IMG/VR virus record: IMGVR_UViG_3300025066_000037 | Span: 1 to 53,104 of that record | Direction: 5' to 3' (one strand) | DNA: 53,104 nt | DNA from: a virus | Lineage: Duplodnaviria > Caudoviricetes | Shown here: piece by piece, positions 1 through 53,104 of the stretch | How positions within the stretch are numbered: position 1 is the stretch's first letter | How the letters are laid out: every line of letters begins with the position of its first letter | The notes under the pieces: generated by a model | What the model saw: the letters and a program-made list of their open reading frames with translations, nothing else | What the model was told of the DNA's origin: nothing | Databases searched by the model: none | Made by a program: the position numbers and the translations under genes

Positions 1-134
1 TCGAAGGTGATGATACTGATCTGACGGTAACTTCCGGTGCAGATATCAACCTGACTGCTACTTCTGATATCAATGTTCCAACAGATGTAGGAATTACCTT
101 TGGTGATGACGGTGAGAAGATTGAGGGTGATGGA
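1..134. repeat. Terminal overlap, copy 1 (matches 52971-53104)
   Basis: 1-134 is identical to 52971-53104 except position 20 (T vs C). It lies inside the tandem-repeat tail fibre gene. Confidence 0.95.
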
Positions 135-1277
135 ACAAATCTAACCATCTCTTCCTCCGCTATTGCTACTGTAGATGCAGGTACAGATATCGTTCTTGAT
201 GCTGATGGTGGTGATATCTTCTTCAAGGATGATGGCACTACGTTTGGTTCGATGACCAACACAAGTGGTGATCTAATCATCAAGTCTGGTACGACTACTG
301 CAATGACGATGAGCGGTGCCGATGTAACCTTCGCAGGAACCGTGACAATCGGCAGTGCTGGTATCTCTGAGGCAGAGTTAGAAATTTTAGATGGTGCTAC
401 TGTAACTACCACTGAACTGAACATCATGGATGGCGATACCTCTGCCACTTCAACGACTGTTGTTGATGCAGATAGGGTTGTATTCAACGATGACGGCACC
501 ATGAAACAGGTAGCTGTTACTGATCTTGCTGCATACTTAGATGATGAAATCACTGCGATGCCTAATCTTGTAACTACAGGTGCATTGGATAGTGGCTCTA
601 TTTCATCTGGTTTTGGTAGTATTGATAATGGTACTTCCAACATCACCTCCGGTGGGTTGCTTTCAATTGACGTTGATGCAGATGCAGATGATCGTACAGG
701 AGATAGTGCTACTGGTCGCCTAACAATCGGTGCCAGTGAAGATTTGAACCTGTATCATGGTGGAACTAACTCTTATATCGTAAATGATACTGGTGATCTA
801 GTTGTAGATACTGCCGGTGATATTGTTCTTGATGCAGATGGAGGAGATGTTTTCTTCGGTGATGACGGTGTTACCTTCGGTTCTGCTACGAATACCAGTG
901 GTAACTTGATTATTAAATCCGGTACGACTACTGCACTGACCTTCAGCGGTGCTAACGTAACTGCTGCTGGTACGATTGGTTCTGGTGCCATCACCTCTAC
1001 TGGTACTGTAACTGCTACTGGTTTCACAATCGGATCAGCAGAAATTACTGAAACAGAATTAGAAATTCTTGACGGTGCTAATGTAACCACCAGTGAGCTA
1101 AACTTATTGGATGGTTCAGCTAAATCTACATCATCCATTACTATTGCGGATACCGATGCATTCATTGTGATTGATGGTTCAACTACAAAACAAATTCCTG
1201 CATCTGATATTAGTACGTATGCTGGTGGTGGTATTACAGAAGGTACTGCCACGGCATTGGCGATTGCTTTGGGATAA
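1..1277 (+). CDS. Tail fibre protein, 3' part (continues from 51848 across the contig junction)
   Basis: The frame starting at nt 3 is open and in frame with ORF 252..1277 and with the ORF from 51848. The joined gene is 2400 nt (~799 aa). It is G/T/S/D-rich with internal duplications (DIVLDADGGD; ELEILDGA.VTT.ELN) and ends in ALAIALG. Confidence 0.85.
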   Translation, partial: EGDDTDLTVTSGADINLTATSDINVPTDVGITFGDDGEKIEGDGTNLTISSSAIATVDAGTDIVLDADGGDIFFKDDGTTFGSMTNTSGDLIIKSGTTTAMTMSGADVTFAGTVTIGSAGISEAELEILDGATVTTTELNIMDGDTSATSTTVVDADRVVFNDDGTMKQVAVTDLAAYLDDEITAMPNLVTTGALDSGSISSGFGSIDNGTSNITSGGLLSIDVDADADDRTGDSATGRLTIGASEDLNLYHGGTNSYIVNDTGDLVVDTAGDIVLDADGGDVFFGDDGVTFGSATNTSGNLIIKSGTTTALTFSGANVTAAGTIGSGAITSTGTVTATGFTIGSAEITETELEILDGANVTTSELNLLDGSAKSTSSITIADTDAFIVIDGSTTKQIPASDISTYAGGGITEGTATALAIALG

Positions 1278-1300
1278 CATAGCTAAAAAAGGAAATAAAC

Positions 1301-1648
1301 ATGGCTAATACTTTTAAGGCGGTAACTAAGGCAAACGTGACCTCTGCTGATGTTATCTACACTGTTGCAAGTAGCACAACTACTATTGTTCTGGGGCTTA
1401 TGCTGGGGAACACAACGAGTAGTGCAACTACTGCAACTGTTTCATTGGGGTCTGATACTGCTGGTAGGGCAGGAAATAATGATGAAGCTAACCAGACGGT
1501 AGAGCTTATTACTGATGTTAGTATTCCCGGTAACAGTTCACTAGAATTGATGGGTGGTAATAAGGTTGTTATGGAAGCTACGGATACGTTGTCTGTAACG
1601 GCAGGAGCATCCACAGACGTAGTTCTGTCAATCATGGAGATTACATAA
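1301..1648 (+). CDS. Small virion/tail-associated protein (MANTFK-type)
   Basis: 115 aa beta-rich ORF with SD AAGGA. It follows the fibre gene and resembles 49760..50092. Confidence 0.7.
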   Translation: MANTFKAVTKANVTSADVIYTVASSTTTIVLGLMLGNTTSSATTATVSLGSDTAGRAGNNDEANQTVELITDVSIPGNSSLELMGGNKVVMEATDTLSVTAGASTDVVLSIMEIT

Positions 1649-1649
1649 T

Positions 1650-2390
1650 ATGCCATATCTTGGACCTGCCCCTGCTGATTCTATTGTAGATACAGCCGGT
1701 ATTACAGATGATGCTGTTACAGCGGCGAAGATTGCTGCAAATGCAGTTGACAGTTCAGAGATTGCTGCTGGTTCCGTTGATATAGCTCATCTCAGCGCAT
1801 CTGGCAGTGCCGGATCGGGGAATTTTCTACGTGGCGATAATAGTTGGCAAACTGCTGGTCTTACCGGCGTAACCACGGGCAGCGGCAATGTCACAATCAC
1901 CAGCGGAAATCTCATCGTCGCATCCGGCAACGGCATCGACTTTTCTGCCACGGCAGACAGCACCGGAACGATGACAAGCGAACTCTTAGATGACTATGAA
2001 GAAGGCACCTTCACGCCCACGGCGGCAAGTAATTTCAGCGGGTCTTTTTCAAACGTCGAGGGCCATTATGTAAAAGTTGGTTCGGTAGTGGCAATCTGGA
2101 TGGTGGCGACACTTTCAAATACCTCAGATGGCAGTACGGCCACTATCGATGGTCTTCCCTTCGTAAGCACCAGCTTTGCACAGCACCACCACGCTCTGAC
2201 ACAGGGATACACTACATCAGGATTAGACGGGCCACTTTACCCATGCGTCAGTGGCGGTACTAACGAAATGTTTTGGTATACCAAAGGTACAAGCCACGGG
2301 ACGGCAGATTTCCCCAGCTACAGTGAAATCGGCTGCGGTAGCTCTACTATCGCCATGTCTGTTGGCGGTACATATCGAACCAATAGCTAA
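1650..2390 (+). CDS. Tail fibre/spike-related protein (MPYLG start, LDDYEEGTFTP domain)
   Basis: N-terminal MPYLG anchor, VTAAKIA-type repeats and the LDDYEEGTFTP motif typical of marine phage fibre modules. Confidence 0.7.
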   Translation: MPYLGPAPADSIVDTAGITDDAVTAAKIAANAVDSSEIAAGSVDIAHLSASGSAGSGNFLRGDNSWQTAGLTGVTTGSGNVTITSGNLIVASGNGIDFSATADSTGTMTSELLDDYEEGTFTPTAASNFSGSFSNVEGHYVKVGSVVAIWMVATLSNTSDGSTATIDGLPFVSTSFAQHHHALTQGYTTSGLDGPLYPCVSGGTNEMFWYTKGTSHGTADFPSYSEIGCGSSTIAMSVGGTYRTNS

Positions 2391-2404
2391 AAGGAAAAAA
2401 AACA

Positions 2405-2668
2405 ATGGCTTTAGTTGAAAAAACAATCGTAGACAAAATCGAAGTTGTCGGAGATTTCAAACACGTTCAAGTGCGTCAAGACAGCTTAATCGTGGATGAC
2501 GACACCGATGAAATAAAATCACGGGGTAATTTCCACCGCTATGTGCTAGCCCCCGGCGCTGATCTATCAGGTCAGCCTGATGATGTAGCGGCAATCGCCA
2601 ATGCGGTCTGGACTGATGAAATCAAAGCGGCATATGCGGCGCACGTTGAAGCACAATCTTTAGTGTAA
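2405..2668 (+). CDS. Putative tail fibre chaperone/partner of the upstream gene
   Basis: 87 aa ORF (DKIEVVGDFKHVQVR...AVWT) of the kind that usually follows LDDYEEGT proteins; SD AAGGA. Confidence 0.6.
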   Translation: MALVEKTIVDKIEVVGDFKHVQVRQDSLIVDDDTDEIKSRGNFHRYVLAPGADLSGQPDDVAAIANAVWTDEIKAAYAAHVEAQSLV

Positions 2669-2687
2669 TACAAAAGAGGAATAAAAT

Positions 2688-4922
2688 ATGTCTGTAACCA
2701 AGATACCTGTTGATGGCCTTTCTGGAGGCGAAGGCATACTTTCTGCTGCCTACGCTGGCGTCCTCGAAACCAATGCAACCTTCGTTGATCAAGCCATCTT
2801 CGGTCCCTCTGTTGATGGTAAATCGTGGAATGGTAAATGGACCGGGAATGATTCTAGTGGCGATCTTTTATTCACGAGCTTGATGCTTGTTACCATTGAG
2901 GATACTGGTTCTGATACTCAAGTTAACATTTGGGACTTGACTGAACAGTCTGGTGGTGCACCATCGACCACGTCTTTAGGGACAGTCACGATAACTGGGG
3001 CTGCAACGCCAACATCAGTGGCAGCATGTATGGGTTACATCATTATAGGAAGTGAAGACGGCATCAGTATTATTGACCCACATAGCGGTAGCTGGGCAGA
3101 ACGAACGAGTGGCTGGCCTAAAAGTTTAACCTCAAGCACGACACCGGCACTGACCGATAATGATGTAGCCTATGTCGCAGCGGGTATTTCCCCTGCGTTC
3201 CCACTTGATCCCCGCACAGGTGGCCCGATGCCGTCGTTTGCAGTTGCCTACGGCACCGGAGCAGATGTCTGCGGACTAATAAAATATGACGGCAACGTGC
3301 ATAATAAAGCTGGAACCATTGAGGCCAGCGGCCAGTCGGTTGCCCTCTATCCGCAGGGATATATTGCGAATACCTTTAATACCGGGGACAGGGTGGATGT
3401 GTCCAATATTCCGATTTCAGAAATAACCGCAGACGATTGGAGCCATTCCCAATCTATGAGCACCCTTACCGGACCAAACGGTTTCGGTGCTACCAATGGG
3501 ATGAATGTATCGGGCGACCTGATGGTTGGCGCTCATGCAAACGGACTAACCTTTTCGAAGGGTGCAGTGCGTGGCGGCGGCGCAACAGGTGTGGAATATG
3601 CAACAGCGATGGTCAATCGTACATACAACACCGGCAATCTGTTTGGCGACATTCGTGGCGCATGGTTAGCCAACAGCGTAACAGCGGACCGCAGCTACAA
3701 GGCCAACACCCTCACCCATAACGGCGGTGGCCTGACCGAAGCGGCTGTGGAAACCAGTGCGGAATTGATGGGGTATAGCGGGTGGAGTGGTTCAAACTAT
3801 TTGACCGATGCCTTTGATGCTGATTTTGATTTCGGTACTGGCAGTTTTTCTTTGAGTTTCTGGGCGAAAGCAAACGGCACTGGTACTGGCGAATATTGGT
3901 TATTTGGCAGACATAGCGCAAGCCATTTTTGGTACATTCAATTTCGGGGCAATGATAGCGATAAGTTTCGCTTTGAAGTGTCTGATGGTTCTAGCAACAT
4001 TCGTGTAAGTTCGAGCGGAGGAAATGATGACAACACATGGCATCATATAGTTGCAGTATTTGATTCTTCTGGAGCTACAGATGAAGGCAGAATTTACCGA
4101 GATGGTGCTTTAGAAGGAACTCACGTTCTGGCTATGAATACCGTGACTGATCCTGATGGTACGATAGGTATTGGTGCCATGCCAAATGGTAGCGGTTCAG
4201 CCGGTGGTGTCACGTTAGCGTTGGCACGGGTTTCAGCCACCGCCCCAACCGCCACTCAAATCAGACAGATGTACGATGCAGAAAAGCCGATGTTCGTTGC
4301 CTCTGCCGAATGTCTGTTGCAATCCAGCAGCACCGATGCCGTACTGGATGTTGATGTCGATCCGTTGACAGGTAAGGTTCTGGTCACCCAGACTGATGCC
4401 ATCACGATCTTTGATGGTCTGGCGGTAGACAAGTTATTCGCTGATGCCGGTAAACCCACCGTGAATAGCGGCTCATCCGAAAAGGGTAAGCTCTGGGGCG
4501 ACCTACGGACAGAACAGAACACTGCCAATGCATACGTCACTGCCCCAGCGGTTGATCAAAGGCAGGTCAACGAGATGGTGCGGGGTCTGGCTAGTGATAT
4601 GCCAGCCGGTCCTGATCTGTCGAAGGCCGCAGCATGGATTTCTTTCAAAGGAACGACCAACGCTGTTTTAGCCACCTTCAACATTAAAAGTTATACCGAT
4701 TTGGGGACAGGCCATTATAGAATAACTCTTGCTACTCCTTTCAAAAACCCCGGCGCATCCGGTTCTCCCGGCTTTGCTGTGGTGGGCATGACTGAAAATG
4801 AAGATATTTATATGTACGACAACGGGAGCAATTACATCGACATTAAAACTGAGGATCAGAGTTCCATAGCAGACACAGGATTTGTTATGCTGGTATTTTT
4901 CGGAGAACTAGAAAATGAATGA
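2688..4922 (+). CDS. Tail fibre/receptor-binding protein with LamG (ConA-like lectin) domain
   Basis: 744 aa with DFDFGTGSFSLSFWAK...WHHIVAV...IYRDG LamG-type motifs. Confidence 0.75.
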   Translation: MSVTKIPVDGLSGGEGILSAAYAGVLETNATFVDQAIFGPSVDGKSWNGKWTGNDSSGDLLFTSLMLVTIEDTGSDTQVNIWDLTEQSGGAPSTTSLGTVTITGAATPTSVAACMGYIIIGSEDGISIIDPHSGSWAERTSGWPKSLTSSTTPALTDNDVAYVAAGISPAFPLDPRTGGPMPSFAVAYGTGADVCGLIKYDGNVHNKAGTIEASGQSVALYPQGYIANTFNTGDRVDVSNIPISEITADDWSHSQSMSTLTGPNGFGATNGMNVSGDLMVGAHANGLTFSKGAVRGGGATGVEYATAMVNRTYNTGNLFGDIRGAWLANSVTADRSYKANTLTHNGGGLTEAAVETSAELMGYSGWSGSNYLTDAFDADFDFGTGSFSLSFWAKANGTGTGEYWLFGRHSASHFWYIQFRGNDSDKFRFEVSDGSSNIRVSSSGGNDDNTWHHIVAVFDSSGATDEGRIYRDGALEGTHVLAMNTVTDPDGTIGIGAMPNGSGSAGGVTLALARVSATAPTATQIRQMYDAEKPMFVASAECLLQSSSTDAVLDVDVDPLTGKVLVTQTDAITIFDGLAVDKLFADAGKPTVNSGSSEKGKLWGDLRTEQNTANAYVTAPAVDQRQVNEMVRGLASDMPAGPDLSKAAAWISFKGTTNAVLATFNIKSYTDLGTGHYRITLATPFKNPGASGSPGFAVVGMTENEDIYMYDNGSNYIDIKTEDQSSIADTGFVMLVFFGELENE

Positions 4923-5370
4923 ATTAATCGTAAACGCTGACGGCACAGTTACCGTAGTTGGTGATGCCGGATCAGTCAGCGGTATCATCGCAGAGGCCGT
5001 AGAGGCAGCGACCATCCCCGCTGAACGTGATATTGATGGCAACGAAGTCACACCGGAAATCGTACCAGATGCGGATACGTTGATGGTCGAGATCAGCGCA
5101 GAAGACCTGAAGACGCACGAATGGCGTCTACCAAAAGCCCGTGAAGAGCGGCTGGAGGATATTCGTGGTGTTCGTAACAGTAAACTAAAAGAGCTTGATC
5201 TCGAATATCAACTGGCTGATGAAGGTGTTCACCCAACTGGGTTAGATAAAACTGACGTAGCTGCCAAGAAGGTTGCTTTGCGTGATCTTCCTCCTGCTGT
5301 TGAGACACATCTGGCTACGCTAGAGAATACAGATGACATCAGCGCATATGTTCCTGATGCACTAGAATAA
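4915..5370 (+). CDS. Putative tail fibre assembly chaperone
   Basis: IRGVRNSKLKELD...KKVALRDLP motif; overlaps the upstream gene by 8 nt. Confidence 0.6.
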   Translation: MNELIVNADGTVTVVGDAGSVSGIIAEAVEAATIPAERDIDGNEVTPEIVPDADTLMVEISAEDLKTHEWRLPKAREERLEDIRGVRNSKLKELDLEYQLADEGVHPTGLDKTDVAAKKVALRDLPPAVETHLATLENTDDISAYVPDALE

Positions 5371-5386
5371 AAAAGGAAAAAGATAT

Positions 5387-6559
5387 ATGCCATATATAGG
5401 TAAAAGTCCACTTACAGGAAACTATAATAAGCTGGACAGTATTACGGGAAGCTTCAATAGTTCTACAACTGCTTTCGATCTTACTGTAGGTAGCAATGCG
5501 CTTACCCCTGTACGTGCAGAAACTTTGCTGGTTAGCCTTAATGGTGTAATCCAACAGGCTGCTACAGACTATACCGTGAGCGGAACACAGATCACCTTTA
5601 CAACTGCGCCAGCTAGTTCTGATACATGTTTTATTATTGCCTTTGGTGAGAAGCTGGATATTGGTACGCCAAGTGATGCTACAGTTACTTCAGCTAAACT
5701 TAGTGGTAATCTTGTAACTCCCGGTACGCTAGATGTAAATGGTGCTGAACTTATTCTTGATGCTGATGCTGATACCAGCATTACAGCAGATACAGACGAT
5801 ACCATTGATATTAAGATTGCTGGTGCAGATGATTTCCAGTTTACTGCTAATACGATGAGCGTGTTGTCAGGAAGCACTTTGAACATCGACAGTGGTGCTA
5901 CTATAGCTAATTCAGGAACTGCAACTGGTTTTGCCGCCACAGGCGTAACTCCTGCTTCAGTTCAGGTCTTCACGTCAAGCGGCACATGGACCCGTCCAAC
6001 GGATATCTTGACAATAGTTGTGACGGTTGTTGGTGGTGGAGGAGGCGGCGCTGGTGGTACTGAAGGCGGTGGAGACGGCGTTTCGGGCGGCGGTGGTGGC
6101 GGCGGCGGTTATGCGATTGAAATGATTGACGTTACATCTTTATCATCAGAGACGGTGACGATTGGTGCCAGCGGCGCAGGAGGTAGTAGCAATTCCGCCG
6201 GGTCCGATGGGGGTACAAGTTCCTTTGGTTCATATTGTTCCGCAACTGGTGGCGGCGGCGGCCTAACCGGCTCCAATACGGCATATAATGGTAGAGGTGG
6301 TCAAGGTGGAGTAGGGACTGGCGGTAACGTGCAAAACGGTCACGGCGGTCCCGGATCTCCCTACCTCCGAACATGGTGGACTGCTGGCTATCCCGAAGGA
6401 TCCTGTACCGGCGGATCTACTTATTTATCACAACAGTCTGGTGCAAATACTACCCATGTCTATGGCTGCGGCGGGAATGGTCAAACCGGCAGCGGTGGCA
6501 GTGGGTCAGATGATAACGACGGCGCTGTCGGTGCTATAATCGTCTGGGAGTACAAGTGA
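5387..6559 (+). CDS. Tail fibre-related protein with glycine-rich C-terminal domain (MPYIG start)
   Basis: MPYIG anchor, LLVSLNGVIQ..DYTVSGTQITFTTAP module and VQVFTSSGTW...VVGGGGGG glycine-rich domain. Confidence 0.75.
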   Translation: MPYIGKSPLTGNYNKLDSITGSFNSSTTAFDLTVGSNALTPVRAETLLVSLNGVIQQAATDYTVSGTQITFTTAPASSDTCFIIAFGEKLDIGTPSDATVTSAKLSGNLVTPGTLDVNGAELILDADADTSITADTDDTIDIKIAGADDFQFTANTMSVLSGSTLNIDSGATIANSGTATGFAATGVTPASVQVFTSSGTWTRPTDILTIVVTVVGGGGGGAGGTEGGGDGVSGGGGGGGGYAIEMIDVTSLSSETVTIGASGAGGSSNSAGSDGGTSSFGSYCSATGGGGGLTGSNTAYNGRGGQGGVGTGGNVQNGHGGPGSPYLRTWWTAGYPEGSCTGGSTYLSQQSGANTTHVYGCGGNGQTGSGGSGSDDNDGAVGAIIVWEYK

Positions 6560-6909
6560 TGAGAGCATTAATTTTAACCGGAAGCATCCGGGTTTTCCAA
6601 ATAGAAGAAGACGGAAATATTTTTCCAGTTCATTCAAATTTGCAGTGGATCAACTGCCCCAATACGGTGACAACGGGCCACACATACGTTGACGGCCAGT
6701 TTGTCGATCCTGTTGAGTGGTCGGCAGAGTATCAGTGGAAAGAGCTACGTCTACGTCGATCTGCGCTGCTAACTAAATCTGATTGGACACAGAATGCTGA
6801 TGTTTCCGTAGACGTTGACGCATGGAAAACGTACCGCCAAGAATTACGGGACTTGCCAGCCAATACAGCTGATCCGGCGCACCCGTCATGGCCGGTAAAA
6901 CCAGAATAA
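6556..6909 (+). CDS. Phage tail assembly chaperone
   Basis: WKELRLRRSALLTKSDWTQ...WKTYRQELRDLP...WP motif; GTGA overlap with the upstream gene. Confidence 0.8.
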   Translation: MMRALILTGSIRVFQIEEDGNIFPVHSNLQWINCPNTVTTGHTYVDGQFVDPVEWSAEYQWKELRLRRSALLTKSDWTQNADVSVDVDAWKTYRQELRDLPANTADPAHPSWPVKPE

Positions 6910-6911
6910 GA

Positions 6912-7061
6912 ATGGAGCAAGTGGTTGATATATGGCCCATCATATCAGGAGTTATTGTGGTGGCAGCTATCGGTGTAGCCTTCAGGGCAGAGATCACTGT
7001 GCGTGTACGTGTATTAGAAGAAAAAGTGCAGACACTATTTGAGTTATTTAATAAGAAATGA
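6912..7061 (+). CDS. Small membrane protein (1 TM + coiled coil), holin-like; not in ORF track
   Basis: MEQVVDIWPIISGVIVVAAIGVAFRAEITVRVRVLEEKVQTLFELFNKK (49 aa) fills the gap tightly. Confidence 0.65.
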   Translation: MEQVVDIWPIISGVIVVAAIGVAFRAEITVRVRVLEEKVQTLFELFNKK

Positions 7062-7278
7062 TCTGACTACCATTAAGGTAATCTACTTTCTTCCTGATTA
7101 TGATCATATTCTTCAGGAGTTTGTATTTCAGCAGTATGATATCGTGCCGGAATACCCAAGATTGAATAAGTTTATCAGCTTTTGGAAAGATAACATAGAA
7201 GCAAGAATACACAGTGTTAAATTCGCCAGCACGATATCTGAATACAAGTTTATAGATAAGATAATAACACTTAATTAG
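7039..7278 (+). CDS. usg: Usg-family protein
   Basis: LTTIKVIYFLPDYDHILQEFVFQQYDIVPEYPRLNKFISFWKDNIEARIHSV matches the Usg pattern (LTT..I.Y..PD....LQ.F.WQ.YD..P..P.L..FL.FW...IE...HSV). The start codon (TTG) is uncertain. Confidence 0.8.
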   Translation: MSYLIRNDLTTIKVIYFLPDYDHILQEFVFQQYDIVPEYPRLNKFISFWKDNIEARIHSVKFASTISEYKFIDKIITLN

Positions 7279-7292
7279 TAAAAGGAATTGAT

Positions 7293-8135
7293 ATGAATAA
7301 GAATAGAAAGTTTCTAACAACCGTCAAAGCTTCATTGTTTGCTGCACTGGTGTTCTGTGTAGGGGCAACAAGTTCAATCGCATCTGATTGCGGACAGAAG
7401 CATGAGGAGATGTTGAATACAGCGGTTCGTATTGATACTTCCGGTTCCGGTACTGTATTGTATTCTAAGAAGCATAATGAAGAGTGGGAATCGTATATCT
7501 TAACTAATTTCCATGTAATAGCTAGTCAGATTACAATACGAGAAGTATGGAATCCGCTCAAAGGAGCGAAAGAAAAACGTGAAACTCGTGAGCCAGTTAC
7601 AGCATTCTGGTTTGATTATGTTCGCTGCGCCCGTTCAGTAGGTACTCGTGGACGTATTGCCGATATCGTAGCACATGATCAGCAACGTGATCTAGCTCTA
7701 CTTCGCCTAAGAGATACGGAGCGTGGTGTAGACGCTATCGCACATATGCTACCAGAAGGATCAGTACCTAAGTTGGGCCAGCAAGTATGGGCGATTGGTG
7801 CAGGGTTGGGGTATCCTCCTTCGATGACATCAGGTGAGATGGCATTTAGTGAGCAGATGATTAAAGGATACAGGTATCAGCTTGCCACCGCTCCAATCAT
7901 TTTCGGTAATTCAGGCGGCGCATTGTTCTCGTATTCTGAAAAGCGTAAACAATATGAGATGATTGGTGTTCCTTCTGCTGTATCCGCTTCAGGATTTCAA
8001 GCAGTGACGCATATGGGCTGGTCGATACCGACAGAAACGGTGTATACTTTCTTGCGAGAGAATTATCACGGGTTCGTTATTGGTGATGAATATCTGAAAG
8101 AAGAAGATAGGAAACCTTCTTTAAAGGAAAAATAA
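7293..8135 (+). CDS. Secreted trypsin-like (S1) serine protease
   Basis: N-terminal signal-like hydrophobic stretch; catalytic triad contexts LTNFHVI, RDLALL and IIFGNSGGALF. Confidence 0.9.
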   Translation: MNKNRKFLTTVKASLFAALVFCVGATSSIASDCGQKHEEMLNTAVRIDTSGSGTVLYSKKHNEEWESYILTNFHVIASQITIREVWNPLKGAKEKRETREPVTAFWFDYVRCARSVGTRGRIADIVAHDQQRDLALLRLRDTERGVDAIAHMLPEGSVPKLGQQVWAIGAGLGYPPSMTSGEMAFSEQMIKGYRYQLATAPIIFGNSGGALFSYSEKRKQYEMIGVPSAVSASGFQAVTHMGWSIPTETVYTFLRENYHGFVIGDEYLKEEDRKPSLKEK

Positions 8136-8138
8136 ACC

Positions 8139-8564
8139 GTGCAACTTTTAATGACATTATTGGGTGGTTCTGTCTTAGGATTTGTAACTACGCTAATCGG
8201 ACAGATAGCAAAGGCGAAGGCAGAACAGCATCGTATGATGATTGCTGCAATGGCTCAACAGCAGAAGGCTGTTTCAGCAGCACGAGAGCATGGCTTAAAG
8301 GATAAGCAATTCGCCTTTACTCGACGTATCATTGCATTCATCTGTGTAGGTTGTATTGTTATTATCCCGTTTGCTGCACCATTCTTTGATATTCCAGTTG
8401 TTGTATCGGTAACAGAAAAAGGTGAATGGTGGATTCCATTTATCTGGGAACAGGCGGATAAAGTACTTTGGAAAAGTATAGATGGAATTGCGCTGGCCCC
8501 TGCATATATACATACGTTAGCTGCTATCGTTAGCTTTTATTTTGGTTCTAGTGCAGCTAGATAA
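8139..8564 (+). CDS. Holin-like 3-TM membrane protein
   Basis: Three hydrophobic segments and a C-terminal IVSFYFGS motif as in 3-TM holins. Confidence 0.6.
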   Translation: MQLLMTLLGGSVLGFVTTLIGQIAKAKAEQHRMMIAAMAQQQKAVSAAREHGLKDKQFAFTRRIIAFICVGCIVIIPFAAPFFDIPVVVSVTEKGEWWIPFIWEQADKVLWKSIDGIALAPAYIHTLAAIVSFYFGSSAAR

Positions 8565-8581
8565 TTAAAGAAGGAAAAGTA

Positions 8582-10294
8582 ATGCCCTCAATAAGATTAG
8601 GCAATAACCAAGTTTATCGGGACGGTAACATTCACCAACTAAGTGGGCCGGATGATTCCGCATCTTCCGGCAATATAATTAGAGCCGCAAGCGCCGACCA
8701 GATCGCCCAATACGGCTCCGCTGGGCGGGGTGCCGGTGGCGGAACTAGCTTTATTGATGCTGCTGACTTTACACAGGATTTAGGACTGGTGGACATGCCT
8801 CAAGTAGTTGGCGGTGATCCTAATGCTGCTTTTTCTAAAACAACGGCCCCCGCCTCCTCCAGCATACAACAACCAATTGACGCACGTTATCAAAATCTTT
8901 TAAATCAAGCAGGACAACAGGCAATTAATCCTACTTTGCCCACTGGCGCTGCTGTAAAGGGAATACAAATTGAAGATATTCAGCCGGGAGAATTACAAAC
9001 TGCGCCGTTAATAGATGCTCCACAGCAAGTTACGCAACAAACTATTGATCCTGATGATTTTGTATCTGATATTCCATTGGAACAGGACGCAGCACAGGTT
9101 ACAGCAGCTACAGCACGAGAAGTTGCGCCCGATGCTCCTGAAACAACCGCCGTCTTAGGACAGGTGAATGCAGAAGACCTTATCGGAAACGTACAGGGAA
9201 CGCTTTCCTCTGGTGCGCTTGCAACGGCGCAAACTGAAGCATTGGATGAGAAGGCTACCGTACAGTTCCAATTAGGCCAGTTGTATGAAGCACTAGATGA
9301 CGGGACACAGTTACCGCCGTGGGCTGCACCGGCTGCACGTAAAGCAGACCAATTCATGCTACAGCGTGGATTAGGTTCCTCTAGCATGGCGGCGGCTGCA
9401 CGAACACAGGCGTTGTTCGAATCCGCTCTTCCGATTGCAGCGGCAGATGCCGATAAATATGCGTCAATTCAGCTACAGAATTTAAACAACAAGCAAACTA
9501 CTGCATTAAAGAATGCCGCTGAAATTGCAACAATGGACCGGCAAAATCTGGATGTTCGATTGAAATCAGCGCAACAGAATGCAGCCAGTTTCTTGCAAAT
9601 GAATACGACAAACGTAACAAATGAGCAAACAGCGAATAATCTTAATCATCAATCACGGATGCAGGAGCTATTCAGTGATGTGGCTTCATTAAATGCAGCA
9701 CGTAATTTCAATGCCCAATCACAGAATCAAGTAGATCAGTTCTACGCTACACTGGGCAATCAAGTAGAACAGGCGAATAAAGCAAGACAACTAGCAACTG
9801 AACAGTTCAACGTACAAACAGGAACATCGATTCAGCAATTTAACGCCGGTTTAGATCAAGAACGAAATAAATTCAATGCGACTATGCAGGAAGCAATCGA
9901 TAGGTCTAATACGCTTTGGCGAAGGCAGGTAACTACGGTAAATAATCAAATAGCTAATGGGGTAGAGCAACGAAATGCTCAAAACTTGCTTGCTATTTCA
10001 GAAGCACGGCAAAATCAACTGTGGCAATCGTATCGTGATGAAGCTATGTGGGCCAATCAGGCGTTTGAAAATGAAGAAACAAGGAAACAGAATCTTGCTC
10101 TTTCTGCGCTATCTTTTAATCAATCTAAAGAATTAGCGGATATTGAACAGGACAATCAACTGTCTGGACTTCTTGGTGGGTTTGGTGTTAATTTTCTTGG
10201 TGATGCTCTTAAAAGTGATTGGTTTATGTCTCTTTTCTCTTCGCCAAGCGGCTCTAACGACTATTCTCGGAGCCGTGAAAGTGTGGGCGGATAG
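8582..10294 (+). CDS. Internal virion (ejection) protein, Q/N/A-rich
   Basis: 570 aa with PPWAAPAARKA...RGLGSSSMAAAA...ESALPIAAADA and a long N/Q/A-rich helical region; sits in the internal-protein cluster. Confidence 0.65.
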   Translation: MPSIRLGNNQVYRDGNIHQLSGPDDSASSGNIIRAASADQIAQYGSAGRGAGGGTSFIDAADFTQDLGLVDMPQVVGGDPNAAFSKTTAPASSSIQQPIDARYQNLLNQAGQQAINPTLPTGAAVKGIQIEDIQPGELQTAPLIDAPQQVTQQTIDPDDFVSDIPLEQDAAQVTAATAREVAPDAPETTAVLGQVNAEDLIGNVQGTLSSGALATAQTEALDEKATVQFQLGQLYEALDDGTQLPPWAAPAARKADQFMLQRGLGSSSMAAAARTQALFESALPIAAADADKYASIQLQNLNNKQTTALKNAAEIATMDRQNLDVRLKSAQQNAASFLQMNTTNVTNEQTANNLNHQSRMQELFSDVASLNAARNFNAQSQNQVDQFYATLGNQVEQANKARQLATEQFNVQTGTSIQQFNAGLDQERNKFNATMQEAIDRSNTLWRRQVTTVNNQIANGVEQRNAQNLLAISEARQNQLWQSYRDEAMWANQAFENEETRKQNLALSALSFNQSKELADIEQDNQLSGLLGGFGVNFLGDALKSDWFMSLFSSPSGSNDYSRSRESVGG

Positions 10295-10351
10295 ATAGAC
10301 ATGGCTCCGGTGACTAGATAAGAGATAATAAAAAAAGGGGAGAAAGAACAT

Positions 10352-10696
10352 ATGGCTTGGACAGATTTTATTGGTCCTATTATAAATATCGCTGGTAATG
10401 TTCTTGGCGGAAGCGATAAAGAGAATAATGCTGGCGCTAGAACGCAAGCTGCGCTTAGTGGTCAGTCAAAGGCGGCTGCGCGTATCGCGGCACATGAAAG
10501 GTTTGTAACAGGTTTCATAGATGAACGTGTAGATATAAAATCTGGACATAATGTCTCAAATGCTGCTAATGCTGCTAATGATGCTTCCAAATTACTAAGG
10601 GTTGCTCTGGCGGGTGATGGAGCCTTATCTCCAGAACATGAAAATTCTGTAAAAAGATTAATTTCATCACTTGAACAAGCACAAATACGAGTATAG
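10352..10696 (+). CDS. Hypothetical virion protein
   Basis: 114 aa ORF with SD GGGAG; lies in the internal-protein cluster. Confidence 0.55.
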   Translation: MAWTDFIGPIINIAGNVLGGSDKENNAGARTQAALSGQSKAAARIAAHERFVTGFIDERVDIKSGHNVSNAANAANDASKLLRVALAGDGALSPEHENSVKRLISSLEQAQIRV

Positions 10697-10707
10697 GAAT
10701 ATAGAAT

Positions 10708-11286
10708 ATGCCATTTGATCCATTTGATAGGCCCATACCGGGAGAATCGCTTACACAGCCAATGCAAGATGACGCTATTTATAAGCCTCCTCAGATAAAC
10801 AATTTAGACGAAGCATTTTTCAATACTGTTGAAACAATTGAAGATAGTGAATCATTATTTTCTGATTTGCTCGGTATGATTGATGCGGGGGTTGATCTTG
10901 AAAGCATAGCAAATGTTGTAACTTTCGGATCATTTTCAAAAGGAGTGTATTCTCCCGATATTGCGATGCAGCTTACTCCTTTGTTGATGATATGGATGTA
11001 TGTTAAAGCGCATGAAAATAATATTGAAATAGATGATATCAATATAATGAATTTCCCAAAGAATAAATCAAAAGGAAATATGAGTTCTGACGATATTGTA
11101 GCTTTGATGAAAAGAAAGAATCCAGAAAAATTTAAGAAACAACAAAAGGAAGCCGCTGTAACGGAACTAGATGACTTTTTAAAGCAAGTACAGGGCGGGG
11201 CAAGTCAGGAAGAACAGGTCGCTCCTTCTTCTTCTGAGCCTATGAGCTTCATGGAAATGCAACCTAACTCTTTGGAGAATGTATAA
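10708..11286 (+). CDS. Conserved virion protein (FDRPIPGESLT type)
   Basis: N-terminal FDRPIPGESLT motif; 192 aa; coupled to the next gene (TAATG). Confidence 0.6.
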   Translation: MPFDPFDRPIPGESLTQPMQDDAIYKPPQINNLDEAFFNTVETIEDSESLFSDLLGMIDAGVDLESIANVVTFGSFSKGVYSPDIAMQLTPLLMIWMYVKAHENNIEIDDINIMNFPKNKSKGNMSSDDIVALMKRKNPEKFKKQQKEAAVTELDDFLKQVQGGASQEEQVAPSSSEPMSFMEMQPNSLENV

Positions 11287-13136
11287 TGGGTATCAGTATT
11301 AGAGGAATGGCGATTGGTGCGCTTACAGAGCTTAAAGAAAAGCGGGTTCTTGCTGCTGAAGAAGAGCGTCAAAAAAGGTTAGAAGATAGAAAATTCAAAA
11401 TGCAACAAAAATTGCAAACGCAGCGAGATGATGCGGCTGCTCTTAGAAATGAGTATACGGTTAATGCAAGATTACAGGTTGCAAGAGATAAAGCCGAAGC
11501 AGAAAAAGCAAAAAATGATAAAGCGGCAGCACTAAAATTTCACGAAGATCATTCTGACTTTGATTTTTTTAGGGGTACTGGTGTAAAGCTTCCTTCACGG
11601 TTTCTGCTTGACAAGAAGGGAAAGTTTAATACTGGAATGGGATTTCTGTCTAGGTTTAATGCTGCTTTTAATTTTGTAGATAATCATTTAAAAGAGACAT
11701 ATTCGTCTAATTCTGAACTAATGCAAAAAAATTATAACCGATTAGATGAATGGTTACTTAAAAAAATCCCAGAAATAATGTCAAAAACAGAAGTAATGCT
11801 AAATAAGTATAACTCGGCAGGAGAGGTTATTGGACAACAGGGCTATCATGTAGAGAGTGGGATGGGTTCTGTTTATCAATATTTGAACACGCATAAAGAT
11901 GCTAAAATGAGGGGCTTGTTAGACGGTATTAGAGATTCCGTTCCCCTTCCTCCTCTTAGCAACGATGCAAAGAGAATGATAAAAGAGAATCCTTCTATAG
12001 ATTGGAGTAAGTTTGGTAGTGTAGAAACGAATGCGCTAGTCGCCTCTGCACGTATATATGGAGGAGTTGCAGAATTACGCAGAACGGGTATGGTTGGTGC
12101 ATTAGGAGGAGAGCACAAAGACATTCAAAACTCCGCGAAGTCTTTGGCTGAATCAACTGATTCACCGTTTAAATACAATTCAAAAAATCCCTTTAAAACT
12201 TTACACGCGATTGCTACAGCTTCTATTTTTGCTAACGGCAGAGGAAAATCCAGAGAAAAAGTTAGTGGAGGAGGTGTATCAAAATTAATAACACATAAAT
12301 ATAAAGATAGAAATAAAGAAATAAATGATGGGCTTAAAAAACATAATGAGAATATGTCGCTTCTTTCTTCAATTGTTGATATACGTACTTTATCAGAACA
12401 GATGGATCAGGCGGAAGCGCCCCAACTCAATTTTTTAAGAGACGTTACAGAAAAGTTGCACGGTTTCGTAGCTGCTTTAGGCATAGCAGATAAAGCTAAG
12501 AAGATATCCTTTGAAAAAGGAATATCCGATGAAATGGATGCAACTTTTAGGGATGCCACAAACGGGGGACTAACAGGCAAGATTACGGAAGGCTTACAAG
12601 ACGGAGCAAATAAAAGAATAAAGGCTTGGAGCGATAGCTTAGATGGAAAGACTAATTTAACTGATCCAGAACGACATGAAAGATATTTGAAATATGTCCA
12701 ATATGAAGCACTAAAGATTCAATTAGTATATAAAATTGCTAAGATGGTTCAAGGTGGTTCTGGTGGACAGGCCGTTTCGAATGCAGATTTTCAAGTTGTA
12801 TTACAATCTTTTCAAAGTGGCACCATTGGAAATTTAGAAGCGGAAGATAATATTTTTAAGATGCTTCAAGGCATGACAGAACGAGAGTATCTTCACTCAT
12901 ATATTAATACGCAAAAATCGCTATTAGAGGGTGCTTCCCCTACTCAAAACGCAGCTAGATACTATTTAGAGCAACATAGGCAGTATAATACCAGTATGTC
13001 AAATAGAGCATCATTTGCTGAAACACAAGAAGCAGCGACTATGAATTTTAAAAAAGCACAAGCGGAATATGAGGCTAAAAGACAGGCTAAGTTAAAGGAA
13101 GTAACACAAAGAGTAACAGGTCAATCAGGGAGCTAA
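11286..13136 (+). CDS. Putative internal virion/ejection protein
   Basis: 616 aa with an N-terminal coiled coil and a GGQAVSNADF motif near the C-terminus; gene position. Confidence 0.55.
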   Translation: MGISIRGMAIGALTELKEKRVLAAEEERQKRLEDRKFKMQQKLQTQRDDAAALRNEYTVNARLQVARDKAEAEKAKNDKAAALKFHEDHSDFDFFRGTGVKLPSRFLLDKKGKFNTGMGFLSRFNAAFNFVDNHLKETYSSNSELMQKNYNRLDEWLLKKIPEIMSKTEVMLNKYNSAGEVIGQQGYHVESGMGSVYQYLNTHKDAKMRGLLDGIRDSVPLPPLSNDAKRMIKENPSIDWSKFGSVETNALVASARIYGGVAELRRTGMVGALGGEHKDIQNSAKSLAESTDSPFKYNSKNPFKTLHAIATASIFANGRGKSREKVSGGGVSKLITHKYKDRNKEINDGLKKHNENMSLLSSIVDIRTLSEQMDQAEAPQLNFLRDVTEKLHGFVAALGIADKAKKISFEKGISDEMDATFRDATNGGLTGKITEGLQDGANKRIKAWSDSLDGKTNLTDPERHERYLKYVQYEALKIQLVYKIAKMVQGGSGGQAVSNADFQVVLQSFQSGTIGNLEAEDNIFKMLQGMTEREYLHSYINTQKSLLEGASPTQNAARYYLEQHRQYNTSMSNRASFAETQEAATMNFKKAQAEYEAKRQAKLKEVTQRVTGQSGS

Positions 13137-13141
13137 AACAG

Positions 13142-16100
13142 ATGATACAACCTACTTCTTCAAATAATCCAGATGAAGAGCAAGTTCTTTCTGGTTCTCC
13201 TGTAAATCAGGAGGCTTCTTCTGCATATGTTGGTGCTGACCCAAACCAATCGGGAACGGGAAAAATCTTTTCAGAACCACCTCCCGGTGTTGGCGTAGAG
13301 ATAACACCGGATCAACAAAGAGAAATAGACGCTGAAATGGATGCTTGGGATAAACAAAATCAGTTAACACCGGATCAACAAAGAGAAATAAACGCTGAAA
13401 TGGATGCTTTTGATAAACAAAATTCCCCAGAAGATATCCTTTATAAACACTTAACTACTACCCCTTCATTTAATGAGTTTACAGGTGAAACAGACGTTAA
13501 ATTAACGAAACCACAAGCATTGAATAAGATCGTTAACCAAGCAACATATGTGGATGCCGAAGGAATTGCTGATCCTAAGATAGCTGAGAAACTAGTTATC
13601 AGGCATAATGTTCCTGTCTATTCCAATGCAAAAGACGCAACAGAGGAGCTTGGTTCAGAAGCATTATTCTATGTCAAGCCACCGTCACCCGAAATGCCAA
13701 ACGGGGTATTTATGAATACTCCGAAACGTGCGCCCAATGCGGCTGAAATAAAAACACAGCTAAAAAGTACATTTGAAGAAATAGCAGAAGACATGACACC
13801 AGTGGTAAATGAAAAAGCTGCGGCATATTTGGAAACTCCCGGTGTGGCGGGAGTAGATGCGCTTCACGGGCTGATATCTTTACCTTTCTTCGCTGATATG
13901 TATATCCCTACAGTAGGAACGACTGCAAAGTTGGCAGGTGATCTTGGTTGGCGTATGGCTACGGCAATTCCTTCTATACTTATGTATAAAGACTACTATG
14001 ATCCTCTTTTTGGTGGAGTAGAAGAATACGGAAGAGAAATTGATCGTTCTCCACACCACGCTATGCTGAAAAAAATGGAAGATATATTTTCTCCCATGAA
14101 AACAGCAATAGAACGCTCTGTAGGAACAGAAGAGGCTGAGTGGGCAAAAAGTATGGACACTCGTATCCTAAAGCTTGCAACGGAAATGTTTGTAGGAGGG
14201 ACGCCGATTATTAAAGGCGGGAAGATGCTTTTCACTCCTCGCAAAACAGCGCAATTTTTGATGAATGGTGTCAGGGGATTAGAAACTCTTAGTGCTTCTA
14301 CTGCTCTTTCAAGAGCAAGTGTTGCGGCTGAACGTGCGGTAATACCGAAAAAGAAATGGTTGTGGCGAGAAATAGACGGATCTGTTGGAGGAGCAGTAGC
14401 TTTTGAAGCAGCGAAATCGATAGTTGGAATGGTTAGCCCTGATAATCCGTATGCTGACATAATTGCTCTTCCTATGATGATAGCTGGTGCCATAGTTCAA
14501 CCGGGACACGCTATAAGAAAAAGTTATTTAAACCACACTGTCAGTTTATATTCTTGGTTCTGGTCAGGTTCTAAGGGAACTTGGAGAGCCGAAGATACAG
14601 GCTTCTGGAATATAAAAAGTCCTTTTGATAATCCTGAAAAAGTAGAAAAGATACAAAAAAATTATCTGCGCTCTCTTGGCGTAGATGAGAGTATTATCGA
14701 TGGTCTGGCGGCAGAAGATAATCTAAAAAAACAAGTTTATCAGATGAAGCTGCATAAGGGACAAAGAAAAGAACTTGGCCGTATTCAAAGAGCTTTTCAA
14801 GTATTAAAAAAGGATAATCCAGTAGAGTATGAAGAGCTAGTTAAAAGAATGGAGCTAAATTTTAAAACATTCACACAACTACAGGAAATAGCAACACGAA
14901 ATCTTCCAGCAGGAACAGCGGAGAAGGTATCCATATATTTGGACAACCTTACGGAACTTGGTCAATTTGAAGCCTTACGCGCTCAAACTATGACTACCAG
15001 TGAGGGCTGGCGTTTCGGAAAAAGAGTAAAACTTGCACAGCCTCTTCGTGCAATTCAAAAAAATCAGGATCGTCTTCGAAAAGCTAATGTTGATCTGTTA
15101 AAGGATATCTTGAGCAAATATAATCCAGATTTAGATAACACTAAAGAATTAGGGAAATTTATTAAATTTGCTGAACTGGCAAATACAAATATAGAAGTAG
15201 CTACGCTTAAAGCATCAAGATATTTAGAAAAGATGCTTGAAGCTGAACGTACACAAATGACTACTGCTGCTGATAGAGCATTAATTGATACTAGAAAACA
15301 TATACATCCAGATGATCTCAGACAGAGAATAAGGGACGGTGAGCTTGATTATAAAGATGCTCAAAAGAAAATTTTTGATGATATCCGACAGGAAGATCAA
15401 AATATTATAAATAATATGTATAGGGAAATCTCTGGATTAAGAGAGGGAACTCTTGATGTTAGGAATCTTCGTGATTTTCTTTCGGCTAAATTAGGGACAA
15501 TAGGTACAGATGACGTTCTGCCTGATGATATTATAAACGACATAACTACATTTGCTAAAACACAAATGCAACCTGCCCCTATAAGAAAAATATCTGAAGC
15601 AATAACAAAAAATTCTTTAAAACATCTTGATAATTCAGATTTAATAGATGCTCTTAATATGCTTGATACTAAAGCAGGAATATTGAAAGTAGACAATGCT
15701 GGACAGACTATACTAAAGGATTATTCTGGACATTCTAAAGACAAGTTAATAGGGAGGATTTTAAAAGAATATAAATCTGAAATCGAAATGTTTCCTGCTG
15801 AAGCAAATACGGGAAATTTAATTGATCTTATGAGCGCATTAGGTAAACTAGAATGGGATAACATAGGAACTCCGAGAGGAAGAGCGTATAGTCAATTACG
15901 GAATAAAGTAAATGAATATTTTGATCCAGATGTTGATAATTTTGGTTTAAGAGTAGATGAACAGAATCTTAATGAGGTTGATCTTAAAAAATATAAACAG
16001 GATGTTGCAAGACTAAAGGAAATACAAGAAGTTTATAAAAAGGAGTATGTTCCACGATATAAATCAAGATTTGGAAAACTTATTACTGCTCCAGAAGGAA

Positions 16101-17647
16101 AAGGAAATATTTCTAATGAGGCTCTTTTTAAACAATTCTTTTTAGATAAAAACAGTATTGAAGAGAGAGGAGAATCATTTAGATTGTTCCTTACTGGGAT
16201 GAGAACAAAACAAAGCGAAGTAGGAACAGGATTAAAATATTCTCCTGAAGCTGAAGAGGTAACAAGAGATTTTGAAAAAACATACGAACTTTTAAAGTTC
16301 TTGAAATACGGTCTTTGGAAAAGATTGGATGATGGAAATTTAACAGCAGGAGAAATAGATAGTATATTAACAACGTATGGCTCTAAAGGCGGCACTCAAC
16401 AAGATATTCTTAGACTTATGGATGAAGCTGATTCTAATTTTAGCAAGAAGCACGACGAAGGGTTAGAGGTAAAACTTAGAAAACTACAGGAAACTGGAGA
16501 TAATCCTCATAAGGTAGATTTAGCAGAAGCGAGTTCTACAATTAATAACCTCAATAAAGATTTAGGTATTTTAACAAGCCAAAAATTAAGCGTGTTAAGC
16601 AACTCTGGATTTAATGTTATGAGAAAAGGAGGTGATCCTTCCGACTTTTTTAATACGCCAATATACTTTAAACAAGCAGATTTTAATAAAGAACATATTC
16701 CTCTTTATGAAGACCTACTTAAAGCTTCTGAAAAAGGTTCTTTTGGCGATCCAGTAGAATCAGGAAAACAGCTTAAAAAAATAATAGGACAAACATTGGA
16801 ACCGGGAGAAATATCTCTTACTCCGTATGAATTTTTAAAAAGAGCAACCAATGATTTTACGCTTGTAACTGATGGAGAAAATATAGGTGAACAACTAAGA
16901 AAGAGTATAGCACAAATATACGCTAAAGATATTTTAAACGAGTCTGTATCCCTTACGGGTAAAAAATTAACTTTTCTGGATCACCAAACCGGCCAACAGG
17001 TGATGGAAAGAGTTATAAATTATCCGGCTCTCGTAAAAAAATTAGATGATACAGTAATCCTTCGTAGAGAATTGTTTGGTCAACAAGCAGCAGACGATTT
17101 AGCACATGTTCTAAAAAATGAGAGGGTTCTTGCTCCGTCTACGCTACAAGAAAAGGCTATTGCCGGTTTACCTACACCCTTAACAATTTCAAGCGGTATG
17201 GCACGTTGTTTCTCAATTGCCCGTGGTGTACTTTCTCTTAGATACTTTTTAGGAGAGACAACGATTCGTCATGTCAGAATGCAGTATGTACACATGATGC
17301 ACGAACTTCTCACAAACCCAGATAATCCTAGATTAGTCATGGAAACTTTTGGAACTATTCCCGGCAGTAACATAAAAAGCTATAGGGAAGGCGTTAAAGT
17401 TCTAGGTAAATTAATTGGAGTTTCTGCACCGGAAATATACAAGGCGATAGATTCAGAGGAGTGGAGACATCTTTCTATTACTGGATCACTTAGTGACGAA
17501 AAAAGAGATATGCTTTTTAAACGAATGGAAACACAAGCTATGGAAAGTGAGCTTAAAAGAAGAAAAGGCATAGCAAGATCAAATCGTCCTTTAATTCCTA
17601 ATCCAAAAAGAAGTATGAACATATTGAGTGTTGAGTATGGTCGATGA
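13142..17647 (+). CDS. Large internal virion/ejection protein (T7 gp16-like position)
   Basis: 1501 aa, predominantly helical, last large gene of the morphogenesis arm. No catalytic motif recognised. Confidence 0.6.
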   Translation: MIQPTSSNNPDEEQVLSGSPVNQEASSAYVGADPNQSGTGKIFSEPPPGVGVEITPDQQREIDAEMDAWDKQNQLTPDQQREINAEMDAFDKQNSPEDILYKHLTTTPSFNEFTGETDVKLTKPQALNKIVNQATYVDAEGIADPKIAEKLVIRHNVPVYSNAKDATEELGSEALFYVKPPSPEMPNGVFMNTPKRAPNAAEIKTQLKSTFEEIAEDMTPVVNEKAAAYLETPGVAGVDALHGLISLPFFADMYIPTVGTTAKLAGDLGWRMATAIPSILMYKDYYDPLFGGVEEYGREIDRSPHHAMLKKMEDIFSPMKTAIERSVGTEEAEWAKSMDTRILKLATEMFVGGTPIIKGGKMLFTPRKTAQFLMNGVRGLETLSASTALSRASVAAERAVIPKKKWLWREIDGSVGGAVAFEAAKSIVGMVSPDNPYADIIALPMMIAGAIVQPGHAIRKSYLNHTVSLYSWFWSGSKGTWRAEDTGFWNIKSPFDNPEKVEKIQKNYLRSLGVDESIIDGLAAEDNLKKQVYQMKLHKGQRKELGRIQRAFQVLKKDNPVEYEELVKRMELNFKTFTQLQEIATRNLPAGTAEKVSIYLDNLTELGQFEALRAQTMTTSEGWRFGKRVKLAQPLRAIQKNQDRLRKANVDLLKDILSKYNPDLDNTKELGKFIKFAELANTNIEVATLKASRYLEKMLEAERTQMTTAADRALIDTRKHIHPDDLRQRIRDGELDYKDAQKKIFDDIRQEDQNIINNMYREISGLREGTLDVRNLRDFLSAKLGTIGTDDVLPDDIINDITTFAKTQMQPAPIRKISEAITKNSLKHLDNSDLIDALNMLDTKAGILKVDNAGQTILKDYSGHSKDKLIGRILKEYKSEIEMFPAEANTGNLIDLMSALGKLEWDNIGTPRGRAYSQLRNKVNEYFDPDVDNFGLRVDEQNLNEVDLKKYKQDVARLKEIQEVYKKEYVPRYKSRFGKLITAPEGKGNISNEALFKQFFLDKNSIEERGESFRLFLTGMRTKQSEVGTGLKYSPEAEEVTRDFEKTYELLKFLKYGLWKRLDDGNLTAGEIDSILTTYGSKGGTQQDILRLMDEADSNFSKKHDEGLEVKLRKLQETGDNPHKVDLAEASSTINNLNKDLGILTSQKLSVLSNSGFNVMRKGGDPSDFFNTPIYFKQADFNKEHIPLYEDLLKASEKGSFGDPVESGKQLKKIIGQTLEPGEISLTPYEFLKRATNDFTLVTDGENIGEQLRKSIAQIYAKDILNESVSLTGKKLTFLDHQTGQQVMERVINYPALVKKLDDTVILRRELFGQQAADDLAHVLKNERVLAPSTLQEKAIAGLPTPLTISSGMARCFSIARGVLSLRYFLGETTIRHVRMQYVHMMHELLTNPDNPRLVMETFGTIPGSNIKSYREGVKVLGKLIGVSAPEIYKAIDSEEWRHLSITGSLSDEKRDMLFKRMETQAMESELKRRKGIARSNRPLIPNPKRSMNILSVEYGR
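13302..13423 (+). repeat. In-frame 63 bp tandem duplication (TPDQQREI.AEMDA.DKQN x2)
   Basis: taacaccggatcaacaaagagaaata... at 13302 and 13365. Confidence 0.9.
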
Positions 17648-17865
17648 GCGATAATACAGAAATCTACCGTGTACTTGGACGGCTGGAAAGCAAAGTCGAT
17701 AGCCTTTTAGAGGAGAACAGACGCTTCGAAAGTACAATGAAGGACGCTAATAAGCGCATTAGCCGACTAGAGCATGACAGAACGATGGTATACGGTGCTG
17801 CCACTGTTCTTGGTGTAATAGGCAGCGCAGTGATCTGGATCATATCTAAACTGATGTCTACTTAA
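17644..17865 (+). CDS. Small coiled-coil + C-terminal TM protein (holin/XhlA-like architecture)
   Basis: LGRLESKVDSLL coiled coil followed by a hydrophobic tail; ATGA overlap. Confidence 0.6.
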   Translation: MSDNTEIYRVLGRLESKVDSLLEENRRFESTMKDANKRISRLEHDRTMVYGAATVLGVIGSAVIWIISKLMST

Positions 17866-18074
17866 AACACATCTTTAAGATTAAACATCTTTTCGCTGTC
17901 CTCCAAAAGGGCGGCGATATTTTTTTGTACATGCTCTGTATATCTCAAGATCATATTTGAATCATCATAATCAGGAAGCTCCTCTTCAAACACTTCCTTT
18001 AATTTGTGAATATTAACTTGATCTTTATTTACTCGAATGAACCCATCATTATCTAAGCCGATATGCAGCTTCAA
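17862..18074 (-). CDS. Hypothetical protein (last gene of replication arm)
   Basis: 70 aa; its stop overlaps the stop of the convergent + gene (TTAA). The start is uncertain. Confidence 0.55.
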   Translation of the reverse strand: MKLHIGLDNDGFIRVNKDQVNIHKLKEVFEEELPDYDDSNMILRYTEHVQKNIAALLEDSEKMFNLKDVF

Positions 18075-18115
18075 CAGTGTTGCAAATTTTCTACTGATGT
18101 TCTTCTCCTTTTTTA

Positions 18116-18355
18116 TTATTGTAATATTACTTTTATCATGTCGTTGGCTACGGATACAAAGAACGCCGTGGTGAATACCATGAGCGCCCTATCATCATTC
18201 ATCATCGCAGCTACAAACCATCCAAATAGCCCTACGGTGTATGCGATCAAACTAAGTGCGCTCATATTATTTCCAGCAAGGATGAGCGAACAAACAAGTA
18301 AAAAAGAACTTGTCCACCGGATCACAATCTTCTTTGTGTATTTTTCATCAATCAT
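18116..18355 (-). CDS. Small multi-TM membrane protein
   Basis: 79 aa, about 3 hydrophobic segments, strong SD AAGGAG. Confidence 0.65.
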   Translation of the reverse strand: MIDEKYTKKIVIRWTSSFLLVCSLILAGNNMSALSLIAYTVGLFGWFVAAMMNDDRALMVFTTAFFVSVANDMIKVILQ

Positions 18356-18420
18356 GCGTAATTACTCCTTTTTATTGTAAATAAACAGAAAAGTGATACG
18401 CTGCACCGAATTTTCCCTCT

Positions 18421-18507
18421 TAGAAGCGCCGTACAGAGGCATATAAGGAGTTCCGTAGGGTAAGGGTCCAGAAACCTTACTTTCCTCTGTACGGGCCTGT
18501 ATGGGCC
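18421..18507. other. Intergenic branched stem-loop element downstream of RNR
   Basis: CCGTACAGAGG (18429-39) / CCTCTGTACGG (18484-94) form a perfect 11 bp inverted repeat enclosing GTAAGG/CCTTAC (18460-65/18475-80). Confidence 0.6.
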
Positions 18508-18541
18508 ATTAAATGGAAAACGCTAAAAACAGCCCATTTCA

Positions 18542-20455
18542 TCACACCAAATCCACAATCTCACAGAAATCGCCCGTGCAGTTCAAAGTTTGCGATCCGT
18601 GCGTGTTATCTTCGCGCTCATATTCGCCAAGACGCTTCCAATCTATGCTGCTGGGCATCCGCTTCAACAGTGCAGCGTACTCCATTTTAGTACAATCCTG
18701 ATACGGAGCCTGTTCGTAGATATGTTCTGACATTGGAAGGAAGCTGACTCCAGACATCGTGGAGAAATGTTTGAATACGAATGCTCCTACTTCCAACCAC
18801 TCCTCCTCTCTGACGCTCACCGTGATACTGGGTTTGTGTTCGCACCAGTACTCTGCGTAGACTTGCCATATACGAAGATGGTCAAGTGCAGATAAGTTGT
18901 GGCGAGTGATGGCCCCCGTAGGCGCTTTAACGGGAAACGAAAATACAGCAGTCGTTTCAGGTTTCTTATTATCGTCCTCAACAGGAACACCAGCATCAGT
19001 CATGAACTCAGTGAGCGGGTCTTTCTTATCGGCCCGTACTGTTCTGATGTAATACTCCGAATGTCGGGGATGAATACCGGAGGCAGCATCGACAAGCTGA
19101 CTGACTGTGCCGGACGGCTTGACGCACGTAATGGCAGCAGACGGTTCTATGTTCAGCATACCCGCCCACTTGCTATTGACATTAACTGCGCTCACCCTAA
19201 GACTACTCAGTATCGCGGGAAGATCGTCTTTCGTTTGATTAGCCAACATCGCATTATCCAAGATGCCGGTAAGAGAAACACCTAACAACCTTTCCTCCTC
19301 TGTATTCTTAATCCACTGCCGACCTAATCCTTTAAGATCAGTGAAGCATGATTGGATCGTACCCAGAATTGTAGCAAGTTCTATTTTCTTCTGTAGTGTT
19401 TTGGGTGTATCGTCAGCGCGCACTACAACTTCGCTCAAATTACAGAACTGTTTAGGACGCAGTATGATCTCGCTGCACGGGTTAGTTCCGTATTCCGTAT
19501 CAGCGTCCCGGCGTCCATATCTAGCGGCCTGTATCTGTGCAGCTTTGCGATTAAATATACCGCGCTCTCCAGACTTACTTGCATACAGTGCACTCCACTC
19601 TCGCAGGAATGAGCCTGTATCCAAAACGTCTGTGTAGCATACAGAATTATTAGCGAATGAGCGGTGCGGATGAGTGTTCCACCAATCGCCGCTCTTGGCA
19701 TGCCGCATGCGATCATCAGATAGGTTCGACAGGCTGATCAGCGCAGACCTACGGACGCCGCCAACTACAACAACATCAGCAATCTTGCACATAAGGTCGT
19801 GGCACTCCAAGCTGGTTAGCTTCCTGCCGCTTGCATTCTTAAACATACTGCTGGTTAGCTGAAATAATTCATTTAGCGGTTCTGGGCCGCTGGCTCTACC
19901 ACCAAACGTCTTTAACTTTGCTCCCTGTGGCCGCACCTTAGACATATCCCACTTCGGTATCTGTCCGGCGTACAGAAGATTGATTAGCTCCTTGAACGCT
20001 TTGAACCATCCCTCCTTACTGTCCTGTACCACTATGCACGTTTCGCTATATTCAACATTCTCTGGAATGGACGGCAACTGATTTATGAATTGCCGTTCAA
20101 CAGAAAAGCCTACTCCCGTGCCGTGCATCAGGATATACAGACATTCATCAAATGATCTGGGACTATCAACAGGAAGATAACTACAATTGTATGCAGCAAT
20201 GTGGTTACGTTCCAGTGCATGTCCTGCCGTCATCATTGCCCTCATGGACGGCATCACCTGCATGGTCACAATCGCTGTATACAGGTCAGTGTATACTTCT
20301 TTAGGCATCGTGAAGTCATGGTTCTTCTCTAAGAAATACTTATAAAAATCAAGCAGCCGTGTTACCGTCTCCTCCCATGTCTCTCTGCGACCTTCCTCCT
20401 CAAGCCAACGACTATAACGAGATTGATGAATGAACGCTTGATAATCAGTCTTCAT
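18542..20455 (-). CDS. nrdJ: Class II (adenosylcobalamin-dependent) ribonucleotide reductase, monomeric type
   Basis: YNCSY, GGVRRSALISLS, GTNPCSEI, TCVKPSGTVSQL and C-terminal CTGDFCE; no beta-subunit gene present. Confidence 0.92.
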   Translation of the reverse strand: MKTDYQAFIHQSRYSRWLEEEGRRETWEETVTRLLDFYKYFLEKNHDFTMPKEVYTDLYTAIVTMQVMPSMRAMMTAGHALERNHIAAYNCSYLPVDSPRSFDECLYILMHGTGVGFSVERQFINQLPSIPENVEYSETCIVVQDSKEGWFKAFKELINLLYAGQIPKWDMSKVRPQGAKLKTFGGRASGPEPLNELFQLTSSMFKNASGRKLTSLECHDLMCKIADVVVVGGVRRSALISLSNLSDDRMRHAKSGDWWNTHPHRSFANNSVCYTDVLDTGSFLREWSALYASKSGERGIFNRKAAQIQAARYGRRDADTEYGTNPCSEIILRPKQFCNLSEVVVRADDTPKTLQKKIELATILGTIQSCFTDLKGLGRQWIKNTEEERLLGVSLTGILDNAMLANQTKDDLPAILSSLRVSAVNVNSKWAGMLNIEPSAAITCVKPSGTVSQLVDAASGIHPRHSEYYIRTVRADKKDPLTEFMTDAGVPVEDDNKKPETTAVFSFPVKAPTGAITRHNLSALDHLRIWQVYAEYWCEHKPSITVSVREEEWLEVGAFVFKHFSTMSGVSFLPMSEHIYEQAPYQDCTKMEYAALLKRMPSSIDWKRLGEYEREDNTHGSQTLNCTGDFCEIVDLV

Positions 20456-20594
20456 CTAACGGTAACTCCTCTTGTGTGTTTTGTGCCTGTGTCTGTGCCT
20501 GTAAAATACCATTGATGATATGTGCAACTTCTTTATACGGCTGCTTCGCAAGATAGTTCAAGATTTCATTTATAAGATTATTCGGCAGTTCCAT
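20445..20594 (-). CDS. Small hypothetical protein
   Basis: MELPNNLINEILNYLAKQPYKEV...; SD AAGGAG favours this start over 20642. Confidence 0.6.
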   Translation of the reverse strand: MELPNNLINEILNYLAKQPYKEVAHIINGILQAQTQAQNTQEELPLDED

Positions 20595-20605
20595 CTTCTT
20601 CTCCT

Positions 20606-20998
20606 TCATACTAATCTTTTCAAATTCGGTGGTTGATAGCAATCAGACTTAATGACTTTGCCATCTTCTCTGTATATTGGGTTGCCGTCTGCATCAAGCT
20701 TAGACATGTTTGAAGTATGTACACGGTTGAATGCAGAATCAAAGTCCCAACCGTAAGTAACAGCAAACCCAACGCACACATAAACCAGATCACAAAGTTC
20801 TTTAAGTACATCATCACTCTTATCATTACTGATAGCATCTATCAACTCCTTATACTCTTCCTGAATAAGATTCTTTCGTAGATTCTTTTCACCATCAATA
20901 ACAGATGAAGGTTTAGGGTACTCCAGCCCAATGGGATGCTTAAATGCACGATGAAAAATTCTAAGCTTATCCTGTACCGTTTCGCTTTTACCCATCAT
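20606..20998 (-). CDS. MazG-like/PRA-PH family nucleoside triphosphate pyrophosphohydrolase
   Basis: LIQEEYKEL...LKELCDLVYV...FNRVHTSNMSK...REDGKVIK motifs. Confidence 0.88.
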   Translation of the reverse strand: MMGKSETVQDKLRIFHRAFKHPIGLEYPKPSSVIDGEKNLRKNLIQEEYKELIDAISNDKSDDVLKELCDLVYVCVGFAVTYGWDFDSAFNRVHTSNMSKLDADGNPIYREDGKVIKSDCYQPPNLKRLV

Positions 20999-21299
20999 TG
21001 TTTCCCTCTCCCTTCTGTCTAATCTCCCTGTCCTTATTTATAATCTTCTCTGCCTCAAGCTGTGTATCCCTATCTCCATACTTTCCTAATCTGGAGATAA
21101 CGGATTGAGGTAATCCACCCTCTAGCGCACATGCCCACGCATCTTTCATTGTGCCGTGAGCATACTCCTTTCCATCAACAACAAAAGCTCCTGTGAACGG
21201 GTTGTATTTACACTCACTGGAAAAATAAACACTGCTGGCTGCGCTACTTATTAATACAAGCGGAACAGCTACTGCTATAATAATAAATTTTTTATTCAT
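20988..21299 (-). CDS. Exported/membrane-anchored hypothetical protein
   Basis: MNKKFIIIAVAVPLVLISSAAS signal-like N-terminus and two Cys; SD GAGGAGG. Confidence 0.6.
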   Translation of the reverse strand: MNKKFIIIAVAVPLVLISSAASSVYFSSECKYNPFTGAFVVDGKEYAHGTMKDAWACALEGGLPQSVISRLGKYGDRDTQLEAEKIINKDREIRQKGEGNNDG

Positions 21300-21465
21300 C
21301 TTCTTCCTCCTCAAAAAGAGCGCGTCTGATATCCTTTTCAGTAAATCCCATCAATACCATGTTATTAGTGAATTGTTCTGGGGTATCCCTTCCGTACTCA
21401 AACATGCTGATAAAATGATCTACTTTTTTAGACCAAAAGGAATACTGCATTTCTTTAAGAAGCAT
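21292..21465 (-). CDS. Microprotein (57 aa), paralog of 28031..28207; not in ORF track
   Basis: MLLKEMQYSFWSKKVDHFISMFEYGRDTPEQFTNNMVLMGFTEKDIRRALFEEEEDE; overlaps both neighbours; SD GGAGG. Confidence 0.7.
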   Translation of the reverse strand: MLLKEMQYSFWSKKVDHFISMFEYGRDTPEQFTNNMVLMGFTEKDIRRALFEEEEDE

Positions 21466-21718
21466 CCCCGCCCTCCAATGTAAAATTGCCGTATGTTTCT
21501 ATTAATGCCTCCAGATACCACCGCGCCTTACACAAGTCCTTATATGGTTCTGCTGGGTGCTTGTGCTTGTGCCTTGAAACGTACTTGATTATGTTGCCCT
21601 TCAAGTATCCGTGAAACTCTTCAGCGGACATGCTGTGCTGTATAATCTCAATCGTTTCAACAACATTAGTGTTATAATGTGAAGGGTTGTTTATTTCAGT
21701 ATCCATTTTATTTTCCAT
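21455..21718 (-). CDS. DUF3310 family protein (T7 gp1.7 nucleotide-kinase-related)
   Basis: INNPSHY...ETIEII...GYLKGNIIKYVSR..HK...DLCKARWYL. Confidence 0.85.
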   Translation of the reverse strand: MENKMDTEINNPSHYNTNVVETIEIIQHSMSAEEFHGYLKGNIIKYVSRHKHKHPAEPYKDLCKARWYLEALIETYGNFTLEGGDAS

Positions 21719-22082
21719 TTGTCTTTTTGTAATCAGCGAAATTCAGGATATCCGCAGAGCCATTCAGCGTATTTGAATCATTTTCAGAAAGAAGATACAT
21801 TGCTCTACAGTACCCCATTTCTACTACGTCATCAAAACTGTTTTCAATAATATCCAATAGGCCGTGAGTTAAATAGAATACTGGCCCTTCAAGAGCTTCC
21901 TTAGTCAGGTTATCGATGACACTAACTTCAACTCTCTCTATGGATGATTTCTTTGTCTCCTCCTGTTCTTCATCTATATCTACAGACCTTCTACTTATGA
22001 TAATAGATATCGAATCATTTGGAAGAGATTCATATATACCTTGAAGTCTTTCCGGCACACTAGTATCGTCCTCTTTATCCAT
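21708..22082 (-). CDS. Acidic hypothetical protein
   Basis: Likely start MDKEDD (SD AAGGA), 124 aa. Confidence 0.6.
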   Translation of the reverse strand: MDKEDDTSVPERLQGIYESLPNDSISIIISRRSVDIDEEQEETKKSSIERVEVSVIDNLTKEALEGPVFYLTHGLLDIIENSFDDVVEMGYCRAMYLLSENDSNTLNGSADILNFADYKKTNGK

Positions 22083-22461
22083 GTCGCTTTCCTTTTCCTT
22101 TATTATTGCTGAACCACTTTTTAGAGGGGCGCTCATCTGAGTAATCGAAATTGTGCTTATCGCACCAATTCGCATATGTCATCTTCGACCCTTTTCCTAT
22201 CCTGTTTGAAGAATTGCCGAATACAAACTTAACGTCAATTCCTAGCTGCTCCCTTATAAGAAGGTGGCGTGTACGCTCTTGAGAATCGTGAAAGTATCCC
22301 TTACCCTCTATATAAAAGTCATCATCAGGAATATAAAAATCAGGAAGGTACGTCCTTACTTTAGGTTGGTAGGAAAGTCTTTGAGCTTCATACTCAAAAA
22401 CGATCTTACTTTCCTCAAGCGCCTTCGCTATATTCCTTTCAAGGTTTGATCTGTATTTCAT
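22075..22461 (-). CDS. T7 endonuclease I-like Holliday junction resolvase
   Basis: YRSNLE...FEYE...YLPDF...IEGKGYF...TYANWCDKHNF. Confidence 0.88.
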   Translation of the reverse strand: MKYRSNLERNIAKALEESKIVFEYEAQRLSYQPKVRTYLPDFYIPDDDFYIEGKGYFHDSQERTRHLLIREQLGIDVKFVFGNSSNRIGKGSKMTYANWCDKHNFDYSDERPSKKWFSNNKGKGKRHG

Positions 22462-22925
22462 AGTTCCTCTAGTTGTGATATTTTAATGTTATAACAAGAA
22501 TGCTTGAATATGAAGTTGCCCTCTTTGTCTCCCTTCTTATGATAGGTGCTGTTGTCTTTGAAGTCTTTCTTGCTAATGTGTCCCAGTACCCATCCTTTCT
22601 GATAGTCGCTTAATACACGAACAAAGATGTATCCATCACAATCATAATCTATTTGGAAATCAGTAACGGAACAATCATAATCAGGTTTTGGAAGATATCC
22701 TGTTAGTTTTGTCTTTATGTCAAGGCGGCGACCATCTGGCAACACTAAGTCGTATTTGAATGTATTAATTAATTCTCCACCGTATACGCTTTGTGCCAGA
22801 TGTTCGCCTATAAATCCTACAAAATTCCCATCTCCTTTAGTTATAGACCTCCTTACAACGCCAAGTTTCTTAGCTTTCTCATGAGCGATCTTGACTATAT
22901 CGCTGTCTACTTCTACCTCTTTCAT
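22458..22925 (-). CDS. Putative PD-(D/E)XK nuclease-like protein
   Basis: GFIGE...YDL...RLDIKTK...DGYIFVRV pattern; likely start MKEVEV. Confidence 0.55.
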   Translation of the reverse strand: MKEVEVDSDIVKIAHEKAKKLGVVRRSITKGDGNFVGFIGEHLAQSVYGGELINTFKYDLVLPDGRRLDIKTKLTGYLPKPDYDCSVTDFQIDYDCDGYIFVRVLSDYQKGWVLGHISKKDFKDNSTYHKKGDKEGNFIFKHSCYNIKISQLEEL

Positions 22926-22932
22926 TTTGACC

Positions 22933-23316
22933 TCACATCTTTTTTTCAGATAGCAGTTGAATATTTTGCATGTACTTTTCAATATACGCCCACGTTTTAG
23001 GACTTATCTTGAAATACTCAGATACATTGATATCGAATGTTTCATTACTATAAACAACAGGAGCAAGCTCCAGCAGTAGAGAATTAACTATCTTAAAGTC
23101 GTGTTTTATCTTCAAGACGTTTGCATCATATGTGGCATCAGACCAATATGAATTATCGAAGGCGTGTTCATCCTTTTTAACACGTATCCCTATAAAGTTG
23201 CTGTTCTGTCTAAACTGTAGATGTCCTGATCTATTATCATTATCGGAAAATAGATAATACACAGACGGGTTCATCTGCAAGTCTTCTGGAAACACTCGTT
23301 TCTGGTATATTAACAT
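22933..23316 (-). CDS. Conserved phage hypothetical protein
   Basis: VYYLFSDNDNRSG...NFIGIRVKK resembles a common phage Y.FGDN...GI.TK family; likely start MLIYQK. Confidence 0.5.
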   Translation of the reverse strand: MLIYQKRVFPEDLQMNPSVYYLFSDNDNRSGHLQFRQNSNFIGIRVKKDEHAFDNSYWSDATYDANVLKIKHDFKIVNSLLLELAPVVYSNETFDINVSEYFKISPKTWAYIEKYMQNIQLLSEKKM

Positions 23317-23317
23317 A

Positions 23318-24916
23318 TCAAAAAGCCTCTGCGTCCAGTTCATCGTCATGGTTAAGGGGTATCTCAGTTAGCCTACCTGTGTCAAGCCCATACAACAAAT
23401 TATTTGCTGGGCCTGTGAGGCCGCTGAAGCGGTTCTTAATCACTCTGACTGTGGTCGTATGCCTTTCCCGTAAATCCGCTGCCTGACCGTCTCGCTCAAG
23501 CCCTAAGACTATATCTGATAGCTGCCCTATGGAGCCTGATCCGCGAAGCTGATGGAGCTTGGTTCTGCCGCCCTCCTCATGGCCGTAATCAACGCGCTTC
23601 AGATGCGAGGCTACAAACATACATATATCTAGCTCCTGTACCAGTGTCCTCAACTTAGTCATAATCTCATCAAGTGCTTTACGCTCATCCATGTTAGACT
23701 GATCTGATACAAGGATACTGACGTGATCTAAAAAAATGTACTTACACTTCAGTATACGAACCATGTATCGCACACGAGAGATTATGTTATCAATAGAGTT
23801 ACTTCCAAAATGATCAAAGAAGAACACCCGGTCCTTTTCGAGCGTATTTTGAAACGCACTCTTTAGCTCCTCCTCAGTATATTCAAAGTTAGGCAGATGT
23901 ATAGGCTTATTCATTTCCAAACCTATCAGCGCCTGTGCTGTTCTAGTTACGCTTTCCTCAAGAAACAGAAGCCCAATGTTCTGCTCTGTTTCGTTGAGAA
24001 TGTGGAACGCTATTTCACGCATAAACGATGACTTGCCAAGACCGGAACCAGCAGCAATAGTGATAAGCTCACCACAACGTATTCCGTATGTCAGATTGTT
24101 CAAACCTTTGTACGGATAGGATACCTCACTTTCTGTCGGCCCTGCCTTAACATCCTCCCACAGAGAAGCACCGGAGATAATGCCCTCTGGTGTATACTTC
24201 TCTGAATGCCACCAAAGACGCTGAAACTCCTTTTCATCATTACTGGTAAGATACTCATTAGCATCTTTTCTGTTTAGGTGGACTATCTCTGCTTTGGGAA
24301 GAAGTAGTTCAGCGACTTCCTTTGCCGCCTTGCGCCCAACATCATCATTGTCAAAGCATATCTTGATAGTATCAAACTTATTTAAATACTCATAGTTATC
24401 AGAGACATCCTTTACGGCGCTTTTTACTCCTGACTTTATAGAAATCACCGGCCACTTACTTCCTAGCATCTGGAAGGTTGAAAGGGCATCTACTTCCCCC
24501 TCTGTGATGGTGATGAACTTTCCACTATTGAAAAGTGATTGACCAAACAGCGTAGCTGATGGAAACTTTCCTTTAGTGGAAAAGGTCTTACTTTCAACTC
24601 CTCTCTTTTTGTATGCTACGCGCACATGATCACTATCGTAATACGGGAAATACCACTCCCGCGATCCTTTGGTGACGTTAAAGAACTTACATGTACTTTT
24701 TGAAATACCTCTATCGGTCATGGCTTCTAATGTACCTATATCAAGTTCCATGCTCACCTCTTTCTTTATAGATACGTCTAGTAGCGTCCTATTACCGGCA
24801 CTACTGTGTTTAATCCCACATGAAAAGCAGTATGAATTGCCGTCTTGATAATATGCTACGGCATCGCTGCTTCCACAATCGGCACAGGGCTGATGGGTCT
24901 TAACATATCTGGTCAT
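23318..24916 (-). CDS. T7 gp4-like DNA primase-helicase
   Basis: Zn finger CADC...CFSC; TOPRIM ITEGEVDA and CFDNDDVG; Walker A AGSGLGKS; IFLDHVSI; LRGSGSIGQLSD; KNRFSG. Confidence 0.95.
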   Translation of the reverse strand: MTRYVKTHQPCADCGSSDAVAYYQDGNSYCFSCGIKHSSAGNRTLLDVSIKKEVSMELDIGTLEAMTDRGISKSTCKFFNVTKGSREWYFPYYDSDHVRVAYKKRGVESKTFSTKGKFPSATLFGQSLFNSGKFITITEGEVDALSTFQMLGSKWPVISIKSGVKSAVKDVSDNYEYLNKFDTIKICFDNDDVGRKAAKEVAELLLPKAEIVHLNRKDANEYLTSNDEKEFQRLWWHSEKYTPEGIISGASLWEDVKAGPTESEVSYPYKGLNNLTYGIRCGELITIAAGSGLGKSSFMREIAFHILNETEQNIGLLFLEESVTRTAQALIGLEMNKPIHLPNFEYTEEELKSAFQNTLEKDRVFFFDHFGSNSIDNIISRVRYMVRILKCKYIFLDHVSILVSDQSNMDERKALDEIMTKLRTLVQELDICMFVASHLKRVDYGHEEGGRTKLHQLRGSGSIGQLSDIVLGLERDGQAADLRERHTTTVRVIKNRFSGLTGPANNLLYGLDTGRLTEIPLNHDDELDAEAF

Positions 24917-25755
24917 AGTAATTCTTCAACTTGAGGTTCCTTTTCAACGTGAGTAAGGTATCTGTATCCATTCGAATACTTGAAGGTTCTTATTCCTGTA
25001 CCATCATTGGAGTCAGACCAACAATTATACTTATGGTGACACCACCTGCATTCGGACGGAAGTTTCCTGTTCCCGTTATTTTCAACCTGTTCTTCATAGC
25101 AGCGAACAGGCGGCTCACTCTTGGCTATAATTTCACGCAACTCATCAATGCGTTTAGACGCATCAAGCGTACTCATATCTTCAACAGATAGCAAGGCTAA
25201 ATCGCCATACTGCTTGTCAATGGCAAGGAAGGCCCCTTCATCCATGTCCAACGCTTGCATGTATCCCGATATCTGATAGATGTAGCCGAAGGGATCATTC
25301 GAGAAAAGCTCACCACGAGAGAACTTCTTGAACCCGTAGCTTGAAGAAGTCTTAACATCGACTACTACATCATCGATGACAGCATCAATGTGACCCTTGA
25401 TACCGTTAAGGGAAACCTCCTTCTGCATGTCACGTACATCATGGTTAGCTGCCTTACATAGAAAAAGTAGGAAGCCCTCCAGCAGATGCCCATAGAAAAA
25501 TTTAATTCGCTCATTGGGCTTTAATTCTTGCTCAATAGGCTCATGAAAGTCGTACCACATTTTACGTTTGTCTTTTCCAATATTAGACATACGCAAAGTA
25601 GCTTTTCTATTTTTTTCTCGCTCCTCCTTACTGAAAAAGGTATGCACCTCTCTTTCAATAAAGGAAAGAAGGAACTTCATGTCATCTTCATGAACTTCAA
25701 TACCTGAATCAATTATTTCATAGATATCTTTTACAAGAGTATCGACAGTCTTCAT
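24913..25755 (-). CDS. PD-(D/E)XK exonuclease (Cas4/RecB-like fold)
   Basis: LRMSNIG, GHIDAVIDDVVVDVKT, YQISGY and C-terminal CRWC.....C. Confidence 0.8.
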   Translation of the reverse strand: MKTVDTLVKDIYEIIDSGIEVHEDDMKFLLSFIEREVHTFFSKEEREKNRKATLRMSNIGKDKRKMWYDFHEPIEQELKPNERIKFFYGHLLEGFLLFLCKAANHDVRDMQKEVSLNGIKGHIDAVIDDVVVDVKTSSSYGFKKFSRGELFSNDPFGYIYQISGYMQALDMDEGAFLAIDKQYGDLALLSVEDMSTLDASKRIDELREIIAKSEPPVRCYEEQVENNGNRKLPSECRWCHHKYNCWSDSNDGTGIRTFKYSNGYRYLTHVEKEPQVEELL

Positions 25756-25860
25756 TGTAGCATCTCCTTGTAATGTAAATTATGGAAGGCCCGTCCCTCA
25801 CCTTTCCAAGTGTTAACCCCAGTTGTGATTAACCCCTACCATCAGTATGTTACTCTAAAA

Positions 25861-26265
25861 CTATATTACTTCATCTTCCGTGTCTGACTCCTCTGCGTCC
25901 AGTTCTTCCATTTCGTACTCAACAAGATTAACAACCATCAGTTGATTAAGACCAAGACTGACCCCAGATTTTCCTTTGTAAGTCCAATCATACGGTTTGG
26001 CCGAAATCTTAATAGTTGATCCGTTACCGATAACAGTATCGTCCCACAGACGCTTCGAAGCATCCATAACTCTTGGAGGACGTACCGCCTTCGCAGTAAC
26101 GTAGCTGCCGCGCTCCTCATCATTCTTAATAGGAACGCCAGAACTTTCTAGCTGCTTCACTACCTCAGAAGACAAATTACATACGTCTACCTGATACTTG
26201 TTGGAAAGATTGTTGGGCTGTCCTTCAAGAACACGCGCCCACATTGAAGTTCCTCGTATAATCAT
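25861..26265 (-). CDS. Single-stranded DNA-binding protein (T7 gp2.5-like)
   Basis: IGNGS...GVSLGLNQLMVVNLVEY plus an acidic C-terminal tail; adjacent to the polymerase. Confidence 0.8.
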   Translation of the reverse strand: MIIRGTSMWARVLEGQPNNLSNKYQVDVCNLSSEVVKQLESSGVPIKNDEERGSYVTAKAVRPPRVMDASKRLWDDTVIGNGSTIKISAKPYDWTYKGKSGVSLGLNQLMVVNLVEYEMEELDAEESDTEDEVI

Positions 26266-26290
26266 ACTATATCTCCTTATTTAAGTTTTG

Positions 26291-28018
26291 TTAATGTTCA
26301 GCATCATACCATGTGCTGCCTACTCCTACATCGCATGCTAGTGGACAACGTAAATTCAACCGCTGCCCTGCTTGCTTGATACCATCTTCGCATACCTTTT
26401 TGAAGATGTCAAGACTTTTTTCACCCACTTCGTAAATATATTGATCGTGTACACTGCATACCAGTTGGGCCTCAAGTTTTTCCGCCCGAATGCGCCTGTC
26501 CATTTCGATGGCCCACTGCTTACACACAATCGCACCGGCACCCTGTAGCAGCGTATTCAGTCCAGCATGGGGAGAGCGAATGTGGATACGCCGCCCGTCT
26601 AGTCCGTTGACATATCCGTACTGCGATGCCTTCTTTATGACCTGCTCCTGTAATCTTTTAAGATCAGGCATATTTGTTAGAAACCTATTCTTCAGTGTCG
26701 ATCCTGTCTTCGCTGATCCACCTACAATGGAACCAATCTTCTCCGCTCCTGCGCCATACAGAAAAGCATATATGAACGTCTTTGCCTGTGAACGAGTAGA
26801 CAACCCCGCTGCATTCATGTTAGCCGTATGCGGATCACCATTGACAACTTCGTTAGTGAACGCATCGTTATTCATGTAGTGCGCCAGCATCCTTAATTCA
26901 AGGCCAGACGCATCAGTATCTACAAGAACACTTTTTGTTGGCGCTATAAAACATTGCCGTGATTCTTTTCCGTATATTTTGTTAGAAGATACGATGTTAG
27001 CCATATTGGGTTCAGAGTGCGTCATGCGGCCTGTTACCGCGCCCATCGTAAATACTTTACCGTGTACCCGCCCATCTGCGCTGGATGCGTCAAGCCAACT
27101 CTCTATAGTCTTCCAGCGTGTTTCAAGAGTTTTCCATAATACAAGGTTCTTCACTGAACTGGGCGCAGCATCCGATAATGTCTCTAAGTTCTCCTCGCAT
27201 ACCTTTGGTGCGCCTTTGGGTGTAAATCTTGTTGGCTTCCATCCGTATTCGTTCATGCGCTCTACAATTTGTTTAGGTGAACCTAAGTTAAAATCCTCAT
27301 ATCTGATAAGCGTATGGTTCCCCACAGATTGACTGATATCTTCAATGTGGGACAGCCCTACTTTGGAAATACTGCCGTCCTTCTTCTTTTTAATTACAAC
27401 GTCCTTGACTGCACGAACCTTTGGCTTGAAAAAGGATTGTATGTTGCTTTCTATTTCTTCGCTTCTTGTTTTTATTTCGTATAGCAACTCAGACGCTTTT
27501 TGTAAATCAAGAAGAAAACCGTACCTTTCCTGTTTGTTAATGATATGCCGTATGTTGTGTTCAAGGGATATACTTGTGTTAGAAAATCCCGGCTGTTCAT
27601 ACATCATCAAGTATTTGTATATAGCTTCTGTTACCTCTACATCGTTGATGCAGTACTCAAGCATAGTCTCTGAATATTCGCTGAAATCAGAGAACTCTAT
27701 TTTTCGCTTACCTACTAAGCTGGACAGGTTGTTAAGGGAATGTCCACCCTTTCTGTTAGGATTAAATAAATATGATAATACAAGAGTATCCGTTATCTGT
27801 GACACCTTTATATTTGTACCCCACAGCTTATTTAGAATAGGGGCGTCAAATGATAAGATGTTGTGTCCTATAAATTTTTTGTAGTCCTTGATGTAATCAG
27901 CAAATTTTGTTGGATTTGTAAATGTTCTTATTTCCTTTGTGTTTGTATCTTTTGTTGCTACTACCCATATCTTAGTAGCATTGAGCGAATCAGTTTCTAT
28001 ATCAAGAACCAGTGCCAT
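26291..28018 (-). CDS. polA: Family A DNA polymerase with 3'-5' exonuclease
   Basis: LDIETD, GHNILSFD, YCINDV, TGRMTHSEPNMAN, DASGLELRMLAHY, RSQAKTFIYAFLYGAG and VHDQ. Confidence 0.96.
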   Translation of the reverse strand: MALVLDIETDSLNATKIWVVATKDTNTKEIRTFTNPTKFADYIKDYKKFIGHNILSFDAPILNKLWGTNIKVSQITDTLVLSYLFNPNRKGGHSLNNLSSLVGKRKIEFSDFSEYSETMLEYCINDVEVTEAIYKYLMMYEQPGFSNTSISLEHNIRHIINKQERYGFLLDLQKASELLYEIKTRSEEIESNIQSFFKPKVRAVKDVVIKKKKDGSISKVGLSHIEDISQSVGNHTLIRYEDFNLGSPKQIVERMNEYGWKPTRFTPKGAPKVCEENLETLSDAAPSSVKNLVLWKTLETRWKTIESWLDASSADGRVHGKVFTMGAVTGRMTHSEPNMANIVSSNKIYGKESRQCFIAPTKSVLVDTDASGLELRMLAHYMNNDAFTNEVVNGDPHTANMNAAGLSTRSQAKTFIYAFLYGAGAEKIGSIVGGSAKTGSTLKNRFLTNMPDLKRLQEQVIKKASQYGYVNGLDGRRIHIRSPHAGLNTLLQGAGAIVCKQWAIEMDRRIRAEKLEAQLVCSVHDQYIYEVGEKSLDIFKKVCEDGIKQAGQRLNLRCPLACDVGVGSTWYDAEH

Positions 28019-28030
28019 AGTTTTTCTCCG

Positions 28031-28207
28031 CTAATTGCTATCTCCAGATACGCCCGTGTTCCTAAGAATAACCACGGCCTCCTTGAAAGAATACCCAAAG
28101 GAAAGAAGACTGTCAAGACAATCATCATAAGATATCTTGCCTTTTTCGAATTGAGTTATTGAGTGTTCTATATTTATAACATTCTCAGAAAGTTTCTTCA
28201 TGTTCAT
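28031..28207 (-). CDS. Microprotein (58 aa), paralog of 21292..21465; not in ORF track
   Basis: MNMKKLSENVINIEHSITQFEKGKISYDDCLDSLLSFGYSFKEAVVILRNTGVSGDSN; SD AGGAG upstream. Confidence 0.7.
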   Translation of the reverse strand: MNMKKLSENVINIEHSITQFEKGKISYDDCLDSLLSFGYSFKEAVVILRNTGVSGDSN

Positions 28208-28370
28208 TTATATTCTCTCCTAATACTAAGTTAATAACTTCTTTACTTTCTCCGTTTACTGATACATAAACATGTTTTTGTGTTTCTCCATGTTTGTTAA
28301 TCCATTCATCTAGTGGCATAATAAGAGCATCTTCCTCCATCTCCATCAGCCATCCTTTTACTTTACCCAT
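28185..28370 (-). CDS. Small conserved phage protein (MGKVKGWLMEMEEDA)
   Basis: 61 aa with SD GGGAG. Confidence 0.7.
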   Translation of the reverse strand: MGKVKGWLMEMEEDALIMPLDEWINKHGETQKHVYVSVNGESKEVINLVLGENINEHEETF

Positions 28371-28386
28371 CGTGATCTCCCTTCAT

Positions 28387-28612
28387 TAGAGTAGTGAGAC
28401 AAGAGTATTTTTAGGCACGGCGACTATCGCCTGTGTCTGGTGTCGGGCCACCACTCTTGTCTCTCCCGAATTGAAAGTACAACTACCATCCTGCCTATCG
28501 ATAGTCAAGAGCAAAGATTGTAATTGGTTCAGTACTAAACCAATTACGCCCTTCTCTGCCATTTGTGCAAGGCATTGCAATTACACCCTATAAGCTGTAC
28601 TTTCAAACTCTA
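28387..28612 (-). ncRNA. Candidate structured non-coding RNA (~225 nt, two multibranch domains)
   Basis: Nested inverted repeats at 28387-92/28607-12, 28396-406/28453-63, 28471-84/28593-606 and 28520-29/28538-47, plus inner hairpins. G.U wobbles mostly favour the - strand. Confidence 0.7.
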
Positions 28613-28614
28613 GC

Positions 28615-28944
28615 TTATATATCATCATAACTCTTTTTATCTCCCATGTCATCGCAGTATATCCCCAACTCCTTAACCATCTTCTTGTCGTATTCATCGG
28701 CTATCTCTTTAGCCTCGTCATAATAACCACCGGTATCTATAATATGCCATACTTGTTTTTTATAGTCCCAGCCATACACATTGTAACCTACGCTGTGTCT
28801 ATCTTCGCATGGTATCATAAGTTCTCGCCATTCTCCACTAGGCGGACCCGTATCAGGTACTATGTTAGTTAAATATACATCATTATCATATACCGGCATG
28901 ACAAAAGAGAACTTCGTTACTTTACGAGTTATGTATCTAGGCAT
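28615..28944 (-). CDS. Hypothetical protein
   Basis: 109 aa ORF with SD in a co-directional cluster. Confidence 0.65.
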   Translation of the reverse strand: MPRYITRKVTKFSFVMPVYDNDVYLTNIVPDTGPPSGEWRELMIPCEDRHSVGYNVYGWDYKKQVWHIIDTGGYYDEAKEIADEYDKKMVKELGIYCDDMGDKKSYDDI

Positions 28945-28950
28945 CTTTCC

Positions 28951-29148
28951 CTATCCTTTTTCATATGTTAGTTGTATGTTCCACATGTCCTCTACATCCA
29001 CAGCAACCCATGTATGTACGTCCACATAGTCTTTGTGTTTTACTTTGTTGTACTCTTCAATAGTATCAAAATAAAGTAAAGGCGTATGAAGCCTTTTCCA
29101 TGTCACTGTGTTACCGTCGTGCTTACGGATACTTTTATCTATTTTCAT
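28951..29148 (-). CDS. Hypothetical protein
   Basis: 65 aa ORF with SD AAGGA. Confidence 0.6.
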   Translation of the reverse strand: MKIDKSIRKHDGNTVTWKRLHTPLLYFDTIEEYNKVKHKDYVDVHTWVAVDVEDMWNIQLTYEKG

Positions 29149-29296
29149 TTACTATCGTAGTCCTTTTGTTTATTTCTTCCTGTAGTTTAACTATTTTTTT
29201 GTGAGCATTATTTAATTGCTCTTGAAGGTCATACACATTTCTTTCTAAGATTTCTTTTGTTGTCATGATATTTAAATTATCGTGCGCGTTATTCAT
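29135..29296 (-). CDS. Small coiled-coil protein; not in ORF track
   Basis: MNNAHDNLNIMTTKEILERNVYDLQEQLNNAHKKIVKLQEEINKRTTIVNENR; SD GGAGG. Confidence 0.65.
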   Translation of the reverse strand: MNNAHDNLNIMTTKEILERNVYDLQEQLNNAHKKIVKLQEEINKRTTIVNENR

Positions 29297-29311
29297 CTGT
29301 TCCTCCATGTA

Positions 29312-29476
29312 TCACAGTTTAAGAAAAATTAAAAACAACAGGAGGATAACAACAAATAGCTCTACCGCTAATATTGTGTGATACCAAACCCATCGTCCTT
29401 CGTAAACGCTCTTGATAGTTTTGTTGTGCCATAGCACGTTAAACTTATCAACTGTCCGGTTTTTTAGCGTCTTCAT
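29312..29476 (-). CDS. Small membrane protein; not in ORF track
   Basis: MKTLKNRTVDKFNVLWHNKTIKSVYEGRWVWYHTILAVELFVVILLLFLIFLKL; SD GAGG. Confidence 0.65.
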   Translation of the reverse strand: MKTLKNRTVDKFNVLWHNKTIKSVYEGRWVWYHTILAVELFVVILLLFLIFLKL

Positions 29477-29621
29477 AGTATGCCTCTAAATCCTCGTCTA
29501 TGTCATAATTCTCGTCGTATTTGCTCTTTGCCCTTTTGATCCGCTGCTTATATTTAGGTGTTCGCAAGTCTTTTGCAATGGGGTTGTAGCGCACCCGTTG
29601 CTTCTTACTTTGCTCTTTCAT
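29448..29621 (-). CDS. Small basic/acidic protein with ArfA-like N-terminal motif; not in ORF track
   Basis: MKEQSKKQRVRYNPIAKDLRTPKYKQRIKRAKSKYDENYDIDEDLEAYYEDAKKPDS; SD AAGGA; first gene of the leftward operon. Confidence 0.6.
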   Translation of the reverse strand: MKEQSKKQRVRYNPIAKDLRTPKYKQRIKRAKSKYDENYDIDEDLEAYYEDAKKPDS

Positions 29622-29702
29622 TTTGTTAGCCTGTCCTTTTTGTTAGCATGTTGCTTTTGTTAGCACGGCCCTTTTTGTTAGTCAATCCTTTTTTTTGTTA
29701 GC
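29621..29702. repeat. Five direct repeats TTTTGTTAG(C) (iteron/operator-like)
   Basis: GTTAG cores at 29625, 29642, 29659, 29677 and 29697 (spacing 17, 17, 18, 20). Confidence 0.85.
29657..29685 (-). promoter_or_regulatory. Leftward sigma70-like promoter overlapped by the repeats
   Basis: The - strand reads TTGACT-17 nt-TAACAA with TG at the extended -10 position. Confidence 0.5.
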
Positions 29703-29748
29703 CCATCACTCCATCAAGACGCAAGATTGCTTACGGCCTGTATGTCCT

Positions 29749-29776
29749 ATTATAATGGCTGTTTTGGTGATGTCAA
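29749..29776 (-). promoter_or_regulatory. Leftward consensus sigma70 promoter for the replication arm
   Basis: The - strand reads TTGACA-16 nt-TATAAT. Confidence 0.8.
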
Positions 29777-29790
29777 GCCTTTTCTGAAAA

Positions 29791-29830
29791 TGTGATCGGC
29801 TGTAACACTCTGTAACACTTTGTGACTTGA
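29791..29830. promoter_or_regulatory. 10-bp-phased TGT(A/G)A boxes between divergent promoters
   Basis: tgtgatcggc tgtaacactc tgtaacactt tgtgacttga at 29791, 29801, 29811 and 29821. Confidence 0.55.
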
Positions 29831-29854
29831 CGCCACCTTTCACTGTGTTATTAT
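29827..29854 (+). promoter_or_regulatory. Rightward sigma70-like promoter for the early block
   Basis: TTGACG-16 nt-TATTAT with extended -10 TG. Confidence 0.65.
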
Positions 29855-29885
29855 AAGGCATGGTGAAACTAAACAAACAACAGGA

Positions 29886-30080
29886 ATGCATAACATGACT
29901 AATTGGAGCGGAAATACGCCAACACTTGAAATGAAGATTCATATAGTACAGTTAGGCCACCCTAATTGGGATTATCAATTCTCCGTCCCTCCCGTACATA
30001 CTACAATGTGGAATACATTAAACTGGATTAAATGGATAGACAAAAATGGAAGGTGGATTAAAAAAAGGGTAGCCACATAA
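29886..30080 (+). CDS. Small Trp-rich hypothetical early protein
   Basis: SD AGGA (start probably 29895); TAATG coupling to the next gene. Confidence 0.6.
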   Translation: MHNMTNWSGNTPTLEMKIHIVQLGHPNWDYQFSVPPVHTTMWNTLNWIKWIDKNGRWIKKRVAT

Positions 30081-30802
30081 TGACGTTAAATTGGAGCGGA
30101 AATATATTGTCATATAATAACGCTAAAACAGTGAAGGGGGAAAAGAGCGGCATCCTTACTTCTATCTGGTACGGTGCACCAAATACAACTAGTGGTTATG
30201 ATGCATGCCCTAACAGTTCGCCGGGTTGTCGTGATGTATGTCTATTCTATAGTGGGTTCGGTGCTATGAAGCGTACACAAAATGCGCGCATCCGTAAAAC
30301 AAAGTTATTCTTTGAGAATAGGCGCGACTTTCATAATTTGTTAGCTGGTGACATATCATCGTTCGTATTGTTTAGCAAGAAAATGAATATGCAACCGTGC
30401 TTCAGATTAGATGGGACAACCGATCTAGGATTAGGTAAACGATACGCTAAAAAATACACGGATTTGCAGTTCTATGATTACACAAAATCATTCAACCGCA
30501 TCATGGGTAATTTTGTTAGCAATTGGCATTTAACATATTCGTTATCAGAAAATACAACAAAGGAACAATTGGAAATTTTGTTAGCCTCTACTCATAATAT
30601 TGCTATACCGTTCAGGACCGCGCCACCTCCCGGTTCCGTGCTTTGGGGGCGGCGGGTCGTGAGCGGCGACGAGGATGATTTGAGATTTACAGATCCCGAT
30701 AGCTGTATTGTATCGCTATTGGCTAAAGGACCGGCAAAGCGGCGCGGCGGCGCGTTCGTCCTTGATGATATAAAAGCGGCGGCGGCGCGTTTTAGTGCTT
30801 GA
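30080..30802 (+). CDS. GP88-like phage protein (Cys-triad, radical-SAM-like fold suspected)
   Basis: NAKTVKG, CPNSSPGCRDVCL (Cx6Cx3C), ARIRKTKLF, RLDGTTD, QFYDYTK, HLTYS and GDEDDLRFTD. Confidence 0.75.
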   Translation: MTLNWSGNILSYNNAKTVKGEKSGILTSIWYGAPNTTSGYDACPNSSPGCRDVCLFYSGFGAMKRTQNARIRKTKLFFENRRDFHNLLAGDISSFVLFSKKMNMQPCFRLDGTTDLGLGKRYAKKYTDLQFYDYTKSFNRIMGNFVSNWHLTYSLSENTTKEQLEILLASTHNIAIPFRTAPPPGSVLWGRRVVSGDEDDLRFTDPDSCIVSLLAKGPAKRRGGAFVLDDIKAAAARFSA

Positions 30803-30862
30803 CCGCTTTGATGCGTCCTGTATGCTGTGAAGCCTTGTAACGAGTGAACCTTTGAAAACAAC

Positions 30863-32005
30863 ATGGAAGTGAAAGAGATTATGGTAGACGCAGTTGAGAC
30901 GATGGCGTGGACCGGCGAAGTGCCGTGGCACGGTTTAGGCGTAGAGATTGGCGCGGATGATCCAGCATTGCGGGACATGCCAGCATTCATGGAAAAGGCG
31001 GGGCTTGATTGGGAAGTCCAGAAGGTATCTTTGATGTATGGCGATGACCACCCGTTTACGCCGGGACAGTATATCGAAAATGAGTTTCATTTAATCCGCT
31101 CCAACGATGGTGCACAGCTTTCGGTGCATCCGGTCACAGACGATGGGTACAACGTACGCGACAATGCATCCGCCGTTGATGTATTGCAGCCGTTCATTGA
31201 TAGTGGCGAATTTACGCTGGAGACGGCGGGGTCGCTGTTCAGTGGTCGTAAAGTATGGTTCCTGTGCCGTCTGGGCACCGGCTTCGACGTAGGGCAGGAT
31301 GATCAAGTGGCGAACTTTTTAACGTATACCATCGATCATTCTGGCGTGAATGCGAATACAGCATTCTACACGCCGATCCGTGTGGTCTGCGCTAATACGT
31401 TGCGCTTGGCAACATCGAGCGCGGGTGACATGGTGCGAGATAATCACCGGGCGCTATTCGATGCCGATCTGATGCGCGTTGCGCTGGACTTGGTCCGTAT
31501 GCAGTCAGTAGATTACGAGACGCTGTGCAAGGCAATGATGGCGCGGCGGCTGGATGGTGAAGCAGTGGTGGATTATTTCCGTACTGTATACAAACAGCAG
31601 CCAAAGTCCGACGATGCTGGGCGATTGATTGATAGCGCGACTGTTCGCCGTGCTATTGCGCTTTATCACGGTTCTGATCCACGCAACGAAAAGCAGGAAC
31701 CGGTGCGTGAACAACAACGGCGCAATCAGGAAGTAATCGACGCAATGCGGCGGGGTGCGGAGGATGAAGCAGGCCGCTTATTGAACCAGATCGATGCGCC
31801 GTCTAATGATAACGCCGTCAATCCCGGCTGGGAAAAGGCAGAGGGTACATTGTGGGGTGCGTACAATGTCGTGACGTATATTGCAGATCACGCGCCAATG
31901 CGCTCCTACGCTTCTGATGATCACCGGCTGGACCGTGCATTGTATTCCGGCCAGAATGACATCAAAAGTCGGGCCACCATCGCCGCCGCTGAACTTGTGG
32001 CGTAG
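30863..32005 (+). CDS. DUF932 / TIGR03299-like protein
   Basis: VETMAW.GEVPWHGLG, AGLDWEV, ETAGSLFSGRKVW, TPIRVVCANTL and GTLWGAYNVVT. Confidence 0.88.
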   Translation: MEVKEIMVDAVETMAWTGEVPWHGLGVEIGADDPALRDMPAFMEKAGLDWEVQKVSLMYGDDHPFTPGQYIENEFHLIRSNDGAQLSVHPVTDDGYNVRDNASAVDVLQPFIDSGEFTLETAGSLFSGRKVWFLCRLGTGFDVGQDDQVANFLTYTIDHSGVNANTAFYTPIRVVCANTLRLATSSAGDMVRDNHRALFDADLMRVALDLVRMQSVDYETLCKAMMARRLDGEAVVDYFRTVYKQQPKSDDAGRLIDSATVRRAIALYHGSDPRNEKQEPVREQQRRNQEVIDAMRRGAEDEAGRLLNQIDAPSNDNAVNPGWEKAEGTLWGAYNVVTYIADHAPMRSYASDDHRLDRALYSGQNDIKSRATIAAAELVA

Positions 32006-32008
32006 GCA

Positions 32009-32086
32009 ATGGAGGGCTTTGTATTGTTTGTGTATCGGCTGTGCATCATTGCAGTCGCGGTTATCGTACTATCCTACATATTGTAA
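32009..32086 (+). CDS. Possible 25 aa transmembrane peptide
   Basis: MEGFVLFVYRLCIIAVAVIVLSYIL begins 3 nt after the DUF932 stop; weak SD. Confidence 0.35.
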   Translation: MEGFVLFVYRLCIIAVAVIVLSYIL

Positions 32087-32104
32087 ACCAAACGAAAGAG
32101 AGAG

Positions 32105-32359
32105 ATGAACATGAAGATGAACGAAACAGACGTGAACGACCCCGCCGTTGCGTATTCGGAACCGGAGCAAATCCGCTTACCGGATGGCAACCGGATCTGG
32201 TTCTTCAATCAGTATCGATATAACAGGATGGGCGATAAATATGTCCATACATCGTATTGGTACAAACATGAAGGACATTGCAAACGATGGCACCGGGAAC
32301 GGGAGCGGAAGGAACTTTATAGCGAGATATTCGAAAGGTTCGCGCTATTGGCTGGATAG
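32105..32359 (+). CDS. Hypothetical early protein
   Basis: 84 aa, aromatic-rich, with an A/C-rich leader containing GAGAG. Confidence 0.6.
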   Translation: MNMKMNETDVNDPAVAYSEPEQIRLPDGNRIWFFNQYRYNRMGDKYVHTSYWYKHEGHCKRWHRERERKELYSEIFERFALLAG

Positions 32360-32374
32360 TCCAGCGGGGATGAT

Positions 32375-32420
32375 GGCGGCGGCGATGTATTTGGTATTGC
32401 ATCGTCGCCGCTTCCTGTTT
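32375..32420 (+). terminator. Stem-loop (terminator or processing site) inside early block
   Basis: GGCGGCGGCGATGTA / TGCATCGTCGCCGCT form a 15 bp stem with G.U pairs, followed by TCCTGTTT. Confidence 0.5.
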
Positions 32421-32461
32421 AGGGTGGGTACATCTGAAACGCTGAAAAGAGGAAAATCGCT

Positions 32462-32671
32462 ATGAACAGAGACATTATGAACGCAATCTTTCCAGAGGAA
32501 ATGAAACTGATCATGTCTGGCCGGTGTCCGGTTTGCGCCAAGGCACCATTGCGCGATAAGACGGGCGAACTGGTATTCCGCGATGAACTTAGCCGGGAAG
32601 AATACAATATCAGCAGAATGTGCGAACCGTGCCAAGATGATGTATTCGGCAACCCGGCGGCGGATGATTGA
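32462..32671 (+). CDS. Small zinc-finger protein
   Basis: CPVC...FRDELSREEYNISRMCEPCQDDVF; SD GAGGA. Confidence 0.75.
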   Translation: MNRDIMNAIFPEEMKLIMSGRCPVCAKAPLRDKTGELVFRDELSREEYNISRMCEPCQDDVFGNPAADD

Positions 32672-32730
32672 CAGAATGTCCATATCCATCGATAATGGGC
32701 GAACCACAAACAAACAAAAGGAAACTTGAT

Positions 32731-33012
32731 ATGCTACAGGAAGATGCAACACACAATATTGACACACTAAGTGACTTCATGGCACCTCACAAAGTAGACG
32801 AACCAGCACAAGTTACATGCTTTCGGGAGTGGATTGGCAAGGCGCAACGTGCCATCGATGCCAATGACTACAAACTAGCAAGGACGTTTGTGCGCTTGGC
32901 GCATTCTTCTGCGGAGGCATTCCACGTCAAGGACAATGGCGTCATCGAGGTGCGTACATCAAAGTGGATCGATACCGCATACAGCCAGACAGACCGGCTG
33001 ATCACCTCGTAG
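32731..33012 (+). CDS. Hypothetical early protein
   Basis: Likely start MLQEDA with SD AAGGA (the track gives 32668). Confidence 0.6.
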   Translation: MLQEDATHNIDTLSDFMAPHKVDEPAQVTCFREWIGKAQRAIDANDYKLARTFVRLAHSSAEAFHVKDNGVIEVRTSKWIDTAYSQTDRLITS

Positions 33013-33025
33013 TCTAACCGACAAC

Positions 33026-33070
33026 ATAGCGCCAGCATCTGGGATAGTCCGGTGCTGGCGTTATTTTGTT
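33026..33070 (+). terminator. Rho-independent terminator ending the early block
   Basis: ATAGCGCCAGCATC...GGTGCTGGCGTTAT stem followed by TTTGTT. Confidence 0.8.
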
Positions 33071-33272
33071 GGACAGGTTCGCACGTGCGTGCGCGGGTGC
33101 ACGTGACATGATAAGAGGATACAGGGGGGCCCCCTTATGAGCGGATTTAGAGGGGAGATTATGGGATCAGTATTTGGCAGATTATAAGGGCCGCCGGACT
33201 TTCCAAAATCTATATTATCGGGTTACTTTTGAACCAAGGTGATGCATATTTGCAACATAAAAAAGATATATA

Positions 33273-33285
33273 AATCAATAGGTTA
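33273..33285 (+). promoter_or_regulatory. IHF consensus site
   Basis: AATCAATAGGTTA matches WATCAANNNNTTR and is preceded by an A-tract. Confidence 0.6.
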
Positions 33286-33415
33286 CGGGGCATGGTCCAC
33301 CCGCCCCCCCGTATATGAATATATGCAATACCGCGAGAAAATTTGTATTTTTAAACCGTATGCATGTTATGTGCACACATACAAAAAAAAAAAAAATGAA
33401 CGAACCATCATCTGG

Positions 33416-33490
33416 ATTCGCTCACCCCTATTCAGATTCGCTCATGCTATATATTCATGAGTATTCGCTTATTCTTCCAAGTTCGCTCAT
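33416..33490. repeat. Four TTCGCT(C/T)A boxes
   Basis: At 33417, 33437, 33464 and 33482, directly downstream of the leftward promoter. Confidence 0.7.
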
Positions 33491-33533
33491 TCTATATAGA
33501 GGGGGTATGCACCCCCCGTACCTATAAGTACTT

Positions 33534-33562
33534 ATTATAGGGGTAAATTCACGATTTGTCAA
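33534..33562 (-). promoter_or_regulatory. Leftward consensus sigma70 promoter with no obvious downstream CDS
   Basis: The - strand reads TTGACA-17 nt-TATAAT with an upstream A-tract. Confidence 0.8.
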
Positions 33563-33777
33563 GTCTTTTTTTATTTTTTTTTTAATTGCTCTGTTTTTGA
33601 AATATAACCCGTTGAAATTATTAACAGATTCGACACGATGTAACTTTTACGCCAATAGTGTAATTTTATTGTCTTCCTACCTAACATGCACAAAACTTAC
33701 ATCGTGCTTATTTACCCAATGTTTTCAAGTACTTAATTTTCTATTTTTATTTTTTTCTATTTTTTTAAAAAAAAGAC

Positions 33778-33806
33778 TTGACAAATCCGTATTTTGACCC
33801 TATAAT
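33778..33806 (+). promoter_or_regulatory. Rightward consensus sigma70 promoter for the packaging/morphogenesis arm
   Basis: TTGACA-17 nt-TATAAT with an upstream A-tract. Confidence 0.85.
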
Positions 33807-33970
33807 AGATAAGTAAGGGAAGGATTAAGCGAATACTTGTCGTGTCACGGTAAGCGGAATAATATCCACTTCCTCATCATACTCACAGATATAAACAGAG
33901 AAGTTACGGATATTCACCCGCACCTTATCTTCCTTTTTCATACATACTTTGTAAATTTGAAAGCAATGCT

Positions 33971-43012: not shown

Positions 43013-45382
43013 ATGGCTACATTAGTAGAATCATTACAGCATATCGCTATAAATCCTGAAGATTGGTATATGGATGAAAGTACTTTAAAAGCACATAAAA
43101 TACTTTCCAGTATACCGGGAACGGAAAATTATGAACAGGGGGAAGGTTTCTTTGACGTTAATACTAAAAGAATAGAGCATCTTCAAAATAATTTTAATAA
43201 TCCAGACTTTCAAGACTATGTTTTAAAGCATCCCTCTCTTTTTGATGCATTTCCGAATGAACTTTCTTCATATACTCCGTTTATGAATGAAGTTTTGAAA
43301 AGTAGACAGATAACTCAAGCTGCTCCTCCTGCGCCTTTAATTGAAAATCCAAATATGGTGCCTCTTGTCAATGTAGCAGAAAGAAATCCTGTTGAACCTC
43401 TTAATGAAAGAAGGGTACCAAGAACATTATCTTCTGGTCCTTTAGTCTCCGCAGCGGGAAGTACTGAACATCCAGAAAATTCACAAGAATTTAAACAATT
43501 TATTAAAGATCGGAATGAAAGTCCTGCTTTCGAAGATTCTTCAGGTTTTGTATCAAGTATGTCCAATGATGATTTTGCTGAACTCTCTCGTTACGAAGAA
43601 AATGCAAGACTTGCCCATGAAGAGGATCAGGAAGCTCCCGGTGGTCAATACGACCATAAATACTCACCTGCCTACGAAGAGTATGATGAAGTTCCCGGTG
43701 GTCAATACGACCATAAATACTCACCTGCCTATGAAGAGTATGATGAAGTTCCCGGTGGTCAATTCCGTGGAGAGGAACCCGCATTTGGTAGAGCATTAGG
43801 ATTAAATCGTTCTGAAGACCAAATTAAAAAAGACGTAGCAATTTCTAAAGCTCTTGATAGAGGCGACTACGATGCAGTTATGCGTATTCAAGAAGGAAAA
43901 GAGCCTGAACTAGATAATTATTCGTATATGGATGAACAACGTCACAGATATCAAGATGGTGGATTTGTTCCTCCAGAGGAAGCGCCTGTTCCAGTAGACG
44001 GACCTCCGCTTCCAGAAGACGATATGGGCTTTGTAGGCTCACCAGAAGAAGCCGCTGTTGATCAAGTTGACGCTGCACAAAATGGAGATATGGGTGGAGA
44101 TAATGTAGAAGCCAATGTTCCCGAAGGCTCCTTTGTATTAAATTCGTATGCTGTAGAATTGGCAGGTATCAAAGATATCGAAAAACTGGTTAAAGATGCT
44201 AAGAAATTCTATATGGAGCAAAAGCAACAGGAGGGACTTGTTTCTCCAGATGCAGGACAGGAAGAAGACATTGAAATTCGCGTATCCGAAGGCGAGTACA
44301 TCATTCCTCCTGCGCTTGTACGGATTATTGGACGGGACCGCTTAGAGAAGATTAATAAGCGTGGAATCGATGAGTTTGAGCGGCAACAGGCAGAAGAAAC
44401 AGAGGCCGGTGGTCAGGAAATGCCACAGGAGCCACAGGGCTTTATGCCTCAAGAAGAAGCAGCGCCCATGCAACAGGAAATGGCTGCACCTATGCCACAG
44501 GGGTTTGCAACAGGCGGGGGAGTTCAATCAGATGTATCTGTTCCTCTTTTTCAAACTTTAAATGCATTACAAGGTGTTTTTGGTAAATCACAACAAAAGA
44601 CAGCACAAGCACCTAAACGGAAAAAAGTAGCTGCTGTTGCACAACCAAGAGGAAGACAGAATGTTGCACGACCTAAATTGCCGCAACAACAGCCGAACCA
44701 GCCTCTTACTGGTATTACCCCTTCTGCTGGTGGCTTCATGCAACCCGGTGGAGTTGGCTCAAAAAAAAAGTATGATGTCGGGGGAAGCGTAGCTCCTATT
44801 CCACGATGGAAACCAATTAGTCCAAAAGAATCAAATGTTCTTGATCCTTTTTATACAAATAATCCCGGTAATGTAGAAGCTAGATTTGATTGGGCAGGAA
44901 CCGTAGGACGTTATGCTACAAAAAGAGAAAGAGAAAAAGGAAAAAGTTCTTTTGCTGTATTTAGTCATCCTGTTTTAGGTATTCGTGCTTTAGCAAGAGA
45001 TTTAAAAACAAAGATAGGAAATAAAAAAGGAAATTTAAGAGAAATTATTACACGATATGCTCCTAAAAATGAAAATAAAACACAAAACTATATTAATTTC
45101 ATACAAAGTGAAATAAAAAATAAAAATAAGAATAAAACGGTTACAACGGTTACAGAAAAAGATTTACCTGCTTTAGTAAAGGCAGTAATAAAATTTGAAA
45201 ATACAAAAGCAGATAAAGACTATTATATGAAAAATCCTGAATGGATAGAAGAAGGAATAGAATTATCGAAGAAAAGTATTCCCGGTACTTTAAAAACTTT
45301 AGAGGAAGTAAGGGAATATGTTTATCCTCCTATTCCAAAGGAGAAACCAAAAAAGATGGAAGGCGGATTTGTATCCGCTTGA
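43013..45382 (+). CDS. Multidomain virion protein with C-terminal lysozyme-like (NNPGN) domain
   Basis: Two D..A.V.EG.(F/Y)V modules; NNPGNV...FAVF....GIRAL...IITRYAP..ENKT..YI; several xxGGxV motifs. Confidence 0.7.
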   Translation: MATLVESLQHIAINPEDWYMDESTLKAHKILSSIPGTENYEQGEGFFDVNTKRIEHLQNNFNNPDFQDYVLKHPSLFDAFPNELSSYTPFMNEVLKSRQITQAAPPAPLIENPNMVPLVNVAERNPVEPLNERRVPRTLSSGPLVSAAGSTEHPENSQEFKQFIKDRNESPAFEDSSGFVSSMSNDDFAELSRYEENARLAHEEDQEAPGGQYDHKYSPAYEEYDEVPGGQYDHKYSPAYEEYDEVPGGQFRGEEPAFGRALGLNRSEDQIKKDVAISKALDRGDYDAVMRIQEGKEPELDNYSYMDEQRHRYQDGGFVPPEEAPVPVDGPPLPEDDMGFVGSPEEAAVDQVDAAQNGDMGGDNVEANVPEGSFVLNSYAVELAGIKDIEKLVKDAKKFYMEQKQQEGLVSPDAGQEEDIEIRVSEGEYIIPPALVRIIGRDRLEKINKRGIDEFERQQAEETEAGGQEMPQEPQGFMPQEEAAPMQQEMAAPMPQGFATGGGVQSDVSVPLFQTLNALQGVFGKSQQKTAQAPKRKKVAAVAQPRGRQNVARPKLPQQQPNQPLTGITPSAGGFMQPGGVGSKKKYDVGGSVAPIPRWKPISPKESNVLDPFYTNNPGNVEARFDWAGTVGRYATKREREKGKSSFAVFSHPVLGIRALARDLKTKIGNKKGNLREIITRYAPKNENKTQNYINFIQSEIKNKNKNKTVTTVTEKDLPALVKAVIKFENTKADKDYYMKNPEWIEEGIELSKKSIPGTLKTLEEVREYVYPPIPKEKPKKMEGGFVSA
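43637..43763 (+). repeat. In-frame 57 bp tandem repeat (PGGQYDHKYSPAYEEYDEV x2.2)
   Basis: cccggtggtcaat at 43637, 43694 and 43751. Confidence 0.92.
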
Positions 45383-45389
45383 CAAGAAG

Positions 45390-45464
45390 GTCAGCCACCC
45401 GATTTATCGGCTCTGACAAATAACACCTAAGAAGACGGATACCCAATTCTATAATTGGCCCCGT
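45390..45464 (+). promoter_or_regulatory. Twin hairpins with the same 4x2 internal loop in the scaffold 5' UTR
   Basis: GTCAG-CCAC-CCGA TTTA TCGG-CT-CTGAC and ACGG-ATAC-CCAATT CTAT AATTGG-CC-CCGT, ending 2 nt before SD GGAGG. Confidence 0.7.
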
Positions 45465-45476
45465 ATGGAGGTATAA

Positions 45477-46310
45477 ATGAGTGAAACAACTTTAATTAAC
45501 AAGGAAGATACCGAGGCTACCCCATATCAAAATGCTTATCGAAAAGACTTAGCAATTGATGACGATGAAGCAGAATCTCTTGATCTTGCCGATGTACAAG
45601 GCGTAAACAAGGATACTTCTAGCCTCATCCAAAATGAAGAACAGGAACATGATTGGAAGAAGCGATATAGCGATCTAAAGCGATATCATGACACCAAACA
45701 AAATGAATGGAAACAGGAACAACAGTTAGCGGAAGCGAAGTTTGCAGCACAACAGCGTGTTCCTGCTGAACTTCCTAAAACTCAAGAGGAACTGGAAACA
45801 TTCAGAGATGAGTATCCTGAAATCTTTAGTGTAATGCAATCTGTCTCGCAACTTGAAGCAGGTTCTCGTGTTAATGAACTTGAAAAGCAAATCGAGTATC
45901 TACAGGAGAATGAGTCAAAAGCAAGAGAACAGGTCGCTGAACAGGAATTGCTAGTTAAGCACCCAGACTTTTTTGAACTAAAGGAAAATCAGGAATTTCT
46001 TGATTGGCTAATACTACAGCCAGAAAATATTTCTGATGGACTTTACAAGAACAAAAAGGATGTTGCGTGGGCATCTCGCGTAGTTGACTTGTATAAATTA
46101 GAAACTAATCGCTCTCAGAAACAGCCTAAATCTAAAGGTAGGCAAAATGCAGCAGAAGCAGTGACAAAAACACGCACTCTTTCTTCTGATAATATGTCAC
46201 AGGAAAAAAAGATTTGGACTGTCGAAGAAATTTCTCGCTTGAAACCACATGAATTTGAGCAACTAGAATCTGAAATTGATGCGGCTAAACGAGAGGGAAG
46301 AATTCAATAA
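45477..46310 (+). CDS. Capsid scaffolding protein
   Basis: Acidic coiled coil with WKKRYSDLKR, ending IDAAKREGRI; directly upstream of the capsid gene. Confidence 0.85.
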   Translation: MSETTLINKEDTEATPYQNAYRKDLAIDDDEAESLDLADVQGVNKDTSSLIQNEEQEHDWKKRYSDLKRYHDTKQNEWKQEQQLAEAKFAAQQRVPAELPKTQEELETFRDEYPEIFSVMQSVSQLEAGSRVNELEKQIEYLQENESKAREQVAEQELLVKHPDFFELKENQEFLDWLILQPENISDGLYKNKKDVAWASRVVDLYKLETNRSQKQPKSKGRQNAAEAVTKTRTLSSDNMSQEKKIWTVEEISRLKPHEFEQLESEIDAAKREGRIQ

Positions 46311-46328
46311 CAATAAGGAGATACTAAA

Positions 46329-47285
46329 ATGGCATTTGGAGTAGCAGCCGGATATAGTAACCTGCCTAATGGTAAGTTTCTACCGGCAATCTATAGCCAA
46401 AAAGTACTCAAATTCTTCCGTCGTGCCTCTGTAGCAGAAGCTATTACTAATACAGATTATGCGGGGGAAATTGAAAATTTTGGCGACACGGTGAAGATTA
46501 TTAAAGAACCATCAATCACGGTATCCTCGTATACCCGTGGTTCTGTAGTCAACACTGAAGACCTGTCCGACACCGAGATTACTCTTGCTGTCGATCAGGG
46601 TAATTACTTTGCTTTTAAAGTTGATGATGTCGAAGAGCGGCAGAGCCATGTTAATTGGGAATCTCTGTCCACTTCTAGCGGCGCATACAGCTTGAAGAAG
46701 GCATATGATTACAATATTCTGAAGAATATCAGCGACAATGCTGCTACTGACACTACCAATCTTGGTGCTGCCAGTTCAGCGATTTCGTGCAACACCGGCA
46801 ACGAGTGCGCTAACTATCTTAGCACTTTTGCCCGTAAGTTGGACGAAGGTGACGTTCCTGAAGAGAACCGTTGGATTGTGGCCCCGCCTCAGTTCTACGA
46901 AATTCTGCGTCAGGCGGATGCCAAGCTGATGGATTCCAGTGTTACCGGCGAAGATAAGTCTGCCCTTATGAATGGTGCTGTCACCTCTCGTAAGATTCAC
47001 GGCTTTACTTTGTATCAGACTAACGCGATTGCTGTTAGCTCTGCTGGTACTGCTGCGTCCCACACTTTCGGTCCTTCGGCCACCAGCGGCGAGACTATCG
47101 TTCTTGGCGGTCACATGAGCGCGGTTTGCACTGCTTCCGCAATCGCAAAGACCGAAGTGATCCGTGACCCCGATAGCTTTGCAGACATTGTTCGTGGTCT
47201 GCATGTTTTCGGACGTAAAGTGCTACGCTCTTCGGGCACCGGCTTTGTCGGCGTCTACAAGGGTGTACCTGATCTTAACACATAA
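46329..47285 (+). CDS. Major capsid protein
   Basis: GYSNLPNGKFLPAIYSQKVLKFFRRASVAEAITNTDYAGEIENFGDTVKIIKEP...RDPDSFADIVRGLHVFGRKVLR; SD AAGGAG. Confidence 0.92.
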   Translation: MAFGVAAGYSNLPNGKFLPAIYSQKVLKFFRRASVAEAITNTDYAGEIENFGDTVKIIKEPSITVSSYTRGSVVNTEDLSDTEITLAVDQGNYFAFKVDDVEERQSHVNWESLSTSSGAYSLKKAYDYNILKNISDNAATDTTNLGAASSAISCNTGNECANYLSTFARKLDEGDVPEENRWIVAPPQFYEILRQADAKLMDSSVTGEDKSALMNGAVTSRKIHGFTLYQTNAIAVSSAGTAASHTFGPSATSGETIVLGGHMSAVCTASAIAKTEVIRDPDSFADIVRGLHVFGRKVLRSSGTGFVGVYKGVPDLNT

Positions 47286-47301
47286 TAGGGAGGACTGAAA
47301 A

Positions 47302-47772
47302 ATGGCTACTTATACTATTGACAATGTAGGCACTGCTGGTCATCCCGCAAACGCAGCCGCTGTTCGTGTTGTTGACATGGTGATCGACTTTAGTGAAACC
47401 ACTAATGCCGCCGCCGATGTTTTTGAATGCATTAGCATTCCAGCTAACACGTACATTATTACGGCGGGTGTTGATGTGTTGACCGCAGATTCTGCGGGTA
47501 ACAGCGGTACTCTCTCTCTAGGAGATGGTGACGATGTTGACCGTTATATCACTGCTGCTGCCCCCGGTAGTTCTACTATGACTATCAAGGCACAAGCAGG
47601 TACTAGCGCAATGGGAACGACTTCGGTTGCTTACGGTATTCATACCGCTGCCGATACGCTTGATCTTGTTGTGGGTACTGGTGCGATTAATGGTAAGTAT
47701 CGTGTTTGGGCATTGACTGCCGACTTCGGTGGCATGGGCGATGCTGAATCACAAGTTGTAGGTTTCTCGTAA
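47302..47772 (+). CDS. Capsid decoration/minor capsid protein
   Basis: 156 aa, beta-rich, directly after the capsid gene; SD GGGAGG. Confidence 0.65.
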   Translation: MATYTIDNVGTAGHPANAAAVRVVDMVIDFSETTNAAADVFECISIPANTYIITAGVDVLTADSAGNSGTLSLGDGDDVDRYITAAAPGSSTMTIKAQAGTSAMGTTSVAYGIHTAADTLDLVVGTGAINGKYRVWALTADFGGMGDAESQVVGFS

Positions 47773-47790
47773 ACCTTGAGTAACGGTTTC

Positions 47791-47820
47791 GGAGGGTCCG
47801 TTCAAAACCCTCCACCTTAA
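47791..47820 (+). terminator. Hairpin after capsid/decoration genes (probably leaky)
   Basis: GGAGGGT/ACCCTCC stem with a weak U-tract. Confidence 0.5.
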
Positions 47821-47841
47821 CCTAATTAAATGGAGTTTGTA

Positions 47842-47922
47842 ATGAAACTATTTAGAAAAATCAAAGAATGGCTAAAGCGTCTTTGGACTGTTAGCTGTCA
47901 AAAGCTATGCTTCTGTAAGTAA
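47842..47922 (+). CDS. 26 aa amphipathic Cys-tailed peptide; not in ORF track
   Basis: MKLFRKIKEWLKRLWTVSCQKLCFCK; SD GGAG. Confidence 0.5.
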   Translation: MKLFRKIKEWLKRLWTVSCQKLCFCK

Positions 47923-47928
47923 AGTAAA

Positions 47929-48027
47929 ATGACCTGTAAGAAATGTGAATGTGAAGATTGTCAAGATGAATGCATCTGTGAAACATGTACTCACGAAGCA
48001 TGCGATTGTCAGAAAAGGGAAGAGTAA
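47929..48027 (+). CDS. 32 aa metallothionein-like Cys-rich peptide; not in ORF track
   Basis: MTCKKCECEDCQDECICETCTHEACDCQKREE (9 Cys, 1 His); TAATG coupling to the next gene. Confidence 0.6.
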   Translation: MTCKKCECEDCQDECICETCTHEACDCQKREE

Positions 48028-48272
48028 TGGAATCATTAAAGAATATGATACCACGGATTGATCCGGCGTCAATACGTAAGGGCTGGAAATATAGTGAAAA
48101 ACCTTTAGCTGGAAAAGCTATAAAAGGATATGTATATATGGGCAGGGTTCCTGATCCAAAAAAGGGAAAAGGAACACAGAATACTGTAAGAGCATATGCG
48201 CCGAGTACAAAGTTAAAGACTAGCTCTACTAAGAAATACGCTAAAGGCAGTGGCGTAAGAAAGGCGCAGTAG
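48027..48272 (+). CDS. Basic protein ending KKYAKGSGVRKAQ
   Basis: Likely start MESLKN (coupled); C-terminus similar to that of 34920..35477. Confidence 0.6.
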   Translation: MESLKNMIPRIDPASIRKGWKYSEKPLAGKAIKGYVYMGRVPDPKKGKGTQNTVRAYAPSTKLKTSSTKKYAKGSGVRKAQ

Positions 48273-48278
48273 AGATGA

Positions 48279-48545
48279 ATGGCATGGAGATGGACTGCAC
48301 TCATAGTTTATTTAATAATCTGCATCTATGATTTTGTAGTTGTACCTGTGTGGTATGGACTAAACAGACCCGACCTTGCTTCCTTCGTAACATATATAAT
48401 AACAATTGAAGACCCATTAGTACAATTAGAATTAATGAAAAAAATGACAGGGCAACACACCCCTTTTACTCTTATGGGCGGCGGATTATTCCACTTAGCC
48501 TTTGGAGCATTACTTACCGGATCAGTATTTGGTAAGGAAAAATAA
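48279..48545 (+). CDS. Holin-like membrane protein
   Basis: WRWTALIVYLIICIYDFVVVP...PFTLMGGGLFHLAFGALL; 2 TM segments. Confidence 0.65.
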   Translation: MAWRWTALIVYLIICIYDFVVVPVWYGLNRPDLASFVTYIITIEDPLVQLELMKKMTGQHTPFTLMGGGLFHLAFGALLTGSVFGKEK

Positions 48546-48597
48546 ATAATCGCCAATAATGGGATTATTAAAACTCGCTGAAAAGGAGACTACTATG
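48545..48597 (+). promoter_or_regulatory. ROSE-like RNA thermometer in hsp20 5' UTR
   Basis: CTCGCT-GAAA-AGGAG hairpin with a bulged G opposite the SD, preceded by the hairpin AATAATC(G)CCA ATAA TGGGATTATT. Confidence 0.7.
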
Positions 48598-49023
48598 AAT
48601 ACAATTAACGGTGCGCTAATAAAAGATTTCAGAAGTTTATTTAACAAGATGTCAGTAGGAAGGACTTTTGATGAGTACTGGATTCCAGATCATCGAACTT
48701 CAAATTATCCTCCGTACAATCTTGTGCAAGAATCTGAAAATAATTATCGAATTGAAATAGCTGTTGCTGGTTTCTCTAAGGAGATGTTAAAGATTCTGGA
48801 AGAGGAAGGCCGTCTTACAGTTGAAGGAAAGCAAGAGGCTTCTGAGCGTTCAGAGGAAGAGGAGCTTTGGCAGTATAATGGCTTGGCCCAACGAAAGTTC
48901 ACTCGTAGTTTTTATCTTGCTCCTAATGTAGAAGTTAGTGAAGCAAAACTAGAGAACGGCATTCTGGTTATTCGCTGTCATAAAGACGTAGATAAGAATC
49001 AAAAGACGATTGAAATCCTATGA
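48595..49023 (+). CDS. hsp20: Small heat shock protein Hsp20 (IbpA-like)
   Basis: SNYPPYNL...YRIEIAVAGFS...GLAQRKFTRSF.L...VEV..AKLENGIL; SD AAGGAG favours the ATG at 48595. Confidence 0.92.
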   Translation: MNTINGALIKDFRSLFNKMSVGRTFDEYWIPDHRTSNYPPYNLVQESENNYRIEIAVAGFSKEMLKILEEEGRLTVEGKQEASERSEEEELWQYNGLAQRKFTRSFYLAPNVEVSEAKLENGILVIRCHKDVDKNQKTIEIL

Positions 49024-49043
49024 TAAAAAGGTAAACAACTATA

Positions 49044-49757
49044 ATGGATTATCTAGCATTATCGAATAAAGTGCTTCGTTCTCTTAATGAGGTAGAACTT
49101 ACATCAGCTAACTTCTCTAATAGTAGGGGTATTCAAACGGCTGTAAAGGATTTTGTAAATAGAAGCATTAACGATATCTACACTGCTGAACTGGAATGGC
49201 CGTTCCTTCATACAGATGGAACAATTACTACTGTTGCAGGAACAGCGGAGTATGCTCTTGTATCTGGATTTAAATCAGTAGATGTAGACACCGTATATCT
49301 GATTGAATCCGGCACAGATGTTAAGATTATTCCGTATGTTCCGTATGTTCAATTTGCTCAACAGTTTCGGGAGCGTGATCTTGATCCTACTACTACGGAC
49401 AATAGGGCTAAACCCGAATATCATTATTTAACTCAGGATGATAAAATAGGGCTTACTCCTATTCCTGATGCGGAGTATACTGTGCATTACGAATACTGGC
49501 AGACCCATACTGATCTTTCTGCATCTACTGATGAACCTGTATTACCTACCCGTTATCACGATGTTATTGTAGCACGGTGTGAATACTATGTGCATCAGCT
49601 TCGTGCAGACCTGCAAGCAGCGACTTTAAAACACTCTGAGTTTGAAAAAAGGATTGAGCGAATGCGTGTTGATCTGATTAATAAGCCAGACCTTATGCGC
49701 TCTACAGCAGTTAATGCTGGCTCTCAATCTAACACACGGCATCCGAAGTACTTCTAA
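49044..49757 (+). CDS. Tail tubular protein A / head-tail adaptor
   Basis: YLALSNKVLRSLNEVEL...EWPF...LTPIPD..YTV.YEY...P.LPTRYHDVIV. Confidence 0.75.
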   Translation: MDYLALSNKVLRSLNEVELTSANFSNSRGIQTAVKDFVNRSINDIYTAELEWPFLHTDGTITTVAGTAEYALVSGFKSVDVDTVYLIESGTDVKIIPYVPYVQFAQQFRERDLDPTTTDNRAKPEYHYLTQDDKIGLTPIPDAEYTVHYEYWQTHTDLSASTDEPVLPTRYHDVIVARCEYYVHQLRADLQAATLKHSEFEKRIERMRVDLINKPDLMRSTAVNAGSQSNTRHPKYF

Positions 49758-49759
49758 GA

Positions 49760-50092
49760 ATGGCTGAATCAAGACTACGTACTACTGGACAGCTTCTAAC
49801 AGGAACCGGAGCAACAACTGTATATACTTGCCCGTCTAACTTTGAAGCAGAGGTTAAACTGTTATACGCAAATAACCTACACAGTAGTGCTGTTGATCTT
49901 ACTATTAAAGCAGTGTTATCTTCTACTGATATACCTATCGTAACTACCTGTAGTATGGCAGCAGATGAGATACTAGATGTACTTAATTCAGGCCCAATAG
50001 CAATGCAAGCGGCGGATACTATTGTGGTTACTGCTGGAACAGCAAGTAAATTAAACATAGTTGTAACCGTTAGTGAAAGCTTTGTAGGATAA
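49760..50092 (+). CDS. Small virion protein (related to 1301..1648)
   Basis: TTVYTCP...AADTIVVTAG pattern like 1301..1648. Confidence 0.6.
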   Translation: MAESRLRTTGQLLTGTGATTVYTCPSNFEAEVKLLYANNLHSSAVDLTIKAVLSSTDIPIVTTCSMAADEILDVLNSGPIAMQAADTIVVTAGTASKLNIVVTVSESFVG

Positions 50093-51835
50093 ATGGAAAA
50101 TATTCAACATCAAATAATCTCCTGTGATGGAGGGCTTGTTCTAAACAGAGATACGTTTACTCAACTTCCCGGTTCTGCGCTTCAATTACAGAATTTTGAG
50201 CCTTCCATTAAGGGCGGATACAGACGTATTTCTGGTGTAAATAAAGCGGTTATGCTGGAATTTAATGATACGAACTTAGGTACTACAAGCAAGACCGGCT
50301 CTAGTTCGATGTTGATGACTGCTATCCTTAATGAAAATATTATTGCAGCAAGAGGGGCTGTAATCGGTAAGGCAAATTCTACTACTCTTTCTACTTCTCA
50401 TACTGCTTCTGTTACAACCATGACTGTAGAGAATACTACTGGATTTGCTTCTTCCGGTACGCTGTATATAGGTTCAGAACAAATTACGTATACAGGAAAA
50501 ACAAGCACCACATTCACTGGATGTACTCGTGGCGCAAGTGCTACTACTGCTGTTGCGTATATTAAGGGAAATATAATTTCTTCTGTATGGACAAAGATTG
50601 ACGAATCAAGAACAAGTGCTAATAAATATATTTACACACGCTTTAATTTTAACGGAACCGATAAGATTGCTATTGCTGATGGGCAAAACTACGCTGCAAC
50701 GTATGATGGGTCTACTTTTACACTACTGAATGGTGCTACTGGTTCTGGTGCTGGTACTGCTCCTACTGCTACCGAATCAATCATCGCTTTTAAGAACCAC
50801 ATGTTCTTTTCTAAGTCATCTTCTAATGAGCTTGTATTCTCTGCCCCGTTCTCTGAAAATGATTTTACTCCTGCAAATGGTGCAGGAAGCATAAGCACAA
50901 ACGATAAGATTATCGGTACGGCAATTTTTCGTGAAAGATTGTTTATCTTCTGTAAGGACAGTATTTACGTTTTAAATGGAAGTAGTATAGCAGATTTTGC
51001 TATGCAGCCTATAACACGAAACTTAGGTTGTTTGGATAAATTCTCTATTCAAGAAGTCGGAGGCGATCTCATTTATCTTGCTCCTGATGGTTTACGTACT
51101 ATTGCCGGTACTGAAAAACTTCACGATGTTGAACTAGGAACGGTAAGTAAACCAATTCAAGAACGTGTAAATGAGATTGGTTTTGATAATATTTCTTCTG
51201 TTGTTATCAGAGAAAAATCTCAGTATCGTCTTTTCTTTCCTTCAACAGTAGGATCAGAAGCAGTTCAATTAGGTCTTATAGGAGTTATAAAACAATCACA
51301 TGAAGGGCAGATTGGTTTTCAATGGTCTGACATGAAAGGAATAAAACCCAGTTGTGCTGATTCTGAATATATCGGAGATGTAGAATTTGTTTTGCACGGA
51401 GGATATGATGGTTTTGTATACAGACAGGAAAATGGAGATACTTTTTCTGGAACAAACATAAAAGCATTTTATCGTTCTCCCGATGTTATCGTAGGAGATG
51501 CGGGTATTCGTAAAAGTATGCAACGAGTTATTACAAACTACAAAACAGAAGGCGCAGTTTCAGCAGAATTAAGAGTTCGATATGATTATGATTCACCTGA
51601 TATCGCTCAACCTTCTGCATACGCTATAACGGAAGGCGCAGGTATTGCAGTATATGGTCTGCCTGTAAGTACGTATAATACAGCAGTATATGGTTCATCT
51701 GGTACACCGCTTGTAAGACAATCAGTAGAAGGAGGAGGATTTGCAGTTGCAATTAAATTTGATGAATCTTCTGGTTCCTCCCCATTCACACTAAACGGAT
51801 TTCAACTAGAATTTACTGCCGGTGGCAGACATTAA
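50093..51835 (+). CDS. Tail tubular protein B / nozzle (beta-propeller)
   Basis: CDGGLVLN, LQNFEPSIKGGYRRISG, SIQEVGGDLIYLAPDGLRTIAGT and REKSQYRLFF. Confidence 0.8.
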   Translation: MENIQHQIISCDGGLVLNRDTFTQLPGSALQLQNFEPSIKGGYRRISGVNKAVMLEFNDTNLGTTSKTGSSSMLMTAILNENIIAARGAVIGKANSTTLSTSHTASVTTMTVENTTGFASSGTLYIGSEQITYTGKTSTTFTGCTRGASATTAVAYIKGNIISSVWTKIDESRTSANKYIYTRFNFNGTDKIAIADGQNYAATYDGSTFTLLNGATGSGAGTAPTATESIIAFKNHMFFSKSSSNELVFSAPFSENDFTPANGAGSISTNDKIIGTAIFRERLFIFCKDSIYVLNGSSIADFAMQPITRNLGCLDKFSIQEVGGDLIYLAPDGLRTIAGTEKLHDVELGTVSKPIQERVNEIGFDNISSVVIREKSQYRLFFPSTVGSEAVQLGLIGVIKQSHEGQIGFQWSDMKGIKPSCADSEYIGDVEFVLHGGYDGFVYRQENGDTFSGTNIKAFYRSPDVIVGDAGIRKSMQRVITNYKTEGAVSAELRVRYDYDSPDIAQPSAYAITEGAGIAVYGLPVSTYNTAVYGSSGTPLVRQSVEGGGFAVAIKFDESSGSSPFTLNGFQLEFTAGGRH

Positions 51836-51847
51836 AAAGAGGCATTA

Positions 51848-53104
51848 ATGGGTAATACATACACAAGACAATCCACTTACGTTGACGGCGATGTTGTTCA
51901 AGCAGCAGATTCTAATGATGAATTTGACCAACTGGTATTAGCCTTTACTGCTGCTTCAGGCCATTCACATGACGGTACTTCTGCTGAAGGTGGCGATGTA
52001 ACTAAGCTGTTAGGTACGGCTATTACGATTGGTGATGGCACTGCCGGTACAGATATTGCAGTTACCTTTGATGGAGAATCAAATGATGGTGTCCTTACGT
52101 GGATGGAAGATGAAGACCATTTTAAGTTTAGTGATGATGTTGTTATTGACAGCACTAAGCGGTTGTATCTTAACGATGAGGGTGGAGAATATATCCACGG
52201 CGACGGTACAGACCTCTACCTTGTATCCGGCGCAGATATTAACATTCCCGCTGATATTGGCTTAACTTTCGGAAATGACGGGGAGAAGATTGAGGGCGAT
52301 GGAACCGATCTCACTATTTCAGGTAATAATATTAATCTCACTGCTGTTGCCGATGTCAATATTCCTAGTGGTGTGGGTATCACTTTTGCGGCAACGGAAA
52401 AAATCGAATCAGATGGAACAGACCTTACGGTCACGGTTGGGGCCGGTGGGGACGTTAACATCCCAGCGGATATCGGCATTACTTTCGGTGATGATGGTGA
52501 GAAGATTGAAGGTGATGGTACTGATCTTACAATTTCAGGTAACAATATTAATCTCACTGCTGTTGCTGATGTGGTTCTACCCGCCGATGTAGGAATTACA
52601 TTTGGTACTGGCGAGAAGATTGAGGGCGATAACACCAATCTTACAGTAACTTCCGGTGCTGCCATTAATCTTACCGCAACTACTGATGTTGTTATTCCAA
52701 CCAACGTAGGTGTAACCTTCGGTACTGGTGAAAAGATCGAAGGTGATGATACGGACCTTACGGTTACATCAGGTGGAGCGATTAACCTTACTGCTACAAC
52801 GGACGTAGTTGTTCCTACTAATGTAGGTGTAACCTTCGGTACAGGCGAGAAGATTGAAGGTGATGATACTGATCTAACTGTAACATCAGGTGGAGCGATT
52901 AATCTTACTGCAACTACTGATGTGGTTGTTCCTACTAATGTGGGAGTTACGTTTGGTACAGGTGAGAAGATCGAAGGTGATGATACTGACCTGACGGTAA
53001 CTTCCGGTGCAGATATCAACCTGACTGCTACTTCTGATATCAATGTTCCAACAGATGTAGGAATTACCTTTGGTGATGACGGTGAGAAGATTGAGGGTGA
53101 TGGA
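51848..53104 (+). CDS. Tail fibre protein, 5' part (runs off the end, continues at position 1)
   Basis: MGNTYTRQS..DGDVVQAADSNDEFDQL..AF....GHSHDGT..EGG N-terminus; open to the end. Missing from the ORF track because there is no stop in the window. Confidence 0.85.
   Translation, partial: MGNTYTRQSTYVDGDVVQAADSNDEFDQLVLAFTAASGHSHDGTSAEGGDVTKLLGTAITIGDGTAGTDIAVTFDGESNDGVLTWMEDEDHFKFSDDVVIDSTKRLYLNDEGGEYIHGDGTDLYLVSGADINIPADIGLTFGNDGEKIEGDGTDLTISGNNINLTAVADVNIPSGVGITFAATEKIESDGTDLTVTVGAGGDVNIPADIGITFGDDGEKIEGDGTDLTISGNNINLTAVADVVLPADVGITFGTGEKIEGDNTNLTVTSGAAINLTATTDVVIPTNVGVTFGTGEKIEGDDTDLTVTSGGAINLTATTDVVVPTNVGVTFGTGEKIEGDDTDLTVTSGGAINLTATTDVVVPTNVGVTFGTGEKIEGDDTDLTVTSGADINLTATSDINVPTDVGITFGDDGEKIEGDG
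52187..53104 (+). repeat. Tandem ~38-40 aa (mostly 114-120 bp) repeats in tail fibre
   Basis: EKIEGDxTDLT(V/I)xSG..INLTAxxDVxxPxxVGxTFG units at ~52283, 52398, 52499, 52613, 52730, 52847, 52964 and 53084, plus a degenerate unit at ~52187. Confidence 0.92.
52971..53104. repeat. Terminal overlap, copy 2 (matches 1-134)
   Basis: 133/134 identity to the window start. Confidence 0.95.

Follow-up and report, generated by a model that had tools for sequence, protein, structure and literature searches.

The question raised by this locus is what a compact, strongly folded stretch of DNA is doing between two small genes in the early region of a marine phage. The window, i.e. the whole stretch of 53,104 bases analysed here, is a complete (99%) virus genome, belonging to an uncultured, podovirus-like phage. 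The early/replication block occupies the - strand from about 29,750 down to 18,542 and contains small ORFs, polA and genes for a gp2.5-like SSB, a Cas4-like exonuclease, a primase/helicase, MazG and ribonucleotide reductase. A perfect promoter at its head would fit transcription of this block by the host polymerase. The features that define the setting are as follows:

35478-37094, + strand: terminase, in the structural/packaging block
39550-41598, + strand: portal, in the structural/packaging block
46329-47285, + strand: major head protein, in the structural/packaging block
29776..29749, - strand: perfect promoter TTGACA-16-TATAAT, from the promoter scan
28615..28944, - strand: upstream gene of 109 aa, no family (no Pfam or PHROGs match), stop codon at 28615-28617
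28185..28370, - strand: downstream gene of 61 aa, no family (no Pfam or PHROGs match), ATG at 28370
28018-26291, - strand: polA, in the early/replication block

As the earlier note on this DNA had stated, the element fills the gap between two genes, from the stop codon of the 109-aa gene to the region just before the ATG at 28370; the ribosome-binding site of the 61-aa gene, GGGAG, lies 5 nt past the stem that closes the element. It is located 370 nt upstream of polA, within a T7-type replisome module. Among the neighbouring and large proteins scanned against Pfam and PHROGs there was no phage RNA polymerase, reverse transcriptase, transposase or integrase, and likewise no nuclease partner of the element was seen in the proteins tested. 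The closest cultured polA sequences are those of the Pelagibacter phages HTVC104P/103P (42% amino-acid identity). HTVC104P was considered as a cultured counterpart and rejected, its gene order being different and a comparable gap being absent.

We found that the MFE fold of 28386-28614 (- strand) consists of 84 pairs in 13 helices; of the terminal bases, just two at the 5' end and one at the 3' end are unpaired. The element is laid out as a 6-bp closing stem, domain 1, a 4-nt linker and domain 2:

28386..28614, - strand: whole element, a 229-nt insertion/deletion unit whose ends pair together (empty-site junctions and MFE fold)
28612-28607 / 28392-28387, - strand: closing stem UAGAGU/ACUCUA, 6 bp (MFE fold)
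28471..28606, - strand: domain 1, a 14-bp closing stem with three arms inside (MFE fold)
28606-28593 / 28484-28471, - strand: 14-bp stem UUGAAAGUACAGCU/AGUUGUACUUUCAA (MFE fold)
28547-28520, - strand: 12-bp hairpin GUAAUUGGUUUA-GUAC-UGAACCAAUUAC, with the extension GGCAGAGA/UCUUUGCU (MFE fold)
28396..28463, - strand: domain 2, a three-way junction with the arms GGUG-GCCCGA-CACC and GGCGA-UAG-UCGCC (MFE fold)
28463-28453 / 28406-28396, - strand: 11-bp stem GAGACAAGAGU/ACUCUUGUCUC, closing domain 2 (MFE fold)

The helices are nested, the ends of the element pairing with each other, the 14-bp stem enclosing 108 nt and the 11-bp stem 46 nt. All of the stems listed in the earlier note are present in the sequence where it had placed them, and its view that their density exceeds expectation was borne out by the folding energy: the exact 229-nt unit reached -86.4 kcal/mol, whereas shuffled versions averaged -58.4 (z -6.33; 0 of 200 shuffles as good), a 241-nt version gave the same -86.4 kcal/mol (z -5.25), and the locus ranked 1 of 2116 for folding after G+C correction when 230-nt windows were compared on both strands of the whole 53-kb genome. 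Two smaller features that the note had proposed stood only as letters. Specifically, the UGCAA-UGCC-UUGCA hairpin can be read in the sequence but is unused in the MFE fold and forms solely in the fold with DNA parameters, and the CUAU-CG-AUAG dyad is likewise present but is not among the MFE helices. When 17 relatives were searched for similar folded gaps ahead of polA, none among the close relatives was so extreme, the best one being in the distant L029. As a separate observation, one relative, L005, has a different, tRNA-like gene in an early-region intergenic gap, which is not a homologue of the element.

The earlier note had assigned the structure to the - strand. With RNA folding, the - strand reached -86.4 and the + strand -73.7 kcal/mol, the - strand thus being better by 12.7, and G.U pairs make up 10 of the 84 pairs; these are concentrated in two weaker helices, domain 2 being almost free of them. 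With DNA parameters, however, the two strands folded equally well (-40.7 and -40.9, z -5.2 and -6.7), and the long perfect stems are therefore strand-neutral. In addition, two clean A-to-G polymorphisms in the 14-bp stem change A-U and U-A pairs to G.U and U.G on the - strand and to C.A on the + strand; that pairing is kept, as G.U, on the - strand only is a weak hint toward that strand. The assignment is accordingly upheld by RNA energy and G.U pairs and not by the DNA-parameter folds, and the evidence for the - strand is limited to the G.U-rich helices and the two A-to-G polymorphisms. The element is always in the sense orientation relative to its flanking genes, and the hierarchy of nested helices would suit a single-stranded molecule better than sites for proteins on duplex DNA.

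Does the element belong to a known family? Rfam 15 holds families for riboswitches, self-cleaving ribozymes, 6S, RNase P, SRP and Y RNA, and also for HEARO, GOLLD/ROOL and group I/II introns. Its covariance models gave 0 matches at gathering threshold over the whole window, and at E values up to 10 (stretches of 601 nt and 271 nt) only noise was returned, namely MIR844 (16.8 bits vs 70), sR24 and snoR114; for the copy in L033 there was only miRNA-like noise, located outside the element. ARAGORN predicted 0 tRNA or tmRNA genes in the window and 0 in the element-bearing loci. The earlier note had not recognised the element as tRNA, tmRNA, 6S, hammerhead or a cobalamin riboswitch; the Rfam check that it had proposed and the tRNA/tmRNA search confirm that the element matches no tRNA, tmRNA or Rfam family. 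An intron was considered and rejected, since no G is present at the four possible 3' boundaries, the position is after a stop codon and there is no group I/II match.

Relatives proved equally scarce. With blastn, the element matched none of 50,697 phage records, and two exact-pattern scans of 185,579 prokaryote genomes gave 0 copies. Five pattern scans of IMG/VR (one with fixed loops and free stems, one the reverse, one with the closing stem alone and two with exact pieces; one of the patterns fitted only copies with an extra A) returned the same four contigs only and no diverged homologues, and a metagenome pattern scan returned 13 stretches, all 96-100% identical. A covariance model, R1, was run on 36 sources (315 kb), on the 11 loci that have the 109-aa gene and on L005-L029, and recovered no copy that was not already known. 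The whole-collection scans were exact pattern matches, and since they needed such matches, distant relatives of the element may exist. Because all copies are near-identical (16 records, 96-100%), there was no covariation: both partners had changed in 0 of 74 pairs, and the shuffle controls gave the same values as the alignment itself; comparative support for any helix is therefore nil. Although 98.8% of the alignment cells are paired, this is owing only to the near-identical rows. In a few pairs, of which the 14-bp stem has at least two, one partner varies and pairing persists as G.U.

The clearest property of the element is its presence or absence as a precise unit. Among 29 related IMG/VR loci fetched starting from polA, it was present in L001 and, truncated by the contig end, in L003; it was absent from all the other polA relatives, L004-L029, including L004, in which the stop codon of the 109-aa gene abuts the next ribosome site even though polA is 91% identical. 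The element is therefore dispensable. Pattern scans added L032, L033 and the 13 metagenome stretches, giving a total of 16 distinct records including the window, and many of these records end inside the element at a contig end. Two DNA runs contain contigs that skip the element. One of these contigs joins 28385 to 28615, so that exactly 229 nt are missing and three letters (TAA) fit either side, and the other joins 28370 to 28615 with a variant ribosome-site stretch between. In L035 and L061 the empty junction reads ...ACATAA followed directly by TGAAGGGAG... The inserted unit equals the self-folding unit. A relative of the 109-aa gene was found at 11 IMG/VR loci, of which one carries the element after the gene, one is cut by the contig end and nine lack it, i.e. 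1 of 10 informative loci with the upstream gene is filled at that site; because 9 of the 11 lack it, the empty state is common and is probably the older form. Records carry a single copy each, as model R1 showed for the window, L033, L032 and L001, and all sites are in the same early region. L035 has a filled copy plus an empty site, and may be a true product of unequal crossover or result from chimeric assembly, the join then lying in the shared domain 2.

The flanks of the element change from phage to phage. Upstream, we found three contexts, i.e. the 109-aa gene, a 106-aa gene (L032, L037, L038) and a 303-aa DUF932 gene (L033); downstream, there were also three, i.e. the 61-aa gene, an 83-aa gene and a 237-nt stretch before a 57-aa gene (L033, L035). 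The 237-nt stretch contains a strong promoter, TTGACA-18-TATAGT, ahead of the 57-aa gene, and in this downstream context ACUCUA, the 3' strand of the closing stem (28387..28392), is missing. One segment of the old upstream gene accompanies the element:

28615..28645, - strand: tail of the 109-aa gene (AGTTATGATGATATATAA plus upstream bases), travelling with the element and seen beside unrelated genes

About 20 nt of this tail precede the element at the foreign gene in L032, L037 and L038, and about 30 nt in L033; in L038, the inserted 106-aa gene is bracketed by a 25-nt direct repeat of the tail. Because these tail pieces and the L038 repeat accompany the element, its moves look like recombination at short junction homologies and not like clean transposition, and crossovers inside or beside the element connect different flanks. 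That diverged phages have exchanged it is evident from L032 and L037, where the element is 96.5-96.9% identical to that of the window, whereas the other matched segments are only 66-77% identical.

The copies fall into two alleles. These differ at seven substitution sites, all in domain 1 or at the 5' edge, four of which cluster in the 12-bp hairpin and leave allele B with 6 of its 12 bp; two indels fall in the unpaired linker and an A-run. Domain 2 showed no substitution in 16 aligned rows, the only difference being one extra A in the A-run of some copies. Divergence between the alleles is about 3%, similar to that of the close flanks (96-99% identical), and because the element diverges no less than these flanks, its high identity in distant phages may be read as recent exchange, not as proof of purifying selection. 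Three DNA runs gave 0 variant rows between 28321 and 28663 and 40 in the flanks; this variant-free stretch is not counted as selection, the rows being contig-based and the assembled alleles differing at seven sites. The changing contexts also bear on the suggestion in the earlier note that the element is a cis-regulator of the operon leading to polA. Its sense orientation within that operon agrees with the suggestion, but the three upstream and three downstream neighbours do not, and the idea is weakened further by the promoter before the next gene in L033 and by close relatives that lack the element. As regards a riboswitch or leader, the downstream gene is not constant and the ribosome site lies outside the fold. 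Neither the exact-boundary cassette nor the exchange between diverged phages, nor the open 26-codon ORF described below, had been noticed in the earlier note.

The single RNA run with matching words covers only 28986-29136 and 29251-29300 (contigs), outside the element. The promoter scan gave one match next to its 5' end:

28652..28624, - strand: promoter-like ATGACA-17-TATGAT (10/12), in the tail of the 109-aa gene

Transcription from this sequence would begin at the base of the closing stem. The sequence coincides with 109-aa-gene codons, however, and a degenerate version of the promoter-like tail occurs in L004, which lacks the element. Promoter-like matches in the region are at chance level (9 found vs 7.7 expected), as is an antisense promoter-like match. 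A region scan for terminators found none belonging to the element, there being no G+C-rich stem with a U-run after domain 2, and marked the 12-bp hairpin as weakly terminator-like. The longest complementarity to a target in the phage genome was 12 nt (E 0.57), which is at chance level.

Two reading frames cross the element:

28386..28580, - strand: 64-aa ORF with TTG start, spurious (stop in 5 of 9 rows; no Pfam family)
28498..28575, - strand: 26-codon ORF with ATG start, MPCTNGREGR[N/D]WFSTEP[I/L]TIFALDYR, within domain 1 (open in 9 of 9 rows)

The 64-aa ORF, which the earlier note had dismissed as spurious, is so: in the second allele (5 of 9 rows) a TAA ends it after 19 codons, linker indels in other copies also shift its frame, and it has no Pfam match. 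The 26-codon ORF behaves differently. The sole substitution cluster, of 4 nt, makes one synonymous and two conservative changes (N-to-D and I-to-L) in this ORF, and the same cluster disrupts half of the long hairpin (6 of its 12 pairs). The earlier note had named an ORF that is kept while the stems are broken as the pattern that would speak against an RNA; this pattern is not seen for the 64-aa ORF and is seen in part for the 26-codon ORF, in a comparison of two alleles.

We tentatively favour, at somewhat short of an even chance, the reading that phages exchange the element horizontally as an accessory non-coding cassette, which acts as a structured RNA from the - (gene) strand. This reading is based on the strength of the fold, the nested helices, the preference of RNA folding for the - strand and the location of the indels in unpaired stretches; on the constant sense orientation, the varying neighbours and the 96-97% identity in the diverged L032 and L037; and on the lack of a mobility-protein partner among the proteins scanned and the tRNA-like gene that L005 carries in an early-region gap. 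It is weakened by the covariation of 0 of 74 pairs, the strand-equal DNA folds and the half-broken hairpin of allele B, by the RNA run that misses the element, the flank-like divergence and the chance-level target match, and by the lack of a terminator and of a convincing promoter of its own. The fold, the exact boundaries, the dispensability, the single copy in each record and the exchange among diverged phages are observed here, and the transcription, processing and trans action of the element are what we infer. The host RNA polymerase would transcribe it as part of the early/replication operon, and the RNA would fold autonomously into two domains with its 5' and 3' ends paired. This end pairing would keep the upstream stop codon beside the downstream ribosome site, as in phages without the insert, and we propose that the neighbours are undisturbed because the paired ends self-insulate the element. 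Its function would reside in the RNA itself and not in the control of one neighbour gene; the stacked closing helices, about 20 bp in all, would probably be where the RNA is freed from its polycistronic transcript, and the RNA might then act on a host or phage factor.

Other explanations account for part of the same evidence. The element might be a generic cis-acting mRNA module, i.e. an exonuclease block, a cut site for a double-strand RNase or a 5' leader tuning the flanking genes, an explanation that we consider possible but doubtful. In its favour, the element always lies directly past a stop codon and, in two of the three downstream contexts, 5-8 nt before a ribosome-binding site; the paired ends that insulate the neighbours, the lack of an own terminator in the region scan, and the conserved block spanning from the -10-like TATGAT to the ribosome site would also agree with it. 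However, 13 helices in 229 nt far exceed what a stabilising hairpin needs, the flanking genes vary by context, TTGACA-18-TATAGT separates the element from the next real gene in L033 and L035, and the promoter-like tail that would feed such a leader is made of 109-aa-gene codons, is found in degenerate form without the element in L004 and occurs at chance counts. A selfish or neutral MITE-like insertion, in which the fold would be a by-product of inverted repeats with no gain for the phage, also appears rather unlikely to us. Near-perfect stems with few mismatches would equally mark a young palindromic insertion at the DNA level, and the exact 229-nt boundary with TAA on both sides, the rarity of the element (1 of 10 informative IMG/VR loci filled), its different site in L033, the many contigs that break inside it and the traits described for bacterial MITEs in PMC2229807 (small size, short TIRs, TA ends, paired transcripts) all point in this direction. 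The TAA repeat at the joint is only 3 nt long, is also a stop codon and could arise by chance. The ends do form an inverted repeat of 6-8 bp, TAGAGT/ACTCTA, but it sits 2 nt and 1 nt inside the 229-nt unit (7-8 bp in allele B, using flank bases), so that it is not terminal if TA or TAA is the target duplication. Copies elsewhere carry 20-30 nt of the old upstream gene, indicating recombination rather than transposition; moreover, the window, L033, L032 and L001 have just one copy each, the fold is multi-branched rather than one long hairpin, the two pattern scans of prokaryote genomes were empty, and no parent transposase was present among the scanned proteins, i.e. 49 translated ORFs (46 from the window and 3 from L032/L033), although a host genome, outside the scan, could hold one.

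The position of the element, 370 nt upstream of polA in a module with primase/helicase, gp2.5-like SSB and exonuclease genes, would also suit a single-stranded-DNA or other DNA-level element, such as a priming or replication-initiation signal or a recombination anchor of the replication module. The strong DNA-parameter folds of both strands (z -5.2 and -6.7) and the crossovers inside or beside the element that link different flanks are consistent with this; it is nonetheless improbable in our view, the element being dispensable in close relatives and missing from all other polA relatives (L004-L029), and the two stem polymorphisms keeping pairing only as G.U or G.T on the - strand. Least probable of the alternatives is a micro-protein gene, in which the 26-codon ORF (28575-28498) would be functional and the structure would control its translation. 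For this ORF speak the frame open in all 9 rows, all the indels lying outside it, the 4-nt cluster that is conservative for the peptide while breaking half of the hairpin, and a ribosome-site-like box, AGGGUG, which the MFE fold pairs with the ORF's own AUG, as in type I toxin mRNAs. This box is weak, however, the two alleles make only one comparison, and 26 codons in 229 nt are unremarkable by chance. Type I toxin mRNAs pair their 5' and 3' ends so that the ribosome site is hidden, and have an antisense RNA; the ends of the element do pair, and its antisense promoter-like match is at chance level. Type I toxins are hydrophobic peptides, whereas this peptide has a hydrophobic run of just 6 residues; tblastn gave it no relatives among 50,697 phage records (best E = 3), and some 90 nt, namely domain 2 and the closing stems, would be unaccounted for.

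If the structured-RNA reading is true, the element offers a compact new fold for study, and an RNA that is gained, lost and exchanged like early genes would mean that the accessory gene pool includes RNAs. The early regions of lytic phages carry host-takeover and counter-defence functions, and almost all functions of that sort known to us are small proteins. A bolder form of the favoured reading, to which we give only a small chance, is that the element represents a new class of self-contained mobile RNA gene, cut from the early transcript and working in trans, e.g. by catalysis or by decoying a host factor involved in defence or RNA binding; by analogy, it would be the RNA counterpart of the small protein 'morons' in phage early regions. 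Should it prove to be a selfish insertion, lytic phage genomes would offer a rare example of a MITE-like element without an evident transposase, and also a concrete crossover point for module shuffling. In either case, filled and empty forms coexist in the same waters, providing a natural experiment on cost or benefit.

Among known systems, each RNase III site of phage T7 is one irregular hairpin of some 60 nt whose position is fixed. Like these sites, the element is structured and would lie between cistrons of a phage early transcript, and its stacked closing helices span about two helical turns; however, it is four times larger, optional and mobile. Bacterial MITEs, as far as described in PMC2229807, are small, have TIRs of 4-24 bp and TA ends, and give highly paired transcripts. 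The element resembles the repeats treated there (Correia/NEMIS, ERIC/IRU and RUP) in being small and non-coding with short inverted repeats at or near its TA-rich ends, and also in its predicted paired transcript, its location between genes of the same operon and its exact presence/absence boundaries. By the same description, those repeats occur in many copies and form one long hairpin, whereas the element has one copy per genome, no transposase source among the ORFs scanned and a two-domain, multi-branched fold; in addition, its copies at new sites carry the old flank, and it is known from phages only. The PeSL cassettes (promoter-early stem-loops) of T4-type phages combine, according to PMC2839356, a strong promoter with a terminator and occur many times per genome. 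In common with these, the element is located in a plastic early region of small non-essential genes, and neighbouring genes are shuffled by crossover at its short conserved junctions and at the element itself, as in the 25-nt repeat of L038; it differs from the cassettes so described in being single-copy, 229 nt long and folded into 13 helices, with no terminator in the region scan and a chance-level promoter match. A structured-RNA screen of IMG/VR gave candidates of 29-151 nt and, as far as its procedure is set out in PMC10690425, required a covarying pair and non-identical sequences. These candidates share with the element the data source and the character of phage intergenic structured RNA without an Rfam family. 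Because it is 229 nt long and its covariation is nil, the whole element would fail such a screen as there described, and a sub-part of it may overlap one of the candidates. As a crossover point, the element is somewhat like MITEs and PeSLs while failing the defining features of both. It belongs, with an unusual population pattern and a narrow distribution, with the non-coding structured elements of phages and the small mobile intergenic elements.

The early region around the element, the 229-nt folded non-coding insert between the 109-aa and 61-aa genes of the window (28386-28614, - strand), has gained or lost at least one other cassette as well. In L002, a related phage contig 98% identical to the window, we found a 326-nt insert (L002 141-466) that separates the 61-aa gene from the 58-aa gene, at a position corresponding to window 28222-28230. 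This insert looks like a small gene and is a further case of cassette gain or loss in the region.

The contig L035 (2524 nt) carries both a filled copy of the element and an empty site, i.e. the junction of the 109-aa and 61-aa genes without the 229 nt. The filled copy (2201-2433) is 100% like that of the window and is preceded by the tail of a 109-aa gene, and about 900 nt downstream the contig has another 109-aa gene (91.6% identical) together with the empty site. Either unequal crossover produced this arrangement, or the contig is an assembly chimera whose join falls in the shared domain 2 (28396-28463 in the element of the window, - strand). A truncated copy is present in L041 (38-236). 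It lacks 80 nt at its 5' end, and the break falls within the long hairpin; here, the gene tail is fused in frame with the final 12 of the 26 codons of the ORF in domain 1 (window 28498-28575, - strand), giving MMIHKTEPLTIFALDYR.

Two of the related loci share an 80-nt near-perfect palindrome (...CTCCTATAGGACTTCT...AGAAGTCCTATAG...), located at 726-811 (- strand) in L033, directly 3' of a strong early promoter (TTGACA-18-TATAGT), and with the same sequence at 1984-2070 in L035. An Rfam search with the L033 palindrome returned miRNA-like noise only; a role as operator or as leader hairpin is possible. In the window, repeats were observed behind the early promoter:

29621-29702, - strand: early 5' leader, preceded by the perfect early promoter (29776..29749) and followed by the ATG (29621) of the first early gene

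This leader contains five copies of (G/A)CTAACAAAA, 17-20 nt apart, four exact and one with a mismatch, and two further exact copies are located at 30511-30520 and 30576-30585. Allowing up to one mismatch, the window has 13 matches, compared with 6.3 expected.

In the - strand early block, the stretch 25925-26240 ranks second by folding strength (-77 kcal/mol per 230 nt; z -2.7 after GC correction) and falls inside a coding sequence:

25861-26265, - strand: gp2.5-like SSB gene

On the + strand, G+C is raised at 30000-33000, being 0.49 at 30-32 kb (up to 0.58 in 230-nt windows) versus 0.38 at the adjoining 28-30 kb. Several strongly folded windows occur at 31851-32580 (+ strand), around the DUF932 gene (30863-32005) and beyond it, and long ORFs are few at 32000-34000.

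A tRNA-like element was located at 1136-1242 (+ strand) of L005, a relative with a 74% identical polA, where a gap of 245 nt separates ORFs 747-1022 and 1267-1524. The element combines an acceptor stem of 7 bp (GAAGGGG/CCCCUUC) with a canonical T-arm, GGUUCGAUUCC, but the two are about 90 nt apart. ARAGORN made no call on it, and its top Rfam match was tRNA-Sec, at 21.6 bits (gathering threshold 47; E 0.066).

Follow-up and report, generated by a model that had tools for sequence, protein, structure and literature searches.

What are two perfect, divergent host-type promoters, mirrored together with two further pairs of boxes about a single axis, doing upstream of the terminase genes of a marine podophage, when one of the two faces DNA without a conserved gene? 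The locus lies in an IMG/VR record of 53,104 bases (class 'linear', estimated completeness 99%), the whole of which was analysed and is referred to here as the window. The window phage is a marine podophage of the HMO-2011/HTVC103P type, phages that are among the most abundant marine viruses, and the large terminase it encodes at 35478-37094 shares 47-55% identity with the enzymes of Pelagibacter phages HTVC115P/103P/104P, of Roseobacter CRP phages and of Puniceispirillum phage HMO-2011. Replication genes occupy the minus strand (18542-28018: RNR, MazG, primase-helicase, Cas4-like nuclease, gp2.5-like SSB and family A DNA polymerase), and the plus strand carries the packaging and structural genes, which run from 33971 to the record's end and resume at position 1 as far as ~18380. 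The record is probably a broken circle from which a few bases are missing; ORFs 3..1277 and 51848..53104 run off its ends and are mutually out of frame across the junction. A domain search of the large unknown ORFs found no single-subunit RNAP domain, and a six-frame search for T7-type RNAP (PF00940) gave no match, the search's own controls being unmatched too. Most genes carry Shine-Dalgarno sites (GGAG or AGGA, 6-10 nt upstream), and the promoters match the proteobacterial consensus. The element itself is located in a 960-bp stretch (33012-33971) without an ORF of at least 100 aa; blastn of 33000-34400 against deposited phages found no match, Rfam gave 0 matches at E <= 1 over 32500-34500, and a tRNA scan of the whole window found 0 tRNAs.

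Two nested inverted repeats define the element, the outer with 40-nt arms (33533-33572 and 33768-33807) that are 85% complementary and the inner with 15-nt arms (33634-33648 and 33692-33706) that are complementary at 14/15 positions (93%). The outer arms hold two divergent sigma-70 promoters of the form TTGACA-N17-TATAAT, each matching the consensus at 12/12 positions as the first-pass annotation had read them, and only one more promoter of this quality, at 29776 (-), is present in the 53,104-base window. P_left (33534..33562, minus strand) has its -35 TTGACA at 33557-33562, a 17-nt spacer, its -10 TATAAT at 33534-33539 and a predicted start at ~33527, whilst P_right (33778..33806, plus strand) has its -35 at 33778-33783, the same 17-nt spacer, its -10 at 33801-33806 and a predicted start at ~33813. 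Each is preceded by an A/T tract resembling an UP element, at 33563..33604 (-) for P_left, with an A-run on the promoter strand, and at 33736..33777 (+) for P_right, where a T-tract is followed by an A-tract. UP elements are A/T-rich tracts at ~-60 to -38 that are contacted by the RNAP alpha-CTD; A- and T-runs adjoin the -35 box in 10/10 aligned arms, the tracts being putative UP elements by comparison with the general consensus only.

Between the promoters, and on the same axis, lie a pair of IHF-like boxes and a pair of CGATGTAA-type boxes, here called distal boxes. The left IHF-like box, TTTCAACGGGTTA, is at 33605..33617 (-) and the right, TTTCAAGTACTTA, at 33723..33735 (+), each centred at ~-84 from the predicted start of its own promoter. 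The left distal box, CACGATGTAACTTTT, is at 33634..33648 (+) and the right at 33692..33706 (-), each centred at ~-114, both distances assuming a start 7 nt after the -10 hexamer. The boxes thus lie where the first-pass annotation had placed them, and the coordinates of all three pairs sum to 67340. They enclose an asymmetric 43-bp core (33649..33691) that is unconserved in sequence, differs in length by up to 3 bp among relatives and, at ~37% G+C by direct count, is not A+T-richer than its surroundings. Both IHF-like boxes match WATCAANNNNTTR at 12/13 positions, with T for the consensus A at position 2. Matches to TTCAANNNNTTA number three in the window, two of them in the boxes, at 33605-33616 (-) and 33724-33735 (+), against a chance expectation of 4.3; this count is unremarkable, so that it is the mirrored placement and the conservation of the boxes that matter. 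The distal box CGATGTAAMTTT has no further copy in the window at 0 mismatches. It holds a -35-like TTTACA, followed 16 nt on by AAT-rich hexamers abutting the IHF-like box, a layout compatible with secondary binding of RNAP, with binding of a regulator or with contact by the alpha-CTD.

The symmetry is a property of the phage DNA and not of its assembly, as the first-pass annotation had also held. Contigs from four independent runs (Logan; pieces 33408-34300, 33383-34300, 33501-34300 and 33388-34300) span the axis at 33670 with 0-4 differences, which rules out a chimeric join. A coding reading of the element was likewise ruled out, since its open frames vary in frame and length among six relatives.

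Relatives were taken from a terL-anchored IMG/VR scan that yielded 80 loci (574,479 bases examined), many of them near-duplicates. A divergent pair of perfect promoters stands upstream of terL/terS in 36/80 of these, a count that overstates independence because of the near-duplicates, and in a further two loci (L007 and L067) the sequence ends inside the pair. Where the full 6,000 nt upstream is available (12 loci), the pair is always present, and all perfect promoters across the 574,479 bases belong to the element, none of the 36 pair-bearing loci having any other. Among the 44 loci that lack a complete pair, the upstream DNA is mostly too short; in eight it reaches 2.4-4.0 kb and still shows no pair, and there absence and lying out of range are indistinguishable because P_right is up to 4,955 nt from terL elsewhere. 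The pair also provides the sole perfect promoters of two near-complete relatives (56,106 and 49,103 bases) and stands directly upstream of the annotated terS in the isolate Pelagibacter phage HTVC115P; HMO-2011 has no such pair.

By the spacing of their -35 boxes, the pair-bearing loci form classes of 29-41 bp (19 loci), 49 bp (2), 53-67 bp (4), 116 bp (3) and 210-215 bp (8), the last being the window's subclade. Only A/T tracts, and no inner boxes, separate the -35 boxes in the short-spacing forms, and the inner boxes are restricted to the 210-215 bp class (8/36 pair-bearing loci). Since the short-form relatives make do with A/T tracts, the back-to-back pair is, judged from this comparison of loci, the ancestral clade-wide element and the inner boxes an elaboration of one subclade. 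Alignment of the DNA upstream of terS, proposed in the first-pass annotation as a check on the conservation of boxes and axis, bears out the promoter pair in 36/80 loci, whereas the inner boxes are conserved only within the 210-215 bp class and the centre varies there by 3 bp. Relatives without inner boxes have TerS proteins 45-74% and TerL proteins 64-85% identical to those of the window, and phylogenetic profiling found no regulator specific to the window's subclade. When a strict one-arm pattern (distal box, IHF-like box and -35) was scanned over 2.9 million IMG/VR contigs, 12 contigs matched, of which 10 had two mirrored arms; the two single-arm matches were in G+C-rich, promoterless sequence and were put down to chance. 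A looser pattern, superseded by the strict one, had given full arms in 2 of at least 115 loci. A TGTAAAT inverted repeat in the 116-bp class was rejected as weak, being 70% complementary, 7 bp off-axis and missing in L053.

Within the arms of six subclade genomes distances are nearly invariant: 42-43 nt from the -35 box to the IHF-like box in 12/12 arms, 33 nt from the IHF-like box to the distal box in every arm, and 75-76 nt from the -35 box to the distal box on both sides. The separation of the distal boxes from each other differs by 3 bp among the same genomes, and in one of them (L014) the promoter axis and the inner axis are off by 1. A single common axis follows from arms of equal internal length and implies no constraint across the centre; on these spacings the symmetry is that of two equal, self-contained promoter modules rather than of one axis-centred complex. 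The dimeric factor centred on the axis that the first-pass annotation had suggested is accordingly disfavoured, within-arm spacing being fixed to 1 nt whilst the separation of the inner boxes varies by 3 bp.

The arms are also old. AAA.TTACAT.G, TCAA-N4-TTA, ACTTGACAAA and TATAATA in the -10 region are invariant in 10/10 aligned arms, and the spacers between them have diverged. Right arms are 75-84% and left arms 65-85% identical across genomes, compared with 58% between the two arms of the window; because orthologous arms are more alike than the arms within the window, the duplication is old and both copies have been kept by selection. In this respect the first-pass annotation was right to see a selected, symmetric and bidirectional architecture rather than a recent duplication, with boxes and spacing retained in six subclade genomes. 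The IHF-like boxes miss one consensus position in 10/12 arms, and both arms of L023 match at 13/13. In L023 (789-1069) the two arms show no difference between the distal box and the -35 box and are 89% identical over 124 nt, a pattern that points to recent gene conversion between them. The left flank of L023 carries many TATATAG-type repeats instead of GAGCGAAT-type boxes.

Rightwards, P_right heads the terS-terL-portal-structural operon. A terS homologue is found downstream of it in 36/36 loci at a distance of 137-3,156 nt, with small extra ORFs between in some lineages. In the window the leader of this operon (33807..33970, plus strand) has a conserved 5' hairpin at ~33849-33874 around a conserved AATATCCACTTCCTCA, for which eight pairs are predicted, one with a compensatory change among six sequences, and it carries a TAAGCGAAT box at 33826-33834. 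The first gene after P_right (33971..34381, plus strand) is TerS-like (phrog_51, E 1.8e-4), its product being 39% identical to HTVC115P gp81, which is annotated 'putative terminase small subunit'. Unlike most window genes it lacks a Shine-Dalgarno site (33941-33973), and 13 nt ahead of its ATG stands the window's sole exact copy of TGTAAATTT; at the same spot L014 and L017 have a copy of the left-array box.

Leftwards the picture is different. P_left faces 400-700 bp without a conserved ORF in 16/16 genomes examined; it drives no late genes and points into non-coding DNA. The typical order on this side is 2-4 direct copies of a lineage-specific 9-13-nt box, a terminator-like site and a conserved block of ~110 nt. 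In the window P_left would yield a short non-coding transcript (33383..33527, minus strand) with a 5' hairpin, four array boxes and a terminator-like hairpin at 33392-33429 that runs into T14 (33383-33396); the predicted RNA, from 33527 to ~33383, folds at -42.8 kcal/mol (z -2.9). The array consists of four copies of GAGCGAAT, (T/G)AGCGAA(T/C), at 33416-33489. The claim that related RAGCG(G)AAT boxes follow each promoter is thus sound on the left and holds in part on the right, where the box at 33826-33834 is the one good copy and the second corresponds, in relatives, to a conserved leader segment of different sequence. The longest words common to the left and right leaders (7-12 nt) were within the shuffle range in 20/20 loci, and the longest common word is the array box in 3/20 lineages (the window, L017 and L024).

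A terminator-like hairpin with a T-run follows P_left in 20/32 loci, 82-279 nt from the predicted start, as against 7/32 for the opposite-strand control; by the same criteria no such site follows P_left in 12/32 loci. The leftward slot that is empty in the window is a gene slot in the lineages of six relatives (L065 2980-3165 (-), L059, L060, L043, L037 and L047), where a lipoprotein-like 61-aa ORF with a good Shine-Dalgarno site follows P_left, its product having a hydrophobic helix and a Cys, and a strong terminator comes next. In the contig of one independent run the array stretch 33358-33501, comprising the GAGCGAAT array and the A14 run, is replaced by 102 unrelated letters with matching flanks, so that in near-identical strains the repeat array acts like an exchangeable cassette. 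In three other runs the contigs are broken at the A14 run.

Beyond the array lies the conserved non-coding block (33258..33373, no strand assigned), which is ~110 nt long, clade-wide and a candidate pac; nhmmer detects it in the window and in 32 loci, wherever enough flank exists. It holds a perfect IHF consensus at 33273-33285, outside the mirrored element, and a CCACCCGCCCCCCCG run at 33297-33311 that is common to five of the six distinct subclade relatives with flank, L017 differing at two positions. A structured RNA was rejected for the block (RNAalifold, 0 pairs from 22 sequences in the leftward sense), and an apparent G/C flip between L037 and L047 was not upheld by L065. Given the lack of a consensus RNA fold, a DNA-level site is more likely. 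The block model matched nothing at E <= 1e-3 (nhmmer) in the phiM6, HTVC115P and HMO-2011 loci, a resemblance in HTVC115P being by eye only.

A guide to the function of the block comes from Sinorhizobium phage phiM6, for which, according to its genome announcement, PhageTerm predicts a terminally redundant genome with the initiating pac cleavage set as position 1 (PMC6256558). The phiM6 genome has one perfect promoter in all, 321 nt downstream of position 1, no mirrored module, and a terS homologue 600 nt downstream of position 1 whose product is 29% identical to the window TerS-like protein (E 5e-11). Synteny with phiM6 makes the non-coding DNA that immediately flanks the promoter pair the most likely pac region of the window's clade; within it the conserved block at 33258-33373, outside the mirrored element, would be the best candidate. 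For the tie to the terminus proposed in the first-pass annotation, the phiM6 cleavage position offers indirect support only.

The third perfect promoter of the window, at 29776 (-), heads the replication-gene block. Five direct copies of TTTTGTTAG(C), spaced 17-20 nt, occupy the leader downstream of it (29621-29707) and repeat the P_left theme of a perfect promoter followed by a repeat array; an operator, an origin and an RNA motif are all conceivable roles for these repeats. CTGTAACACT occurs in two tandem copies (29800-29819) upstream of a weaker plus-strand promoter at 29827.

Taking these observations together, we hold it probable on balance that the element is the main bidirectional promoter region for host sigma-70 RNAP in a podophage without an RNAP of its own, built of two mirrored, self-contained modules, the products of an old inverted duplication. 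In each, a perfect core promoter would be joined by an A/T (UP-like) tract, an IHF-like bend site at ~-84 and the distal box at ~-114. A bend at the IHF-like site would return the distal box, or its binding partner (RNAP alpha-CTD, a second RNAP or a regulator), to its own promoter, so that bending tunes each promoter in cis. P_right would then transcribe the terS-terL-portal-structural operon, and P_left would give a short, terminated, non-coding RNA across the lineage-specific repeat array adjoining the likeliest pac block. The activator invoked in the first-pass annotation is unneeded, because both cores match the consensus at 12/12 positions and have A/T tracts upstream. The same strength tells against the reading as well: a 12/12 promoter with an A/T tract should need no help from an IHF site and a distal box. 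Nor does it sit easily with the preferred reading that the IHF-like boxes miss a consensus position in most arms, that the terminator after P_left is missing in over a third of loci (12/32), or that the distal box always occurs as an inverted pair (10/10 IMG/VR contigs), which a bridging complex would fit equally well.

Such a complex would consist of a phage or host dimer or tetramer on both distal boxes which, with two IHF-type bends, represses or times both promoters together, which is the 'bidirectional switch' of the first-pass annotation. The boxes are indeed inverted copies that are always paired in the 10 module-bearing IMG/VR contigs, the homogenisation of the L023 arms to 89% identity suggests pressure for likeness, and repression of perfect promoters is more plausible than activation. 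We nevertheless think such a switch unlikely: distal-box separation varies by 3 bp (~100 degrees of helical phase) with within-arm distances fixed, a scan of the 10 neighbouring ORFs revealed no DNA-binding regulator, and most relatives, with promoters 29-41 bp apart, do without the boxes. This last point reaches further. The bridging, origin and pac-assembly readings are all weakened by the absence of the inner boxes from most relatives with the same terminase and by the variable centre, and for the same reason the inner boxes cannot serve the clade as terminus, origin or general late-gene timer, roles that the first-pass annotation had entertained. A replication origin, in which divergent transcription unwinds the intervening A/T-rich DNA or the P_left RNA primes a T7-like replisome and the IHF-like sites and inverted boxes are origin architecture, seems to us distinctly unlikely. 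The phage does encode a T7-type family A DNA polymerase, a gp4-like primase-helicase and a gp2.5-like SSB, the primary origin of T7 is a promoter with A/T-rich DNA, P_left has no gene to express, and A/T tracts and IHF-like sites are typical of origins; but most relatives lack the inner region, the two long ones checked being near-complete, the element has no iterons (its direct repeats are T-tracts only), the core has the G+C content of its surroundings and is unconserved, and a separate five-repeat array stands beside the replication genes (29621-29707).

It is more doubtful still that the element is itself a packaging-initiation complex or pac, with TerS on the mirrored boxes and TerL cutting the asymmetric core. 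The packaging site of SPP1 has a pacL-pacC-pacR layout that invites the comparison, the element lies directly upstream of terS, and the phiM6 pac cleavage is 321 nt upstream of that phage's sole perfect promoter and 600 nt upstream of its terS homologue. Against this, relatives whose TerS and TerL are 45-74% and 64-85% identical lack the inner boxes, the core is unconserved, and the block at 33258-33373, kept in the window and 32 loci, is a better pac candidate. Least probable of all, and by our estimate very improbable, is that the inverted repeats are the substrate of a recombinase, invertase or telomere resolvase. A short asymmetric core flanked by inverted repeats would suit such an enzyme; the ORFs scanned yielded no recombinase-like family, the centre is asymmetric rather than palindromic, and contigs of four independent runs show one core orientation and no joint within 33563-33777.

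The preferred promoter reading leaves room for a more speculative extension, which we also consider unlikely. The twin promoters, array, terminator and conserved block may together form a transcription-coupled initiation site, at which host RNAP fired from P_left crosses a short stretch of lineage-specific protein-binding repeats and stops at the edge of the block and an R-loop, an arrested polymerase or supercoiling licenses pac cutting or replisome loading. If true, this would be a host-RNAP counterpart of the T7 promoter-primed origin and concatemer-junction pause, and the mirrored modules would set the firing rate of the licensing transcript relative to the late operon. Apart from this extension, the perfect-promoter pair offers a handle on how RNAP-less phages take over host transcription, on where packaging or replication starts and on the purpose of the gene-less P_left, questions that are testable in the cultured HTVC115P/HTCC7211 system, and the mirrored module is a natural experiment in how bend sites and distal elements tune consensus-level promoters. 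The word 'promoter' has 0 occurrences in the main texts of four comparative papers (PMC9038755, PMC6918029, PMC8528129 and 10.1101/2019.12.14.876532). Within the literature searched, the gene regulation of HMO-2011/HTVC103P-type phages is unexplored.

Several known systems share parts of this arrangement. The primary origin and concatemer-junction pause of T7 resemble it in that a podophage with T7-like replication genes directs a promoter into non-coding A/T-rich DNA near the packaging region; the promoters here are host-type and not of the phage-RNAP type, and any priming or pausing would be hypothetical. In lambda, pL and pR with nutL and nutR are alike in that each divergent promoter is followed by a short, lineage-specific box in the same RNA sense, whereas here the words common to the two leaders are no longer than in shuffled sequence, no N-like gene was identified and there are no leftward genes for read-through. 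The phiM6 locus differs in its single promoter, the lack of a mirrored module and the want of a match to the conserved-block model at E <= 1e-3, but shares the order of non-coding DNA, perfect sigma-70 promoter, terS homologue and terL. The closest parallels are lambda pL and Mu Pe, strong phage promoters assisted in cis by IHF; work by Giladi et al. in 1998 reportedly placed an IHF site near -85 and a 'distant UP element' at lambda pL. An IHF-like box at ~-84 in both arms, 42-43 nt from the -35 box in 12/12 arms, agrees with that reported position and with a fixed helical face. The likeness extends to a strong host-RNAP phage promoter, A/T-rich upstream DNA, a further element beyond the bend and, in the lambda and Mu control regions, a divergent layout. 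No repressor/operator system was identified here, and IHF binding is predicted. A divergent phage promoter region with IHF-type architecture is thus of an already-known kind. What sets the present element apart from lambda pL and Mu Pe is that the module is mirrored on both divergent promoters, that the cores are of perfect consensus and that one promoter is geneless; the mirrored duplicate module, the clade-wide perfect pair in abundant marine phages and the gene-less leftward promoter adjoining a conserved block are features that the literature searched (main texts) does not describe.
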